DNA of 64,000 bases, from the IMG/VR virus record IMGVR_UViG_3300028887_000001, positions 220,088 through 284,087 of that record; one strand, written 5' to 3'. Of this stretch, positions 1 to 64,000 are shown in pieces. Within the stretch, counting starts at the first letter, position 1; every line of letters starts with the position of its first letter. Under the pieces are notes generated by a model that was not told where the DNA came from, ran no database searches, and was given only the letters and a program-made list of their open reading frames with translations. Both the position numbers and the translations under genes were made by a program. This stretch comes from a virus. Lineage: Duplodnaviria > Heunggongvirae > Uroviricota > Caudoviricetes.

Positions 1-1202
1 GGAACATACGGAAGAGAAAGTAACGAATTCTCTGCTGGTTGTACAACCGTAGATGCACTGCTTGGCCTGAAGTATCCAGGCATTAAATTACCAAGATTAT
101 CAACCGTATCACCATTAATAACGAAATCATCCAACGATGATGTTGTTCTTCCACTTGTATCTGGTATATCTATTTGCCTTATGGTTTCACCAGGGTGTTC
201 TCTATAGTAATATTCAGAGTATCTTGTCCAACCACTTGGTGGGGCATAATCAGTATCACTTGTTTTTATCCAAACATCATCGTCATATATACAAGTTTCT
301 CCAGATGTATATGTTATATACGGATTGAAATTGACGGAAAATGGCGAGAAAACACCAAAATCCTCTACTTTTGACTTTATATTAACAGAAACATCGAATT
401 CTGGATACAATAATGACCTGGCTTCATCCGATAAACCCCTGACAGCCTCATTGTCTTCCAGTATATACCCATTAATAATTCCAGTCCACCCACTTAATAT
501 CTGGTACATAACATTTCCACCCATTGACCAATAATCAACACAATCACAGCACGAATCACTTGTTGAACACTCATCCTTCATCTCACTATATAACTCATGC
601 CAAGTGCTGAATTTTCCGTATAGTCTCATTGCGGCTGGATATGTTAGTTTTGATGTTCCAAGATTCATCATTACAACACACCAATCTGAATATAAAGGAT
701 AGTCAGTTCGTATTATTTCAGATTTGCTATAATATACGTCTTCAAGGTCTAATAATACAAAGTAATGATAAGTAAGCCAACGATAGAATTCATCACCACC
801 ATGTGATTGATATATTTCATCCAATTGTTGTGCGTTGGTAATATCAACACCACCATATGTTCTCGTGTAATAATCAACAAGGTTATCGAATTTTCCATGA
901 CAAGAATTGCTATACAGCATCTTCCTGTATTCTAGCATTTCTGTAAACCACCTCTGTAACACAGCATAAGATAAAACCTTACCACCATACTTTTCTCCCA
1001 TATCTTCCGTGAAGTCATCATAGTATTGACGAATAGAATCTTCGTTAATACTAAGTGGCATTTTTCCATACTGTGCCAGATTTATCGCCTCTTCGCTATT
1101 TGGGTTCAAATAATTAACCTCGCCGTTAAATAACGAAGGATAACAAACAGGAAACCTTGTTATATATGGTTCTAATGAAATTTTCTTATTTAATATCTCC
1201 AT
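1..1202 (-). CDS. Putative virion structural (tail/baseplate region) protein, partial; runs off the left edge of the window
   Basis: Not in the ORF track because no stop lies in the window. ATG at 1202 (MEILNKKISLEPY...) and the frame reads open to position 1 by hand translation. Lies directly downstream of the structural operon and contains four SGxT motifs. Confidence 0.7.
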   Translation of the reverse strand, partial: MEILNKKISLEPYITRFPVCYPSLFNGEVNYLNPNSEEAINLAQYGKMPLSINEDSIRQYYDDFTEDMGEKYGGKVLSYAVLQRWFTEMLEYRKMLYSNSCHGKFDNLVDYYTRTYGGVDITNAQQLDEIYQSHGGDEFYRWLTYHYFVLLDLEDVYYSKSEIIRTDYPLYSDWCVVMMNLGTSKLTYPAAMRLYGKFSTWHELYSEMKDECSTSDSCCDCVDYWSMGGNVMYQILSGWTGIINGYILEDNEAVRGLSDEARSLLYPEFDVSVNIKSKVEDFGVFSPFSVNFNPYITYTSGETCIYDDDVWIKTSDTDYAPPSGWTRYSEYYYREHPGETIRQIDIPDTSGRTTSSLDDFVINGDTVDNLGNLMPGYFRPSSASTVVQPAENSLLSLPYV

Positions 1203-1214
1203 CGCTATCTTATT

Positions 1215-4200
1215 CTAAGGTTTTATTTTTAATTCAAATAAATTGAAACTCCAAGTCCTATTCAACATACTATAATTATCAGCGATTGCATTAAGGTAGT
1301 TATTTTCTTCTCCGATTGAATAGATAAACCTTCTCTCGCTTCTTGAATATTCTATTGTAATTGGTACATACAGCCTATCAAACACAGAATCTAGGTCATA
1401 GCCACCAATAAAATCCTTATACACATCTTCATTCCACTCTTCACCAGAAATTGCTGTATATGCAGATACTTCTTGTGAATATTTTGTTGGTATAACCATT
1501 GGAATCTTAACCCCAACACCTGCATGGAAGAATTCTGCTTTCATATAGATTGTTTGCTTTTTGGTTTTATTTGCAAACGCCTTCAATATATAAGCATAAA
1601 ATCCCTCACTTGAGTTTGAACCATGATACCTATCCTCCACTGTAATTCTAGAATCAAGTTTTAGGTTTGATTCACCAACCATTAGGTTATAAAGACTTGT
1701 TTCTCCAGATGTTTGTCCACTTGGTATTTTAAAGCATTCCGTCATAACACCAGGTCCTGCCGTTTGATTAATTGTTATTTTATCCTGGTTGTTATATGAA
1801 TCATTACCAGTTCTATTAGGCTGCCTTGACTGTGCAGCAAACTCATACTGGTATTTTGTGCCGCTCTTATCTGTCTTTTCATATTGTCTGTCTAGAACGT
1901 CAAAATATCTATCACAATCAAAATATAATGTCGATGTACCCAACATATTTTGTTTCTCAGGGTTCTTTGAGTCAAAGAATGTTAACCTCAAGAACGATTT
2001 GCTAAGTTTATCTTTCTTTAGTTTTACATCATCTGTGGTAAACCAAAGGAATCCCAACAAATCTGAGTTTTTTGTTAATTGATAGAAATTATCACCACTA
2101 AACGGGCCAAATGTGTATGTGCTATCATTCTGGTTTGTTGTTCCACCACTTCTTGCGTAATTGTAATATGGATAATAATCGGTTATGAAATAATTGCAGT
2201 ACTGATAATTTGCACCCAAATTCATTGTTGTTGGATTAGTGGTGTCACCACTTCCATTGTAAACACCCTCATCTTCCAATATCTTCCACGTATCAAGGTC
2301 TCTTGTTCTGAAATGAAGATTGAAATCAATCCTATTAACCATATTAACGCTACCACCATTTGAATCAACAAAAAATGGCGTATACATGTCTTTTTCCATA
2401 TCAACAAGCTTGTTGATAGCAATATCTTCCTCTCCTGGATAATAATTTGATATTACGAGGTCTTGATATTCAATCTTGTCACTTACATCATTTGATAATG
2501 TGATTGGCAATGTGAAATATGAACTTCTTTCAAAGAAATTCAAATCAGTTAATATATTTGACACTTCATAGGCAGAAGTCCCACTTCCAGAATAATACAT
2601 TTCATCATATGCCGGCTTTAGCCACGTATCAAAATACAGGTCACTATTACCGAATATGTTGCTTCTTTTCTTAATTATGAAATCATTACCAACAATAGAA
2701 TCTAAAACCTCATACTTCACATCACCACCAGCATAATCGTCATACAGGTATGGATTAACTTCTGGAACACAAAGCAATTTATTGTTTCCAACCGTATCAA
2801 TAACAACAAGCCTATATTCAAGTGGTGTGTTTGTGATAATATAATCGTATGATGCATCTACCTCAGAATCATCGTCCTCTTCATCAGCATAATTAACACC
2901 AGTAACCACTTCCTTATGTCTAACAATGGCCCTATATTGGTCAATTTGGACACCATCATGCTCGTCTACGGTAATTGCAGAACTTGGCGCATAAACCACA
3001 CCACCACCACTATATTGAACGGTGTAGACATATTGCCACTCATCTTCTACATATTCAACCTTTCTTGCTATTTTTGTCTCACCATCACCACTTACCTCAA
3101 AATACATTTTGCTTCCATCGTACATTTCTGTGCTTGCAATGGTAATACCGGATTCGGTATTTGCACTTTCAACTGTAAGCATGAAATCATTCCCACCAAG
3201 ATTGACGCTATCACAAAGATTTGGTATTACATCGAACCTTCTTCCGTTAAAATATGTATAACCAGAACCACCTTCATCATATTTAACAACAACTTCAGCG
3301 GAGTTTTCCATTGATTGAATGATTATCCTATCGCCCAACAGGATTGGTATGTTATTAACTTCTGTTTCTATGCAAATTATACCACTATCTCTTATTTCAG
3401 ATGGTTCAAAGTACATAATATAAGTGGTTCCACTTATATCCATGTAGGCATTGCCATTCTCATCAATATAATTAAGCTTGTTGTAGATGTTAAATTCACC
3501 ATCGACACCAGTATCGATTTCCTCATTTGGTACATAATAAATTGGCTCCTTAACAACAGCAAGTGGTGTGAGTCCAGCCATTTCAGCAGCACTTACGGCT
3601 TCTGTATATGAAGAATATTCTACACCATCAACAACCCAGGAATCATCCTTTGTTATTCCATACCCAATTGTGTCACCAGAATCATTATAAATGTATTCTA
3701 TGTACTTCTTTTCACCTTCATATATAATATAAGGCGCATGACCATAATAATTTATTGAATTGCATTTTATGCTTTCTTCAAAATTATCACCAAAATTGAG
3801 TTTTTCAACAAATGTCGAAGCAGATGTTACATTTGACACATCCCACAAATCACCAAATATATAAGGCTGGCCAATAGAATCGGTAATTGAGACTTGTGAA
3901 TTGTTATTTATCAACACATTATATGTTATGTTATTAACAACAACCTTATTGTCTTCAACATATACCTTATCCATTATTTCAAGTGTTGAAATATCAGTAG
4001 CAGTATATTCAACACTGTTAATCGTGAATACTTTAGTTCCTGTTAATGCGTAATAAGTGTTACCATTGTGTTCTACATAATACATTACCTGTATGCTTTG
4101 CAAGTCATCTCCAACTCTTATTGTTGCGCTTTGTACTTGAAGCGTTACGGGAACCATTATATAGCCATTCCTTTTGACAATATCTCTAGATTTTACCTCA

Positions 4201-4379
4201 GTTGTCATATCTTTTGGAAAATATGGCGACCTGACAATTACACCGCTTTCGGATTGAAGTGAGTTTGTTGCTGGTGTTGTGCCACTAATAAATGTCAAGT
4301 CCGGAGAAATATACACATCATCCAGAAAAATCTGTTTGGTGTTATATGACGTATTTAAACTATACTTATATTTTAACAT
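1215..4379 (-). CDS. Large putative virion structural protein (1054 aa), function unknown
   Basis: Long ORF, beta-rich and acidic. Start overlaps the upstream stop (ATGTTAA). Lies in the baseplate operon. Confidence 0.7.
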   Translation of the reverse strand: MLKYKYSLNTSYNTKQIFLDDVYISPDLTFISGTTPATNSLQSESGVIVRSPYFPKDMTTEVKSRDIVKRNGYIMVPVTLQVQSATIRVGDDLQSIQVMYYVEHNGNTYYALTGTKVFTINSVEYTATDISTLEIMDKVYVEDNKVVVNNITYNVLINNNSQVSITDSIGQPYIFGDLWDVSNVTSASTFVEKLNFGDNFEESIKCNSINYYGHAPYIIYEGEKKYIEYIYNDSGDTIGYGITKDDSWVVDGVEYSSYTEAVSAAEMAGLTPLAVVKEPIYYVPNEEIDTGVDGEFNIYNKLNYIDENGNAYMDISGTTYIMYFEPSEIRDSGIICIETEVNNIPILLGDRIIIQSMENSAEVVVKYDEGGSGYTYFNGRRFDVIPNLCDSVNLGGNDFMLTVESANTESGITIASTEMYDGSKMYFEVSGDGETKIARKVEYVEDEWQYVYTVQYSGGGVVYAPSSAITVDEHDGVQIDQYRAIVRHKEVVTGVNYADEEDDDSEVDASYDYIITNTPLEYRLVVIDTVGNNKLLCVPEVNPYLYDDYAGGDVKYEVLDSIVGNDFIIKKRSNIFGNSDLYFDTWLKPAYDEMYYSGSGTSAYEVSNILTDLNFFERSSYFTLPITLSNDVSDKIEYQDLVISNYYPGEEDIAINKLVDMEKDMYTPFFVDSNGGSVNMVNRIDFNLHFRTRDLDTWKILEDEGVYNGSGDTTNPTTMNLGANYQYCNYFITDYYPYYNYARSGGTTNQNDSTYTFGPFSGDNFYQLTKNSDLLGFLWFTTDDVKLKKDKLSKSFLRLTFFDSKNPEKQNMLGTSTLYFDCDRYFDVLDRQYEKTDKSGTKYQYEFAAQSRQPNRTGNDSYNNQDKITINQTAGPGVMTECFKIPSGQTSGETSLYNLMVGESNLKLDSRITVEDRYHGSNSSEGFYAYILKAFANKTKKQTIYMKAEFFHAGVGVKIPMVIPTKYSQEVSAYTAISGEEWNEDVYKDFIGGYDLDSVFDRLYVPITIEYSRSERRFIYSIGEENNYLNAIADNYSMLNRTWSFNLFELKIKP

Positions 4380-7300
4380 TTTATGTAATCTTCTCTAAAT
4401 GTATCGTCAAAAATGGCTTCATCTTCGTATGGGTTCTTCTCACCCATTAGAACATCCACCCCATAATAAATAGCCCTATTTGATAAACCATAGAAACCAA
4501 ATGGGTCTTGTCTTCTCAAAAATATGTTAATATTCCTATTGATATAAAGACACCCATTTGTGAATGGATATTCTGTAACCACACCCTCAACATCTTCAAA
4601 ACCGTTTTGAACCAATTCTCTCCACCTCAATATACCACTATTCTTTGGTATCATTTCAGCATAACCTGGAATGGTTTCTGGCTTGCTGTAAACGTAATAA
4701 CTATCACTTCCACCTGATATTATTGCATTAACAGAAACGCCATGTGGGGCCAACCTTAATACGTTAACATCAAGGACATTAATAATATCACACTTATAAT
4801 GTTCGTTTGTCTTCCTATTATACAGCCACGGCCTCGCATTCATATCATAATACGTCTCCTTTGATGTTGTAACAATAATTGTTTCTGGTGCATCTTCTGA
4901 TGCTTGCATGCTACCAAAGTCTATTACTTTAATCATGTCTGGAACAAACTCCGTAACATTTTCAGAGAATGTTCTTATTGGGATTTCATAGTTTTGATGA
5001 TAATATACACCTTCTGGGTGCTTTGTCGGTTCGTTATCGTAAACCAGTGTCGATGAGTTTGAGAAATCGTTTACATATGTGTATTTAACAGAAATTGGTT
5101 GATTGTTTTCGTCAATCTTAAATTTATTTGTGTATAAATTAATTTTTCTACCACCAATTTCACGCTGCACACTGTTAAATCTATTACAACAATCCTGAAT
5201 TACGGTTTCCAAACACTCGGACGGAGAATAGCAACAGAAATCACCATAGAAATACTTTTGTGACCTGAAATCGATTTCATCAAAATCTGTATTCTGATAT
5301 TCGTAGCTTGATGGGTTATATTTGCTTCTTCCTCCACCAAGCCAATCCTCGTTTAAGCCACGAACGAATGAGTTGTTATCAACATCGTTCATAAAATGAA
5401 TGTTGCCAAAGCCATCATCCTCACCCAATCCAATTGGTGTGTAACCGAGTTGTATGTATGGAGAATACTCAAATCCGCATTTTAATGCACCAAAACACCT
5501 TGACCATTCAACGTTTTCATTTTTGTAGTCTGGTATTTCGTTGTCGCTTCTCTTATAATACCATTCCTTATAGCCATAATTCGTCTTGAAGAACGATAAA
5601 TAAAGAGAAGTCAACGGCCTTCCAAGATTGTCTCTTATCGCATATATGTCTATATCGTCATTATATACAATCTGACACATATCGTCACCATAAACATTTT
5701 TGGCGAAACCTATTCTAGATACTGTGCTTTGTTTTTCGTACTCAGACTTTGAGTATTCATCAATTGGCCTTTCTCCTGTATTTCCTGAGTATATGTCGTC
5801 CTCGCTAACAGCCTTGTCATAGAAATCAAAATTTGGGAACCTTGAAAATACCCTTACATAATACTTACACTGAATTCCATCAACGGTTTTTGCAAATGAC
5901 AGATTCTTGGAACCAAGATTTGATAATACACCATCATCAATTACAACATAGTTATTTTCTATGGTGTCTTTTATGGTCGTATGACCACCGTCTGGACTGT
6001 ATTCTGAATTTAAATTGTATACCTCATTAACAGTTTCGTTATTAAAATACTGTTCAAGTCTTCTTTTTAGTACTTCCTTAGAATCAATCTCTATTAATTC
6101 GTATTCAACATCGTTTACATTATCTATAATTGTTTGTCTGTAATCTTCGTCTTGTGTTTCGTCTTCGTACCACGCCCTAATAGCATTGTATAATTCACCA
6201 AAGCTTTCGGCACCAAGTTCATAGTATTTATCAAATGCGCCATAATAATCATATGCGCTTATTGAATTTAAAAATAGGGTGTTTGCACTATCTTCATTAA
6301 AACTACTCCCACACTTATCCAAATATATAAATGCTAACTGTGTTAAAAACGATTCATAATCGCCATACTTCTCGTCGTTAGTTCTATAAACAACGGGTTC
6401 TATATAAAAAACAAGGTTTTCACCAGGCCTTGTTGAATACATTGCAGCAAGTGGCAAATCTAATTCATCAATAGCATTAAGTGTTGTCGTCAAACAACTT
6501 TCGTCCGGTATCCAATTACCATTTTCATCCTTTGTTGCATAAATTTCACATGAAGCGCTTAATGAGTTGAATGCCTCCTTAACCTCATCAACCGAAGAAC
6601 CGCCACCCTGCAAATTATTCATAAACCAATCAGCAAACCTTGAGAACGGGAAATACTTTTTGCCCCTATTTCCAGCAACCCTTTCATAATCCAAGTTAAG
6701 AAAATCGTTTATTGCAAATACTGTATAAAACCTAATATCACCTTCTGGATAATTTTTCCAGTTATCAGTCACAGCATCATAATACCAGCCATTCTGGGTT
6801 GTCATATTCACCTCAACTCTGTATTCGTTTTCACCAACATGCAAGACATTATATTCTTCGAGTGCATTCTTATCAAAAACACTAACCCAATTCTTGCAAA
6901 TATAATCATTTGTTATTATGGTGAAAACATAGTCATCAATAACTGAGTCAACAACAACATCACCAACAACAAGCTCATCAAACATACCATCTTCACTTGA
7001 ACGATAAACATTAATCGTATCATCAACATTCAAACCATGCTTAGAAATTGAATAAACAACACACTTATGTATTCCATCATCACTCTCTTCCGTTTCATCG
7101 ATGAATGCTATTCTTAATGTGTCAAGTTTTGGGTTTATAAACGGTATATGCTCAGTTGTTGAACTGTATGGATAAGTCAAACAGCATTCCCAATTCTTCT
7201 CATAACGGTTCTTGCTTTCATTGTAATGTGGTAACAATGAATACCTGTCTCTTCCTGGAAACAAATCAATAAATCTGTTTGCGAACTGGTTGTTCAAAAC

Positions 7301-8035
7301 CCTATCGGTGCCATAATAATTTTCTCCGCTCAGTCCATTAACAAGCATTTGTGATTTATTCAAAAAACCTAACCACCCACCGTTTTCTTTTAGATTAACA
7401 TTAATTGAATCAAGAAATGAATAGGTATTCTCTCTTGTATATCTTTTTGTATACTGAATTCCGGTACCGTTAATCATGTATTGTTTATTTGTTGAGAAAC
7501 CATACACGCTTGTTAGTGTTTCATCTATTGTATTAAAATTTTCACCATACTGCTGACCCTTATTAAAATATGAAGCACATTTCGACCTTGACCTTAAAAT
7601 GTGATTATTAAATATGTCTATTCCGCACAAATATGTGTAGTTTTTGTCATCCTTTCCATCCCAGGTTATCTGTGTGTCCATAACAGCGTCTGTTATGCTG
7701 TTTCCCCACGTATATCCTGATGACTTCCCAACAGTACTGTTGATTGTTGTTGGTTGATAATTCAAACACCTACACTTGTTGCTACCCTCATCTTTTACAA
7801 TCTCTGTTATCGAGTTGAAGGCAATGTTTGTTGCAATTAAATTAACATCAGCACTTAATCTTATTTTTGTGCAATTTTCCCTTTCATCAAGGTAAACATT
7901 ATATTCATTGATGACGTCATTAAACGCATCATCAACTATGATGTCCTTTCTGCCAGATAAATTTACAACCATCGTTGTGTTCGACTTTCCAGCATCAACA
8001 TTCCTTGCTTGATTTAAAAGAAGTTTTTCTTGCAT
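4373..8035 (-). CDS. Large putative virion structural protein (1220 aa), function unknown
   Basis: Long ORF co-oriented and tightly packed within the baseplate operon. Confidence 0.7.
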   Translation of the reverse strand: MQEKLLLNQARNVDAGKSNTTMVVNLSGRKDIIVDDAFNDVINEYNVYLDERENCTKIRLSADVNLIATNIAFNSITEIVKDEGSNKCRCLNYQPTTINSTVGKSSGYTWGNSITDAVMDTQITWDGKDDKNYTYLCGIDIFNNHILRSRSKCASYFNKGQQYGENFNTIDETLTSVYGFSTNKQYMINGTGIQYTKRYTRENTYSFLDSINVNLKENGGWLGFLNKSQMLVNGLSGENYYGTDRVLNNQFANRFIDLFPGRDRYSLLPHYNESKNRYEKNWECCLTYPYSSTTEHIPFINPKLDTLRIAFIDETEESDDGIHKCVVYSISKHGLNVDDTINVYRSSEDGMFDELVVGDVVVDSVIDDYVFTIITNDYICKNWVSVFDKNALEEYNVLHVGENEYRVEVNMTTQNGWYYDAVTDNWKNYPEGDIRFYTVFAINDFLNLDYERVAGNRGKKYFPFSRFADWFMNNLQGGGSSVDEVKEAFNSLSASCEIYATKDENGNWIPDESCLTTTLNAIDELDLPLAAMYSTRPGENLVFYIEPVVYRTNDEKYGDYESFLTQLAFIYLDKCGSSFNEDSANTLFLNSISAYDYYGAFDKYYELGAESFGELYNAIRAWYEDETQDEDYRQTIIDNVNDVEYELIEIDSKEVLKRRLEQYFNNETVNEVYNLNSEYSPDGGHTTIKDTIENNYVVIDDGVLSNLGSKNLSFAKTVDGIQCKYYVRVFSRFPNFDFYDKAVSEDDIYSGNTGERPIDEYSKSEYEKQSTVSRIGFAKNVYGDDMCQIVYNDDIDIYAIRDNLGRPLTSLYLSFFKTNYGYKEWYYKRSDNEIPDYKNENVEWSRCFGALKCGFEYSPYIQLGYTPIGLGEDDGFGNIHFMNDVDNNSFVRGLNEDWLGGGRSKYNPSSYEYQNTDFDEIDFRSQKYFYGDFCCYSPSECLETVIQDCCNRFNSVQREIGGRKINLYTNKFKIDENNQPISVKYTYVNDFSNSSTLVYDNEPTKHPEGVYYHQNYEIPIRTFSENVTEFVPDMIKVIDFGSMQASEDAPETIIVTTSKETYYDMNARPWLYNRKTNEHYKCDIINVLDVNVLRLAPHGVSVNAIISGGSDSYYVYSKPETIPGYAEMIPKNSGILRWRELVQNGFEDVEGVVTEYPFTNGCLYINRNINIFLRRQDPFGFYGLSNRAIYYGVDVLMGEKNPYEDEAIFDDTFREDYIKC

Positions 8036-8054
8036 TGCGTTTTCATGTTAAACA

Positions 8055-11000
8055 CTAAATATCTTGGTCTTCAAAGTATATTTTCATTCTATACCTCAAG
8101 CCATTCTTAATTGAGAAATAAACCGTTGTTTCGGTAATTTCATTGTTGTTTCTTCTAACATTGAACTCCATTCTAGATGGTTTATAATTTACGGTTATCC
8201 CATTCTCAGAGTTAGTCCAATATAACTCATCCAGTTCACCAAACGTGTGCCAATTATAACTATGAAATTCATGCGCCTTTAATGAATTTGTTTGGTAGTT
8301 TATTGTTTCACCAGAACTCCTAAGCGGTGTGTTAACCCTTATACACATGCTTGTCCTGTCAACATTAAGAATCGCGTACATGGAACCTGTATAATATGTA
8401 CATCCACGATTGTAAATAACACCCTGTTTTAGCTGTGTGTTTGCCGCATTTATCTTATAAATCTTTCTAGTTGGTATAATTAAGAATGAATTGGATGGCA
8501 AATCTTCCCATTCTTCTCCAACACGCCCAACTGGTTGGAATTTAAAATCATGTGAAGAGTCTGACAACTCAATATCTGGCATTGGATAAAAAATCATTTC
8601 ATCCCCGCCATCAACACCATAAGGACAAACAAATTGTGTTCTATCATAGTTTATCGCATCACTCATCTTAAATGAATATGAGTATACAACACTATATCCA
8701 GTACTGTTCGGAACGCAAACATATGCAGCAAATTCTGCTTTTTTCGAAACATTGGATATGTCACCGTTAGAATACTCTGCCCATGATGGGTATATTCCAT
8801 CGTTATAATCGTCAGTTCGTACATCTGTGTATCTTTCCCCACCCCACTCATTGTCGTCCTGAATATTAACAGCTAAATATGTTCCAGCAAAAGACGCACA
8901 AATTGTTGTGAACGCGCTTGTGGATGCAGACGTTGTTGCTGATTCTGCGCAAGCCCCAATATTACTGAACTCATAACCAACATCATATTTTGCCAAATCA
9001 ATACTCCTAATTACCTTAACGCCAGGTTCATACGAAATAGATAGGTTTTCATTATTTCCTCCTATAACGAACCCATTAGAGAATGCCGTGCTACAATCCG
9101 TAAAGCTTGCATTAAACGATGCATCACCATCGGCCAAATCACTAATTGAATATTTAACGTGGTCAATGTCTGATGGCATTGTATATAATGGTATGAATTC
9201 ATCGTAATATTGGCCATAATCGGTAATCATGTCCCAAATATTGATGTCGTTTTCTGTTATTTTATTTTCGGAAACTTCAAACGTGCCATCAGAACCTTCT
9301 TCATAGAATGACACATCAAATAACTTCGCGCCATCACCCCTGCCTTCAACCGTTTCAAGGCGCTGTGGCCCACCAGTAATCAGTTGGCCACCGCCATTTT
9401 CGTAAACAAAGCTTCTCTTGTCTTTTTCTGGCATAGCGTTGAATTTCATCAGAGTCCAATCACCACCATTTAGGTATATCCACCACTTCTTCAAACCATC
9501 AATTACCTCATTCGCATCACCAGCATTCTGACTAATCAAGTAACTTATGTTATTATATATCCCATCAACATCCTTGGACGCTAACCATGCCTGTTTTTTA
9601 TCGCTTGACCAACCTTTGAACACGGCCCAGTTTCCACCATATTTTTCAACAAGAGACCTGTGCAACGCCTCTCCACACTTTTCTTTGTTTTCACTAGAAA
9701 GAGTGGTGATTTGATAAAATTCATCTATCATTGCATTGGCCCATGAATCCGCAAACGAATCATCTGACACGTTTATTCCTGACATCTTGTTATTTAACCA
9801 ATAGTAACGAGCATCTTCTTTTGTTGCTGAATTAAATTCCCTTATTAATGAACTAACAACAATACCACTGATTTCACTATTATTCCAATTATCACTGGCA
9901 TAAGCCACCCTCTCACTAACGCTTCCCTCTGAGTGGAAATAAATCCACCACATTTTATCGTTCCATGCTTCATAGCCAACCACATTGGTATAAATAGTAG
10001 TGCCAGAATCAGAATAATTATTAAATATATTTTCATACCAACTTTTTGCACATTCTCTGACATAAGATTCTTTCTCCTGACTCTTTATCAACCCACTATA
10101 CTCATCAAACGCCTCTTCACCAACAACTGTTTTTATCCAAGTCTTTTTATCCGAATCATTCAGTACACTGAATGATTCCCAATCTCCATCTAGTTTGTTA
10201 ATAAAGTTTGCTTTTAAATCATCATTACTAAGACCACTGTAAGCATAGTATTCAACATCACCACAAACATCAATAAACCAATATTTCCTTGCATCCTTAT
10301 ATGTTAATGCATAATATTCAGCATTAATGGCCTCTTTAGCGTTTTTGCGTATGTATTCATCCTTAATGGTTTGTGTGGTTAATGTCATTGCCGAATATTG
10401 GTCACACAAACCATACTCATTAAGCAACGTTTCTTTTTGTTGTTCCGTTTCACACTCATAAAACGCAGCTTCATTTACGTTGTTTTCAGACAAGAAATAT
10501 TTTGTTGCGTCATCTATATCCCATTCTTCGAACTCTTTTATAGCATTTGTTCCACCAATTTTTCTAATCCACCTTTCTTCTTGTTCATCATCAAAGCCGA
10601 AGAAACCAATTTCAGTCCTTTGTGCATATAATTCTCTTAGATATGCCTCTTTCTCTTCTTGGCTTAATATTTCATATATAGTTCTAGCCCACTCAAAACA
10701 CTTTTTCCAAACAAATAAATAACGACTTCCAGTTACATTATCATATTCATCATCTATTTTTGCGATTGCTTCGTTTTTAACCCAATCTTCTTTTGCTTTT
10801 TGAATGGAAAGACTATATTCGGCAGTTGCCCACTCGACACATCCACTGTTTTCACTAAGAGTTGTTGCACTAACGCCACTTATTGTGCTTCCACTCAGCC
10901 AATTGTCTTCGGTCTGTAAACCATCATGTGTTAAATATGTATTTTTACCAGTCCTTAAAGCATAAAATGCATTATTAGCCCAATCGGTATACAAATCTAT

Positions 11001-14000
11001 TATAAATGAATCCCTTTCTTCTGTGTTGGCACTTATATGATTATAAATGTCTTCTATAATACCAGTTGCAAGACCAATTAAATAATTTTCTGCATCAGAT
11101 GAAACATACCAATTTTCTGTGTTTTCTCCGCTTGTTGCTTCACTAACATATAATTGAACCTTTTCTTTTGTATAGCCACTAACCCAATTAAGTTGCTTTT
11201 CTTTCGACCATGAATAGAATTCATCCACTTGAACACTTTCGCCATTAAAGGTACTTGACGATACAAAGTCGATTTGTTCATGAGAGTAATATTCATAGTT
11301 CTTAAATGCAATTGTCTGGTATTTTGATGCGAGTGATGATAATAAGTTCTTATATATGTTGTTTGTCGTAGATAAATAATATGTGCCATAATAGAATAAC
11401 TCCTTACCAATATTTACAACCCAAGATTTAAGAGTTTCATTATTCTGTGTTTCTGTTATCTTATATTTTGCATATGTTTTTGCCCTACTCCTCACCCAAG
11501 CACTTCTATTATAAGAAGCAATACTGCTACTACTTCCAGCGTTGTAGATATTCCACCTAATAGATTTGCTATAAGTATTGGCGCTTATATCGTTAGCATT
11601 AGCGAAATGGTCGTTGTTATCGTATTTATTCGTATTAAGCCATGTGGTCTGTGCGCTTGCTACGTAACCGCTATAATTATCATATTTTTCATCATCGCCA
11701 AATGTTTCATTAATCCAATTCCTTATTCTATACGTCTGTTGTTGCGGCAATGAATTGAATTCCATCAAAGCAACATCAGATGACTTCTCGTGTAACCACT
11801 TTGTTCTGGTTTCACCACTCATGTTTGCTCTCAGGTTAATGTATTCTTCATACATCTGGCCACCAAGTTTTTCAACAAACCACTCTTCCTTATCGTAATC
11901 TGACCAGGAACCAACAGCATCGACGAATCGTTCTCCTGAATTCCTTAAAACAAAATCATGCTGGTCTTCTTCGCTAAGTTCATTAAAGTCAACCATCGCC
12001 CATTCACCGGCATGGTTTGCTATAAACTCATCAATTTCTTCTTGTGTTGACAATGATTTGTACTTATACAACTCACAATCACCAGCATTTCTGTATATCC
12101 ACCTTTCTTTTTCTGAATTACTATCTAAAGCGTTGAAATAATTAACCGCCCACGTTAAAGCGTTATCTTTTACCCACTCTTCTTGTTCTTGGGTGGTGAG
12201 TTGGTTGAAATTATTGGCCAACAATGATGAACTCAACCAAGTTTTTTTATCTTCATCACTCTGCCCAAAGAAGAACTCATAGCACTCTGTAATTACATTT
12301 CCAACAAACCAATTATATTGGTTCTCAACTAACTCATTTTTAAATTCATCTGCAAGGTCGTCACCACACTTATCTTTAATCCAAGAATACTGTTTATCTG
12401 TTAAAGCACTATCAAACCTTTGTAAAACACTTCCACCTGAATAAACGTGATTAAGAAGGCCAACAAAATCATTTGTGGATGGTCCAAACTCACCTTTAAG
12501 TTCATCATACAGATAAGAATAAAACGCAAGTGAAAGGCCATAACCACTTAAAAGTTGACTGTTAATCCATTCTGAATTAGCACTAAATGGTTTTGATGAT
12601 ACTAAAAAACCATCAATGCCTTGGGCAAACTCCTGTGCTTCAGACGCATTTACATCTGCAAGTTCACAAAACTTGGTAATGATGGCGCCCCTAAGCTTAT
12701 CAGCATTCGGGTAGTTTGGATGCTCACTAGTTGTTGTTCCAGTAATAGAAACCCATCCGCAATTATTGAAAAATGTTTTAGAAATGTCAATACCATCACC
12801 ATTAATTACAATCGTATCATTACTGCCATAAGCGGTGACAAACTCATATTTTTTTGCCACATCCAACCCATTAAGCATGGCATACCTATAATCTACGCAC
12901 TTATTAACAATCCATGTTCTTTTATCACTTGCATTATTATATTCATCACTTATTTCTGTGGCCCCAGTTGTTTTAACCCAACCCATGTTAGTGCCAGCTT
13001 GGTTATACCAACCCCTATCCGTACAATACTTTAAAATTGCAATATTTTCAAACATGTCTTCAGCAAAATAAGTTTGTGCGTTTTCAGAAGTTAGACCACT
13101 GAATACATCATATTCATCATTAAATTCTTCTTCAACAAATGTATCACCACTTTCTCCAAATTTCTCAAGTAGGAATTCTGTTATGGTATTAGCGGTTAAG
13201 TCATCTTCATGCTCACCTAACCACTCATAATTCTCTTCAAGTTCTTTCGCCTTGTTCTTAAGCCAGTAAATCTTTGCGTCATATGCAGTAAGACCATCGT
13301 ACTTTCTTTCATAATAGTCACCCAAAAAAACTTTTTGTTCACGCTCTGTTTTTTTAAGGAAATCATTAGAACCCACCAAAACATAACTTCCAACATCTTC
13401 AAGCCAAGAATTCACCATCCCTTCATCTTTGGCTTTTTTATATTGGGACATTAACCAACACTCTGCATTATTCTCAATCCATTTCTTTTCACCGCTTGTG
13501 TTTATTAAACTGAAATCATAGACAGATGCCTGTGCTGATTTGTTCTTTACATAATTCTCCTTGTCAGCATCACTTTCAAGACCATTGAAGTAATCAACAA
13601 TATCATCGCCAGCAACACTTGAAATCCAAGTCTCTCTTGTTGCGTTATCCCAACCGAAGAACTTATTAACAGATTCGTCCCCATAAGTCCTGTATGACGT
13701 TAGTGTTCTGCTAGAACCATCTCCGACATAATTCAATCTGAACCCGCCATAAAGGTCAATATCAACACTACCAGGTACAAAAGCCTTGCTATTTAAATTT
13801 CTAAAAGAGTCATATCCACTTGGCAATAACAATGGTGTCCTTCCAACAAATTGGTAGTCCATTCTCTTATCAACAGTTCTAACGCCAAAATACCCATAAA
13901 CGTCATATGGTTTATATCTCCCAATAACCTCTTGAGTAAAGTCGGTTGGCTGTATGTTTGCTATCGGCTTATCTGCATCGTGATAATCTTTGCTCATATA

Positions 14001-17000
14001 AGCAAACAAATTAACACCAAACTCCAAGTTTCCCTCATCAAAGTTTGCCGTTATTGTTTCGTTATTAATATAACCAACAACAACCTCATCAACAGGGTCT
14101 CCAGCCTTTAACATTGTAACACTATCATAGCTCCTTGGGTAATTTGAACCAACGATATGTGGTATGTTTATTTCATTTTCGGCATCACCGGCAATAGAAG
14201 CAACCTGTATATTATCCCCACTAAACACCCAGGTGTCAAGTGGAAATTCATTCACAACTTGTTTATAATCACCCAAATTATAGTTTGGCGATATCGCAAT
14301 TGGTAAAAAGTCATGGTCTACACTAATGTCATCAGCGTTTTTAAGTTTCATTTGGTTTCCACCAAAAACACGTGACACCATGTTTGATACATATAATAGT
14401 TGGTTTTCATATTTCAGAATTTCATTTGTGTCACTATCAACAAATTTATAGCCCCTATTCAAACTATATTTTACGTAACTACTTCCAGATACATTTGTAC
14501 TTATCCATGTTGTTGTTGTTTGGTCTGGGTGCGCTGTGTTTAGTGAATCAAATAGATTAAAATTATAACCATGACTATCAATAAATTTCGCATCCGGAAC
14601 GTCTGATGAATTGGATGGCGACCACCACTCATATGGTGACCAACCGGCAAGATAAACCACAGGTATGTTGTTCAATTCTAGTGTTGCATTTACATAAGCC
14701 TGGAATCTAACCGTTAATTCGCTCTTAACGCATGGGTGTTTAAAATCTTGTTCATCACATTTCGTCCTTAACACCTCACATGATATTTTTACCTCCTCAA
14801 CCTCTATTGGGAATTTGATTCTTATTGTCTTACTTAAGTTTGTTCTATCTGCCTCCCAGGAATCAAAATCAGAGTCAAACTTGAGTTGAACTTTCATGTC
14901 ATCGCTATTTCGGTCATCAAACTCGTTTGAACCATACACAAAAGCGTTCAACTTATTTCCAGAACCGCCAGCGTAATAGTATGTTTCACCAGTGTTACAA
15001 CCAGTACCTTCTCTATCATCATAACTGCAACTAGAACCGCTAAAATGACCTATCAGGCGATTGTCTATCATGTCGATTATCAGTTCATGTTTATTCTCAT
15101 ATGGATTTTCTTCTGCACTGTATTGAACCGACACAGCCTCTTCATCTACATTAAAGTTGGATTCAAATGTTCTGTTATCTGAATCAGTTATCGTTATCTT
15201 ATAATTTCTTCCTGCAAGAAGACCGTCTATAACAAACTCGCTACTTAAAGTATTTTCTTCACCATTGGCAATAGTCACTGAACCCTGTGTAACTGTCCAC
15301 GTAATTGGCTTTGAAACCCTGAATGTGAATACCGTTATTGAACCATATTGTTCACCATTTTCACCACATGATAAAGCACTATTCTGTGAAATGTTTATAA
15401 CAGAGTCGTTCGATACGGTTTCTTCATCATAACCTATATAATTGTTTCTCAAAACGTCAAGCGCAGAGTATCCACTTCTCAAACCAAAATAGAAATAGAA
15501 TGAATTCTTTGGAATATATAATGGCCCGTTTAAGTAATTTAATGCCGTTGTTCCATTTTCTTCTTCTTTACCCTTTCCATTATAATAGTGAAAAATGCTA
15601 CAACTCTGTCGAAACGGCCCTAACCAACCATCATAGTATCCAAACCTAAACGTCATATAAGATTTGTCGACATAATCAGATGCAAGATTAATTGAACCAT
15701 TAAAATTGTTATCAGCTATATAATCCCTAAGCCTACCATCAAAACCATGGATTGAAAGTGGTGTTGAAATATATTTTCTATTACCAATACCATCAATGAC
15801 ATATTTTTTAATTGATTGGTTCATGGAAGCGAATGCAGAGCGATTTTCGTTCTGTGAAATATCATATGCGTCGATTATTCCATTTGTCGGCACTGTAACA
15901 TTATTGATTTTAAAAGTCATATCATTATGGACATCAAGCTCGCATATTCTTGATGTATTAATAAATGTTGCAATATCATATGCCAACATATCATCAACAT
16001 CATCCCTAACCAATTCAAAATACAGTGACACCCTTCTTATTAATTGAGTAAGAAGAACTATATAATTTTTATCACTCATGTTTATGCACCTCTTTGCTCC
16101 ATTTAACAAAGCCATCGCTGCATCACTAGAGTAATTATATTCCATGTATGATATATTACTAGTCCAACCATCACCACCAGCCATTTCACTGTGGTAATCA
16201 TCACTACTTTTTTGTCCGTATGAGTAATTTGAAAAAACATCAATCAAATCTTCGTTTTTGTCAACACCCTTTGTGACCTGATTGCGATAACAATGCTTGC
16301 TCATACCGGATTCATTCATATCAAATGTCGTTCCTATTGGCGGAAATGTTGCAGTCGTTATTGGTAATGAATTATAAAGCTTTGGCAAGTGGTCATAAAT
16401 ATCTTCTAGATTACCAAGTAATATAATGTCACTCGCGTAGAGCATTCTATATACAACTTGTTCGGTTGGGCCAAATATTTCATTTGTCTTATCATTAATT
16501 AACTGTAATCCACCACACCTGTAATAAAAAACATCTTGATTTAGAATTGTTTTTTTCTTTGTGATTATTCCACACTTTAAACTTGAACGTGTAAATGTGA
16601 AAATTTTATCCTCATCAACCCATGAAGTAATGTCCCCCCAACCATTTTTATCTTTAGTGTCATAACTCCTATCCTTGTTCGTGTCGCGCCCATGCCAGTA
16701 CATTTTTGTGTTCTTAATATTAAACATTGTACTTCCGTCTGGCACGAAAAAATTGTGCCTACCACTTATATAAACATTGTCATATGTAGAGGCGTGTTCT
16801 CTTTTATCATTATTTGCGTTGTCACCATCGTCATTCTTCCTGCCAAAATAATCCCCATTCTTTACACCAAATTTGGGGAAATACAAGCACCCGTTAATCC
16901 AGTCGTTTTCAAAGCAGAAATGCAAACCCTTTTCAGTCAACCTTTCATTTCCGGTATCCTCTGACATATGATAATAAAACCACCAACTGCACCTTTCATC

Positions 17001-18554
17001 TATTGCCATTTCTGGACCCGCATACATCGTTGTGTATGGAAAGGTATTTAAGCCATTAATCATATCGCATGAAGAAATACATGACTGCCTAAATGAATAT
17101 ATTGGTGGATAACCAGCAAAGTTATACATCTCTTTTGCATCATCATCATCAATCTTCAAAAGATAATCCTTATAAGGTTTGTATGCATTCTCTTTACTAT
17201 TATATCTTCTAACTGGTTTAAGATTATCTTCATACTGAAATCTTGGATAATATTGTTTTACACTATATACCTTCCCCCAATACAAATCCCTGAAATGTTC
17301 ATCTGGTGTATTTGAGCCAAACTCATATATCTTCACATAATCATCTGGATATGTGACATCATACGAAGAACCACTTCCAGTCTTTGTCATCCCACTTGGG
17401 ATTGGTTCACGAGAACCTTCTCCATAATATTCCAATTCTGGGTTGCATGGAACCAACATTTTTGCTGTTACGCCTCCAGATGTGTTATTATTTGAAAGAC
17501 TTATTCTGAACCTAACTCTAGCCCTTGTTGGAATTCCCTTATTGGGGTCATTTATAGCAATTCTATTACCAAATTCATCTGTACCAATTCTGTCTAAGTT
17601 CATTGGAATTTGATAGCACCAAACACCAAACGCATCTATGATTCCCTTTACATTATCCTTTAACTCCTCAACACCACCATCTTGAGTCTTTCTGATAACC
17701 TCGATGTCACCAGTGCTTGTTGCAAGCGTCTCAAACATACCATTTGATGCATTTGGTTTGCCCATTTCATCGATATATGTACCATCTGGGTCTGTTATTG
17801 AACTGCCCATGAACACACATGATGGTTCAAACTTATAGTCGATGTTTATGTCATTTCTGGTAATTCCGATTTTATTTACGTCCTTATCTCCCCAGAATGG
17901 ATATACATATGTTGAGATGTCGCTTGAGATTATATGTACTGCCGTATCAAGGTCTTCGTCTGTAAATTTCGTCTTAGATTTGAAAAGGTTTGCATCATAG
18001 CCCTTTGCAATGAAATCATATGGGTGTTGTGAAATAATACCAATATCTGAAAGGTCACAATCATAATGTATCTGACAACTTCCTGTTGGTACACCAAATA
18101 TCATATAGTCACCGGATTCATTTGTTGTTGTTGTGTATTTCCAATATTTGTCAAACACTTCAACACAACCGTCGTTGTCAAGAACCATCTTTTTGCTTGG
18201 GAATGTCCCTGCACCACCATTTCTTTGTGGGAGAACATTGTACCTTGCACCATTTGCATCCCTTGTTTGTGATGTTTTGAATGGGTATTCATTTGAAATG
18301 ACATAATCATTTTCATCAACATCATCAAGAGGGACGAACACGCTGATTTTAACATTTGGCACACCAAAAGCTTCATTGGCCAAAACTCGGCCAACTATCA
18401 CGCCATAATCACTGGTATGCTTTTCATACACATCCTCAGGATTTATTTCAAGTGATAGAATGTTAAGTGTCTTTACACCCTGCTTAAGGTTTACCTTTAA
18501 AACCTTGTCTTCGCCATTTACTTGGGTTCTTATTCGATAATTCTTGTTTGACAT
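8055..18554 (-). CDS. Giant (3499 aa) putative baseplate/tail-associated protein with a central alpha-helical repeat region
   Basis: Uninterrupted 10.5-kb ORF directly downstream of the gp6-like gene. N-terminal beta-rich region, then about 25 degenerate [FY]xxL...KxxW[ILV] repeats. Confidence 0.7.
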   Translation of the reverse strand: MSNKNYRIRTQVNGEDKVLKVNLKQGVKTLNILSLEINPEDVYEKHTSDYGVIVGRVLANEAFGVPNVKISVFVPLDDVDENDYVISNEYPFKTSQTRDANGARYNVLPQRNGGAGTFPSKKMVLDNDGCVEVFDKYWKYTTTTNESGDYMIFGVPTGSCQIHYDCDLSDIGIISQHPYDFIAKGYDANLFKSKTKFTDEDLDTAVHIISSDISTYVYPFWGDKDVNKIGITRNDINIDYKFEPSCVFMGSSITDPDGTYIDEMGKPNASNGMFETLATSTGDIEVIRKTQDGGVEELKDNVKGIIDAFGVWCYQIPMNLDRIGTDEFGNRIAINDPNKGIPTRARVRFRISLSNNNTSGGVTAKMLVPCNPELEYYGEGSREPIPSGMTKTGSGSSYDVTYPDDYVKIYEFGSNTPDEHFRDLYWGKVYSVKQYYPRFQYEDNLKPVRRYNSKENAYKPYKDYLLKIDDDDAKEMYNFAGYPPIYSFRQSCISSCDMINGLNTFPYTTMYAGPEMAIDERCSWWFYYHMSEDTGNERLTEKGLHFCFENDWINGCLYFPKFGVKNGDYFGRKNDDGDNANNDKREHASTYDNVYISGRHNFFVPDGSTMFNIKNTKMYWHGRDTNKDRSYDTKDKNGWGDITSWVDEDKIFTFTRSSLKCGIITKKKTILNQDVFYYRCGGLQLINDKTNEIFGPTEQVVYRMLYASDIILLGNLEDIYDHLPKLYNSLPITTATFPPIGTTFDMNESGMSKHCYRNQVTKGVDKNEDLIDVFSNYSYGQKSSDDYHSEMAGGDGWTSNISYMEYNYSSDAAMALLNGAKRCINMSDKNYIVLLTQLIRRVSLYFELVRDDVDDMLAYDIATFINTSRICELDVHNDMTFKINNVTVPTNGIIDAYDISQNENRSAFASMNQSIKKYVIDGIGNRKYISTPLSIHGFDGRLRDYIADNNFNGSINLASDYVDKSYMTFRFGYYDGWLGPFRQSCSIFHYYNGKGKEEENGTTALNYLNGPLYIPKNSFYFYFGLRSGYSALDVLRNNYIGYDEETVSNDSVINISQNSALSCGENGEQYGSITVFTFRVSKPITWTVTQGSVTIANGEENTLSSEFVIDGLLAGRNYKITITDSDNRTFESNFNVDEEAVSVQYSAEENPYENKHELIIDMIDNRLIGHFSGSSCSYDDREGTGCNTGETYYYAGGSGNKLNAFVYGSNEFDDRNSDDMKVQLKFDSDFDSWEADRTNLSKTIRIKFPIEVEEVKISCEVLRTKCDEQDFKHPCVKSELTVRFQAYVNATLELNNIPVVYLAGWSPYEWWSPSNSSDVPDAKFIDSHGYNFNLFDSLNTAHPDQTTTTWISTNVSGSSYVKYSLNRGYKFVDSDTNEILKYENQLLYVSNMVSRVFGGNQMKLKNADDISVDHDFLPIAISPNYNLGDYKQVVNEFPLDTWVFSGDNIQVASIAGDAENEINIPHIVGSNYPRSYDSVTMLKAGDPVDEVVVGYINNETITANFDEGNLEFGVNLFAYMSKDYHDADKPIANIQPTDFTQEVIGRYKPYDVYGYFGVRTVDKRMDYQFVGRTPLLLPSGYDSFRNLNSKAFVPGSVDIDLYGGFRLNYVGDGSSRTLTSYRTYGDESVNKFFGWDNATRETWISSVAGDDIVDYFNGLESDADKENYVKNKSAQASVYDFSLINTSGEKKWIENNAECWLMSQYKKAKDEGMVNSWLEDVGSYVLVGSNDFLKKTEREQKVFLGDYYERKYDGLTAYDAKIYWLKNKAKELEENYEWLGEHEDDLTANTITEFLLEKFGESGDTFVEEEFNDEYDVFSGLTSENAQTYFAEDMFENIAILKYCTDRGWYNQAGTNMGWVKTTGATEISDEYNNASDKRTWIVNKCVDYRYAMLNGLDVAKKYEFVTAYGSNDTIVINGDGIDISKTFFNNCGWVSITGTTTSEHPNYPNADKLRGAIITKFCELADVNASEAQEFAQGIDGFLVSSKPFSANSEWINSQLLSGYGLSLAFYSYLYDELKGEFGPSTNDFVGLLNHVYSGGSVLQRFDSALTDKQYSWIKDKCGDDLADEFKNELVENQYNWFVGNVITECYEFFFGQSDEDKKTWLSSSLLANNFNQLTTQEQEEWVKDNALTWAVNYFNALDSNSEKERWIYRNAGDCELYKYKSLSTQEEIDEFIANHAGEWAMVDFNELSEEDQHDFVLRNSGERFVDAVGSWSDYDKEEWFVEKLGGQMYEEYINLRANMSGETRTKWLHEKSSDVALMEFNSLPQQQTYRIRNWINETFGDDEKYDNYSGYVASAQTTWLNTNKYDNNDHFANANDISANTYSKSIRWNIYNAGSSSSIASYNRSAWVRSRAKTYAKYKITETQNNETLKSWVVNIGKELFYYGTYYLSTTNNIYKNLLSSLASKYQTIAFKNYEYYSHEQIDFVSSSTFNGESVQVDEFYSWSKEKQLNWVSGYTKEKVQLYVSEATSGENTENWYVSSDAENYLIGLATGIIEDIYNHISANTEERDSFIIDLYTDWANNAFYALRTGKNTYLTHDGLQTEDNWLSGSTISGVSATTLSENSGCVEWATAEYSLSIQKAKEDWVKNEAIAKIDDEYDNVTGSRYLFVWKKCFEWARTIYEILSQEEKEAYLRELYAQRTEIGFFGFDDEQEERWIRKIGGTNAIKEFEEWDIDDATKYFLSENNVNEAAFYECETEQQKETLLNEYGLCDQYSAMTLTTQTIKDEYIRKNAKEAINAEYYALTYKDARKYWFIDVCGDVEYYAYSGLSNDDLKANFINKLDGDWESFSVLNDSDKKTWIKTVVGEEAFDEYSGLIKSQEKESYVRECAKSWYENIFNNYSDSGTTIYTNVVGYEAWNDKMWWIYFHSEGSVSERVAYASDNWNNSEISGIVVSSLIREFNSATKEDARYYWLNNKMSGINVSDDSFADSWANAMIDEFYQITTLSSENKEKCGEALHRSLVEKYGGNWAVFKGWSSDKKQAWLASKDVDGIYNNISYLISQNAGDANEVIDGLKKWWIYLNGGDWTLMKFNAMPEKDKRSFVYENGGGQLITGGPQRLETVEGRGDGAKLFDVSFYEEGSDGTFEVSENKITENDINIWDMITDYGQYYDEFIPLYTMPSDIDHVKYSISDLADGDASFNASFTDCSTAFSNGFVIGGNNENLSISYEPGVKVIRSIDLAKYDVGYEFSNIGACAESATTSASTSAFTTICASFAGTYLAVNIQDDNEWGGERYTDVRTDDYNDGIYPSWAEYSNGDISNVSKKAEFAAYVCVPNSTGYSVVYSYSFKMSDAINYDRTQFVCPYGVDGGDEMIFYPMPDIELSDSSHDFKFQPVGRVGEEWEDLPSNSFLIIPTRKIYKINAANTQLKQGVIYNRGCTYYTGSMYAILNVDRTSMCIRVNTPLRSSGETINYQTNSLKAHEFHSYNWHTFGELDELYWTNSENGITVNYKPSRMEFNVRRNNNEITETTVYFSIKNGLRYRMKIYFEDQDI
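9400..13680 (-). repeat. Degenerate ~22-25 aa alpha-helical protein repeats within the 3499-aa protein
   Basis: Examples: FNQLTTQEQEEWVKDNA, FNALDSNSEKERWIYRNAG, FNELSEEDQHDFVLRNSG, FSVLNDSDKKTWIKTVVG, FNAMPEKDKRSFVYENGG. Boundaries approximate. Confidence 0.7.
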
Positions 18555-18577
18555 TTATTCACAAAACCTTTTCTTTT

Positions 18578-20581
18578 TTATTTTTGTTTTACTCTGACTC
18601 TTATATCAACGTCTGGGTTCTTTATTTCATACATTGCATTATAATCACCAAGCAAAACAGAATCTGTCGCATCTATGTCGATTCTCTCAACATCTGCACC
18701 ATCAATCATGAAGCCTTGTTCGGTTTCAACATTACATTCGCTGTAATGGGTATCTTCCATTGATGGTAATGGGCATTCATCGGTACTATAAGCCCCATTA
18801 TGAATCTTGTATATCTTGAGGTCTATTAAACCTATAACACCATCGAGATTTGATATTTCCTTATATAAGTCTCCAATGAAAATATCTTCTCCCATATTAT
18901 GCTTATTAACATCCATATAATCTTCTACAGTTCTGATTATGGACGCTATGACATCTGCTGCGTTATAACTCTTGTCAATAAATGCGTCAACAAGGAAACC
19001 AAGATTATATATTTTTCCACTCTTTATTTCAACATAATCACCAATGCTCTTATAATGGCTCAAATATTTCTCTATATTCGAAGCAAGTGTGCTAGGAATG
19101 CCCTTATAAAGTGTTCCATTTGCGTTCATTCCAAGTAAACTCAAAACAATCTTGTTATTCTCTTCAATTGCAGAACATCTAAATGGTGCACCATATTTTG
19201 GTGGCATCATCATCAGCCTATTCTGATAGTCTTTAACGCTGACACACCTATCTTGTGCCGATGTGTTGTATTTGATGATATATTTCAACTCCTCTGTTGT
19301 TGGTGCATCCTTACCGGCTATTGATGGTGTTGTGTTTGTTACTGACATTGTCTGCAATATTGATGCCTTGTAGTCATTGTCACTTCCAACCATGTCAGGG
19401 AAGTCCACCTGCATCGATTTTATCGTTGTTATTGCGCCATTTGCAACATTTGTGTCGATACCGCCGCCAACATTATATAGAATGTACATTGTCCAGCCAA
19501 TCTTTGGCAAAACACCAAGCATATCATTGTTCATAATCTTTGCCATTCTATACTCTGAATAGGTTGTACCATCTGGTATTGTGGTATATTCAACACCAGG
19601 ACCGAATATTAGCTTCATATAGCCATTGTTGGTGTATTCTGTGATGAATTTCTGCTTCAATGGCTTCCAAGAGCCCCTATATATTCTTGATAAAGTATTT
19701 CCAGACTCATCAAAGTCATCGTAAGCCTCAGGGTTATACTTATCAAGTAAAATACCCTCATGGAATTTTGTGTCATCCATTTCAGGTGCCCATCTCCATT
19801 GGTTAACCAATGAATTCGTCTCAAAATACCTATATGTTGTCACAGAACCGTTTCTGAATTGGTATTGTTCCTCATTAACATAGAATTCTGATATTTCTGG
19901 TGTTACTGTAATGTTATTGCTTGACTTGAATATAACGCTTTCAACATTAAGAACATCTGTATCTGGAAGCATAACCTCCATAAATGGCACAACATCACCA
20001 TCGCCAAGCACTTTTTTGTAAATCTTTCTTTGACATGCGCTTGCAACAACTGATTTTGTTACAGTATAACCTGTTATTTGGCCATTTGCGTTCCTTAAAG
20101 GTGAATATGTTCTATTGGAAAAACCATCATAGTTAAATTGCTCCCTGAAATCGACATTTTCGTCAATCGTATAGGACAAATTTCCAGTTCCAACAACACA
20201 ATTTCTCTGTATTACAGGTGCAACACTCCATTTTGGCTGAGAATTGTCCCCATCATTACCAACCGGAAGTATGCAAGAGAATTTAATCTCACACATACCA
20301 GCTTTGGGGCCTGGAACTTTCAAACCATTCGACCTTGCAATGTTAATTAACGCCTGTCTTGAATTTGTACTACTCAACTGCGTGTCTTGAAACGTTCTGT
20401 CAATGTGGTAGTTCAAACTATCAACACAATCAGCAAGCGCATCAACAATAAATGAACTTACGCTTGTATCACTACCAAAATTATCACTCAATTCTGGATA
20501 ACTTTGCTTTGCATATGCTATTATATCAGCCTTAATGCTATCGAAATCTCGACTTAAATAATTTATGTGGTTCTGTGCCAT
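18578..20581 (-). CDS. gp6: Baseplate wedge subunit (T4 gp6 / baseplate J-like)
   Basis: N-terminal YLSRDFDSIKADIIAYAK...FG, later YxVGGG and AQDRCVSVKDY motifs typical of gp6-like wedges. Follows the gp25-like gene. Confidence 0.8.
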   Translation of the reverse strand: MAQNHINYLSRDFDSIKADIIAYAKQSYPELSDNFGSDTSVSSFIVDALADCVDSLNYHIDRTFQDTQLSSTNSRQALINIARSNGLKVPGPKAGMCEIKFSCILPVGNDGDNSQPKWSVAPVIQRNCVVGTGNLSYTIDENVDFREQFNYDGFSNRTYSPLRNANGQITGYTVTKSVVASACQRKIYKKVLGDGDVVPFMEVMLPDTDVLNVESVIFKSSNNITVTPEISEFYVNEEQYQFRNGSVTTYRYFETNSLVNQWRWAPEMDDTKFHEGILLDKYNPEAYDDFDESGNTLSRIYRGSWKPLKQKFITEYTNNGYMKLIFGPGVEYTTIPDGTTYSEYRMAKIMNNDMLGVLPKIGWTMYILYNVGGGIDTNVANGAITTIKSMQVDFPDMVGSDNDYKASILQTMSVTNTTPSIAGKDAPTTEELKYIIKYNTSAQDRCVSVKDYQNRLMMMPPKYGAPFRCSAIEENNKIVLSLLGMNANGTLYKGIPSTLASNIEKYLSHYKSIGDYVEIKSGKIYNLGFLVDAFIDKSYNAADVIASIIRTVEDYMDVNKHNMGEDIFIGDLYKEISNLDGVIGLIDLKIYKIHNGAYSTDECPLPSMEDTHYSECNVETEQGFMIDGADVERIDIDATDSVLLGDYNAMYEIKNPDVDIRVRVKQK

Positions 20582-20588
20582 ATTTTTT

Positions 20589-20975
20589 TTATAATTCTAC
20601 TGCAATACTGTTATTATATGATGAATTTCCATCCTGTACACTATAATCAATCCTAACATAAATGCTCATGCCATCTTCAGATGACAAAACTTCAATGTTG
20701 TTTAATTTTACACCCCTAACCCACTTCGAAACGCTCTCTTGAATCTCTTTCTTAACGCCAGACCATGATTCACCATCGTTCGGCTCAAAAATATACTTGA
20801 TTAAATTGGTTCCAAAATCTGGTTTTCTCAATCTTTGACCTTTTGGTGTAAAAATAACATGTAATATGTCACTAGCAACACGGTCTTTCTGGTTTGAATT
20901 CAAGTCAAACACATAATTCTCCGTGCCACCGTCTGTGAATGGATATTTTATATCAAAATATTGTTTTCTAGACAT
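20589..20975 (-). CDS. gp25: Baseplate wedge / sheath initiator (T4 gp25-like)
   Basis: TPKGQRLRKPDFGTNLIKYIFEP motif characteristic of the GPW/gp25 family; size 128 aa. Confidence 0.88.
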   Translation of the reverse strand: MSRKQYFDIKYPFTDGGTENYVFDLNSNQKDRVASDILHVIFTPKGQRLRKPDFGTNLIKYIFEPNDGESWSGVKKEIQESVSKWVRGVKLNNIEVLSSEDGMSIYVRIDYSVQDGNSSYNNSIAVEL

Positions 20976-21044
20976 TGATTTTAATTATCTCTTATATTAC
21001 TATAAGTATTTAATATATAACTTTTGGAAATTAATTTTCAAGAT

Positions 21045-21076
21045 AAAAAAAAGCTGGTTCGCAATCGCAAACCAGC
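21045..21076 (-). terminator. Rho-independent terminator
   Basis: GCTGGTT...AACCAGC stem with a U-tract on the minus strand, between the early gene and the baseplate genes. Confidence 0.65.
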
Positions 21077-21120
21077 CAAACAAAACACAAAATATCTATC
21101 AGCCAAATTCCCCCTACAAA

Positions 21121-21657
21121 TTACTCTGGTCGATAGAAATTATCAATATTATCAATTATATACTTCGCCTTTACATCCATAAGAACATCAACAGTCTCCC
21201 TGTTGAATTCACCAGAGAAAGCGCTCGTCATTGTTGTGAACGGATTACACTTACACCTGTGAATAGCATATTTCTTTCCAATTTCTTCATCATACTCGTC
21301 AACACCATTGTAAAGAGAGAAGCCAATTGTAAGAATCTTCGTCTTTACTTTATACTCTTCAAGCAACGGGCCATACATGCAGTCCTTTTGTGTCTCAACA
21401 TGCGCAGCAACGGTCAAAACCTTACCATCACCGACCTCGTAATTCTTAACTACATAAGGAGATTTCTCACCACCTTTAACAAAAGATGTGATATCGTTCC
21501 TTGTTACAACTTTCCAATTTTCAATCCCTTCGTTGAAATCCACAAGATACTTAACATCGGTCTTACCACCAACAGAACTAATCTCCCTGGCTCTTACAAC
21601 ACCAACCTTACCGTCAGACTTCCTGACAACACTTTGATTAACCTTAAATTTCGACAT
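21121..21657 (-). CDS. Hypothetical protein (178 aa) with a possible SH3/KOW-like N-terminus
   Basis: ORF has its own TAnnTTTG promoter and terminator. N-terminal FKVNQSVVRKSDGKVGVV pattern. Confidence 0.65.
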   Translation of the reverse strand: MSKFKVNQSVVRKSDGKVGVVRAREISSVGGKTDVKYLVDFNEGIENWKVVTRNDITSFVKGGEKSPYVVKNYEVGDGKVLTVAAHVETQKDCMYGPLLEEYKVKTKILTIGFSLYNGVDEYDEEIGKKYAIHRCKCNPFTTMTSAFSGEFNRETVDVLMDVKAKYIIDNIDNFYRPE

Positions 21658-21694
21658 TTTCTTTTTTTTTTATGTTAAACATTAAATTCTGATG

Positions 21695-21702
21695 CAAAGG
21701 TA
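21695..21702 (-). promoter_or_regulatory. Bacteroidota-type sigma-A -7 element (TAnnTTTG)
   Basis: TTTTAGTACCTTTGCATC on the minus strand, upstream of the gene starting at 21657. Confidence 0.7.
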
Positions 21703-21718
21703 CTAAAAGTTTTTGAAA

Positions 21719-21748
21719 TAAAAAAGAGGAAACTAAAAATTTCCTCTT
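21719..21748 (-). terminator. Terminator after nrdG
   Basis: AAGAGGAAA...TTTCCTCTT stem with a U-tract on the minus strand. Confidence 0.6.
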
Positions 21749-22205
21749 AATTTTTCCAAAATTTACTTGTTATGTCAATTAAATCACCACCAACAACCCT
21801 ATACAGCCTCTGATTAGTCGTTTTTTTGTTCAATGGGCCACTTTTTTCATCATAATGACCAATCTTTATATAATCAAAGTCGTTGATATCAATTTTATCG
21901 CTTAATTTGTCCATTCCACTGTACCATGCAGTCTTTAATAAGAAATTCTCCTTGACAAATGAAGATAATTTGTCAATTTCTTCCGGATTTGAATCACCAC
22001 CCATGAAACAAACGCATGTTATACCGCTATTATCAACAATAATTTTTCTTAATTCGTCAGTTGTTAATTCATCACCAATATTTTCCCAAAGAAATTGAGA
22101 GTGACAGCCTGGGCACCTGCATGGACAGTTCGTAATGTTAATGGCAATGGTGATTTCATCTGGTATTTCCTCAAAAACCACCATTGCGTTATAGAACTTA
22201 ACCAT
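21747..22205 (-). CDS. nrdG: Anaerobic ribonucleotide reductase activating enzyme (radical SAM)
   Basis: CPCRCPGC (CxxxCxxC) and CFMGGD motifs; adjacent to nrdD. Confidence 0.92.
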   Translation of the reverse strand: MVKFYNAMVVFEEIPDEITIAINITNCPCRCPGCHSQFLWENIGDELTTDELRKIIVDNSGITCVCFMGGDSNPEEIDKLSSFVKENFLLKTAWYSGMDKLSDKIDINDFDYIKIGHYDEKSGPLNKKTTNQRLYRVVGGDLIDITSKFWKN

Positions 22206-22458
22206 TATTAAACCCCTCCACTTCTGATTTCAAGTCATTAACATTGACAATGCCATTCCACCTCTTTAATTCATTTCCTTCATCATCAACAAGCACAAGT
22301 GTTGGAAGGCTCTTAATTCCATATTTCCCAACAATTGGCTCATTTTCATCGTCCTCGACATCAACCTCTACAAGATTACAAACATTAAACCCATTAAGGT
22401 TTTTTGTCAACACCCTACATTGGCCACACCATGGGGCACTAAACTTTAACAATTCCAT
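22198..22458 (-). CDS. Thioredoxin
   Basis: FSAPWCGQC active site, cis-Pro motif SLPTLV, 86 aa. Confidence 0.9.
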   Translation of the reverse strand: MELLKFSAPWCGQCRVLTKNLNGFNVCNLVEVDVEDDENEPIVGKYGIKSLPTLVLVDDEGNELKRWNGIVNVNDLKSEVEGFNNG

Positions 22459-22470
22459 ATCCTTTCTTAT

Positions 22471-24669
22471 TTATACTTTTTCGTAATATCTCATTGATTC
22501 TTCAATCTGTCTTGGTTCTGCAAACGAAGATACCCTCTTAAGATATCCAATTATCCTCGTTAGATAATCGATATTATTGCTTCCGCACTTCGGGCAAGTA
22601 TCCAACGTATCCTTACTTATATAACCACAGTCATTGCACACACTATTCTTGCAGTTAAAAGTGTAGTAACTACAACCATTCTCAGCCGCAACCCTCAATA
22701 GTTGTCTATACTGTTCAAAAGAAAGGTGTTCGTTAATATTAAGGTGTGCTGCCTGTCCGCCATCAAGATATTTAACAAAGTTGTTTCCGTGTAGTTTCAT
22801 TTTATCAATAATTGACAAACTGTCATCTTCTGGGTTGAAGAAATAACTGCTGTACATGATGTGTTTCGGTGATACATAATAGCCGTCCATCTTATCCCAT
22901 TTATAGTTCTTGTTACTTAAATTCTCTCCTGGAACAAATTCTGTGTTGAACATGCAATCCCTTGTTCTGTCTTTCTTGTTTGACTTATTAATTGTTTCAA
23001 GAATCAAATTAACAAATTCCTCATAATCCTTATTAAGGTTGGCGTCAATCGAAAGAAATTCTGCTGCATCTGTGAGGCCATTAACACCAATTGTTAAATA
23101 TTGTTTCTTAAGGTCAATGTACCCAGCCCTATACACATCAAGCATGTTTGCATTATAGAAATCCTTTATAATTGAGTTAAATGCCTTTTGATACTTGTGT
23201 ACTCTTTCGGTCATTTCTGTTAATTCTGCCTCTATGTACTCATATAGCTTAGCCTTATCCGACACTTTCCTGATGTCAACCTGCTCACCATGCTCAATTT
23301 CGTGTCCTTCAACTTCAACGAAATATTTTCTAGTTGCGTCCTGAATAACGCGATTAAGGTTGATTGTCATAACGGACTTTGAACCGGTTGCAACTGATGC
23401 GGTACCCATAGAGAATTGGTGTGTTGTTTGATTGTGTTCATCATCCTGACTGTCTTTCAATGAGTTACGGAGTCTGCAACAACTGCTCAATGAGTCGGGT
23501 GAATCACTCAAATAACAGAAGAATGAATGGCCTTCAGCCCACATTTCGGCTGTAAAATCGGCGTATTCCTTATCAACAACGTCATGACCGTCAGTCAACA
23601 TAGCCATAGTCTCTACAGGGAAGGTGAGAATGTACTTTGTTCTTTCCTTATTAAACCACTTCATAAACTTCTTCTGGAGCCAAGACAGTGTTTCCCATTT
23701 TGGTTTTGTTCCATCTGGAAACTTAAATTCGCCAAACACACCATTGAAATAATTTTCATCAAAATATCCCACATTCCAAAAGACTGTCTGGTAACCACGA
23801 TTGCCAGCCGGCATGTTCATAGAGTGCACAACCTGTTGGAAACAATTCTCAATAACCTGTTCAAGTGTTCTATTCTTTCTACTTATCTCTACAACTTCAT
23901 TAAGCCTTTCAAGATAGTTATCACCATAATCCTTCCTGATGAAGTAATCCATGTACATTAAAAACTCAGGTGTTGCAACTGCACCCATAAACTGTGATGA
24001 AACAGAATAAACCAAATTAATGAACTCGCCACAGAATGATTTGAGGTCTGTTGGTGCACTAGACTGGCCACCAAGTGTTGTAAGACCATCAATTAAGAAT
24101 GGATACATTGTTATTGCAACGCAATATGGATATCCAGGTGTACCAGATTCGTCGTGCTTATAAAGAACGTGACTTTCAAGGTCTTTTATATATTGGTTTG
24201 CTAGTTTTTTAGAGTACATCTGCTTGAGTTTGTTCTGCATCATATACCTGTTCTGTTGTATGTTTTTGCCCTTATGCAACTCTTGTCCCAATGTAACAAT
24301 ATTCTTCTTTTCTACGTTTGCATTTGCGTCATACTTTGAACCTGTCGATGCGTTTGATGCATTAATATAGTCGCTTATAAAATCACTGTCCTTTTTTAAT
24401 ATCTTTACTCTTCCATCTTGCTGCTCGTGGTTTGCAATATAAGCCCTTGCTGCATCCTTATTTACATCCATAAGACACTTTTCAATCCTATCCTGTAGTT
24501 CTTGTGCCCTAACAAACTCATCCGAATCAATATTATAGTTGGAAATAACACAGTCAATAACACTGTACTCCATCTTTGCGCCACATGATTCGAACGCTTT
24601 CTTAATCACTTTTTCAATCTTCTCAACTTGAAATAATTCCTCCGAATTGTCTCTTTTAATTACAATCAT
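22471..24669 (-). CDS. nrdD: Class III (anaerobic) ribonucleoside-triphosphate reductase with N-terminal ATP cone
   Basis: N-terminal VIKRD ATP cone, SCCRL finger loop, C-terminal CxxC...CxxC zinc site and glycyl-radical motif TRIIGYL. Confidence 0.95.
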   Translation of the reverse strand: MIVIKRDNSEELFQVEKIEKVIKKAFESCGAKMEYSVIDCVISNYNIDSDEFVRAQELQDRIEKCLMDVNKDAARAYIANHEQQDGRVKILKKDSDFISDYINASNASTGSKYDANANVEKKNIVTLGQELHKGKNIQQNRYMMQNKLKQMYSKKLANQYIKDLESHVLYKHDESGTPGYPYCVAITMYPFLIDGLTTLGGQSSAPTDLKSFCGEFINLVYSVSSQFMGAVATPEFLMYMDYFIRKDYGDNYLERLNEVVEISRKNRTLEQVIENCFQQVVHSMNMPAGNRGYQTVFWNVGYFDENYFNGVFGEFKFPDGTKPKWETLSWLQKKFMKWFNKERTKYILTFPVETMAMLTDGHDVVDKEYADFTAEMWAEGHSFFCYLSDSPDSLSSCCRLRNSLKDSQDDEHNQTTHQFSMGTASVATGSKSVMTINLNRVIQDATRKYFVEVEGHEIEHGEQVDIRKVSDKAKLYEYIEAELTEMTERVHKYQKAFNSIIKDFYNANMLDVYRAGYIDLKKQYLTIGVNGLTDAAEFLSIDANLNKDYEEFVNLILETINKSNKKDRTRDCMFNTEFVPGENLSNKNYKWDKMDGYYVSPKHIMYSSYFFNPEDDSLSIIDKMKLHGNNFVKYLDGGQAAHLNINEHLSFEQYRQLLRVAAENGCSYYTFNCKNSVCNDCGYISKDTLDTCPKCGSNNIDYLTRIIGYLKRVSSFAEPRQIEESMRYYEKV

Positions 24670-24853
24670 TCTTTCTTAATTTTAATATATTATTACGTGG
24701 TAGATAATACATATCTACAACAATAACAATTAGAGTTTAAATTATAAAACTTTTCTCCAAATTACAATCAAAACACCCCTCGTTACAACAAGTTATGATA
24801 TGAAAAAAATATTATTTTACTATTTTTTCACTTTTTTCATTTTCAACCTATAT

Positions 24854-26296
24854 TTAGTTTTTATTCTTAACTCTATTGAAACATTCGTTTATTGTTTCTT
24901 GGTTTCTATCATCCTCTCGCCTTGTTTTTTCCTTATCAAACGCCATTGTTGTATCAAATTCCTCAACATTATCAGTTGATATGGTACACGTTCCATTATT
25001 GAAATAAACACCATCAAATACCCTACCACTAGAACCAGCCCTATTCTTCGTAATGGCTATCGTTGCTATGTTGTCTGCAATGTCTTCTTGTGAACGAGTA
25101 ATTGTCATTATAATGTGTGCAATCTGTATCTTTCCGATAGAGCCACCTGCTTTGTCCATTGTAACCAAGTCAGTATTGATTGAGTCTCTGTTTCCCTGTG
25201 TTGCAACCCAAAATGCAGTATTCAATTCGTTTGCAGCAGATTCAATCTTTCTCATTGTTTGAGACTCTTTATCCCACTTTGACATCGTTGATGGGCCTGT
25301 TATTTTTAAACACTCAAAATAGTCAATGATAACCAGGTCTGGCCTAAATCCATTATTTATATGCTTTTCTATTATCTTGATAACATCCTCAATGGTTTTC
25401 TGACCAGACTTTAATCTTACAATTTTAAGGTTGGAATTAAGCATTACCCTATCATCATAATGCTCCAATTGTTCCCTAACATGCTCAACATATTCAGGAT
25501 TTGATAATTGACAGGCTTCAACTTGTGTTATCTTCGAGAAGTGCTTCCTTTGAATTTGCTTAAGGGTATCCTCAAACACAATCTGCAAAACCTTAAAACC
25601 AAGATTACCATTCTGTTCTGATTTGCAAACTGCCGCATCAGCAGCCATTGATGTGGTCAAACTTGTTTTGCCAAATGACGTAGGGCCAACTATAAGACCC
25701 AATTCACCCTTGCCAAGGCCACCATTAAGAACCTTATCGATAAGTCCAATTCCGGTTGGTATTGTTATTCTAAAGTCTTCAGATAGAACATTCTCAACCC
25801 CATCAAAAAGACTAACCTCTTCGTAATCATCATGGTTTCCGGCATTAAGAGCTTCTCTAAGCAATTTTTCACACGTATCATAATTTTCCAAATCACCATC
25901 ACCGGCAAGCCTTAATATTTCCTTTCCAGCCTTGATGATTCTTTGTTGCCTAAAGAACCTCGTTGCAATAACCTTTGTGTTTTCTGCTCCGTAAGAATTT
26001 GTGCTACGAACTTTATCTACAATCGCATCACAAATCTCTATGTCAGCCTGTGTGTGTGCTTTTTGTCTTAATTCTACAGACATTGCCGAATAGGATGGAA
26101 TGCAACCATACTTTCTGTAGTATTCAAGCATCGTTCCGACATACATTTTCAAGTATTGCCCAGTGAACATGTTTTGGTCTACAAGTGGCTCCAGGTCCTT
26201 GAAAAGACTCTTGTCTTCCATGAACTCTTTCACTATCTTAAACTGGACATCTTCACCCAAATACCCTAATGTTGATTTATCTATCTGTGCCGACAT
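24854..26296 (-). CDS. gp41: Replicative DnaB-like helicase (T4 gp41-like)
   Basis: Walker A GPTSFGKT, Walker B IIDY, and TQGNR and KNRAG motifs. Confidence 0.9.
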   Translation of the reverse strand: MSAQIDKSTLGYLGEDVQFKIVKEFMEDKSLFKDLEPLVDQNMFTGQYLKMYVGTMLEYYRKYGCIPSYSAMSVELRQKAHTQADIEICDAIVDKVRSTNSYGAENTKVIATRFFRQQRIIKAGKEILRLAGDGDLENYDTCEKLLREALNAGNHDDYEEVSLFDGVENVLSEDFRITIPTGIGLIDKVLNGGLGKGELGLIVGPTSFGKTSLTTSMAADAAVCKSEQNGNLGFKVLQIVFEDTLKQIQRKHFSKITQVEACQLSNPEYVEHVREQLEHYDDRVMLNSNLKIVRLKSGQKTIEDVIKIIEKHINNGFRPDLVIIDYFECLKITGPSTMSKWDKESQTMRKIESAANELNTAFWVATQGNRDSINTDLVTMDKAGGSIGKIQIAHIIMTITRSQEDIADNIATIAITKNRAGSSGRVFDGVYFNNGTCTISTDNVEEFDTTMAFDKEKTRREDDRNQETINECFNRVKNKN

Positions 26297-26387
26297 TTAT
26301 TATATTGCGCTTTAAAAAAAGTTTGTAAAATTTGCCAAGGGCTAATATTTCATAGCCCCTGGACATTGCATCTAGAACGAGAAAAGA

Positions 26388-27383
26388 CTACTCTGAAGCC
26401 TTTCTGTTTGAACGTTTCTCGTTTTTCACATCGTTTTGTGTCACATAGTAGAACTCCTTTGCATACTTGATTGTCTTATCACGAACTGCCGTGCTCCAAT
26501 CAGAATACAGCTTAAGGTTCTCCTGTTTGATGTTGAAGTTGTACTTTTTACCCTTGATTGGGCTCTTTTCTGTCACCGGAACCATCCAGGGCTTACCAAA
26601 AGCATCAAGAACGCCAACCTCGTTACCATTCTCATCGACAACAGTCTTTTGCTTGTAGATTGGCTCACCGTTTTCGTCAAGCTTAAGCACGGTGTTCTTG
26701 TACTCAACAACATTGTGATAATCCGATGCCTTTTCATAGAAGCCAACGTATGAGGAACAAACCTCATTGATGTACTTCTGGATTATTGGCACAAGATTCT
26801 CCTTGTCTGACAACATGTGCATCAACACATAAAGGTCTCCAGAAAGCTGAGAACCATGGTCAGCAAAGAATTTCTCCTTGTCATAAATGGTTGCCCTGTC
26901 ATCCTTCATTATCTTAACCTGACGGTTTGTAAGGTCGATACATTTCCTCACATAACTTGGATAATAACGAGCATCCCATTGTCTGGAAATAACCTCTTCT
27001 CCATTGTCGTAGACAACGAACTTCAAAACCAACTCACCCTCTTCGATTAGTGGCTCTGTGAACATTTCAGGCTCCCATTCTGGGTTGTCAAATGTGGAGT
27101 GATACCACGTGTAAATACGAGATTTGGACTTTAAGTCCTCGTCAATGAGTTCAACAATCTTGTCGACCTCGTTCTTGAACTCTGGAGTTTGCATTGATTT
27201 TTCAACGTAGCCATTGATTGGGAAGCTGCGTTTACAAATCAGGAAATCATTGATAAACAGGGCAAACTCAAACCTGTTCATGTCCCATTCCTGCTTGGCG
27301 AATCTTTTCTCGCCATTTCGTTGCTTTGTGTTCTCAACACCATCTGTCTGAGCAACACTTTCTTTAACTTCATCTACTTCCAC
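26388..27383 (-). CDS. Hypothetical protein (331 aa), early-type promoter
   Basis: Long ORF with many AAG/GAG and C-ending codons, resembling the capsid gene. TAnnTTTG promoter at 27460. Confidence 0.7.
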   Translation of the reverse strand: MEVDEVKESVAQTDGVENTKQRNGEKRFAKQEWDMNRFEFALFINDFLICKRSFPINGYVEKSMQTPEFKNEVDKIVELIDEDLKSKSRIYTWYHSTFDNPEWEPEMFTEPLIEEGELVLKFVVYDNGEEVISRQWDARYYPSYVRKCIDLTNRQVKIMKDDRATIYDKEKFFADHGSQLSGDLYVLMHMLSDKENLVPIIQKYINEVCSSYVGFYEKASDYHNVVEYKNTVLKLDENGEPIYKQKTVVDENGNEVGVLDAFGKPWMVPVTEKSPIKGKKYNFNIKQENLKLYSDWSTAVRDKTIKYAKEFYYVTQNDVKNEKRSNRKASE

Positions 27384-27459
27384 TTTCTTTAGACAAATTT
27401 AAAGGTTCAACATTAAATTAACTAACTCTATAATCAGACCACATGTCTGAAATTCGGTG

Positions 27460-27467
27460 CAAAAATA
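27460..27467 (-). promoter_or_regulatory. Bacteroidota-type sigma-A -7 element
   Basis: TTTTTAGTATTTTTGCACC on the minus strand. Confidence 0.72.
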
Positions 27468-27494
27468 CTAAAAAGATTTAACATAGAAAACATT

Positions 27495-28673
27495 TTATAA
27501 CAATTTTTTCGATAATTCTGTTTCTTTTTTCTTGATTCTTTCAAACAAACCGAATAATCTTCCAAATGTATTCTCATTTTCTAGCCTGTGCATCGTATTC
27601 CTTGTTATAATACTATATACATTCTTTAAATCCCTTCCTTCTATATCAAGCGGGGCGTTATATATCTCATCCAACTCACTCTTTGCCTCTTCTGTCAATA
27701 ATGGTGTGCTTAAATCAATAATCTTTTCATTAATCTCATATAACTTATCACCCTGACAACCATTTGTTACCCCATTAACCGCATTTTCAAGGCATTTAAG
27801 AGGCTTTTTCTTATCAGAGGCTCTATCATCCAGCAAAGACTTGCAAGTGTCTATAAACTCGTTTAAAGTGCATTTCTGGGACAATATCTGTGGAAAATAC
27901 GTTTCAAGAGTCTTCTCACCCATTCCTTTTACACCTTTTATGTTGTCACTGGCATCACCGCATATTATTTTCTTTAATACTATATTATAATATGGCATTC
28001 CCAACACCTCAACATCATTCTTTGGACTCACAAACTTCTTCTGACTTGGAATGTACAGACAAATATCATCGCGAATAAGCTGTGATATATCTCTATCCTC
28101 ACTTACTATAACAATATAGTCATTTTTCTTCTTATGTTGGCAATAATAGGCAATCAAATCATCGCCCTCTACATTTTCATACATATATTGCCTTACAAAC
28201 AACTCATCAAGTATCTCTTGCAAGATTTCTCTCTGTCTTTGGAAGTTTTCATCGTCAGTTTCACCCCTTCTTACACCAACTTTATTCTTTTGGTGGTAAT
28301 CCAACACCTTTTTGCAGTATGCTGCAATATATGCGTCATAATCACTTTCAGGATTGCTTATTGCTGAAGCTGCTTCATAATTCTTATCCCTATTTGCCTT
28401 ATAATCCTTATATATTTGCCATCTTAATGCTCCAGAATTGAATCCATCCCAGCAAACAACACAATGATTGAAATCTCGCATCGATAACAGGTTGCCTATT
28501 CTATATAAAAACGTAACTATAGCACCATATTCCTCTCCCTTATCGTTAATATCATCTCTATTAACCAAAGAAGACTTCAAAACAGAGTTACCATCAACCA
28601 AAAGATGATAAACCTTGCCAGTTGTGTCTATATTATTAGCTTTTGCTATCGTTTTTCTTACTACCTGTTCCAT
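27495..28673 (-). CDS. 5'-3' exonuclease / flap endonuclease (T4 RNase H, Pol I 5' domain-like)
   Basis: LLVDGN, YKANR, EGDDLIA, SEDRD and GDASDNIKGVKGMGEKT motifs. Start moved to the ATG at 28673 because the track's TTG start overlaps the promoter. Confidence 0.9.
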   Translation of the reverse strand: MEQVVRKTIAKANNIDTTGKVYHLLVDGNSVLKSSLVNRDDINDKGEEYGAIVTFLYRIGNLLSMRDFNHCVVCWDGFNSGALRWQIYKDYKANRDKNYEAASAISNPESDYDAYIAAYCKKVLDYHQKNKVGVRRGETDDENFQRQREILQEILDELFVRQYMYENVEGDDLIAYYCQHKKKNDYIVIVSEDRDISQLIRDDICLYIPSQKKFVSPKNDVEVLGMPYYNIVLKKIICGDASDNIKGVKGMGEKTLETYFPQILSQKCTLNEFIDTCKSLLDDRASDKKKPLKCLENAVNGVTNGCQGDKLYEINEKIIDLSTPLLTEEAKSELDEIYNAPLDIEGRDLKNVYSIITRNTMHRLENENTFGRLFGLFERIKKKETELSKKLL

Positions 28674-28691
28674 ATCTGAGTAAAATCGTTG

Positions 28692-28699
28692 CAAATATA
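28692..28699 (-). promoter_or_regulatory. Bacteroidota-type sigma-A -7 element
   Basis: TTTTTAGTATATTTGCAAC on the minus strand. Confidence 0.7.
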
Positions 28700-28826
28700 C
28701 TAAAAATATCAGAAATAATTAATAAATCTGAGCAAAAATCACAACAAAATGGTAAAAACACCAATTTTAACTCGAAAATTTGTCAAAAATTTGCAAAAAT
28801 CGCAATTAAATGGTATTATAACACAG

Positions 28827-28859
28827 AAAAACGCCCGAACCAATTAGATTCGAGCGTTA
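28827..28859 (-). terminator. Terminator after the tail-fibre operon
   Basis: AACGCTCGAA...TTCGGGCGTT stem (one G-U pair) followed by a U-tract. Confidence 0.65.
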
Positions 28860-28878
28860 ATCCTACTGTTGATGCGGC

Positions 28879-29112
28879 TTATTCACCACCATTTTCTTGC
28901 TCTTCTGTCTCTGTGTCAAAATTCTTTGGTGGTTCAACACCCAAACTATCATAAAAAGCATTGTAACTCTCTTCTGTATATGGCTGTTCCTCGTAATTCT
29001 CAATAGAATCAGAAGTTCCAAGGTCAATATCCTCACCCATAATGAAATTATCTGACTTTCTTACAATGAAGTTACCTTCTTCAGCATAATATCTACTACC
29101 TTCGTTAGTCAT
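28879..29112 (-). CDS. Small acidic protein downstream of the tail fibre (possible fibre chaperone/accessory)
   Basis: 77-aa ORF immediately following the fibre gene; function inferred from position only. Confidence 0.6.
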   Translation of the reverse strand: MTNEGSRYYAEEGNFIVRKSDNFIMGEDIDLGTSDSIENYEEQPYTEESYNAFYDSLGVEPPKNFDTETEEQENGGE

Positions 29113-29138
29113 ATTATATTATTCTTTAATTAATTATT

Positions 29139-32100
29139 TTAAACGTTAACTATTGTTGAACCAGATGACTCATACGTTGTCCTTATTGTGTCATTAACCG
29201 TATCATGCGAAATCGTCTTCCTTCTTGTTGTGTTATTCACACCCCTTCCGACAATGAAATTGCGAAGCTTATTCGAAATTGATGTGGTTTCGGTTGATGT
29301 GATTGTGATTATTTGGTTACCATCTTCAACACAAACACCCTCAACATAAGCCTTTTCGAAATTAATTCTTTTGCAAGAATTCCCAATCGTATTATAGTTG
29401 AAATTAGACTCATAAACACTAACTCCGCCACTAGCGACAGAAATGCCGCCAACATCATTTCCAATAGTATTATGGTTGAAATACCCCTTTATACTGTTGA
29501 AACTAAATGAGTTTCCTATTATGTTATGTTGAACATAATCGTTCATTTCGTTTGTTGCTAACCCATTGCCAAAAAAATTATACATGCACCTATAGTTTAT
29601 TACGTTGTTTCTAGAGGCATAGCCAAAAACATTATAAGCAACTACTTCACCAATAAAATTTCTAGAAAAGTCATTTAAAAATTTATTTCCATACACACTA
29701 CTCATGAATATGTTGTTTCCACATCCACTGCCAAGATTATTTCCTCTGAAACTGTGAGAAGATGTATTACAAGAACAATTTGGTCCAATTATATTCCCTC
29801 TAGCCAATCCATAGAAAACGTTATTCCCACAATTATAGCATCTAGTTCCTCCTCCATGTATTATAATATCTTTATCATAGTATGGCTGCATTATGATGTT
29901 GCCCGTTGACGAACCATCAATACTTGCATCTGTAACTGTTCCTCCATCTAAAGCATCAAACCCTGAGAATGTGTAAGCCCAAATAAAATCAGTTGTATCT
30001 TCTATTGAAACATAATTAACATAACTACTACCACTACTATAACCTGGCAAATGCCCTAAAACACCAAGATACTTGCCACCGTAGTTATGCTGCGTTAAAG
30101 TATCAGTAAATCCACTAAGGTTACTTATCTTCCACCTTTTGAATTGCATGTTTTTAAAGTCATAAGGGAGGTCATTGCTATATTCGTCTTTCATTCTTGT
30201 TATGACACCCTTACCACCAGAATAAACCGTTTGTTTTGATATTATTTTTGTTTTTTCACTAAAAGCAACATGGCCAATATTACCATCACCGTACATAGTA
30301 TAAAAAACATAAGAACCGACCTCGTCACTTGGACCAACAACACCATCTATACTAGACAAAAACTTTTTATAAAGAGTTCCTTCTGGTATTTCTATCTTTT
30401 CATTTACCTTTCCAATTGGAAATGTTTCGTAATCATTGTGGTCATATGTCATGAATCCAGGGTTCTCGTTAAAACTTATACAAAAACTGTCTTCAAGAAT
30501 ATCATACCAAACAATTGGTTGGGTGTTGTCATCTATAACATCTATTGCATCAATGGTTCCAGCAACACCCGCGACATCAACGTAGTCGTCAAATACCTTT
30601 CCAAAAAAAATAGTAGAACCAACAGTATCTGTTAATGAAACACCACCATCTTTTCCAAGATAAGACCAAGCAAATACAGAATCACCATCTTTTATTGTTA
30701 CGCTTTTCTGTATTGGATATAAAAAAGTGTAACCAATTTGTATGTTTTTTATCCTTACTGGTTTGTTCTCTGACCCATCAATTTGTACTAATTCTAACAC
30801 TGATTCGAGGTCATATAATGCAGAGCCAACAGCATCTCCAAACGAACAAACTGAGCCATTGGAGTATTTCCAAACAATACACTCCTGCCCGTCAGAAACA
30901 ACATCCTTTGCAATAAATTGAAGTGGTAAGTCATACGAAATATAAGTACCACCATCCAAGATAAAAGCAATATATGAAGTTGAACCTATATTTTGGCCAT
31001 CACTTAACACAAATGCCGGACTGTCATACTCAACTTGCCACGATGTATACGTTTTTGATTTTTTTGTCCCAACTGATAATATTTCGTATGAATCATCTTC
31101 ATTTATTTCAATATCACTACCACTACCATCATAATATCCAGCATAGTAAACATTGTCACCAACCTTATCACCCTTACTAACAAAAAAAAGAATGGTTTCA
31201 ATAACGCCAGTCCAAATAACCATCGTTTCGCCACTTATTTCGGTTGTACCAGATTTAATTATTGTTAATTCATTAACATCCATTCCCATCTTATCAATTA
31301 ACATTTCATATAGAAATGTACCTGGCAACAATGATATCTTAGCAAAATTTTGTTGCGGAACGTTAACACTTCCGAATTTTTCTGTATTAAATAATACCTT
31401 GTTTTTTTCTCCTAAACATGCATAAAACACCCCAAACGTTCCTCCTGACTCAACTATCGCATTCCCAAATCTTTGTAGGTCATAATATTCACCATAAATA
31501 TCATTTGTTGATACAAAAGTTCCACCAGAAAGGACTGTCAATTTTTCTTCGCCTTCCTTTACAACAAAATAATCATCACCATCAGCCGCAACAGTGGCAT
31601 ATGTTCCTGCTGATGGTATTGTTTCATTATAAACAATTTCTGTTGTCCCACTTTTTATCAATGTTGTGGTTCGTTTATTATAATCGCGTACAGCATATGT
31701 TCCTGGATAAACAATGAAATTGCCATCTTCACTAAATTCTTCGCCTTCAGCAACCGTTATAAAAACACCATCGTCAGGAAATACCATAGTATTGTCAAGT
31801 GTGTAGTCAAGTTCCCACGCATTCAAATCACAATTAGAGAAATATGTGTCACCCTCATGTTGTATTGCAAGCGCCTTTTCTGATACGGTATTATTGCTTG
31901 TTGCTGTAACAATTATATCGAATTGGTGACCAGCAGAACGAATATAATCGTCTTCTGCTACAGTGGCTGTGTAGTCAGTTATTCTATACTTACATCCGGG
32001 TATTAACTTTCCCCCATCTCTTAATCCAACCAGTTCAAGATAGGTTGTTTCAACCAGCGTTTCTTTTGGTGTTTTTCCACCACCACCTTCAGAAGCTTCG

Positions 32101-32213
32101 AGTTCCTTAATCTTATAATTCTGACTAGCATCTATTGCCTTTTGTTGTTGCTTTGCTGACACGAGAGGTGTAGAAGCGTCCTTGTATCCGTAACAATCTA
32201 ATGAATATGCCAT
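29139..32213 (-). CDS. Tail fibre / receptor-binding protein with C-terminal parallel beta-helix
   Basis: YRITDY...AGHQFDIIV and NDLPYDFKN segments resemble Bacteroidota-phage fibre proteins. Asn-ladder repeats (GNN, YNVFG, HNIIGN, HNTIGN) at the C-terminus. Confidence 0.72.
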   Translation of the reverse strand: MAYSLDCYGYKDASTPLVSAKQQQKAIDASQNYKIKELEASEGGGGKTPKETLVETTYLELVGLRDGGKLIPGCKYRITDYTATVAEDDYIRSAGHQFDIIVTATSNNTVSEKALAIQHEGDTYFSNCDLNAWELDYTLDNTMVFPDDGVFITVAEGEEFSEDGNFIVYPGTYAVRDYNKRTTTLIKSGTTEIVYNETIPSAGTYATVAADGDDYFVVKEGEEKLTVLSGGTFVSTNDIYGEYYDLQRFGNAIVESGGTFGVFYACLGEKNKVLFNTEKFGSVNVPQQNFAKISLLPGTFLYEMLIDKMGMDVNELTIIKSGTTEISGETMVIWTGVIETILFFVSKGDKVGDNVYYAGYYDGSGSDIEINEDDSYEILSVGTKKSKTYTSWQVEYDSPAFVLSDGQNIGSTSYIAFILDGGTYISYDLPLQFIAKDVVSDGQECIVWKYSNGSVCSFGDAVGSALYDLESVLELVQIDGSENKPVRIKNIQIGYTFLYPIQKSVTIKDGDSVFAWSYLGKDGGVSLTDTVGSTIFFGKVFDDYVDVAGVAGTIDAIDVIDDNTQPIVWYDILEDSFCISFNENPGFMTYDHNDYETFPIGKVNEKIEIPEGTLYKKFLSSIDGVVGPSDEVGSYVFYTMYGDGNIGHVAFSEKTKIISKQTVYSGGKGVITRMKDEYSNDLPYDFKNMQFKRWKISNLSGFTDTLTQHNYGGKYLGVLGHLPGYSSGSSYVNYVSIEDTTDFIWAYTFSGFDALDGGTVTDASIDGSSTGNIIMQPYYDKDIIIHGGGTRCYNCGNNVFYGLARGNIIGPNCSCNTSSHSFRGNNLGSGCGNNIFMSSVYGNKFLNDFSRNFIGEVVAYNVFGYASRNNVINYRCMYNFFGNGLATNEMNDYVQHNIIGNSFSFNSIKGYFNHNTIGNDVGGISVASGGVSVYESNFNYNTIGNSCKRINFEKAYVEGVCVEDGNQIITITSTETTSISNKLRNFIVGRGVNNTTRRKTISHDTVNDTIRTTYESSGSTIVNV

Positions 32214-32235
32214 ATTGTATTTCTAGTTTATTATA

Positions 32236-33411
32236 TTATCTTATGTAAATGTTAATGAATGGCTTTGTTTTCTGTATTTCGAGATTTGCCTGAACGAACT
32301 TCTGCATATTCTCTGCCATATTCCATGGTAACATTGCCTCATATCTCGCCTTTAATTCTCCTATCACTCTTTCTCTTTCAGCCTTGCCATCATCGTGGTA
32401 CATCTGCCAGTTCAACGTTGCTTCACTGTCTGGTATTTTAATAACACCATTATACCTACCGAATTTATTTCCAAGTGTAATCTGACACCAAGCAAGTAAT
32501 AATTGCCTTACCGTCTGTTGTGCCTGATAATTCATCAATTCGAACTTCATTGCTTCCAATGGAACGTCACTTGGAGAAAGCATTAGTGTATCTCTATGCT
32601 CAAGCCTACACTCATCTATTTGTTCTTGGCTTCCGTCTGTCTCATAGTAGTTATACCAGACATAACAATCCTTGAATCTACCCCATCCCTTATCATCAAT
32701 TGCCATGTTTCCGAATGTGTTTGGGTTTAATATACCAGGAACCGACAGCAGATGTAATAAATGTGTACCATCTGGTCCTAGTGTAATCTTATAAGCCAAA
32801 TCATTCATAAAGAACTTGTTCTTATACTTCAAGTCAGCAGCAAGCAATGCGGTATCATATGCACTTCCAATGTAGCCATAGAAGCCATTAAAACCTGCTG
32901 CACCACCAAACTGTGTCCCAAAGCCAAGGCCACCATTAAATGCATAGCCAAGACCACCATTCTGTGAAAACATTGCAGCTTTTGTTGTGCTTGGAGTTAT
33001 CCACATAACCCTGTTCACCTCACGACCAGCCGGAATGACATAAACCTGTTTTCCTGGTTCAATTGGTATGAAATCCTTCTTCAACTCATATTTCGGGTTT
33101 GTTCCCCTTGCCTGAAGACCAACCTCTTTCGAACACCATTGAGCATAAGAAAGCGTCCAGTCCATTGTTCTTGTTGTCAACGCATATGCCAAATCAAGTG
33201 GTGAATTAACAAATTTCGTTTTATCTTTCCCAAGCATGTTCAACCAATTGCTTTGGATGATAAATTGTTGCGTTATTTCAGCATAATCGCCAACGGCCAT
33301 TTTTAACAAGCGACACATATCGTCATCACTTAATGGAACGCTTCTCTCAGGAGCACCAAGAATGGCTCGTATATCGGCAAATAAATCCTTTATTTCTTCA
33401 GTTAAAAGCAT
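32236..33411 (-). CDS. Neck / head-completion protein (T4 gp13-like)
   Basis: IRAILGAP N-terminus, C-terminal LNWQMYHDDGKAERERV, size and position next to the portal gene. Confidence 0.7.
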   Translation of the reverse strand: MLLTEEIKDLFADIRAILGAPERSVPLSDDDMCRLLKMAVGDYAEITQQFIIQSNWLNMLGKDKTKFVNSPLDLAYALTTRTMDWTLSYAQWCSKEVGLQARGTNPKYELKKDFIPIEPGKQVYVIPAGREVNRVMWITPSTTKAAMFSQNGGLGYAFNGGLGFGTQFGGAAGFNGFYGYIGSAYDTALLAADLKYKNKFFMNDLAYKITLGPDGTHLLHLLSVPGILNPNTFGNMAIDDKGWGRFKDCYVWYNYYETDGSQEQIDECRLEHRDTLMLSPSDVPLEAMKFELMNYQAQQTVRQLLLAWCQITLGNKFGRYNGVIKIPDSEATLNWQMYHDDGKAERERVIGELKARYEAMLPWNMAENMQKFVQANLEIQKTKPFINIYIR

Positions 33412-33427
33412 TAAGTTTCTATTTTCT

Positions 33428-33508
33428 TATAAATAGTTGTTAAATTGAATATTAAACTAGTTTAATTTATATTTTAATGGAAAAAACAACTACTAACATA
33501 TATTTATA
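33428..33508. promoter_or_regulatory. Divergent pair of putative late promoters TATTTATA (33428-33435 minus; 33501-33508 plus)
   Basis: The same octamer lies on the sense strand upstream of both divergent genes. Confidence 0.6.
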
Positions 33509-33530
33509 TACATATTAAGACTTAACAATA

Positions 33531-34985
33531 ATGATTTTAGAAAATAACCAGGAAGAAGCAAGACATTTGCCAGAAAAATCAATGAATCGCGTAAAAGCCG
33601 CCATGGATAAATACGCACAAGACGTATTTGGTGATAAATATGGCACTCGTAATGATAGACTTAGCGACACATACTTCCAGAACGGTGAAGCAGAAGTATA
33701 TAATAATGCAGATATACCAAGCGGAATGTTCTCTATTGGCAATCAAAAACTTGATAATCAAACACTTATAATCAATTTTACTTCTGCTCTTGGTTGCCCA
33801 TCTATGAATGATTGCCCAATCACACAAAAGGCTTGTTATGCTGTTGCTGGTGAAAACAGATTAAAAGACGTTAGAAGAAAGAACCTTATTGTACAAAACC
33901 TTATTATGCATGCAAAATCAAGAAATCTTCTTGATGGTTTGTTTGATATTGCAGAACTTTATATTGTCGAGGCAAAAGAACACACAAGATTGCCAATTCA
34001 ATATATAAGATACAATGAGGTTGGTGATTTTGTCGACCAAGATATGCTTGTTAAAGCTGCAAAATTCTCCAAGAAAATGAGAGATGAGTATGGCGTTATT
34101 TCAATGGCTTATACAGCAAATAAAAGGCTTGACCCATCTCAGGAAGTTGACGGTCAGCCAATAGATACAATTATTGCAATTAATCGTTCAAGGAACGATA
34201 TACCACACTCAGAAGATTCTCTTGACAGAAATTTCTTTGGAATTAAGATGCAGAACTTCTCAACAAACCCAAATGTGAATCTTGATAACGCATATTGCGA
34301 TGTTGATTATGTTGAAGACAAAGACTTGCAGAAATTAAAGGTTGAACAACCAATAATGGACCAATGGGGGCACCCGTCAATACCAATCCTCAATAAAGGC
34401 TCTTGGGATGGTGGAAGTGGATATTATTACATTTGTCCATGTTCGTTCTGGAGATACAATAAAGACAAAGCAAGACAAAAGTATCTAGAATCAATTGGTG
34501 TAATTAAATCTGGCGATGAACTACCACAAACAACTCATGCAATGACAAACTTTCTTAAGAACAACCTTACAGATGAGCAGAAAAAAGAACTTGGCTCATT
34601 ATTGAACAAAATAAAATCACCTTGTGGTGTAAAGTGTGCTGTATGTCATGATTTGTCTGGTGGTGTAACACGCGATGGGCAGAAAAACATTAAAAACTAT
34701 GCTGTTTTAGCCGCAACGCATGGCGCTACTGCTGGGAATTATGACCCAGAATACGCTGCTGCAAAAAGAAATGGTGATGATAGTGTTATATATAAGGGAG
34801 ATAAAGATAACCCACATGGATTAGAAAAAAAATATAAAATCCAATATAAGAATAGGTATGGTGATAACGATTCTCCAATACGTCCCGACTTGTTTAAAAG
34901 GAGCGAAGACAACTCAAAACAGATTCAACAGAAAAAGGATGAGTTCAAGAATGAAATGAAAAGATTTTTCGGAAACATCATATAA
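33531..34985 (+). CDS. Cys-rich Gp88-like protein, possible Fe-S/metal binder
   Basis: CPSMNDCPITQKACYA, IRYNEVGDF and CGVKCAVCH motifs resemble the phage Gp88 family pattern. Confidence 0.55.
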   Translation: MILENNQEEARHLPEKSMNRVKAAMDKYAQDVFGDKYGTRNDRLSDTYFQNGEAEVYNNADIPSGMFSIGNQKLDNQTLIINFTSALGCPSMNDCPITQKACYAVAGENRLKDVRRKNLIVQNLIMHAKSRNLLDGLFDIAELYIVEAKEHTRLPIQYIRYNEVGDFVDQDMLVKAAKFSKKMRDEYGVISMAYTANKRLDPSQEVDGQPIDTIIAINRSRNDIPHSEDSLDRNFFGIKMQNFSTNPNVNLDNAYCDVDYVEDKDLQKLKVEQPIMDQWGHPSIPILNKGSWDGGSGYYYICPCSFWRYNKDKARQKYLESIGVIKSGDELPQTTHAMTNFLKNNLTDEQKKELGSLLNKIKSPCGVKCAVCHDLSGGVTRDGQKNIKNYAVLAATHGATAGNYDPEYAAAKRNGDDSVIYKGDKDNPHGLEKKYKIQYKNRYGDNDSPIRPDLFKRSEDNSKQIQQKKDEFKNEMKRFFGNII

Positions 34986-35200
34986 AACCGATAGAAAATA
35001 AAAAATTATGGGAACTGTGCGATAATAACGAAACTGTATATGAGTTTAATGATTACATAGGCTCTTATGACACCGCCAGTGTCGGTGATTTATATGTGAT
35101 ACAAAACTATGGCCTTGCGTTAAGAAACAACCAGCCACAAATTATAATCCTTGACAGTGGGCTAAGTGAAGAAATCTGGAATACACACTATAAAAGATAA
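34955..35200 (+). pseudogene. Start-less C-terminal remnant of a kinase-like gene
   Basis: Open frame with no ATG: ...DYIGSYDTASVGDLYVIQNYGLALRNNQPQIIILDSGLSEEIWNTHYKR*. GDL-x4-N and LDSG resemble the catalytic and DFG loops. Confidence 0.55.
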
Positions 35201-35250
35201 AACACACAATTATGGACAATAAAATTAAAATGCAAGAAAATAAAAAACAT

Positions 35251-35556
35251 ATGAAAAAGAGAATAACAGAATCAGATTTACACAAGATTGTTCATGAATC
35301 AATAAACATGGTATTAAATGAGGGACAATCTGACGGAAAACCAATTGAAAAGTGGAACTATTGGTGTGCAAATTACTACCCAGACTTTATCCAAAAGGCA
35401 TGGGCAGATAAACCAAACATGGCAAAACACCTGGAAGAAAAATTTGGAGCATTCTATGACTCTGTTGGGCCTTATGGTGTAATGCTAAAATTCTATCTTG
35501 CACTAGACAGCACAAACAAGAAGATTCTTGAGGATTATGTCATGAACAATTATTAA
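35251..35556 (+). CDS. Leader-tagged small protein (candidate capsid-internal protein)
   Basis: Begins MKKRITESDLHKIVHESINMVLNE. In-frame upstream ATGs at 35212 and 35230 are also possible starts. Confidence 0.72.
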   Translation: MKKRITESDLHKIVHESINMVLNEGQSDGKPIEKWNYWCANYYPDFIQKAWADKPNMAKHLEEKFGAFYDSVGPYGVMLKFYLALDSTNKKILEDYVMNNY

Positions 35557-35558
35557 TC

Positions 35559-35594
35559 AAAAAGGTGGCTCATTTGAACCACCTTTCTTTTTTT
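35559..35594. terminator. Bidirectional terminator between convergent genes
   Basis: AAAGGTGG...CCACCTTT stem flanked by A- and T-tracts. Confidence 0.75.
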
Positions 35595-37661
35595 TTATTC
35601 ACCTTCTTTATCGTCTATTATCTCATCAAGTGTGTCATTTAGCAAATCATCTAACTTATTAATAACACCATTCATTTCCTCGTTAATCATCAGATTCTTG
35701 TCATAAACATCTACTCTTGGTATCTGAGTATCTTCTTTTTTCTTTGTGTTCATGTTTTCAACAATCTGATTAAACAACTTGTTCGCACGAACCTCATGCT
35801 TTGTTAATGATTGTTCTGTTAATAACTTTCCATTTTTATTAACATTTTCCATTGGAGGGCCTTGTGGGGCTGCATTTGGTTCTGGGCCACCTCCTGGTAC
35901 CATATCGCCAACAGGTTCAATACCTTCTTCTCCACTTATTTCTCCAGTATCACCGCCTGGGCCTCCAAAGTCATCAAAGCCTCCTGTCATTCCGCCACCG
36001 CCACCACCTGACATTCCACCATCTGGGCCACCCATTTCACCCCCATTATCATCAACGTATTCTGCCCCTGGCTCACCATACATTCTATCAACAGTGTCGA
36101 AAATACCACTTCTCTTGATAATCTGTGATGTCTTCTCGTATTCTGCGCTTAATGCCTTTTCGAGACGGATTTCCTCAAGCATATCCTTGATTTCCTTATC
36201 ACTAAACTTAAGAATTCTCTTCCACGCTTCCTGTGCACTCAAAACTGGTATACCATTTCCTGGGTCACTTACAGCATCCCTCATTATTGCAATCTTCTTC
36301 TGCAAGTTTTCCAATTCAAGCTGTTCTGCTTGTGTGCTTGGGTTGTTCATGCTTAAGTTGAAGTTTGTAAGGTCTTCTTCAAAGCCAAGCAAATATAAGT
36401 GTATTGTGGCAATCTTTGTTAATTCCATTAAGAATGCCTGTTGGAATCTGTTAATCGTTCTTGCAAACCTAACATCCATTAGCGCAAGATTCTTTCCGTC
36501 TCCAGTCGCTTCTTCAAAGTTCAGGAATGATTGTGGAATTCTTAATGCAGCACAAACCTTCTTTTGTATATATTTTATGTCATCGATTGCCTCAAGATTT
36601 TTTGCACCGGCAAGTGTTTCTATTGGGTTTGTTGCGTTCATATCACGCACCGGGATGAAGAAATCATCCTGACTACACAAGATATTCTTCCTTAAATCCA
36701 ATTGTCCTGTCATTGGGTCAACAATCGGAGTTCTCTTAAATTGATTTGCGATTTCCTCAACATACGCTGGTATGTCTTCATCGTCTAAAGCACCAACATA
36801 TATTTTGTAAACACGCCTTTCCATCGACCTCTCCAGCCTATATATCAACATCATATCTTCCATTAGTGCAAGCATTCTGAAATGCCTTCTTGCGGCAGAT
36901 AACATTGATACACCATATGGCAAGAACATTGAATTATGAAGCAATCTGAAATGCGCAATCTGCCAATTTCTAAATGGAACCAACTCACCACCGGTCTCAC
37001 TTGTCCACATAAATTTAGTTGATGTGTCTTTTGACCCAGCACCATTCGTCATATTAACAGTTGATGCACCACCATATGGATTGACGATACCACACTCAAC
37101 CCTTTCAACCTCACCAACTGGCAATTGTCTCCAGCCCTTAACGCCAAGGTCTTTATCAATATCAAGAAGCATAAATTGGTTTCCATACTTACACATTGCA
37201 CGAATAACCATTTGCGCTGTTACCTGAAGATTTAACCTATTAACAAATAAATCCTCAAGAATACTCTTAATTCTATCAGATTTTGAACTAACATTAACAA
37301 TTTGGCCGCCATTATTCGGGTTTGGCTGAACACTCTCTTCTGAGCACAAATCAAGCGCAGCACCAATCTCTGGATAAGAATCCATCAAATCAGCATCCCT
37401 GTACATTAATTTAATGTTACTTAAATTTGCAAACGCACTCATTGATAAGTTCTGATTAGCCCTTATCCACCTGTTTGCCAAGTATTTGTTCTGCTGTAAT
37501 TCTAACTTCTTCTCCTGATATTTCTGCGGGTCTTCAGTTGTATATAAAACCTTATCCGGACTTTCCTCTGGTGTTAAATCAGCAATTCCGTTTGATGCAG
37601 ACCACGCCCCATTAAATACCTTTGACATGTTCTGGAACGTCGTATATAATCTATTTGCCAT
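35595..37661 (-). CDS. gp20: Portal protein (T4 gp20-like) with Gly/Pro-rich C-terminal extension
   Basis: PEIGAALD, EDMMLIYRLERSMERRVYKIYVG, DDFFIPVR and IETLAGA motifs. Confidence 0.92.
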   Translation of the reverse strand: MANRLYTTFQNMSKVFNGAWSASNGIADLTPEESPDKVLYTTEDPQKYQEKKLELQQNKYLANRWIRANQNLSMSAFANLSNIKLMYRDADLMDSYPEIGAALDLCSEESVQPNPNNGGQIVNVSSKSDRIKSILEDLFVNRLNLQVTAQMVIRAMCKYGNQFMLLDIDKDLGVKGWRQLPVGEVERVECGIVNPYGGASTVNMTNGAGSKDTSTKFMWTSETGGELVPFRNWQIAHFRLLHNSMFLPYGVSMLSAARRHFRMLALMEDMMLIYRLERSMERRVYKIYVGALDDEDIPAYVEEIANQFKRTPIVDPMTGQLDLRKNILCSQDDFFIPVRDMNATNPIETLAGAKNLEAIDDIKYIQKKVCAALRIPQSFLNFEEATGDGKNLALMDVRFARTINRFQQAFLMELTKIATIHLYLLGFEEDLTNFNLSMNNPSTQAEQLELENLQKKIAIMRDAVSDPGNGIPVLSAQEAWKRILKFSDKEIKDMLEEIRLEKALSAEYEKTSQIIKRSGIFDTVDRMYGEPGAEYVDDNGGEMGGPDGGMSGGGGGGMTGGFDDFGGPGGDTGEISGEEGIEPVGDMVPGGGPEPNAAPQGPPMENVNKNGKLLTEQSLTKHEVRANKLFNQIVENMNTKKKEDTQIPRVDVYDKNLMINEEMNGVINKLDDLLNDTLDEIIDDKEGE

Positions 37662-37763
37662 TTACTACTATACTATAATATAATATATAAATATCTGAAA
37701 CTACAATTCAAGCTAAAAAATTAATTCTTTGTGATATTTATTATTATAATAACATGTTTAAGT

Positions 37764-38309
37764 ATGAAGAGAATTAAATTAACAGAATCACAATTACACA
37801 CAATTATTAGAGAAGCTGTTTCTCGTGTAATAAATGAAGGCAAGGAAGACCATGGCGACTTTTACGATGGTGTTGCATGGGTTAAAAATAGCGATGGAAA
37901 ATATAATTACGTAAATAAACACAACCAACTTATATGCCAGGAATGGTTTGACGATGCCATGGATTTCAGAGATGGTGTTGGTGCTGTGAGAAGAAAGAAT
38001 AAGTGGAATTTCGTTAACAGCCTTGGAGAACTTATTTCCAGAATGTGGTTTGATGATGTGCACTATTCAAGCGAAGGCTATGCAGCAGTTAAGGTTAGTG
38101 ATAATTTTAATCCTGATAACATCCATAAGTGGAACTATATTAACCACGATGGTAAGTTCATATCAAAGAATTGGTTTGATTGGTGTGGGTGGTTTGAAAA
38201 TGGCTATGGAGAGGTTAGAATAGGTGATAAGTATGGCTATATCGACACAAAGGGAGAAACCCCTGTAACAAGGCGCAAAACACGTGAAACTGGCATTGAA
38301 AGAGTTTAA
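37764..38309 (+). CDS. Leader-tagged WG-repeat (KWG-like) protein
   Basis: Leader MKRIKLTESQLHTIIREAVSRVINE, then repeats FxDGVAxV...KWNFVN..G..I...WFD. ATG at 37764 preferred over the track's GTG. Confidence 0.8.
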   Translation: MKRIKLTESQLHTIIREAVSRVINEGKEDHGDFYDGVAWVKNSDGKYNYVNKHNQLICQEWFDDAMDFRDGVGAVRRKNKWNFVNSLGELISRMWFDDVHYSSEGYAAVKVSDNFNPDNIHKWNYINHDGKFISKNWFDWCGWFENGYGEVRIGDKYGYIDTKGETPVTRRKTRETGIERV

Positions 38310-38326
38310 TAAACGTTCTAAAATAA

Positions 38327-38356
38327 TAAAAGCCTTCCGATTGGGAGGCTTTCTTT
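38327..38356. terminator. Bidirectional terminator between the WG-repeat and terminase genes
   Basis: AAAGCCTTCC...GGGAGGCTTT stem. Confidence 0.75.
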
Positions 38357-40255
38357 CTATCTATACCCTGACATTAGCCAGACATACGGATTTTTAATGT
38401 TATTCTCTATTCTTGCTATCTTTTTATTTCTTTTCCATGAATTAGATGTGTAAAATGGACTTATGTGTGAAGATGGCGCTACAGTACTTTCTTCTGTCAT
38501 TTTTGATTTTGGGTAGCTATAATCACTTCCACTCCTTATAAATGCCTTTAATATTGCTGCGTCTCTTGATTTGTCAGCTTCAATCCTTTGAAATGAGAAC
38601 TTATATATAAACAATGCCAACGCACAACATGTTATATTATCATCATGACTTCCTGACTGGTGGTCCATCTTTCCATCTTCGTTCTTGAATATCCACGTAT
38701 CCAACTCATTACATAACCTTGCAGAATGAACTGTAAATGAGCCATCACTTACCATATTTGCAAAGTTCCTTAACAATGAGAACCTATTACCTTGAAAATG
38801 GAATCCAGGCATTCTTTCAGCATATTTTTCATTTGACTTCTCAACCTTCCTCATGTAGTCCTTCATCACCTTATCATCATAATAAAGGTTCTTATACCCC
38901 CAATAATTCATCAACCTCAATAAACAAGCATCACCAGTACCACCAGTTGCATCAACAACCACGTATGCATTATTATACAAACTTGCATATTTGTATATCA
39001 TATCACCCAATTTATCACCAAGAACCCTACCATTGTATTCCATTATTTGTTCTAAGTGTGGCATACCATATTGGTCTTTTCCATCAACATCAATGACTTG
39101 TATTGACGTTCTATCATCAGACGAGCCGACAGACGGGTCACAAGACAAAATGTACCTGTGTCCTTCAACTGGCATCCTCCAAAACCATGTGTCTTCTTCT
39201 GTTGGGTCTGCAAATTCTGCAAGTGGCTCACACACATCCTCTATTCTTATCTTCTCAATCGTTGCTGCTGGTATAACGTTGTCACTTGAACCAAGGAATG
39301 AGACATCAAGCTCCTGTGCAATTCTCATTGGGTCATTATTAAATGACTCACACATCTTTTTATACCACGGTGAAATTGGCTTCCAACCATCCTTTTCAAG
39401 CATTGCCCACTTCTCTATATTGAATTCAACCCTTCCAGCCTCGTCAATTGTCTTTTCTTCTATCCATTCAGTACCACCAGTCTTTTCGTTCTTCCTATAC
39501 CACTTCAGGAATCTATTATACCTTGGGTCTTGGAACCATTTGAATTCAACAATAACAAAACCATTCCTCTTTTCCAATGCCTGTTTATATGTTTGATAGA
39601 ACAATGGGTCGTGACCGTTTGGCGTTGAAATAAGAACAATCTTGGCGTTTGGTACAGCAGATGTTGCAGCAACGGCACTAGCATATGTATCCATTGAATT
39701 CTCAACGAAAGCAGCCTCGTCAATCACAAGTATACCAACACTAGAAATACCTCTGGCCGCATTAGCGGAACTCGCTCTGGCATAAAACCTACAACCATTG
39801 CACAACTCAATATAAGTCTTTGAATTCTTTACAAAAATGTCTTTTGTGTTCTTCTCTGATTTTGGGTCATCTGAATAAAATTCCTCTCCCCAATACCACC
39901 TTGGAACCTGTAATAAAAAGTCCCTTATCTTTGTTATAAGCTCACAAGCCTGTTCAAGTTTATTGGCAATAAGCAGAACATTAAACGGAGACTCAGGCTT
40001 CGCAAAAGTACATTCACCAACAATCCACCCACATGTACATGTGGATATACCACACTGACGATGTTTTGTTGGTATTATCTTATTATACTCAGCTAACATC
40101 TCACAATATGTCTTCTGCCTTGGAAATACAGCAAATGGAACATTCCTTCCCTCAGTACCATCAAACGTACTGAGATACTTTTCCATAAAATATGTCCTAC
40201 TCTTATCAGAATACGCTTTAATGTATTCTTGAGCCATTTCCTTCTTGTCTATCAT
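38357..40255 (-). CDS. gp17: Terminase large subunit (T4 gp17-like)
   Basis: KHRQCGIST Walker-A variant, LVIDEAAF Walker B, ISTPNG coupling motif, nuclease CDPSVG and HDD. Confidence 0.93.
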   Translation of the reverse strand: MIDKKEMAQEYIKAYSDKSRTYFMEKYLSTFDGTEGRNVPFAVFPRQKTYCEMLAEYNKIIPTKHRQCGISTCTCGWIVGECTFAKPESPFNVLLIANKLEQACELITKIRDFLLQVPRWYWGEEFYSDDPKSEKNTKDIFVKNSKTYIELCNGCRFYARASSANAARGISSVGILVIDEAAFVENSMDTYASAVAATSAVPNAKIVLISTPNGHDPLFYQTYKQALEKRNGFVIVEFKWFQDPRYNRFLKWYRKNEKTGGTEWIEEKTIDEAGRVEFNIEKWAMLEKDGWKPISPWYKKMCESFNNDPMRIAQELDVSFLGSSDNVIPAATIEKIRIEDVCEPLAEFADPTEEDTWFWRMPVEGHRYILSCDPSVGSSDDRTSIQVIDVDGKDQYGMPHLEQIMEYNGRVLGDKLGDMIYKYASLYNNAYVVVDATGGTGDACLLRLMNYWGYKNLYYDDKVMKDYMRKVEKSNEKYAERMPGFHFQGNRFSLLRNFANMVSDGSFTVHSARLCNELDTWIFKNEDGKMDHQSGSHDDNITCCALALFIYKFSFQRIEADKSRDAAILKAFIRSGSDYSYPKSKMTEESTVAPSSHISPFYTSNSWKRNKKIARIENNIKNPYVWLMSGYR

Positions 40256-40392
40256 TGAATTGCATCTAACTATATAGATAAATATACAACATTTTACTTT
40301 TTATTTAAGTCGTTGAATATTAAGTATTGTGATAAACATATTTAATCAAGCCACAACCCCACTTTAATTGCTTTCTGTATGTCCGAGAAGCA

Positions 40393-40548
40393 TCATTCTT
40401 TTGACCACCCCCTCTTCCTTAATACTACACCATTGTCTGAAAAGATTTTCTTCAATCCCTTCTTTCCAACCCTGTATTTTAACACCACATTCTCAAGATT
40501 CATTCCTGAGGTGTAATCCAATATCATATCTTTAATGTCACCCACCAT
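40393..40548 (-). CDS. Small HTH-like protein (51 aa) overlapping the endonuclease stop
   Basis: Below the ORF-track cutoff. MVGDIKDMILDYTSGMNLENVVLKYRVGKKGLKKIFSDNGVVLRKRGWSKE*; its ATG overlaps the end of the upstream gene. Confidence 0.5.
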   Translation of the reverse strand: MVGDIKDMILDYTSGMNLENVVLKYRVGKKGLKKIFSDNGVVLRKRGWSKE

Positions 40549-41896
40549 AAACTAAGTCTTTTGTCCAACCATGTCTCGAAGCAGAACTGTACGCCGCCGG
40601 ATATTTACTATACATATCCCTGGCACCACTACATTTCTTTGCAATTGCAATAACCCTCTCTTTGTTGTTCCAATATCCACGTGGCTTATTTAGTGCCACA
40701 ATAAACTCATCCAACCAACCATTCCTTTGTGCTGCTTTATAAGCGGGTTGATTTCCTTTCTCAAAATCAGTCCTTGTGGCATATTTACTTGCTTCTTCTT
40801 TGCATAATTCATATGTCCAATGTATTCTCTTATTTACCATTTTTTTACGCCTTAAAGCATTATCCTTTGGTATATATTCAAAATTATCCAACGTACTTAT
40901 GTAGTCAAGCAAATCGTTTATTTTTGTGAAAACATTTTTATCCGCATACCAACCTCCAAAAACATCAACTCCCTTTTCATAAAAAGTACTTGGGTCGGTA
41001 TAATAAATCATTATATTTTTATCTTTTGTTACTGTATTATATTTCTGCTTGTCTAATTCCATTCTATTTTTTAATTCCATTTCAGCATCTTCATCTGAAA
41101 TTTTCAAGCCAAACTTTGTTGGAACATAGTGCTGCTCACCTTGGCACTCTATGTATAAATGTTTTTGTGGTAAATAAAAATCGATACTCTGTCTTCCAAG
41201 ACCATTGTAATAATTCCACGTTTCATAATAAATTTGATTTGCATCAAAACTAACACACAATCTTTCCTCTAAAACCGAATTTTTACATAATGGGCAACCA
41301 TTACCACTTAAATGTTGATATGGTGTTTGCTTAAAATCACCATGCTTATAACACGTTATGTATGACTTTGTTTTTGCATTTACATAATAGAAATTATTAT
41401 ACCCATACCTATTACCATGTTTTTTTCTTGCTGCAACAACAAATTCTTCTTTTGTCATTTTCTTTGAGCCGCCACAAATTGGGCACCCAGACCCAAGCAA
41501 ATGTGCCTTAAACCTTTGATAAAAAGGACCATGCTCAACACCGTCTTCATTTTTAACATGACAAATAAATAAACCAGTATCCGATGGTTTTCCACTATAT
41601 TCACCCATTTGTGAATAATCATATCTACCTTCTCCGTGTTTCTGTTCAGCAATGGCAATCCATTCTTCTGTTGTTGGTTTATAATATCCAGAACATTTCG
41701 GACACCTAACACCATTTCTTAGATGGTCTGTTCTAATATAAAAATCACCATGCTCATTGCCAAAAACATCTTTCTCGTGACACGTTACTAATATTTTTGT
41801 TCTACAATTAATATATTCTGTTTTTTCAAAACTATAGTTCTTTCCTATACAAGAATTTTTTATCAACTCCAATGCTTCATATTGACTCCGTTTCAT
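40538..41896 (-). CDS. Free-standing putative homing endonuclease (PD-(D/E)xK / Vsr-like) with Zn-finger repeats
   Basis: Three C..HGxF....HL.G..CPxC repeats, IDFYLP...IECQGEQH nuclease motif, two C-terminal WTYE/YW...AY..A..NGW repeats. Inserted between MCP and terminase. Confidence 0.75.
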   Translation of the reverse strand: MKRSQYEALELIKNSCIGKNYSFEKTEYINCRTKILVTCHEKDVFGNEHGDFYIRTDHLRNGVRCPKCSGYYKPTTEEWIAIAEQKHGEGRYDYSQMGEYSGKPSDTGLFICHVKNEDGVEHGPFYQRFKAHLLGSGCPICGGSKKMTKEEFVVAARKKHGNRYGYNNFYYVNAKTKSYITCYKHGDFKQTPYQHLSGNGCPLCKNSVLEERLCVSFDANQIYYETWNYYNGLGRQSIDFYLPQKHLYIECQGEQHYVPTKFGLKISDEDAEMELKNRMELDKQKYNTVTKDKNIMIYYTDPSTFYEKGVDVFGGWYADKNVFTKINDLLDYISTLDNFEYIPKDNALRRKKMVNKRIHWTYELCKEEASKYATRTDFEKGNQPAYKAAQRNGWLDEFIVALNKPRGYWNNKERVIAIAKKCSGARDMYSKYPAAYSSASRHGWTKDLVYGG

Positions 41897-41920
41897 TTTT
41901 AAAAATAATCATTACCCAAA

Positions 41921-41969
41921 TATAAATATTTGCTACATACAATTTTTTATTAATTTTTTTGCAAAGATA
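41921..41969 (-). promoter_or_regulatory. Tandem late-type (TATTTATA, 41921-41928) and host-type (TAnnTTTG, 41962-41969) promoters of the endonuclease gene
   Basis: Both motifs are exact matches between the MCP terminator and the ATG. Confidence 0.6.
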
Positions 41970-41983
41970 CTAAAATTGTTTTT

Positions 41984-42018
41984 AAAAAAAAAATACCCCT
42001 CCAAATGAAGGGGTATTT
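41984..42018 (-). terminator. Terminator after the major capsid gene
   Basis: AAATACCCCT...AGGGGTATTT stem plus a long U-tract. Confidence 0.8.
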
Positions 42019-42047
42019 AAAGTATTGTTTTAAGTAATGATAGATAA

Positions 42048-44000
42048 CTATCTCAATTCCATGGTACTAAATGTTGTTAGTCCATCAACGCGAACTTGTC
42101 CAAAGAATTTGTTGCAGACTACCTTCTTAGCATAACGTGTTGCGATACCCTTTACAGGTGCCATGTTGAATACGTTATACATGGTTGGAGTCAACTGCAT
42201 TGGAACGTATGGAGCGTATACATAACCAGTGTCAAGGAGGCTCTTACCCTTATGACCAATCAAGAGTGACCAGTGAGGAGAGTATGGGTCTACATAAACT
42301 TGATAACGGCTAGATACTGCACCAATCTTCTCAATACCCATGTTATACTGATTTTGCTCAGCATTTGCATCGGTTACGTGGAAGTATTCGAGGTCATCGA
42401 AGAGAGCAGAAATCTCAGAAGAACATACAATCCAGTTGGCACCGCCACGGAGAGTAGCCTTATTGATTTGAGCGCTAATCTGATTTACACGAGTGATAAG
42501 GAATTGGTTCCAATCCTTTTGAGTGTAGTTTGTGCTGGTAGCAGCCTGACGCTTCCAACCATTCCAGTCGAATCTCAACTGCCAAGGAGCAGCCTTACGG
42601 AGGTCACGAAGAATCTCACGGTCAACCTCAGCGGCGATTTGCTCAGAGAGGATAGAAGTCAACTCAGCTTCTGCGTCGATGTTGTGGAATGCACTAACGT
42701 CGGTAGAGAGCTCTGGAGACCAGGTAGCACGAAGCTTACGTTCGGTAACACTTACGGTTACGCTATCGAGCTTGAAGCTAACCTCACCAATCTCAGTTTC
42801 GAGTTCGAGGCTGTCGTATTGAGCCCATGCAATCTTGAATGCGGTTGGGTCAAATGCGTTTGCGTCAACACCAACATAACCATCGATAGTACCACCCTGC
42901 TCAGCACAAGTCTTAGCGAGGTCGAGTTCGATATAGATGTTGCCTTCTGCATCGCAAGGAGCACCAGTGTACTCAACGATACCCTTACCATACTTTTGAG
43001 TTACAACACGGAAAGGAACGCTTTCGTATTGGTCAAAAGCTGCGGTGGTGATACCAGAGTTAGCGCCAGCAGTTCCAGCGGAAATAGCAGCAGTTGTGAT
43101 AACCTTAAGAGAAGCGAGGAACTCTTCAGTATCCATTTCGTTTCCATCAGGACCAGTCAACTTAGATGCATTGAATGCAGAGAAACCGTTAACCTTGAGG
43201 ATTATGTTACGAACGGTGCCGTCATAACCGCAAAGCTTAGGAGTAGCAGCTTCTTTGAAGCCGAAAGGAGTTAAATCAACTGCCTCTGCGTTGCCAACAT
43301 GAAGAGTAACCTTACCCTTTGAGTTGTCATAGAGGAAGTCATCATAGAAGAGGTCATAGAGACTCTTTTGGAAGTACTGAGTAACCTCAGGACCAGCCTG
43401 ACGAATTGCGGTGCCATTGAAGCCAGCTTCAGTAGCAGCACTCAAAGCTTCAGTGTAAGCGCTATAAGTCTGACCACTGAATACCCAAGAATTCTCAAGC
43501 TCGTTGATTACCTCATCAGGGAGATAGTAGCGAGGTTCTTGACGACCATCCTTGTTGCGGTTGGTGCGGTCATAACCCATAAGACCCTTGTGGCGACCTA
43601 CGGTACCATCAAAGATGTCACCAGACTCAATGTCAGAACCCTCTGGAGCAATCCATTCACGCTCACTGGTTACGGGGAGGATGAAGAAGAGCTTACCAAC
43701 TGGAAGGTTCATAGCCTGTACCGATACGATGTCGTTAGCAAGGAGTTTGCTAAATACACGACGAACAATCGGGAATACTACGGTTTCGAAAGAACCGCTA
43801 TTGTTGGCATCAGTAGCCTCCTTGAGGAGATACTTTGCCTCGTTCTCATACAGAGTGGCAATGTTTTCCTTGATTGTACCTTCAGGAAGACCTTCGGTAA
43901 AACCGAGAGAGTCCCAACGACTCTGAACTTGCTCACGAATCTGTTTTTGGGTGTTGTACTCAATATTTCCAACTAAACCCGAAGTAAGAAATTCTCTCAT
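42048..44000 (-). CDS. gp23: Major capsid protein (T4 gp23-like), enlarged to 650 aa
   Basis: LLANDIVSVQAM, RKLRATWSPEL, DAEAELTSILSEQIAAEVDREIL and YVYAPYVP...TRYA motifs; strong codon bias. Confidence 0.95.
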   Translation of the reverse strand: MREFLTSGLVGNIEYNTQKQIREQVQSRWDSLGFTEGLPEGTIKENIATLYENEAKYLLKEATDANNSGSFETVVFPIVRRVFSKLLANDIVSVQAMNLPVGKLFFILPVTSEREWIAPEGSDIESGDIFDGTVGRHKGLMGYDRTNRNKDGRQEPRYYLPDEVINELENSWVFSGQTYSAYTEALSAATEAGFNGTAIRQAGPEVTQYFQKSLYDLFYDDFLYDNSKGKVTLHVGNAEAVDLTPFGFKEAATPKLCGYDGTVRNIILKVNGFSAFNASKLTGPDGNEMDTEEFLASLKVITTAAISAGTAGANSGITTAAFDQYESVPFRVVTQKYGKGIVEYTGAPCDAEGNIYIELDLAKTCAEQGGTIDGYVGVDANAFDPTAFKIAWAQYDSLELETEIGEVSFKLDSVTVSVTERKLRATWSPELSTDVSAFHNIDAEAELTSILSEQIAAEVDREILRDLRKAAPWQLRFDWNGWKRQAATSTNYTQKDWNQFLITRVNQISAQINKATLRGGANWIVCSSEISALFDDLEYFHVTDANAEQNQYNMGIEKIGAVSSRYQVYVDPYSPHWSLLIGHKGKSLLDTGYVYAPYVPMQLTPTMYNVFNMAPVKGIATRYAKKVVCNKFFGQVRVDGLTTFSTMELR

Positions 44001-44035
44001 TGTCTATTAAAAATAAATTAATTAGTCTTTTAAAT

Positions 44036-44043
44036 TATAAATA
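44036..44043 (-). promoter_or_regulatory. Putative late promoter GATATTTATA upstream of the MCP gene
   Basis: Exact octamer. The same motif recurs at 37686, 45523, 45692(+), 47548(+), 50262 and 55514. Confidence 0.65.
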
Positions 44044-44048
44044 TCAAA

Positions 44049-45476
44049 TTACTTGCAAATTTTATGCATAAGTCCAAGTGAACTCATAAGACCTTCGTCC
44101 TGATAGAACTTGCTTTCGTTGATTACTTCCGCATTGGAAGTTCCGAACTCTTTTTCCTCATTAATGTTTGTTACATTCTGTGGATTTTTCTTAAGTTCGT
44201 TTGAAATTGTGTTGTAGAGACTCTTTGACTCTTCAATTGTGTGTACCTCGTTTGTGAAGCGGTTGATAATGTCACGCTTTTCTTCCTTGGTTGTTGAGTT
44301 CTCAGAGATAAGCTTGATTATACCACCGAGGTTAACATTTGTAACTGCTGCCTCTTTGAGCATGTCAGTAATCTTGTTAAGCTCTTCCTTGAGTTTCTTG
44401 TTTTCCTCGAAAATCCTGTCAGCTTTCTTAACAATTGACTCATTGGTTGCATTTGGGTTTCCTTGATATTCGCCAGCGAAAGTTGTGTTGTGTTTTGGTG
44501 GGTTATTATTGCAACTTGTGTTTTGAACATGAGATTTTGCTCTTCCTCTGTTGGTTCCACCCTTTTCAACAACAGTTTCTTCCATTTCTGGCAAATCATC
44601 TTCCTTAAGTCCACATTCACTTGTTTGTGCCTTTTTATTAAATGGGGCACCGTCTTTCTTGTTTGACCAAGGCTTTGCGGTTGTGTGAGGAACGCCATCG
44701 TCAATGTCTCTACCATTTCCAGGTTCCTGTACGCCGTCTGATGTCATGACATCCTTATCCTGATAGTTGTCTGTATAGCCAACGTTGGAGTCATATTCAT
44801 TCAGTGCGATTTCATAAATTCTTGATTCTTTCATATCGTCTGTAAAATTTTCGTCCGTTATTTCAGAAGTGTTGTCATTACCAGACAAGTCGATAATATA
44901 CTCGGCTCCTGTTTCTTTGTCTGAAATGCTAACCTTATCATCGTCTTTTACAACAGTAACTTGGTCATCATTATTCAGGCGTTTATAAATCTTTACGATT
45001 TCATCGTCTTTCGCATTACGGAAGTCATACTCATTGTCTGATACCTTGTATTTCTCGAAGTCCAAGTCATCTTCAAAATCGCCTTCTGGAGTTTCCTCAC
45101 CATCTACTTCGATTTCCTCTACGTCATCTTCAGTGGCTTCTTGGTCATCCTCTGGTTCCGTACCTTCTGCATCAGCATCATCATCAACCTCATCAGTTTC
45201 TTCTGTTGCTTCAGCATCTTCAACTTGTTCGTCGTCTGTGGCATCATCATTTGTATCATCCACTTCCTCTACATCATATTCCTTTTCCTCTACATCATCA
45301 TCTTCTGACTCGTTGAGGATTGAGGCATATGCTTCTTTTACCTGTTCGCTAAGTAAAGCCTTAACGCTGTCGGTAACGTTTTCCTCTAACTTTTGTGCAA
45401 GATTGTTGTAATCCATCAATGACTCCTTAATGAGAGCTCCATTGAGTTTCTTGCTGTTTTTATTATCTGTGCTCAT
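44049..45476 (-). CDS. Prohead core scaffold protein (T4 gp22-like)
   Basis: Very acidic with coiled-coil stretches and many [ILV]-x-E sites; directly upstream of MCP. Confidence 0.75.
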   Translation of the reverse strand: MSTDNKNSKKLNGALIKESLMDYNNLAQKLEENVTDSVKALLSEQVKEAYASILNESEDDDVEEKEYDVEEVDDTNDDATDDEQVEDAEATEETDEVDDDADAEGTEPEDDQEATEDDVEEIEVDGEETPEGDFEDDLDFEKYKVSDNEYDFRNAKDDEIVKIYKRLNNDDQVTVVKDDDKVSISDKETGAEYIIDLSGNDNTSEITDENFTDDMKESRIYEIALNEYDSNVGYTDNYQDKDVMTSDGVQEPGNGRDIDDGVPHTTAKPWSNKKDGAPFNKKAQTSECGLKEDDLPEMEETVVEKGGTNRGRAKSHVQNTSCNNNPPKHNTTFAGEYQGNPNATNESIVKKADRIFEENKKLKEELNKITDMLKEAAVTNVNLGGIIKLISENSTTKEEKRDIINRFTNEVHTIEESKSLYNTISNELKKNPQNVTNINEEKEFGTSNAEVINESKFYQDEGLMSSLGLMHKICK

Positions 45477-45721
45477 ATCTAAATGAAATATTAAAAGCTT
45501 TTAAAATTAATGTCAATTTAAATATAAATATCTGTAATTTTGAAATTATACATTTATTTATCGCAATTTAAGGCAATAGACGTCAATCATCACCCCAAAC
45601 TTTGATAATAATAAATATTATAAAAATAAAAAAAATAGTAAACAATTGTAATTTTATTTTAATTTATTGTTATTTCAACTAAATTTCTTTATATTTATAT
45701 ATAGTTTTAACTTAATATTTG

Positions 45722-47545
45722 ATGGAAACAAATAATAATAAACAGGAAAGGCTTGTTGAAATTAAAGCTGGAAAAACAGGATACGGAATCCTTATAGAAT
45801 CTGACGGATATGTTTCTCGTGATTTAACGGAAAATAACAAAAAAATAATAAAAGAAGCATTGGAATCAAGAGAAAATGGGGAATGGTATGTCCCTAATCC
45901 ATTTGTCCTTGATGTTGTACTACAAAAATATGGTATTGAAAACGCAAATAAAAGAATATATCCTGAGGGTATACTAAAAAGAGAAGTTGAAAAATACCAA
46001 AAACTAATTCAACAAAGAATGGCATTGGGCGAATGTTATAAGCCAGATGTTTTGGTTTTAACTGAAAATGGTTGGAAAACACTCGAATCAGTAAAAGAAG
46101 GTGATAATGTATTAACATTAAATGTTGAAACAAATCAAATAGAAATACAACCAATAAAAAGAAAAATAGAATATGATTTCGATGGAAACTTGATAAACAT
46201 TAAAGGAAGGCATATAGATGATGAAGTCACTCCGCATCACGGCTTCCCATTATATGATAGGAACCATAAATTTAAATTTTTCAAAACAGCAAATGAATTA
46301 ATGAATGAGGATAATTTATCCCATTATTATATACCAAAAAATGGTGAATGGGTTGAAAAAGGTAATGATTTTTTCATACTAAAAGGAATCGTCAACCCAA
46401 GCCCAAATACAATTAAATACCATCCATATTGCAAAATGGACGTATCAATACCAATGAGCACTTTTATGAAATTTATGGGTATTTATCTTTCTGAAGGTTG
46501 TTTTAATAAAAAGAGCTATAGCGTTAATATTTATCAAAAAAAAGAAAATGTTTGCGATTTAATAGAAGAACTTTGTGAAGAACTTGGCTTTAAATATTCT
46601 GTTAAAACCAGGAAAGGTGGCTGTAAAGTATTTAAAATTTGTGACCCAAGATTACATAATTATGTTAAACAATTTGGTGATTGCTACACAAAATATATAC
46701 CAAAGGAACTTAAATCACAATCAAAAGAAAATTTAAGGTTATTATATGATTGGTTTGTTCTTGGCGATGGAAGGATAAGAGGTGACAAAAGGAGATTGAA
46801 ACCACATACTCTAACTGATGATATTTTCTCTTCATCAAAACAATTGGCTTTAGACCTTAATGAAATACAATTAAAAATTGGGTATAGTGGTGATTATCAC
46901 GTAGAGTTAAGAGATAATGATAGGATTATAGAGGGAAGGTTAATAGAAGGGAAAAATGCTAACCCATTACACTTCTCATTAAGGTCTTTGAGTAAAGGTG
47001 TTTATATTGATAAACGATTTATTAATATTGAAGAAATTCCATATAAAGGTAAAGTGATGTGTATTGAAGTAGACAATCATACATGGTATGTGATGTCAAA
47101 TGGAAAATGTCATTGGACCAAAAACTGCAACCACCCTGAAAAATCTGAGATTGACCTTGGTAGAATTTCACACAATATAATTGAATGTCATTGGGAGGGA
47201 CATACTCTTGTCGGGAAGATAGAATTCAACCTCACAGAAGGATTCAGAAAATATGGTATTTGTTCATCTCTTGGAGATACGGTTGTTAACCTTATTATGA
47301 ATGGATACAAAATAGGCGTTTCTTCAAGAGGTATAGGTAGTGTTAAATCCCAACTTGGTAAAACAGTTGTTTGTGACGACTTTGAAATAATATGCTGGGA
47401 TGTTGTTGCAACACCATCTACTCCGGGTAGTTATATTGGAAGCCGTGAAGAGTTGGAACAATATGTCGAAAGTGATACAACCAGAAATGATAAACCACAA
47501 TTAACAGAAAAAATAAACAAGATTAAGGAAATTCTTAACTCTTGA
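45722..47545 (+). CDS. gp21: Prohead maturation protease (T4 gp21-like) interrupted by an intein
   Basis: NANKRIYP, ALGE|intein|CNHP, GVSSRGIGS and WDVVATPSTPGS motifs. ATG at 45722. Confidence 0.92.
   Translation: METNNNKQERLVEIKAGKTGYGILIESDGYVSRDLTENNKKIIKEALESRENGEWYVPNPFVLDVVLQKYGIENANKRIYPEGILKREVEKYQKLIQQRMALGECYKPDVLVLTENGWKTLESVKEGDNVLTLNVETNQIEIQPIKRKIEYDFDGNLINIKGRHIDDEVTPHHGFPLYDRNHKFKFFKTANELMNEDNLSHYYIPKNGEWVEKGNDFFILKGIVNPSPNTIKYHPYCKMDVSIPMSTFMKFMGIYLSEGCFNKKSYSVNIYQKKENVCDLIEELCEELGFKYSVKTRKGGCKVFKICDPRLHNYVKQFGDCYTKYIPKELKSQSKENLRLLYDWFVLGDGRIRGDKRRLKPHTLTDDIFSSSKQLALDLNEIQLKIGYSGDYHVELRDNDRIIEGRLIEGKNANPLHFSLRSLSKGVYIDKRFINIEEIPYKGKVMCIEVDNHTWYVMSNGKCHWTKNCNHPEKSEIDLGRISHNIIECHWEGHTLVGKIEFNLTEGFRKYGICSSLGDTVVNLIMNGYKIGVSSRGIGSVKSQLGKTVVCDDFEIICWDVVATPSTPGSYIGSREELEQYVESDTTRNDKPQLTEKINKIKEILNS
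46034..47125 (+). mobile_element. Intein (364 aa) with LAGLIDADG homing endonuclease
   Basis: Begins CYKPDVLVLTENGWK, contains FMGIYLSEG and WFVLGDG helices, ends HWTKN, followed by Cys+1. Confidence 0.92.
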
Positions 47546-47577
47546 CATATTTATAATGTAAAAAATTATATATAAAC

Positions 47578-48117
47578 ATGAAAAAGGTAATTAGATTGAC
47601 AGAATCAGACTTACATAGAATTGTAAATGAGTCTGTACAGAGAATTCTTACTGAAGAAATGGATGAAGGTTTGTTTGGTGGACTCGGTGCCCTTGGACAA
47701 ATGTTCGGCAATAAGGCAAGAAAGGCTGGCCAGGGAATGACAAACGCAGCAAGTCAGAAAATTGGCCAAGCAAAAGATGCTATGGGAAGGGTTGCAAATG
47801 CTGTTGGTAATAAGGTAAATCAAGCCGGGCGATACGTTGGTAACGCTTATAATAATGCAAAGGAAACTGTTGGCAATGCTTATAATGATGCAAAGCAAGC
47901 CTATCAGACCGGCTCTGCAAGCTCAGATGCACAAAGTGCAATCCAAGACGCTGTAAAGGCTTTGCAAAACCTTAAGGCGGCAGACCAAAAGCTTCAGAGT
48001 ATGGGACAATATAGTGTAATTGGCAAACAGGGTGTGTTGATTGACCAACTCTTAAAAGTTCTTGGTTCTACTAGTGGTAGATTCAAAGCAAGAACAAGTG
48101 CTTTCGCAAACGCTTAA
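47578..48117 (+). CDS. Leader-tagged protein with amphipathic 11-mer repeats (candidate capsid-internal/ejection protein)
   Basis: Leader MKKVIRLTESDLHRIVNESVQRILTE; VGNAYNNAKET/VGNAYNDAKQA repeats; TATTTATA at 47548. Confidence 0.78.
   Translation: MKKVIRLTESDLHRIVNESVQRILTEEMDEGLFGGLGALGQMFGNKARKAGQGMTNAASQKIGQAKDAMGRVANAVGNKVNQAGRYVGNAYNNAKETVGNAYNDAKQAYQTGSASSDAQSAIQDAVKALQNLKAADQKLQSMGQYSVIGKQGVLIDQLLKVLGSTSGRFKARTSAFANA
47836..47895 (+). repeat. 33-bp-period tandem duplication encoding VGNAYNxAK
   Basis: GTTGGTAACGCTTATAATAATGCAAAG at 47836 and GTTGGCAATGCTTATAATGATGCAAAG at 47869. Confidence 0.8.
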
Positions 48118-48542
48118 TTAAACAATTTTTCCCAGAAAGATTTAGGTGCATTCTTGGTTTTATTAAACAGGGATGCATCTTTTGTTTTTGTTATATTAAG
48201 GCCATATTTATTCTTCATTTCATTTGCAATTTTAATGAATTCATTCCCATGGTCTCCGTTGTCTTTTATTTTATTCCACGCAATATAATAATGAATCATT
48301 TCGTGAACCATTATTTCAATAAAATCATTTTCATCATAATCATAACAATCGGAAAATAATATTATCTTATGTTCAAGTGGTTTTTTATCTTTGTCTTTTT
48401 TGCTACTTTTCCTGTATTCAAACCTTGCAATGAACTTGGTATTATTAATCAAACCAAATTTTGGTGTTGGTAGTTCTCCGTTGAAATATTTCTCATTGCA
48501 ATCATAGAACACCATTGGCATTGTATTAAAATCAGCAACCAT
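48114..48542 (-). CDS. SprT-like zinc metalloprotease
   Basis: NEKYFNGELP, HEMIH and DHGNEF motifs. ATG at 48542 lies downstream of a TAnnTTTG promoter at 48573-48580. Confidence 0.85.
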   Translation of the reverse strand: MVADFNTMPMVFYDCNEKYFNGELPTPKFGLINNTKFIARFEYRKSSKKDKDKKPLEHKIILFSDCYDYDENDFIEIMVHEMIHYYIAWNKIKDNGDHGNEFIKIANEMKNKYGLNITKTKDASLFNKTKNAPKSFWEKLFN

Positions 48543-48633
48543 ATTATTATGTTTTAAAATTAATTCTAGATGCAAAATTATAACATTTATTTTAATCAAA
48601 CAAGAAAAAGCATAAAAATTTTTACTACACAAT

Positions 48634-48664
48634 AAAAAGGCACCTCAAACTGGGGTGCCTTCTT
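48634..48664 (-). terminator. Terminator after the phosphoesterase gene
   Basis: AAGGCACC...GGTGCCTT stem. Confidence 0.7.
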
Positions 48665-48682
48665 AAAAAGAATGTTCTAAAA

Positions 48683-49846
48683 TCAATCACAGTATATTTG
48701 TCTTGTCAATATCTGGTCGTGGAACTCAGTATCGTAAACAATGTACTGCTGTTGTGGTCTTTCGTATTCAAAGCCATTTGTGAGTGCAAATGAATTATAT
48801 GAGATAATAGAACCATTAACAACCGCATTTGGTGTATTCACACTTGAGTGGAAGTGACCAATAAACAACATGTCCTGTTTAAACACCTTTGAATATTTCA
48901 GACAAAGCCTGTTAAGCGCAGGATATATACCACAAATGGTTCCACTTCCACCAGACTTGATTTGGAATCCATGCGCAAAAATGAACTTCTTTCCATCTAC
49001 GGTCTCTGCAATCGCAAGTTCACCTTCTGGTATGTAGAATTCAATTGGCAATTTATTGATTTCGCAATAATCCTTGATATTTTGGTACATCAGCCACTCA
49101 TAACTCATCTTAAATCCGTTATTGTGTTGAATCTTCTTGCTTGTTCTGCTATGATTTCCAACAATACCAATAAACCTGATTTTCTTAAGTTTTGACAATT
49201 GCTGGTTTTCGCAGAGATATTTAAGACCGCTATAAATTAAAGATTGTGCCTTATATATTGCTTCTAATGGACTTAGTCCGTTCGTTTGTTCCAATTCTTG
49301 GTGAATATACCCTGAAATTGTGTCACCAAGACTGGCAAAAATAAGCTCATCCACATCATCCTGTGCAAGACACGCCGCAAGGTTTCTGAAATATGTTTCT
49401 ATTCTTTGCTCAGCAATTTCTATATTATATTCATTAAGAAAGTTAACCGATTCTGGAGTGACGGTTTCCTCGATGTGTGCGTCACTGAATAATGCGACTG
49501 CATATCTATACCCCCTTTTATTTGAAAAAGGCTTAAACTTATAAATCTGGAATGGCTGTTGCTGTGCCTCCTTTGCTTTAAGGAATTCCTGGTATTCTTC
49601 TTCATCTTCTCTTGGTTGAATTATCACTTGCGGAAGCTCCTGTTGTGTTTCTTCTGTTTTCTTCTTGTTCGGCTCGTACATAATGTACACAACACCATTG
49701 TGCTTAAAATAACCATTAGTGTTAATAGCTCTACTAACCCTTTCTCTTTTCACGTGAATTGCTTTTGATAGCTTGCATATGCTATCATACACATTACCAT
49801 CACTGTCAACCAACCTTGTTGGTATTCCCATTTTTACATTTTGCAT
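48683..49846 (-). CDS. Calcineurin-like metallophosphoesterase with an N-terminal NUMOD1-like DNA-binding segment
   Basis: SDAH, LGD, GNH, HG and GHFH metal motifs. N-terminal DGNVYDSICKLSKAIHV pattern. TAnnTTTG promoter at 49880-49887. Confidence 0.85.
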   Translation of the reverse strand: MQNVKMGIPTRLVDSDGNVYDSICKLSKAIHVKRERVSRAINTNGYFKHNGVVYIMYEPNKKKTEETQQELPQVIIQPREDEEEYQEFLKAKEAQQQPFQIYKFKPFSNKRGYRYAVALFSDAHIEETVTPESVNFLNEYNIEIAEQRIETYFRNLAACLAQDDVDELIFASLGDTISGYIHQELEQTNGLSPLEAIYKAQSLIYSGLKYLCENQQLSKLKKIRFIGIVGNHSRTSKKIQHNNGFKMSYEWLMYQNIKDYCEINKLPIEFYIPEGELAIAETVDGKKFIFAHGFQIKSGGSGTICGIYPALNRLCLKYSKVFKQDMLFIGHFHSSVNTPNAVVNGSIISYNSFALTNGFEYERPQQQYIVYDTEFHDQILTRQIYCD

Positions 49847-49978
49847 ACTTTTAAAACCTTTATTGAATTAATTTCGGTGCAAAAATACTAAAAATGTTTG
49901 ACATAGACAATATTTTACATAAGAAAAATAAAAAAAGCACCCAAAACGGATGCTTATCTATATCATTCCCCCCCAAAA

Positions 49979-50239
49979 TTACCAACCACGACTTCTTCTT
50001 ATTTCGTCATCTCGCAACTTTGCTTTTCTATTTGCTTCAAGATATTTTTCGTCGTGCATGTCATCTAATGGGCTTGAACCAAATGGACCACCCTGATTAC
50101 CAGTCCTCTCTGTGTGACCTTTGTTAAATCCATATCCATTTTCGCTTGAACCGCCAATAAATTCTTTTAAAATTTTATTTACAGACTCTTTCACAACCCT
50201 GTGAAGGTCACTTTCTGTTAATCTAATTACTTGTTTCAT
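49979..50239 (-). CDS. Leader-tagged small protein (86 aa; candidate capsid-internal protein)
   Basis: Leader MKQVIRLTESDLHRVVKESVNKILKE; GATATTTATA upstream; terminator-like hairpin at 49930-49955. Confidence 0.78.
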   Translation of the reverse strand: MKQVIRLTESDLHRVVKESVNKILKEFIGGSSENGYGFNKGHTERTGNQGGPFGSSPLDDMHDEKYLEANRKAKLRDDEIRRSRGW

Positions 50240-50286
50240 ATGATTTAATCTTTATTTTATATATAAATATCTTTAATTTAAAAAAC

Positions 50287-51402
50287 CTATCCAATTATTT
50301 TATTATCGTCATTATTATCATCAGTTACAATTGTCTTTTCAATATTAAATCTGTCAATGTCCTTCTTGAATAATTGATATTCCTTGTCGTGTATGACTTG
50401 TTTAACTATATCATTAAGCCATTCTATTGTTCCCTCTACATGTGTCATGCAATCATATATCGTTCTGTTGAATTCGTCAACTGGCTTAATTACAATGCTT
50501 GAAAATAAATAAGGATAAACGCCATATTCTGTATTATCTGGTATTAAGCTGTCTATTTTCTGCCATATTGGTACACCTATTCTTAAGTCCCACGCTTCGG
50601 CAACAACGATATCTGCTTTTGAAATAACATATTTTGCATCTGCTATGTCATCAGGTAAACCATTTGCTGCAAACATTTCAAAGAATCCCCTATATGTTTC
50701 TTGCAATAATAATGGATAAACCAAGCCTTGAGAACTAATTATTGTTTGTTCATCCTGTTTTCCAATTAATGTTTCAACGTGAGCGCCAAGCATTGGGTTT
50801 TCATCTGTGACATTCTCTTCTTTTGTGAACAAAAGAAAGTCATTGAGTGCAATTATCTGGGAATATAATTCTGTCAATTCAGGATTCCATTCTTTTATAT
50901 TCTCAACATCATATGTTGCCATCATCAATAAATAAGAAATCCCCTGTACCATTGTGTTAATGAACCTCCTTTTCATTATTTCATCATTCGGATTCAATTC
51001 GACATCTTTAAATGAATATTCCGTGGATTCATCAATCTCTGGCATTATCCTAAGTGATACATCTGGCTTAATGTTATCAACAAGTTTACACTCAAGCATT
51101 ACGGTTTCCTTTGGCACATTAAGTGTTGAGTTGACAACTGTTTCGCAAAGACTCTCAAGTTGGCTTCTTAATGGCCTTTCAATCTCCATCGTATCTCTAA
51201 TCAGCTTACTTAACATGTCTAATGCGTCATCTGGAGATGGAATATAACCAAATATATCCTTAACTGAAGAAATTACTTGTTCATATCTACCAATAAGCAA
51301 ATCTGTTGGCAATGACACTGTTTTATCGCCAAAAGCCTTATTATCACCAATAGATGTGTTCTTCGATGTTATTGCTGTTGCTATGAATTCTGGAAAACGC
51401 AT
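50287..51402 (-). CDS. Hypothetical protein (371 aa)
   Basis: Long ORF co-transcribed with 51405-51752; no recognisable catalytic motif. Confidence 0.7.
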   Translation of the reverse strand: MRFPEFIATAITSKNTSIGDNKAFGDKTVSLPTDLLIGRYEQVISSVKDIFGYIPSPDDALDMLSKLIRDTMEIERPLRSQLESLCETVVNSTLNVPKETVMLECKLVDNIKPDVSLRIMPEIDESTEYSFKDVELNPNDEIMKRRFINTMVQGISYLLMMATYDVENIKEWNPELTELYSQIIALNDFLLFTKEENVTDENPMLGAHVETLIGKQDEQTIISSQGLVYPLLLQETYRGFFEMFAANGLPDDIADAKYVISKADIVVAEAWDLRIGVPIWQKIDSLIPDNTEYGVYPYLFSSIVIKPVDEFNRTIYDCMTHVEGTIEWLNDIVKQVIHDKEYQLFKKDIDRFNIEKTIVTDDNNDDNKIIG

Positions 51403-51404
51403 AA

Positions 51405-51752
51405 TTAAATACTTCTAAGAAAATCGCTAAGTTCACCCTTCGTAAAAGTTATACCTTCTTTTATTGTGAATTCAAAATTTGTTTTACTTGCATCAGAACC
51501 AAGTTTTCTTGCCATGTTTTGTGCAGTAGTATACCCATCTGTATTTGCTGGGACCTGTACAGTTGTTGTTGAATCTTGACTTCCGTTTATCTCGTCTGCC
51601 GGGACAGTAACCTTTGTTGCGTCTGGATTCTTATTTAACGTATCTGTTACTGCTTGTGATGCGGTCTTATCTGCACCATCTGTTGAAGCAGCATAATTCC
51701 TCTCCTGGTCTTCCTTCAACATTATGTCTTTCTTGTAATAAACTTTCTTCAT
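51405..51752 (-). CDS. Hypothetical protein (115 aa), late-type promoter
   Basis: GATATTTATT variant upstream; N-terminal ...IMLKE possible cleavage site. Confidence 0.65.
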   Translation of the reverse strand: MKKVYYKKDIMLKEDQERNYAASTDGADKTASQAVTDTLNKNPDATKVTVPADEINGSQDSTTTVQVPANTDGYTTAQNMARKLGSDASKTNFEFTIKEGITFTKGELSDFLRSI

Positions 51753-51788
51753 ATTATCAGATTATATATAATAAATATCTAGACAAAC

Positions 51789-51821
51789 AAAAATGCCACC
51801 CTGATTATTGGGTGGCAAATT
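51789..51821 (-). terminator. Terminator after uvsX
   Basis: TGCCACCC...GGGTGGCA stem. Confidence 0.7.
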
Positions 51822-51835
51822 AGACAGACTTAAAA

Positions 51836-53038
51836 TCATTCACTTGTTTCCGAATCTTCCTCGATAAAATCAATATCGTTAACAGACGTTGTTGTTCCGT
51901 CTTTAAGGTTCTTATTAAGTTCCTTTAATATTTCAGATATATGATTCTTTTGGTACTCTGGAAGTTCTTCCTTTCTGATTAAGCCAAATGGTGTACATAT
52001 GATTTCTCCTTCGTATGTTACGGAATATGGTGATGGGAGGTGATTTTTAACTACCGCAATTTTTGAGACAGTTCCATACCTGTATGTTGCACCCTTTGAT
52101 ATTGCTGTTAATTTCTTTGTTCCAGCAGTCAACGCACCACCAACCCTTAATAACATTCCGTGTGCGGCATATCGCATCGCATCACCACCCTTAAGTCTCA
52201 TTGTCGGTATACCAACCGGGCTTGTTGTTGAATCAAGCCAAATCTTGTTTACAGCAACAAATGTGTTTGTATACTTCGATGATACCTTTCTAGATGATGG
52301 GATTAAATTATTCCATATGTTAGAGAAAGCCTGGCTAATCGCACCAGCATCCCACATATTGTTGTTAGATTTGCTTGAATAACTCTTGAACGATGATATG
52401 CTTCCGATAGAATCCCAGATAAAGACAAATCCTTGCCCAATTTCATCCTGTGAATCAATAAGCTCGTTCATGCTCTTTGCAATGTCTTCCAATACGGCTT
52501 GCTTCCTGTGCTTTGAAACTGACTTATTTGCACTGTAGTCCCAATCACCATACTTTTGCGCGAGAATATTGCTGTTATAATAAATGAAATCACCATCATA
52601 ACCAATAATCTGATTCTCCACCCTTGTTGTGATTTCGCCAGTTTCCTGGTCAACCTCTTCAACTTCAACGTTGCCATATATTGGTGTACACTTGAATCCC
52701 AAATCCTGCAAGAGTTTCCATGACATATTGTTTTCGGTGTCATAAATAACAGGAATTCTTCCCATTTCTTGTGCAGATGCAATTAAATGGCTAATGATTA
52801 ATGATTTTCCAGTATCACTAAACCCAGCAATTACATGACAATATCCTTCCGCAAACCCTGGAATTTTAAGTGTGTCTTGGAATGCTTGTGGCATTAAAAT
52901 AAAGCTTAATGGCTTGTCATTGTTTGCCATTGCAATATTATCCTGGCTTGGTACCAGACCTTGTTTTTCTTTAAATGCTGCCAATCCACTCTTGTGTATG
53001 CCGGCCCCTTTCTTTAATGGTTTTTTAGCTTGTTCCAT
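51836..53038 (-). CDS. uvsX: RecA/UvsX-like recombinase
   Basis: Walker A GFSDTGKS, IWDSIGS, GGDAMRYAA and VKNHL motifs; next to gp32. Confidence 0.88.
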   Translation of the reverse strand: MEQAKKPLKKGAGIHKSGLAAFKEKQGLVPSQDNIAMANNDKPLSFILMPQAFQDTLKIPGFAEGYCHVIAGFSDTGKSLIISHLIASAQEMGRIPVIYDTENNMSWKLLQDLGFKCTPIYGNVEVEEVDQETGEITTRVENQIIGYDGDFIYYNSNILAQKYGDWDYSANKSVSKHRKQAVLEDIAKSMNELIDSQDEIGQGFVFIWDSIGSISSFKSYSSKSNNNMWDAGAISQAFSNIWNNLIPSSRKVSSKYTNTFVAVNKIWLDSTTSPVGIPTMRLKGGDAMRYAAHGMLLRVGGALTAGTKKLTAISKGATYRYGTVSKIAVVKNHLPSPYSVTYEGEIICTPFGLIRKEELPEYQKNHISEILKELNKNLKDGTTTSVNDIDFIEEDSETSE

Positions 53039-53058
53039 AAATATAAAAACTTAATCGC

Positions 53059-54021
53059 TTAGAATGGCAAATCGTCATCATCGCCAGATGAACTTTCATT
53101 ACCGCTTGTATTGTTGTCAAAAGATGAATAGTCTGTTGAGTCATCTTCTGTTTCTTCTGACTCGCTCTCGATTTCTTTAGTCTTATTCAATTCACCCTTT
53201 GCAACCCACTTATTTTCTTCCTTACTCCAAATAGGATACTCTCCTTCTACTACGAGTGATAGGTAGTCATAATCCTTGATTGTGTAAACATCTTCCCACT
53301 TCATTGGGTCATTAACCCACATTTCCATCTGTTCTTCAGTGTCTGCAAGTGGTCTTGTTGTTTCATCATCCTGAATTTGGTAAACCATTTTCTCCTTTCC
53401 TGAGGAATCTGGCTGTCTTTTAACTGTAATAACTAAATCTTTACCCTTATAAAGGTCAAGTATTTCTACGCCTCTTCTTTGTTTTGTTTCGATAAGTGAG
53501 ACAATTTTATCCCAAATACCATCACCATTCTTTGCATCAGGGAATCTCCAGAACTTAACTCCGTGGTCTTCATGTGCTCTATCAATGCAACGAACTAACC
53601 AATAATTCTTTGGTTGATACATGAACTCTACTGATGAGTACTCTTTCCACTTTGCTTCATCTTCTTTGGATTCGAATTTGAGCTTCCTTGCTTCTTCTGA
53701 TGTCTCGCAAAATGGACACCTATCAGCCTTACCCATTCCAACTGGGCACATGAATTTCTTCCACTTTCTCTCTCCGTCTTCATTCTTTGCTCTTACAGAA
53801 TGAACATGAATCTTGTAAAATGGACTCAAATGTGTCTCGGAAAATGGAAGCAATCTAATAACAATCTCCTTTTCTTTTTCATTATCCGACAATCTTGTGT
53901 TAAGATAATGTTTCTCATCAAACTCAAAATTAGTGAACTTCTTCTTTGCCTGTGCGTTCTTTGCAGCCTCTTCTTTCTCAACCTTTTGTGCTAATACGCT
54001 TTCTGTTGTAATATTAACCAT
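53059..54021 (-). CDS. gp32: Single-stranded DNA-binding protein (T4 gp32-like)
   Basis: IRLLPF, H...C...CPFCE zinc site, GKDLVI and acidic tail ending DDDLPF. TAnnTTTG promoter at 54081-54088. Confidence 0.88.
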   Translation of the reverse strand: MVNITTESVLAQKVEKEEAAKNAQAKKKFTNFEFDEKHYLNTRLSDNEKEKEIVIRLLPFSETHLSPFYKIHVHSVRAKNEDGERKWKKFMCPVGMGKADRCPFCETSEEARKLKFESKEDEAKWKEYSSVEFMYQPKNYWLVRCIDRAHEDHGVKFWRFPDAKNGDGIWDKIVSLIETKQRRGVEILDLYKGKDLVITVKRQPDSSGKEKMVYQIQDDETTRPLADTEEQMEMWVNDPMKWEDVYTIKDYDYLSLVVEGEYPIWSKEENKWVAKGELNKTKEIESESEETEDDSTDYSSFDNNTSGNESSSGDDDDLPF

Positions 54022-54123
54022 TTCTTTTAAAAATTTAATAAATTATTATAAACATTTTAACCATGTCTCAAAATTCATTGCAAAAGTACTAAAAAAAAAT
54101 TGAATAGATAAAATTTTTACCAT

Positions 54124-54160
54124 AAAAAATGCGAAGAATTTTGTTTTCTTCGCATTTTCT
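54124..54160 (-). terminator. Terminator
   Basis: AAAATGCGAAGAA...TTCTTCGCATTTT stem. Confidence 0.75.
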
Positions 54161-54171
54161 TAATTCACAAC

Positions 54172-54978
54172 TTAAAACCCTTTAAAAATATCTTTCATTG
54201 TTTGGTTTAATTCCTCATCAAACGACTTTTCAATCTCGCTATCATTGTAGTCATCTACCTGTGCGTTCGTCAATTCGAATTTTCGTTTTTTGTCTTCATC
54301 ACCTTCTGCCTGATATCTTCCATCAAGTTCCTTTTTGTTCCAATAGTCATTTGGAGAAACATTATAAGGATACATCTTTAAACTTTGCATGTTCAATTTT
54401 TCGGTATCCGTTGGGACTCTCTTCTCAAGTTCAGCCTTTAAGCTAACAATATCATTGTTATTCTTTTCAAGTGAACCTTGAATCTTTTCAACTGCTGTTA
54501 TTAAACTTGAGATTCTTCCATCCAACTCTCCAAGGTCGTGACCAATTGTGTTTTGTTTCTTATTAAGCTTCTCTTGCGCTTGCGTTAAATCCTCAACGTC
54601 AAGAACGGTGTCATCAACATTATCATCAAGTTCTGCATCTGGCTCTGGCATTCCTCCCATTGGCGGCATTGCTGCTCCATCCATCGGCGCTTCTGCATCC
54701 TGTTGCATACCTGGGTCACCCTGCGGCATTCCACCACCTTCGCCACCCTGCATGTCTGGTCCCATTCCTGAGTCTCCTTGAGGCATTCCAGGTGCGCCCT
54801 GTGGTTGGCCCATTTCCTGTCCTTGCATATCACCTTGTGGCATATCTGGACCTTGTGGCTGTTCTTCATCTTCTCCGGCCTCTTTCAATGACTCTTGATA
54901 CAATGGGCCCTCTGAAAGTCTCATAAATTGTTTATGGGCTTCCATTAAATTGTGTTTTACAATATATTCCTTGTTCAT
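54172..54978 (-). CDS. Acidic protein with a Pro/Gly/Gln/Met low-complexity region and coiled coil (possible head core protein)
   Basis: GMPQGD-type repeats; N-terminal LME, LSE and LKE sites. Confidence 0.7.
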   Translation of the reverse strand: MNKEYIVKHNLMEAHKQFMRLSEGPLYQESLKEAGEDEEQPQGPDMPQGDMQGQEMGQPQGAPGMPQGDSGMGPDMQGGEGGGMPQGDPGMQQDAEAPMDGAAMPPMGGMPEPDAELDDNVDDTVLDVEDLTQAQEKLNKKQNTIGHDLGELDGRISSLITAVEKIQGSLEKNNNDIVSLKAELEKRVPTDTEKLNMQSLKMYPYNVSPNDYWNKKELDGRYQAEGDEDKKRKFELTNAQVDDYNDSEIEKSFDEELNQTMKDIFKGF

Positions 54979-55003
54979 TTTTGTATTCTATATATTCTTC
55001 ACA

Positions 55004-55162
55004 TTAATCTCTGAGTAATTCACGGTTGTCGTCTGTGAGAATGATTTTCTCTGTCATTGTTCTCTCAATAAGGCTCTTGTCGCCTTTCAGTATTCTGATA
55101 TCACCCTGTGTTGCATCACCAAGAATTTGGTTTGCAAGTTCTATCTTCTCTTTGGTATTCAT
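55004..55162 (-). CDS. Small hypothetical protein (52 aa)
   Basis: ATG at 55162 (MNTKEKIELANQILG...) just after the upstream stop; the track's longer version overlaps the previous gene. Confidence 0.6.
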   Translation of the reverse strand: MNTKEKIELANQILGDATQGDIRILKGDKSLIERTMTEKIILTDDNRELLRD

Positions 55163-55169
55163 GATTACA

Positions 55170-55493
55170 TTAATTTTCTTTATTATCTTCGTTTTCAGTT
55201 TCTGTGGTTTTTTCTGTCTTTTTTGTTCGTCTTGGTTTCTTTGTAGGCTTCTCTTCTTCAACAGCCTCTTGTTCAACAACGACTTCCTGTGTTTTAACCA
55301 CTTCTTCTGGTTTTGTTTCTACGACCTTTTCAACAACATCTTCCTTAACTTTGCCTTCCTTTTTTACCGTAAGTTTTACTTTTGGTTCTTCAGGCTTCTT
55401 GTTTTCAGATTGTGCCGGTTGATGTTCATTCATGCGCTGCATTGCCATACGGCTCACAACAGGCCTTCTTATTTGTCTTTTTATTACATTCAT
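55170..55493 (-). CDS. Lys/Glu-rich low-complexity protein (107 aa)
   Basis: ORF with TATTTATA at 55514-55521 upstream. Confidence 0.65.
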   Translation of the reverse strand: MNVIKRQIRRPVVSRMAMQRMNEHQPAQSENKKPEEPKVKLTVKKEGKVKEDVVEKVVETKPEEVVKTQEVVVEQEAVEEEKPTKKPRRTKKTEKTTETENEDNKEN

Positions 55494-55530
55494 ATATCGA
55501 CGTTTTTATAATATATAAATATATAGAAAA

Positions 55531-56163
55531 TTATTTTTTTGTGTTCCTTTCAAATATACTGGCGATTACATACTCTTTTCCTGAGAACCAGTCACTTAAT
55601 TTCCACATGTTCTTTGATGTTGTAAAGTATATCTTATTATGCTTTTGTTCCCTAATCTTGTTAATTATCTTATCCCTATTAATACCTATGTAATTTAAAT
55701 GTGTAAATGATACGCCAATGACATTTGTTGCATCTAAAGAAAGATATAACATATTCCTATCAATAATGAAATAATTTACATTCTTCTTTAATAAATTATT
55801 AAATAATATATTATATAATTTCTTTATCTTATCTAATTTAAGATTATATATGTTTATATAGTGATATGTTATATTATCACCCTGATGTTTAACAATCTCA
55901 TTCTTAAATGCTGTAATATCCTCTTCATAATATTCACGTTTCTCGGTCTTTTTGAATGTCCACATATCACCATTTGGGTATCTGTGATTTAAAATGTCAA
56001 ACTTCCAACCATTGAGAGACGCATACGCCTTTGCCTCTTCCAAACCAATAATCAACTTTGGAATATCTAATACACACTCGCTTAAATCACCCACAATTTG
56101 GATTATATCCTCTTGTAAATCACTATACTTAACCTTACTAACTATGTAACCAAAATAAAGCAT
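55531..56163 (-). CDS. Hypothetical protein (210 aa), early-type promoter
   Basis: ATG start with TAnnTTTG at 56192-56199. Confidence 0.65.
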   Translation of the reverse strand: MLYFGYIVSKVKYSDLQEDIIQIVGDLSECVLDIPKLIIGLEEAKAYASLNGWKFDILNHRYPNGDMWTFKKTEKREYYEEDITAFKNEIVKHQGDNITYHYINIYNLKLDKIKKLYNILFNNLLKKNVNYFIIDRNMLYLSLDATNVIGVSFTHLNYIGINRDKIINKIREQKHNKIYFTTSKNMWKLSDWFSGKEYVIASIFERNTKK

Positions 56164-56243
56164 CTTTGCACCTAACCGTTAAAATTTGATGCAAAGATAC
56201 TAAAAAAGTTTTATATAATAAAATTATTAAACAAAAATGTAAC

Positions 56244-59200
56244 CTATGCAACAGGAACAACATTTGCACCTGGCTCTTGGAATTCAGGGTGCCTCCATAT
56301 TGCAACGGATGGGTTACCCCTTCCATTATAACCATTATAAACCCAAATACCTCTCTGTATGAAATCACTCCTCCAATCGTGTCCGGTCCACATTTGCGCG
56401 TGTGAGGTTGCCCCATTTTTGCTATATGCGTGTATTGTGCAAACGTCACCAGGGCATAAACTTGATTGTGGCAAAGCGATTGCTCCTTCCTTTGTTCCGG
56501 CCCAAACACATACAAAGCCCCTTGAATTTAGATAAGCCTTTGTTGCCTCGAATGTGGAAGTGTTAACCTTCATTGGAGACCACCAACTATTTGCACTCAA
56601 CAAACCTTGCTTAGCCCTATTGTACCATGTTGTTGGTCCTGATGTGCAACAACCATGACCGCCGTCCATACTTATTTTATAGTTTTTTCCAAGTTTTGCA
56701 CTGTCTATATGATTAACATCATACAAAACAGCCTTCATCAATGGATTGGTTACTTCTCCAGAGAACCCTTCAATTTTTCCAACAGGCTTGGGGTCACCCA
56801 TACAATCATCACATGGCTGTACGATTCTATTGTCGGTTGATATTCCAAACCATTCTTCAACGTCACTATCTGGTGCTGTTATTGACCTACAAACAGATTT
56901 TATTGCAGATGCTGTGTTGATGTTCTTTGATTTGAAGTATTTCTCCAGACTTATTCTTAAGCTTTCGTTAAGCTCGTCTTTATTCGTTATCTGAGCCATT
57001 TTCTTCCCATTAACATCAACCGCCGTGACTTCTATTACCAATGAAGACGGCTTTTTCTTCACAACCTCAACCGTAACAGAGTTTGCATCTCCATTTATTG
57101 ACTGTTTGCCGACATCCCACGCAATCTTATCAAACCAATCCGAATATGTATTAAGTAGGCAATCAAAGAGTGCGTTGGTGTTTTCTCTGCTTCCAGCTTT
57201 AAGGGTATAATACTTACCAGTATTTGTCATTGTCACACTAACATCAGCATACTTCTTGCTTGATTTTAAAGAATACTCGGCAGACTTCCTTAAACCTTCT
57301 GCCACCTCATCAATTGTTTTTTCTGTGTTTGTGTCGTCTTCCTTTATCTCAATTTTTTGCTTTGCATCTATTGCCGTGTTAACCCACTTACCATTTTCTG
57401 ACCATCTGTTTGCTCTCTTTTCGGGTCTTTCGAAGTTATCTAACCAATAATAAGCTGCTTCTGAAGCTGTTCTACAATTCTTTATGCCACTACATGTTGT
57501 TTTTATTTTCTGGCAAATATAATCGACCTGGATTTCAAATGGTATTGGGAACGACAAGCCCATTTCTCTAATCTTTGCGGTATTCTTTGAGCTGCATGGC
57601 TTTGGGTTTTCTTTCCAAATTGGTTCTAGCTTTGCGTTTAGGTTGGCTATTTCTTGCTGATACCTAGATTCTCCATAATAGTCTCTGAATAACTGACACC
57701 CCTCAGCACCATTTGCAGTATAAAAACCACACAATCCACCACCGGCGCTGTGCTGTCCCTTGCTATTTCCATCTATTGTTAACACATATGGGTCGAAACG
57801 GCTTTCTGCAACAATGTTCGCACAAATACCCCTCGCCTGTTGGTCTGTTAAACCTGGGTATTCGAAATTCTGATACATCTTGCTTGACTTTGTACCAGTT
57901 TTCGTTAAAATCTTATATACTGCATAACAATACGCTTGCGCATCTGCATTTGTTGGAACCTTAACCTCTCTCTGTAATGGGTCGTTATAAGAATATGGGC
58001 AGTCATTTCCTATATCAGAGAATGATGATGGTGGTTCATAATTAGATTCATATCTTCCATATTGTGATGATGTTGTTGAATCGAGGGAACCTCCAAATAT
58101 TGGGTTAGTCACCGCCCTGGTTGCAGTCCTTGCCATTCTGACACCCTTAAACGTTGTTGTCATAAATCCTGGCTGTATTTGGTGGTTTACCTTAACTATC
58201 ATGTAACTACCCCTGAACATTGGAACATTCTTAAGGACGAAATACATCATTGGCTGAACCCAGGCACAACCCATCATTGTAACTGTACATGTATATGAGT
58301 TGTTTGCATATATTGTGTACAAATCCTGACCGGCTGTTATTGTCTGTGTTCCCTGATTTCCAGTATCTGTGCTTGCGCCAGCAATAAGGAACTTTGCCCT
58401 GATTGACTGTTCTGTTGCCATTGGAGAGTTCATGTCAACCTGTATATTGGTGAAATAATTCTGGTACTGCTGTCCATAACATACACCAAATGCTGGCATT
58501 GGACTTCCTCCTTTTTTACCCCTTATGCATTCTGGCCAATTTGCCTCATTATCATCATCGAGATAGAAACCATCATCAGGATAATCAGCGCCCTCAACAT
58601 CTAACTTGCTAGATGACTCATATGGGTGTAATACAATGAAATTAGGCATGTTTGTTGGATAATCCCCCATTTCAATGTATGGTATTGGTTTAAACATTGT
58701 GTCCAAATTGTCGCTCTTTGAAAAATCAAGGAAATTCTGAACACAAACAAAAAGGAATTTATTATCAGCATAAAGTTGTGATAATAATGACAATAATGTA
58801 TATCCAGCATTTGTTTTTGATTCTATAAGTCTATCCACAATCGTTTCCAGATTCAAATACATTGTTTGGCCAATCTTTGAATAGAATGAATCAATAAAGT
58901 GGAAAGCTGGGCCATTGCCATCAACATTGCCAAACATGCGCTCAATAGTGTAGAAACCCTTCTGGTTATTGTTTGCCAACCACTTATCGTGTAAGAGTTT
59001 AATGTAATTATACACACCAACCTTTATGTCGTCTGGGTCTGTATTTATTTCAACACTAACCGTTTCATCAGTTCCACCAGTTTCGCTTTTATTTATACCA
59101 CCCCTTAAAACGTCTATTATGCCATCAAAATAACCAATTAGGTCGTTTTCTGTTAAGTATGGGCTTGCAATACCACTTGTTCCCCTTATGAAGTCTTCGT

Positions 59201-62200
59201 TACTTGAGTTGAACTTTGTTGTTGTACAAACAGCGACAACATCCATTAAACGTTCTGTCAATTCGCTTAATTTTTTTGTTGGTTTTGATACCAATATGAT
59301 ATCTTGTTCAATTCCATTTGTCCCACCAAACACTATACCGGTTAACAAACCAAAACCCGGTATTATTGTATTGCCAAGAATTCCTCCGAAACCAGCATTC
59401 GCCGCTGTTGATTTATAGTTTACAGACTTTACTATCGCATATCTTTCCTGAAACTTGTTTGAACCATCTTCTGTCAAGAAAGATATTATGGTGTTTAATA
59501 TTTTCGTTTCATTTGCACCATTCTTTATTTTATTCAATGCACTTATTAAATCATCAACATTAAGACCTGTTTTGAACTCAAGTGTAAAATAATCACACAA
59601 ATCTTTAAATTCCTGAGAACTACTCCACTCATCAAAATAATCCGTATAAAAATCGACAATAGATTTCCTTATATTCTTTATTTTATTACCCTCTTTTTTT
59701 AAGTAAGCGCCATCAGCCAATATTGCGCACTTTGGAAGATATATTGTTCTTGGGTTTCTTACTTTTAATATATCAAAACTATTCTTATTGTCCTTGAATA
59801 GTGCTAGTGCTAGTGCCATAGCCTTATCATGGACTTCTTTTGATAAAAATGTTTTATTTATGAACAGATTCTTTGTGCTGAGTCCATAACCTTCAGATTC
59901 GCCATATTTTATGCTTGCTTTACCATCTGAATCATATTCAACAGCATCCGAAATTTTCTTTTCTTCTCCATCCATATTAAAGAATCTAAGGCTTGAATTT
60001 TCAAATCCGCTAAACTCAAAATTTGAATCCTTAAAAACACCATCCCCAACTTCTTTATACTTTGATTCAGATATTAACTCGTATCTCGATTTCAAATATT
60101 GAACTGGTGTTTCTAACGATTTTATTATGTCACTTGTTTTGTTGTCCTTCGTTACCCATGTTGTTGTTATATAACAGTTCGACAAATCTTTTTTTACAAG
60201 CCCCCCATTTTCGCCTCTAAAACTCGATAATTCTTTAAAATCCCAATTCTTAATAGCAAAAACATTTTTCCGCTCTCCATATTCACCACAAGAAAGCTTA
60301 TAGTATTTTGTTCCATAATTGTTATTGTAGGCAACTGTTACTAGGGACTCATTATAACCCCACGGGTTGCTGCTCTTTGATTTATCTATTAAATTGTCTT
60401 TTGATGAAATAAAATCGAAAACTTGTTTTCCTGTCAATGATTTTACAATATCCGATAATCTTGATAAATCATTTTTATTATTATATTTTTCCAAGAAATT
60501 CTCAGCATCAGCCCTTCCGTATGAACTTGTTTGCTGATTCGTAATTCTTTGTGTTGCTAAAACAGAAAACGCCCTTACACAAAATCTTGCAAATACCTCA
60601 TTTGTATCACCAAAATTTATGTCATTTCCAAACACAGAATCATCTTCCTTTAAGAAAAGGTCAAAATAAGTTAACGGATATTTTATACCAGGTTTTTCTT
60701 CTTCAGGTGGGCTATACAAACCATCTGGTGTAAGTTCTCCACTAACTTGTTGTGCTTCTGATATGCCATTTAACAAGCCCTCAACAAGCTTTATTTCCTC
60801 AAAAACATCTCGTGACGCTCCTGGTATAGCCCCAATCCACTCATCTTGCCATCTTGTTACTTCTGGGTCATCTTTTGATGTTGCTTTGTTAACAACCTTT
60901 GGGAATGGTGCCAATACTGTGTCTTGCGTTACTCTTGTTGGGTTATTTTTCCCTGCGTCTGGGAAGAAGTCATAATTCAACTTTAAGTTTTTAAAACATC
61001 TTTGTGTTCCCAACGCACTGATGTTATTTGCGCACCTCTCTATCATGTATACAAATGTCTCAACATGAGCCATAAGTATTTTTGTTATGTTTTCTACCGT
61101 TGGCTCAAAATTAAAATGCTTTTGAAAACTTACATTTAATAACTCTGTTTGTAATTTCTCTCTGGCCTTTTCAACATCTTCTCCATTTGAGTTTGCACTT
61201 TGATTGGCATGTATTGCATCATTAAGACCAAAGTCTTGATACACGATTACTTGACTTGAGTTATCGTACCAATGTTCGTTGTCTATCCAGGCATCATAAT
61301 ATTTCTTATATCTTTTAGAACCCCTTTCTGTATACCCAATACAATCCTCATCTGCCTTTTTGTCTATTTTATTTCTTAACCCAGCATCTTTGATTAGCGA
61401 TTCTTTTATTTTGTGATTGGAATCTATCATGTCATCATAATCGCCAAAATCAATGATTTCAACATTTCCATACTTTCCATTCCAATCTTGAAGCCTTGTA
61501 CTGTGTTTGGTGTTATCATCAATTGCGCTATTAAGTGTTTTTAATTCCTTGTCATTTAATAATTCTTTAAGTTCATCTGGTATTGTGTCACAAATGAATG
61601 CAACGCTATTTGTTGGGCTTCCGTTTTCCTCACCCCAAATAGTTGCATCACCATGGTGCCTATCTGTTCCATTTAATACTTCTTCAACCTCTTTAAACTT
61701 TGCCATCAGTTCATCATACATTGTTGCAACCTTTTGTATATTTTCGTCGGTTGTGGAAAGTGTTTCAACAACATTCTCTGGCATCCCAACTGATTGTGCC
61801 AATTCCCCAAGTGGCGCATTTTCCATGGTTTTTGCAACATCTTCTTGTATGTTTTTGTACTCCTTACATATTTCGCTCAGTGTAGGCATTTCAAAAGAAC
61901 CAATTTTGAATCTCCCATTGTCAATATTGTCTTCCCAATATTCTTTGCCAATGTATTCACTATACGGTGCTGCCAATAATCCGGCTACCATCACATCATT
62001 CAAGAAAGAAAATGCATAACCTATGAATCTTGCCGTAACATTAAAGTTTCCAGTGGTTGAATCAAATGCCGACCTGAAATCAGAACAAGTTAATTCGTAT
62101 GACACCATTTTCCCATAAAAACCCTTAACATACAACGTAAACTTCGGATATGGGAATGTGAAGAATGCCTTGAAAAATGAACCATCTATGTCATTGTCAG

Positions 62201-62693
62201 CAATACCGTTAATGTCCCCCTTTGATAAATGGTGACGCATTTCTTCCTGAGCAAATAATGAAACACCCCTTACATCAATGAAGTTAATTGTTACCTCTGG
62301 AACCATCATGTTGTCATAACTAACGTCAATAGACTTTATTCCAAACATTTCACAGGTTCCATTTTCTTCAATGTCCTTTAAATATGTTTCAGTGAAACTT
62401 GTTGTTAATAAATTCACTTCACCATGATTTGCCGTCTTGACCTTTGTTCCCTGAAGGAATGAAATATGACTATCCCCATTGACACCACTTTGCCACACAA
62501 GCCTTAATGTCTTGTCTTCTCCTGTGTCCTGTGTTCTTCCTTTAACCTCTACTTCAAGGCCAATAACAACACACATATCCTCAAGGTCAATAGATTTATA
62601 TACCTGACCATTGTTTGCCGAATTATAAGACGAGTAGTCTTCCGTCATATTTGGTTCGACATATATTACCTTATCTGTTACAAATTTTGGCAT
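56244..62693 (-). CDS. Baseplate hub-like / tail-associated cell-wall hydrolase (2149 aa) with tail lysozyme and C-terminal NlpC/P60-CHAP-like amidase domains
   Basis: GICANIVAESRFDP...YWLDNFERP (tail lysozyme-like) and GCCTSG...GDVC...HAQMWTGHDWRSDFIQ (Cys-His amidase-like). Confidence 0.75.
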   Translation of the reverse strand: MPKFVTDKVIYVEPNMTEDYSSYNSANNGQVYKSIDLEDMCVVIGLEVEVKGRTQDTGEDKTLRLVWQSGVNGDSHISFLQGTKVKTANHGEVNLLTTSFTETYLKDIEENGTCEMFGIKSIDVSYDNMMVPEVTINFIDVRGVSLFAQEEMRHHLSKGDINGIADNDIDGSFFKAFFTFPYPKFTLYVKGFYGKMVSYELTCSDFRSAFDSTTGNFNVTARFIGYAFSFLNDVMVAGLLAAPYSEYIGKEYWEDNIDNGRFKIGSFEMPTLSEICKEYKNIQEDVAKTMENAPLGELAQSVGMPENVVETLSTTDENIQKVATMYDELMAKFKEVEEVLNGTDRHHGDATIWGEENGSPTNSVAFICDTIPDELKELLNDKELKTLNSAIDDNTKHSTRLQDWNGKYGNVEIIDFGDYDDMIDSNHKIKESLIKDAGLRNKIDKKADEDCIGYTERGSKRYKKYYDAWIDNEHWYDNSSQVIVYQDFGLNDAIHANQSANSNGEDVEKAREKLQTELLNVSFQKHFNFEPTVENITKILMAHVETFVYMIERCANNISALGTQRCFKNLKLNYDFFPDAGKNNPTRVTQDTVLAPFPKVVNKATSKDDPEVTRWQDEWIGAIPGASRDVFEEIKLVEGLLNGISEAQQVSGELTPDGLYSPPEEEKPGIKYPLTYFDLFLKEDDSVFGNDINFGDTNEVFARFCVRAFSVLATQRITNQQTSSYGRADAENFLEKYNNKNDLSRLSDIVKSLTGKQVFDFISSKDNLIDKSKSSNPWGYNESLVTVAYNNNYGTKYYKLSCGEYGERKNVFAIKNWDFKELSSFRGENGGLVKKDLSNCYITTTWVTKDNKTSDIIKSLETPVQYLKSRYELISESKYKEVGDGVFKDSNFEFSGFENSSLRFFNMDGEEKKISDAVEYDSDGKASIKYGESEGYGLSTKNLFINKTFLSKEVHDKAMALALALFKDNKNSFDILKVRNPRTIYLPKCAILADGAYLKKEGNKIKNIRKSIVDFYTDYFDEWSSSQEFKDLCDYFTLEFKTGLNVDDLISALNKIKNGANETKILNTIISFLTEDGSNKFQERYAIVKSVNYKSTAANAGFGGILGNTIIPGFGLLTGIVFGGTNGIEQDIILVSKPTKKLSELTERLMDVVAVCTTTKFNSSNEDFIRGTSGIASPYLTENDLIGYFDGIIDVLRGGINKSETGGTDETVSVEINTDPDDIKVGVYNYIKLLHDKWLANNNQKGFYTIERMFGNVDGNGPAFHFIDSFYSKIGQTMYLNLETIVDRLIESKTNAGYTLLSLLSQLYADNKFLFVCVQNFLDFSKSDNLDTMFKPIPYIEMGDYPTNMPNFIVLHPYESSSKLDVEGADYPDDGFYLDDDNEANWPECIRGKKGGSPMPAFGVCYGQQYQNYFTNIQVDMNSPMATEQSIRAKFLIAGASTDTGNQGTQTITAGQDLYTIYANNSYTCTVTMMGCAWVQPMMYFVLKNVPMFRGSYMIVKVNHQIQPGFMTTTFKGVRMARTATRAVTNPIFGGSLDSTTSSQYGRYESNYEPPSSFSDIGNDCPYSYNDPLQREVKVPTNADAQAYCYAVYKILTKTGTKSSKMYQNFEYPGLTDQQARGICANIVAESRFDPYVLTIDGNSKGQHSAGGGLCGFYTANGAEGCQLFRDYYGESRYQQEIANLNAKLEPIWKENPKPCSSKNTAKIREMGLSFPIPFEIQVDYICQKIKTTCSGIKNCRTASEAAYYWLDNFERPEKRANRWSENGKWVNTAIDAKQKIEIKEDDTNTEKTIDEVAEGLRKSAEYSLKSSKKYADVSVTMTNTGKYYTLKAGSRENTNALFDCLLNTYSDWFDKIAWDVGKQSINGDANSVTVEVVKKKPSSLVIEVTAVDVNGKKMAQITNKDELNESLRISLEKYFKSKNINTASAIKSVCRSITAPDSDVEEWFGISTDNRIVQPCDDCMGDPKPVGKIEGFSGEVTNPLMKAVLYDVNHIDSAKLGKNYKISMDGGHGCCTSGPTTWYNRAKQGLLSANSWWSPMKVNTSTFEATKAYLNSRGFVCVWAGTKEGAIALPQSSLCPGDVCTIHAYSKNGATSHAQMWTGHDWRSDFIQRGIWVYNGYNGRGNPSVAIWRHPEFQEPGANVVPVA

Positions 62694-63016
62694 TAATCAG
62701 AATTTTCAATTATATAATATGCTTTTATATCGTTCTCATACTGAGATATGGCAATCTCTAATGGGAATGGTATTCTTATTTGTGTTCCGTTTTCAATCAT
62801 AAATTCAAGACTTGGAAGATGTGGATTTGCCTGTAATATTAACCAACCATAACTTGGGTCGCCATAATATTGATATGACAATAAATCCATCCTGGAATTA
62901 TAACCATCCCAATATGCATACTTATCACTAGCCCTCTTCGGTATTTTAATGAATGGAACTACTTTTACATTACCGCTATCAGTCACAAATGATTTATATC
63001 TATTATACGTTGCCAT
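62693..63016 (-). CDS. Baseplate wedge protein, gp53/LysM-like (TailX)
   Basis: RMDLLSYQYYGDPSYGWLILQANP motif; TAATG coupling to the next gene. Confidence 0.8.
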   Translation of the reverse strand: MATYNRYKSFVTDSGNVKVVPFIKIPKRASDKYAYWDGYNSRMDLLSYQYYGDPSYGWLILQANPHLPSLEFMIENGTQIRIPFPLEIAISQYENDIKAYYIIENSD

Positions 63017-63019
63017 GTT

Positions 63020-64000
63020 CTATTTTTTTATATATGGGTCATAAGAGAAAAACCTTTGAACCCTTCCATTATCGCCATATTCTATTGCTTCAGACCTATT
63101 ATCATAAACACCAGCGTTTGCATAATAATTAAACGATGTTGCGTTTTGTAACCTCTGAATTGGACCACCAAGGTCACTTCCTCCGATAAAGTTAAATTGA
63201 AGCGTTATGTTTGCAATCATTGGCATCACACCAATACCTTCTTGATTCAAATCCCATACAAGTGGGTCATAATCAATCGTCATGCTTGTGATAACTATCT
63301 TTGTGTTATAGAAATCACCAACCCTTAAAACACAAACAGGTGGTCTACCAAAAGCCAAATTGTTTGGGTTGTGTTTTTTCATTCCACTTGTGTCTGATGA
63401 ACTTATTGTTGGGCCCTGTCTCATACACTGATTTAAGAAGGTTAACCTTGCGTTGAAACCCTCTGGGCTCATTGAATGGAATACTGGGTCAAAATTATTG
63501 ATTCTTTCACTAAGAAGCTTTTTAATGAACGGCTCTTCCTCTGTTAATTTCTTAAAGAAAAGATATTCGTTGTCATACCTATAACTTGCTTCTACTGGAA
63601 ATGTTCTACCATTTTCTTTTACATTATCTTCTATTTTGGCCTGTGTTGCCTCTTCTGACAACACATTTGAGTTGTTTTCTGCTTTTCCACTTTCATCAAC
63701 AGAAACATTTGTTTGGCTTCCATCAACGACATCATCACCGCCATATGTGATTCTAACTATTGCACACCTTGTTAATTTCGCTTCTTTCTCGTTTGAATCC
63801 TTTTGGTTGTATTCCTTGTTTGCGTCAATTGTATATGTGTCGCCACTTGCATAATGAATTGATTCATTCTTTAATTTTGATTGTAGCCACGTCCTAACGG
63901 TTTTTGCTCTTTGCTTTGCCAGTTTTGTGTTTCTTTTCTTGTTTGTGGCTGTGCTTTCATTATTAGCCTGGCTTGATGCCATACCCTCACAAGATATGTT
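63020..64000 (-). CDS. Partial baseplate/tail protein with an OmpA-like peptidoglycan-binding domain; begins beyond the window
   Basis: Frame is open to 64000 (NISCEGMASS...). NTKLAKQRAKTV...RCAIVRI fits the OmpA C-terminal signature, followed by a PVCVLRVGDFYNTKIVI tail-tube-initiator-like region. Confidence 0.7.
   Translation of the reverse strand, partial: NISCEGMASSQANNESTATNKKRNTKLAKQRAKTVRTWLQSKLKNESIHYASGDTYTIDANKEYNQKDSNEKEAKLTRCAIVRITYGGDDVVDGSQTNVSVDESGKAENNSNVLSEEATQAKIEDNVKENGRTFPVEASYRYDNEYLFFKKLTEEEPFIKKLLSERINNFDPVFHSMSPEGFNARLTFLNQCMRQGPTISSSDTSGMKKHNPNNLAFGRPPVCVLRVGDFYNTKIVITSMTIDYDPLVWDLNQEGIGVMPMIANITLQFNFIGGSDLGGPIQRLQNATSFNYYANAGVYDNRSEAIEYGDNGRVQRFFSYDPYIKK

Follow-up and report, generated by a model that had tools for sequence, protein, structure and literature searches.

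Otherwise unrelated proteins of a complete rumen phage genome (348,671 bp) begin with the same helical peptide of 25 residues, which we read as an address label for the prohead core, comparable to the capsid-targeting sequence (CTS) of phage T4 and diced by the phage protease. We give this reading about an even chance. The leader would then be a propeptide that targets proteins to the capsid as the T4 CTS does, longer than its counterpart and unrelated to it in sequence; docking, cleavage and encapsidation of the tagged proteins are steps that we infer.

The window analysed here (64,000 nucleotides; positions 220,088 to 284,087 of IMG/VR record IMGVR_UViG_3300028887_000001) carries four leader genes. 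An initial annotation had noticed that these share their first residues and diverge completely afterwards, and both observations held: the open reading frames lie where it placed them, the leaders read exactly as quoted, and nothing beyond them is common to the four proteins, with Pfam recognizing WG repeats (PF14903) alone, in the second. The first protein (101 aa; 35251..35556, plus strand) joins a leader at 35251-35322 (MKKRITESDLHKIVHESINMVLNE) to a small orphan domain; its start is ambiguous between 35212, 35230 and 35251, the last being picked by analogy with the other leader genes. It lies downstream of a GP88-like gene on the same strand, in a cassette headed by the element ATATTTAT at 33500-33507. 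The second (181 aa; 37764..38309, plus strand) has its own ATATTTAT at 37734-37741 and a leader at 37764-37838 that ends in INE, followed by a WG-repeat β-domain (E 7e-16). In the third (179 aa; 47578..48117, plus strand), the leader at 47578-47655 has LTE at its end, EEMDE-GLFGGLGALG comes next, and the payload is all-helical and basic (pI 10.1); its ATATTTAT, at 47547-47554, lies directly downstream of the protease gene. The fourth (86 aa; 49979..50239, minus strand) has ATATTTAT at 50263-50270 on the minus strand and a leader at 50162-50239 ending in LKE; its payload, described initially as acidic, is in fact a Gly-rich tail of 60 aa with a net charge of 0 and a pI of 6.7.

An HMM built from the four leaders recovered each of them at E values of 1e-15 to 1e-16 among 5,506 six-frame segments of the whole genome, which excludes chance similarity. 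The consensus, MKKxIRLTESDLHRIVKESVNKILNE, is helical and contains three hydrophobic-x-Glu motifs: L-T-E and [IV]-K-E internally, and [LIV]-x-E at the end. AlphaFold2 predicts a single helix broken at this terminal motif, the predicted cut; in the protein encoded at 37764 the helix spans residues 8-24, with a low-confidence break at 26-29 and strands beyond. The endings LNE, INE, LTE and LKE first noted in the four proteins are borne out by every strong copy, all of which end in [LIVF]-x-E. Glu occupies the three Glu positions at 98%, 75-83% and 84-86% (the last being the terminal motif), and Asp at 0% in each. Leaders within this genome are only 53% identical as DNA and use different codons for 58% of their identical residues, so selection acts on the peptide and not on the DNA; conservation at the DNA level was rejected on this synonymous-codon result. 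A signal peptide or lipoprotein signal was also rejected, as the leader is hydrophilic and helical.

The set of four proved to be an understatement. Scanning the whole genome with the HMM gave 18 strong leader copies in 16 open reading frames, plus about 6-8 weaker ones, and a profile search matched 8,886 protein-cluster representatives; genomes carry 8-18 tagged genes each. An unbiased set drawn from relatives contains 174 copies, 157 of them N-terminal; the tagged proteins have a median length of 128 aa, and 161 leader proteins fall into 107 payload families. About 10% of copies are internal or C-terminal, and some proteins have 2-4 copies, the internal ones often preceded by x-E-S-[KR]. A huge phage with an MCP only 41% identical keeps the leader plan (MRLTERRLKKIVKEEIDKVLQE) in a different codon usage. 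A tblastn search of 50,697 GenBank phage records with a 34-aa leader query, too short to detect diverged copies, found no match; a profile search picked up such copies in LR756508.1 but not in Flavobacterium phage immuto. A homologue search with the leader region, covering longer proteins only, gave one match. Leader-bearing loci were gathered with a degenerate DNA pattern. Other leader-bearing IMG/VR contigs, screened for S77 and gp23 alongside the leader, are mostly fragments that are 33-48% complete; one 95%-complete record has fragmentary MCP matches and no protease match, possibly reflecting split genes. The host of this clade is probably Prevotella.

Three of the four window genes had been reported to follow a TATTTAT[AT] motif, with the fourth in a cassette headed by one; we find exactly this arrangement, with ATATTTAT 30-31 nt upstream. 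The element occurs 25-35 nt upstream of 54 genes, including those for the MCP, scaffold, portal, TerL and protease, and it heads 10 of the 16 leader genes compared with 44 of 430 others (Fisher P 1.4e-6); leader genes that lack their own copy sit in operons behind a ATATTTAT-headed gene. ATATTTAT appears to be a late-type promoter common to leader and head genes. Placement among or near the head genes, as first described, is true of the window four, and 12 of the 16 genes genome-wide lie far away. In relatives, leader genes cluster beside the protease, scaffold and MCP genes: of 59 loci that span 15 kb or more around a related MCP, 40 have at least one leader gene within 10 kb, one locus having four in a row beside the protease (L036) and another three (G005).

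Could the promoter and the first 25 codons be mainly a boundary for recombination and expression, a module that accepts new genes and gives them late expression, with the peptide itself of little function? The cassettes are indeed monocistronic, each with its own promoter; in six cassette pairs, promoter-plus-leader DNA that is at least 90% identical precedes unrelated payloads; and whole cassettes have moved into host chromosomes beside IS1595 transposases. We nevertheless consider this improbable. The low DNA identity of leaders within the genome and the codon differences noted above speak against it, as do the survival of the peptide plan in the distant phage (MCP identity 41%), whose codon usage differs, and the existence of internal and C-terminal copies, which have no promoter role. 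On the codon, distant-phage and internal-copy evidence, recombination at the leader is a consequence, not a cause, of peptide conservation.

The four window genes lie around a T4-type head module with the relevant enzyme. Its portal gene (gp20 family, PF07230) is at 35595..37661, and that of the large terminase subunit, part of the same late module, at 38357..40255 with ATATTTAT at 40278-40285, all on the minus strand. The MCP (gp23 family, PF07068; 650 aa; 42048..44000, minus strand) has a putative maturation site, LLKE|A, at residues 58-61 (43818-43829); that its Glu is residue 61, as first reported, is clear on reading the sequence. The motif [LIM]-x-E|A is kept near residue 61 in 55 relatives, with x variable, and parallels the site in T4 gp23, the precursor of which loses 65 residues (PDB chain lengths 521 vs 456). 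Between the protease and MCP genes lies that of an acidic scaffold-like protein (475 aa; 44049..45476, minus strand), the N-terminal helix of which ends in ILNE, with a stretch of acidic residues following, and shows a weak likeness to the second half of the leader (hhalign probability 8.8%, P 0.004). The prohead protease (45722..47545, plus strand) belongs to the T4 gp21 family (Peptidase_S77, PF03420, E 3e-16), matches the T4 gp21 structure 5jbl and is presumed to be the enzyme that removes the leader. Its gene is split at 46034-47125 by a 364-aa LAGLIDADG intein beside the catalytic-His motif (ALGE|C...N|CNHPE); an intein-free orthologue reads ALGELNHP, and from the sequence the splice junctions look intact.

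On the address-label reading, leader genes would be transcribed from the late-type promoter used by head genes, and the amphipathic leader helix would dock each protein on the assembling prohead core, through the scaffold or the protease. Once the shell is assembled, the gp21-family protease would cut at the terminal [LIV]-x-E, behind its Glu, and probably at the internal L-T-E and [IV]-K-E too, dicing the label into peptides of about 8-10 residues able to exit the head while the payload stays inside. The T4 prohead protease cleaves at [LI]-x-E. The idea of an exchangeable, protease-clipped label gains partial support from several independent, indirect lines: the S77 protease, the [LIV]-x-E end, the MCP motif, the promoter, the synteny, the unrelated payloads and the near-identical promoter-plus-leader DNA that can precede them. 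A strictly N-terminal position falls away, given that some 10% of copies are internal or C-terminal; host chromosomes without the protease also carry copies.

These last two observations are among those that favour a different account, in which the leader is a position-independent docking or oligomerization helix with no part in cleavage, and its hub is something other than the prohead core: the tail, the baseplate, a replication or assembly factory, or a conserved host protein. Internal and C-terminal copies and proteins with 2-4 copies would suit such a helix, as would the position of most leader genes of this genome outside the head module, the single copies in host chromosomes without the protease, and hydrophilic orphan payloads without a virion signature. 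We regard it as unlikely, while giving it some weight. It leaves unexplained why Glu, and never Asp, is kept at three positions that, by helical-wheel reasoning, do not share one helical face; this strictness is more in keeping with an S77 protease specific for Glu than with an amphipathic helix of a general kind. Nor does it explain why the helix constantly ends in the motif of the MCP maturation site, or why leader genes cluster beside protease, scaffold and MCP genes in relatives; and the host copies resemble transferred phage cassettes, with the phage promoter and 80-99% DNA identity.

Cleavage could also serve another end, the leader being a degradation or timing tag through which the S77 protease or a host protease destroys or activates tagged proteins outside the capsid, as a late-stage switch instead of encapsidation. 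The three Glu-ending motifs would suit this, and so would the multi-copy, polyprotein-like proteins with internal copies often after x-E-S-[KR]. S77-family proteases, however, act inside proheads after assembly (PMC5694885, PMC7411985), we have no independent evidence of cytoplasmic S77 activity, and synteny with scaffold and MCP genes points to the head, which makes such a tag quite improbable in our view. Several observations tell against a CTS-like reading as well: the lack of similarity to the T4 CTS, the internal and C-terminal copies, the 12 of 16 genes remote from the head module, the weak likeness to the scaffold, the proteome-like pI of the payloads and the host copies without an S77 protease.

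The payloads are almost all small, hydrophilic orphan proteins. Pfam, NCBIfam and PHROG scans gave WG repeats, a weak PRTase, one HNH and one marginal VTC match, and little else; payload pI values resemble those of the proteome at large and lack the basic character seen in T4 internal proteins. Weighted by family, [LI]-x-E is modestly depleted in payloads (observed/expected 0.82, 95% CI 0.70-0.94; 0.71-0.78 before weighting), compared with 1.26 for the mirror motif and 1.11-1.35 in control proteins. The depletion is absent from this genome's own payloads (ratio 1.19) and is no outlier among 298 residue pairs tested; it lends no more than modest backing to the address-label reading. Payload annotation offers nothing for the further suggestion that varied effectors are injected with the DNA. 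With small orphans as most of the payloads, effector injection is the weaker part of the reading; we regard payload delivery into the host with the DNA as doubtful, if conceivable, and the payloads may instead just fill the head or exit it.

Single promoter-plus-leader cassettes also occur in Prevotella and Segatella chromosomes, where the S77 protease is absent, and often adjoin IS1595 transposases. As they keep the phage promoter and are 80-99% identical in DNA to phage cassettes, they look like transferred phage cassettes and not like mimicry of a host ligand. We think it very improbable that they are defensive decoys that poison phage capsids or, conversely, a cargo reservoir for phages; a decoy could stay silent until phage late transcription and then be loaded into proheads through the phage's own address label, sabotaging the progeny. 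The copies show that genes pass actively between these virulent-looking phages and the bacteria they infect.

If the address-label reading is true, an uncultured clade of rumen and gut jumbo phages fills its capsids with proteins from thousands of families that all bear one portable label. The internal-protein paradigm, which in T4 covers four proteins, would then take in 8-18 per genome. The tag would be self-destructing by design, with three protease sites in one helix. A large number of proteins would become candidates for delivery by the virion, and one would expect anti-defence factors among them (compare T4 IPI*). Anyone engineering Bacteroidota phages would also have an encapsidation tag ready to use.

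The closest known system is the T4 CTS, which is carried by IPI, IPII, IPIII and Alt (Mullaney and Black 1996, via PMC5694885, PMC7411985 and PMC3012670), attaches to the prohead core and is cleaved off by gp21 (PMC7411985, PMC5694885, PMC3012670). Like it, the leader, known here from sequence alone, is an N-terminal peptide common to otherwise unrelated, hypervariable small late proteins; it has a hydrophobic-x-Glu end and belongs to phages whose head modules combine a gp20 portal with a gp21-family protease and an MCP of the gp23 family that is similar at its maturation site; and its conserved 5′ end is a junction for payload exchange, as in T-even internal-protein loci. Unlike the T4 CTS, it has 25 residues instead of about 10 (2.5 times longer), three hydrophobic-x-E motifs instead of one and no similarity to MKTYQEFIAE beyond the hydrophobic-x-E end; about 10% of its copies are internal or C-terminal, and it marks 8-18 genes per genome, not four. 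We know of no internal or C-terminal T4 CTS. Given this dissimilarity, and because no Pfam, NCBIfam or PHROG model covers the leader, it can be no closer to the T4 CTS than an analogue or a very distant variant.

Other head proteins share parts of this design. The T4 core proteins gp22, gp67 and gp68 are cut at several [LI]-x-E sites and mostly expelled; they too include small proteins encoded beside protease, scaffold and MCP genes, and the scaffold here is comparable at its N-terminus, where [LI]-x-E closes a helix ahead of acidic residues, but they are conserved and essential or semi-essential, whereas leader proteins are hypervariable in payload and number. In phiKZ-like giant phages (phiKZ, 201phi2-1 and SPN3US), ejection and inner-body propeptides are cut by gp175/gp245 at [SAG]-x-E (PMC5694885, PMC7411985). 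They resemble the leader in the Glu-specific, S77-type processing of many head proteins, in several cleavage motifs that let small fragments exit the head, and in paralogues with conserved N-termini (SPN3US gp53/gp54); they differ in having at least 100 residues, no single portable module in common, a small P3 residue (S/A/G) where ours is hydrophobic, and a phiKZ-type instead of a T4-type head. Encapsulin cargo-loading peptides, short portable addresses that can direct many kinds of cargo into an HK97-fold shell from either terminus, bind the shell protein directly, with no protease removal and no sequence relation to the leader, and are an analogy only. Searches for motif strings and for CTS in the metagenomic and jumbo-phage literature found no published or catalogued description of the leader.

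The initial annotation had described four genes in the window, at 35251, 37764, 47578 and 50239 (−), that begin with the same peptide and then diverge. All four ORFs were present as described, with leaders identical to the peptides quoted, and a profile built from the four recovered each of them, at E about 1e-15, in a search of every six-frame segment of the genome. Beyond the leader the proteins have nothing in common; the one domain that Pfam detects is the WG repeat (PF14903) of the 37764 protein. The phage genome that contains the window is complete (348,671 bp, direct terminal repeats, 35% G+C), and the genome scan proposed in that annotation found the leader genome-wide, so that the set of four amounts to a quarter of the total. 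An iterated profile (E ≤ 1e-3) detects 18 leader copies in 16 ORFs, two proteins having a second copy near the C terminus, together with six to eight weaker N-terminal variants. Outside the window, leader genes lie at 44.7–56.5 kb (seven genes), 151–154.6 kb (three genes), 211.7 kb and 294 kb of the genome. No Pfam, NCBIfam or PHROG model exists for the motif, and no description of it was found in the literature searched.

The leader consensus, M-K-K-x-I-R-L-T-E-S-D-L-H-R-I-V-K-E-S-V-N-K-I-L-N-E, contains three hydrophobic-x-Glu motifs: L-T-E, [IV]-K-E and L-x-E. AlphaFold2, run on single sequences, predicts one helix (residues 8–24 or 9–26) that stops exactly at the terminal [LIV]-x-E, ahead of a separate payload fold. 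The leader might be a docking helix for another hub, which we consider unlikely. Among 240 instances, Glu occupies the three motif positions in 98%, 75–83% and 84–86%, and Asp in none; by helical-wheel reasoning the three Glu residues would not lie on one helical face, and Glu-specific recognition fits them better than amphipathicity does. The T4 prohead protease gp21 cuts at [LI]-x-E, and proteases of its family, S77, cleave after Glu. Those of phiKZ and SPN3US cleave at [SAG]-x-E (PMC5694885). The plan of the leader is unchanged in six diverged copies, such as MRLTERRLKKIVKEEIDKVLQE, in the huge phage LR756508.1, whose major capsid protein (MCP) is only 41% identical. In several unrelated leader proteins G[LF]FG follows the terminal Glu, either immediately or beyond a short acidic spacer; examples are the 47578 protein (window 47656–47720, with the spacer) and the profile matches P0028, P0039 and P0093. 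Cleavage at E|G[LF]FG would, speculatively, expose a Gly-rich, hydrophobic N terminus resembling a fusion peptide.

Within the window lies a head module of the T4 type, comprising a portal (PF07230), a large terminase, a gp23-family MCP (PF07068), an acidic scaffold-like protein and a gp21-family prohead protease (PF03420, matching PDB 5jbl). The protease gene (45722–47545) contains a 364-residue LAGLIDADG intein (46034–47125, +) between ALGE and CNHPE; the insertion site (ALGE|C...N|CNHPE) adjoins the catalytic-His motif, and the orthologues at loci L036 (236 aa, L036:7522–8232) and L008 of relatives lack the intein, one intein-free orthologue reading ALGELNHP. The MCP site LLKE|A reported earlier is confirmed (...YLLKE|ATDANNSG...), its Glu being residue 61. 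It is [LIM]-x-E|A in 55 of 55 relatives (59–93% MCP identity; x is K, Y, S, N or T) and lies just upstream of a conserved N-arm that aligns with mature T4 gp23, the precursor and mature chains of which (521 and 456 residues) are 65 residues apart. In all relatives the N-terminal helix of the scaffold ends in [LI]-x-E, followed by an acidic run; profile–profile comparison aligns this helix weakly with the leader (P 0.004, probability 8.8%). As the best reading we propose, at even chances, that the leader is a prohead-core address label removable by the protease, like the T4 capsid targeting sequence (CTS), and that it represents a new form which is longer and has three sites. Between the terminase and MCP genes, a 452-aa ORF (window 40538–41896, −) with repeated zinc-ribbon-like CxxC modules, a weak CapR-homology match and its own upstream ATATTTAT is possibly a mobile insert.

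This promoter-like element, ATATTTAT, has 96 occurrences in the genome, of which 54 precede a gene start on their own strand by no more than 70 nt (peak 25–35 nt); the genes that it heads include every head gene, among them those for the MCP, scaffold, portal, terminase and protease. It precedes 10 of the 16 leader genes compared with 44 of 430 others (Fisher P 1.4e-6), and the other leader genes stand in operons behind a gene headed by the element. The genes it heads make it a candidate for the late promoter element of the phage clade; examples in the window are at 33500, 37687 (−), 40278 (−), 41922 (−), 44037 (−), 45524 (−) and 45691. That the leader on such genes is a degradation or timing tag strikes us as very improbable. 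Many small genes are monocistronic cassettes, each with its own element, and further gene families with recurrent N termini also follow it: MLD[NKQ][CY]YDSYGY... (genome 67811, 117465, 155080 and 189756), MNxLNSYGY... (49498, 55383 and 197170) and M.IIINESQL... (43364, 121500, 176509 and 191401), the last of which, the IIINESQL type, resembles the leader in shortened and degenerate form.

Among 1.84 billion cluster representatives, the leader profile matches 8,886 proteins at E ≤ 1e-3, of which 1,159 reach E ≤ 1e-10, with no named protein among them. The top of this list is biased to proteins with two to four leader copies; these polyprotein-like sequences (within P0001–P0150, for example P0013, P0015 and P0016) often keep M-N-K-K at internal copies, often with x-E-S-[KR] about 8–10 residues upstream, and look like modules or whole cassettes fused in frame. 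An unbiased set of 165 unique proteins was drawn from loci of relatives: 156 are single-copy, and the 174 copies are mostly N-terminal (157; 12 internal, 5 C-terminal). Their median length is 128 aa, and the payloads of 161 proteins fall into 107 families. Where a locus around a related MCP gene spans at least 15 kb, one or more leader genes usually lie within 10 kb (40 of 59 loci); four consecutive ones adjoin the protease at L036, and three lie within 2.5 kb of it in the related 412-kb phage G005. Complete relatives carry 8, 12 and 13 copies, and the cultured Flavobacterium phage immuto (37% MCP identity) none. The source of leader-bearing contigs is rumen and gut metagenomes.

Leaders also occur in bacterial chromosomes. 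Stretches that encode the peptide LTESDLHRIVKES without any change number 48 in IMG/VR and 19 in prokaryote genomes, the latter nearly all from rumen Prevotellaceae or Bacteroidales MAGs and including the isolates Segatella bryantii DSM 11371 (3.5-Mb contig) and Prevotella sp. MA2016. One to five copies were present in 15 of 301 sampled Prevotellaceae genomes; in five leader-bearing genomes, each with a single copy, no S77 protease was found. Single cassettes of promoter, leader and payload, in bacterial chromosomes devoid of an S77 protease, lie at L176:9932–10192 (S. bryantii DSM 11371), L158:5798–6823 (Prevotella sp. MA2016), L177:9498–10112 and L178:10342–10773. They lie in clearly bacterial surroundings (GH2-like and SusC/D-like genes, 41–51% G+C); three copies adjoin IS1595-type transposases, and G005 likewise carries a transposase of this type. 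Because the chromosomal copies retain GTGATATTTAT 25–40 nt upstream and share 80–99% DNA identity with phage cassettes, we regard them as transferred phage cassettes and not a host family. Their presence does not contradict the capsid reading, and it shows that the tag is not virtually missing from bacteria. A shorter motif resembling the second half of the leader, (N)INTIIKETINKF.., is found alongside leader genes in bacterial cassettes (L177:10229–11005; L178:9945–10313; L176:9251–9622, C-terminus) as well as in the phage (genome 42463 and 319927).

Selection should act against exposed [LI]-x-E in payloads if these share a prohead with a protease that cuts at this motif. The family-weighted observed/expected ratio of [LI]-x-E in payloads is 0.82 (95% CI 0.70–0.94); the mirror motif E-x-[LI] gives 1.26, the variants [LI]-x-D, [LI]-x-Q and [LI]-x-K 1.15–1.32, and [LI]-x-E in control proteins 1.11 (this genome) and 1.35 (neighbouring ORFs). 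The depletion is absent from this genome's own 16 payloads (1.19), and among 298 residue pairs L.E does not stand out as one of the most depleted. We count the bias as modest support for exposure of payloads to the prohead protease. Their injection, a step beyond the address-label reading, we advance only tentatively. The varied effectors envisaged by the initial annotation did not materialize as an identifiable 'effector arsenal', in either payload annotation or pI: payload families match only WG repeats, a weak ComF-like phosphoribosyltransferase, one HNH and one marginal VTC match, the others no known family, and payloads are short and hydrophilic, with a pI distribution like that of the proteome (median 5.4, 30% basic). 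T4 internal proteins, by contrast, are basic, a charge profile that these payloads lack.

In six cassette pairs, promoter-plus-leader DNA is at least 90% identical over at least 100 nt and the payloads are unrelated, which identifies the leader as a junction of payload exchange. That it is a by-product of the cassette boundary we hold to be quite improbable; the 18 leaders of this genome are conserved at the peptide level, not the DNA level, with mean identities of 44% (amino-acid) and 53% (nucleotide) and different codons behind 58% of identical residues. As an exchange junction, the leader matches the internal-protein loci of T-even phages, in which the CTS is the sole conserved part (PMC3012670).
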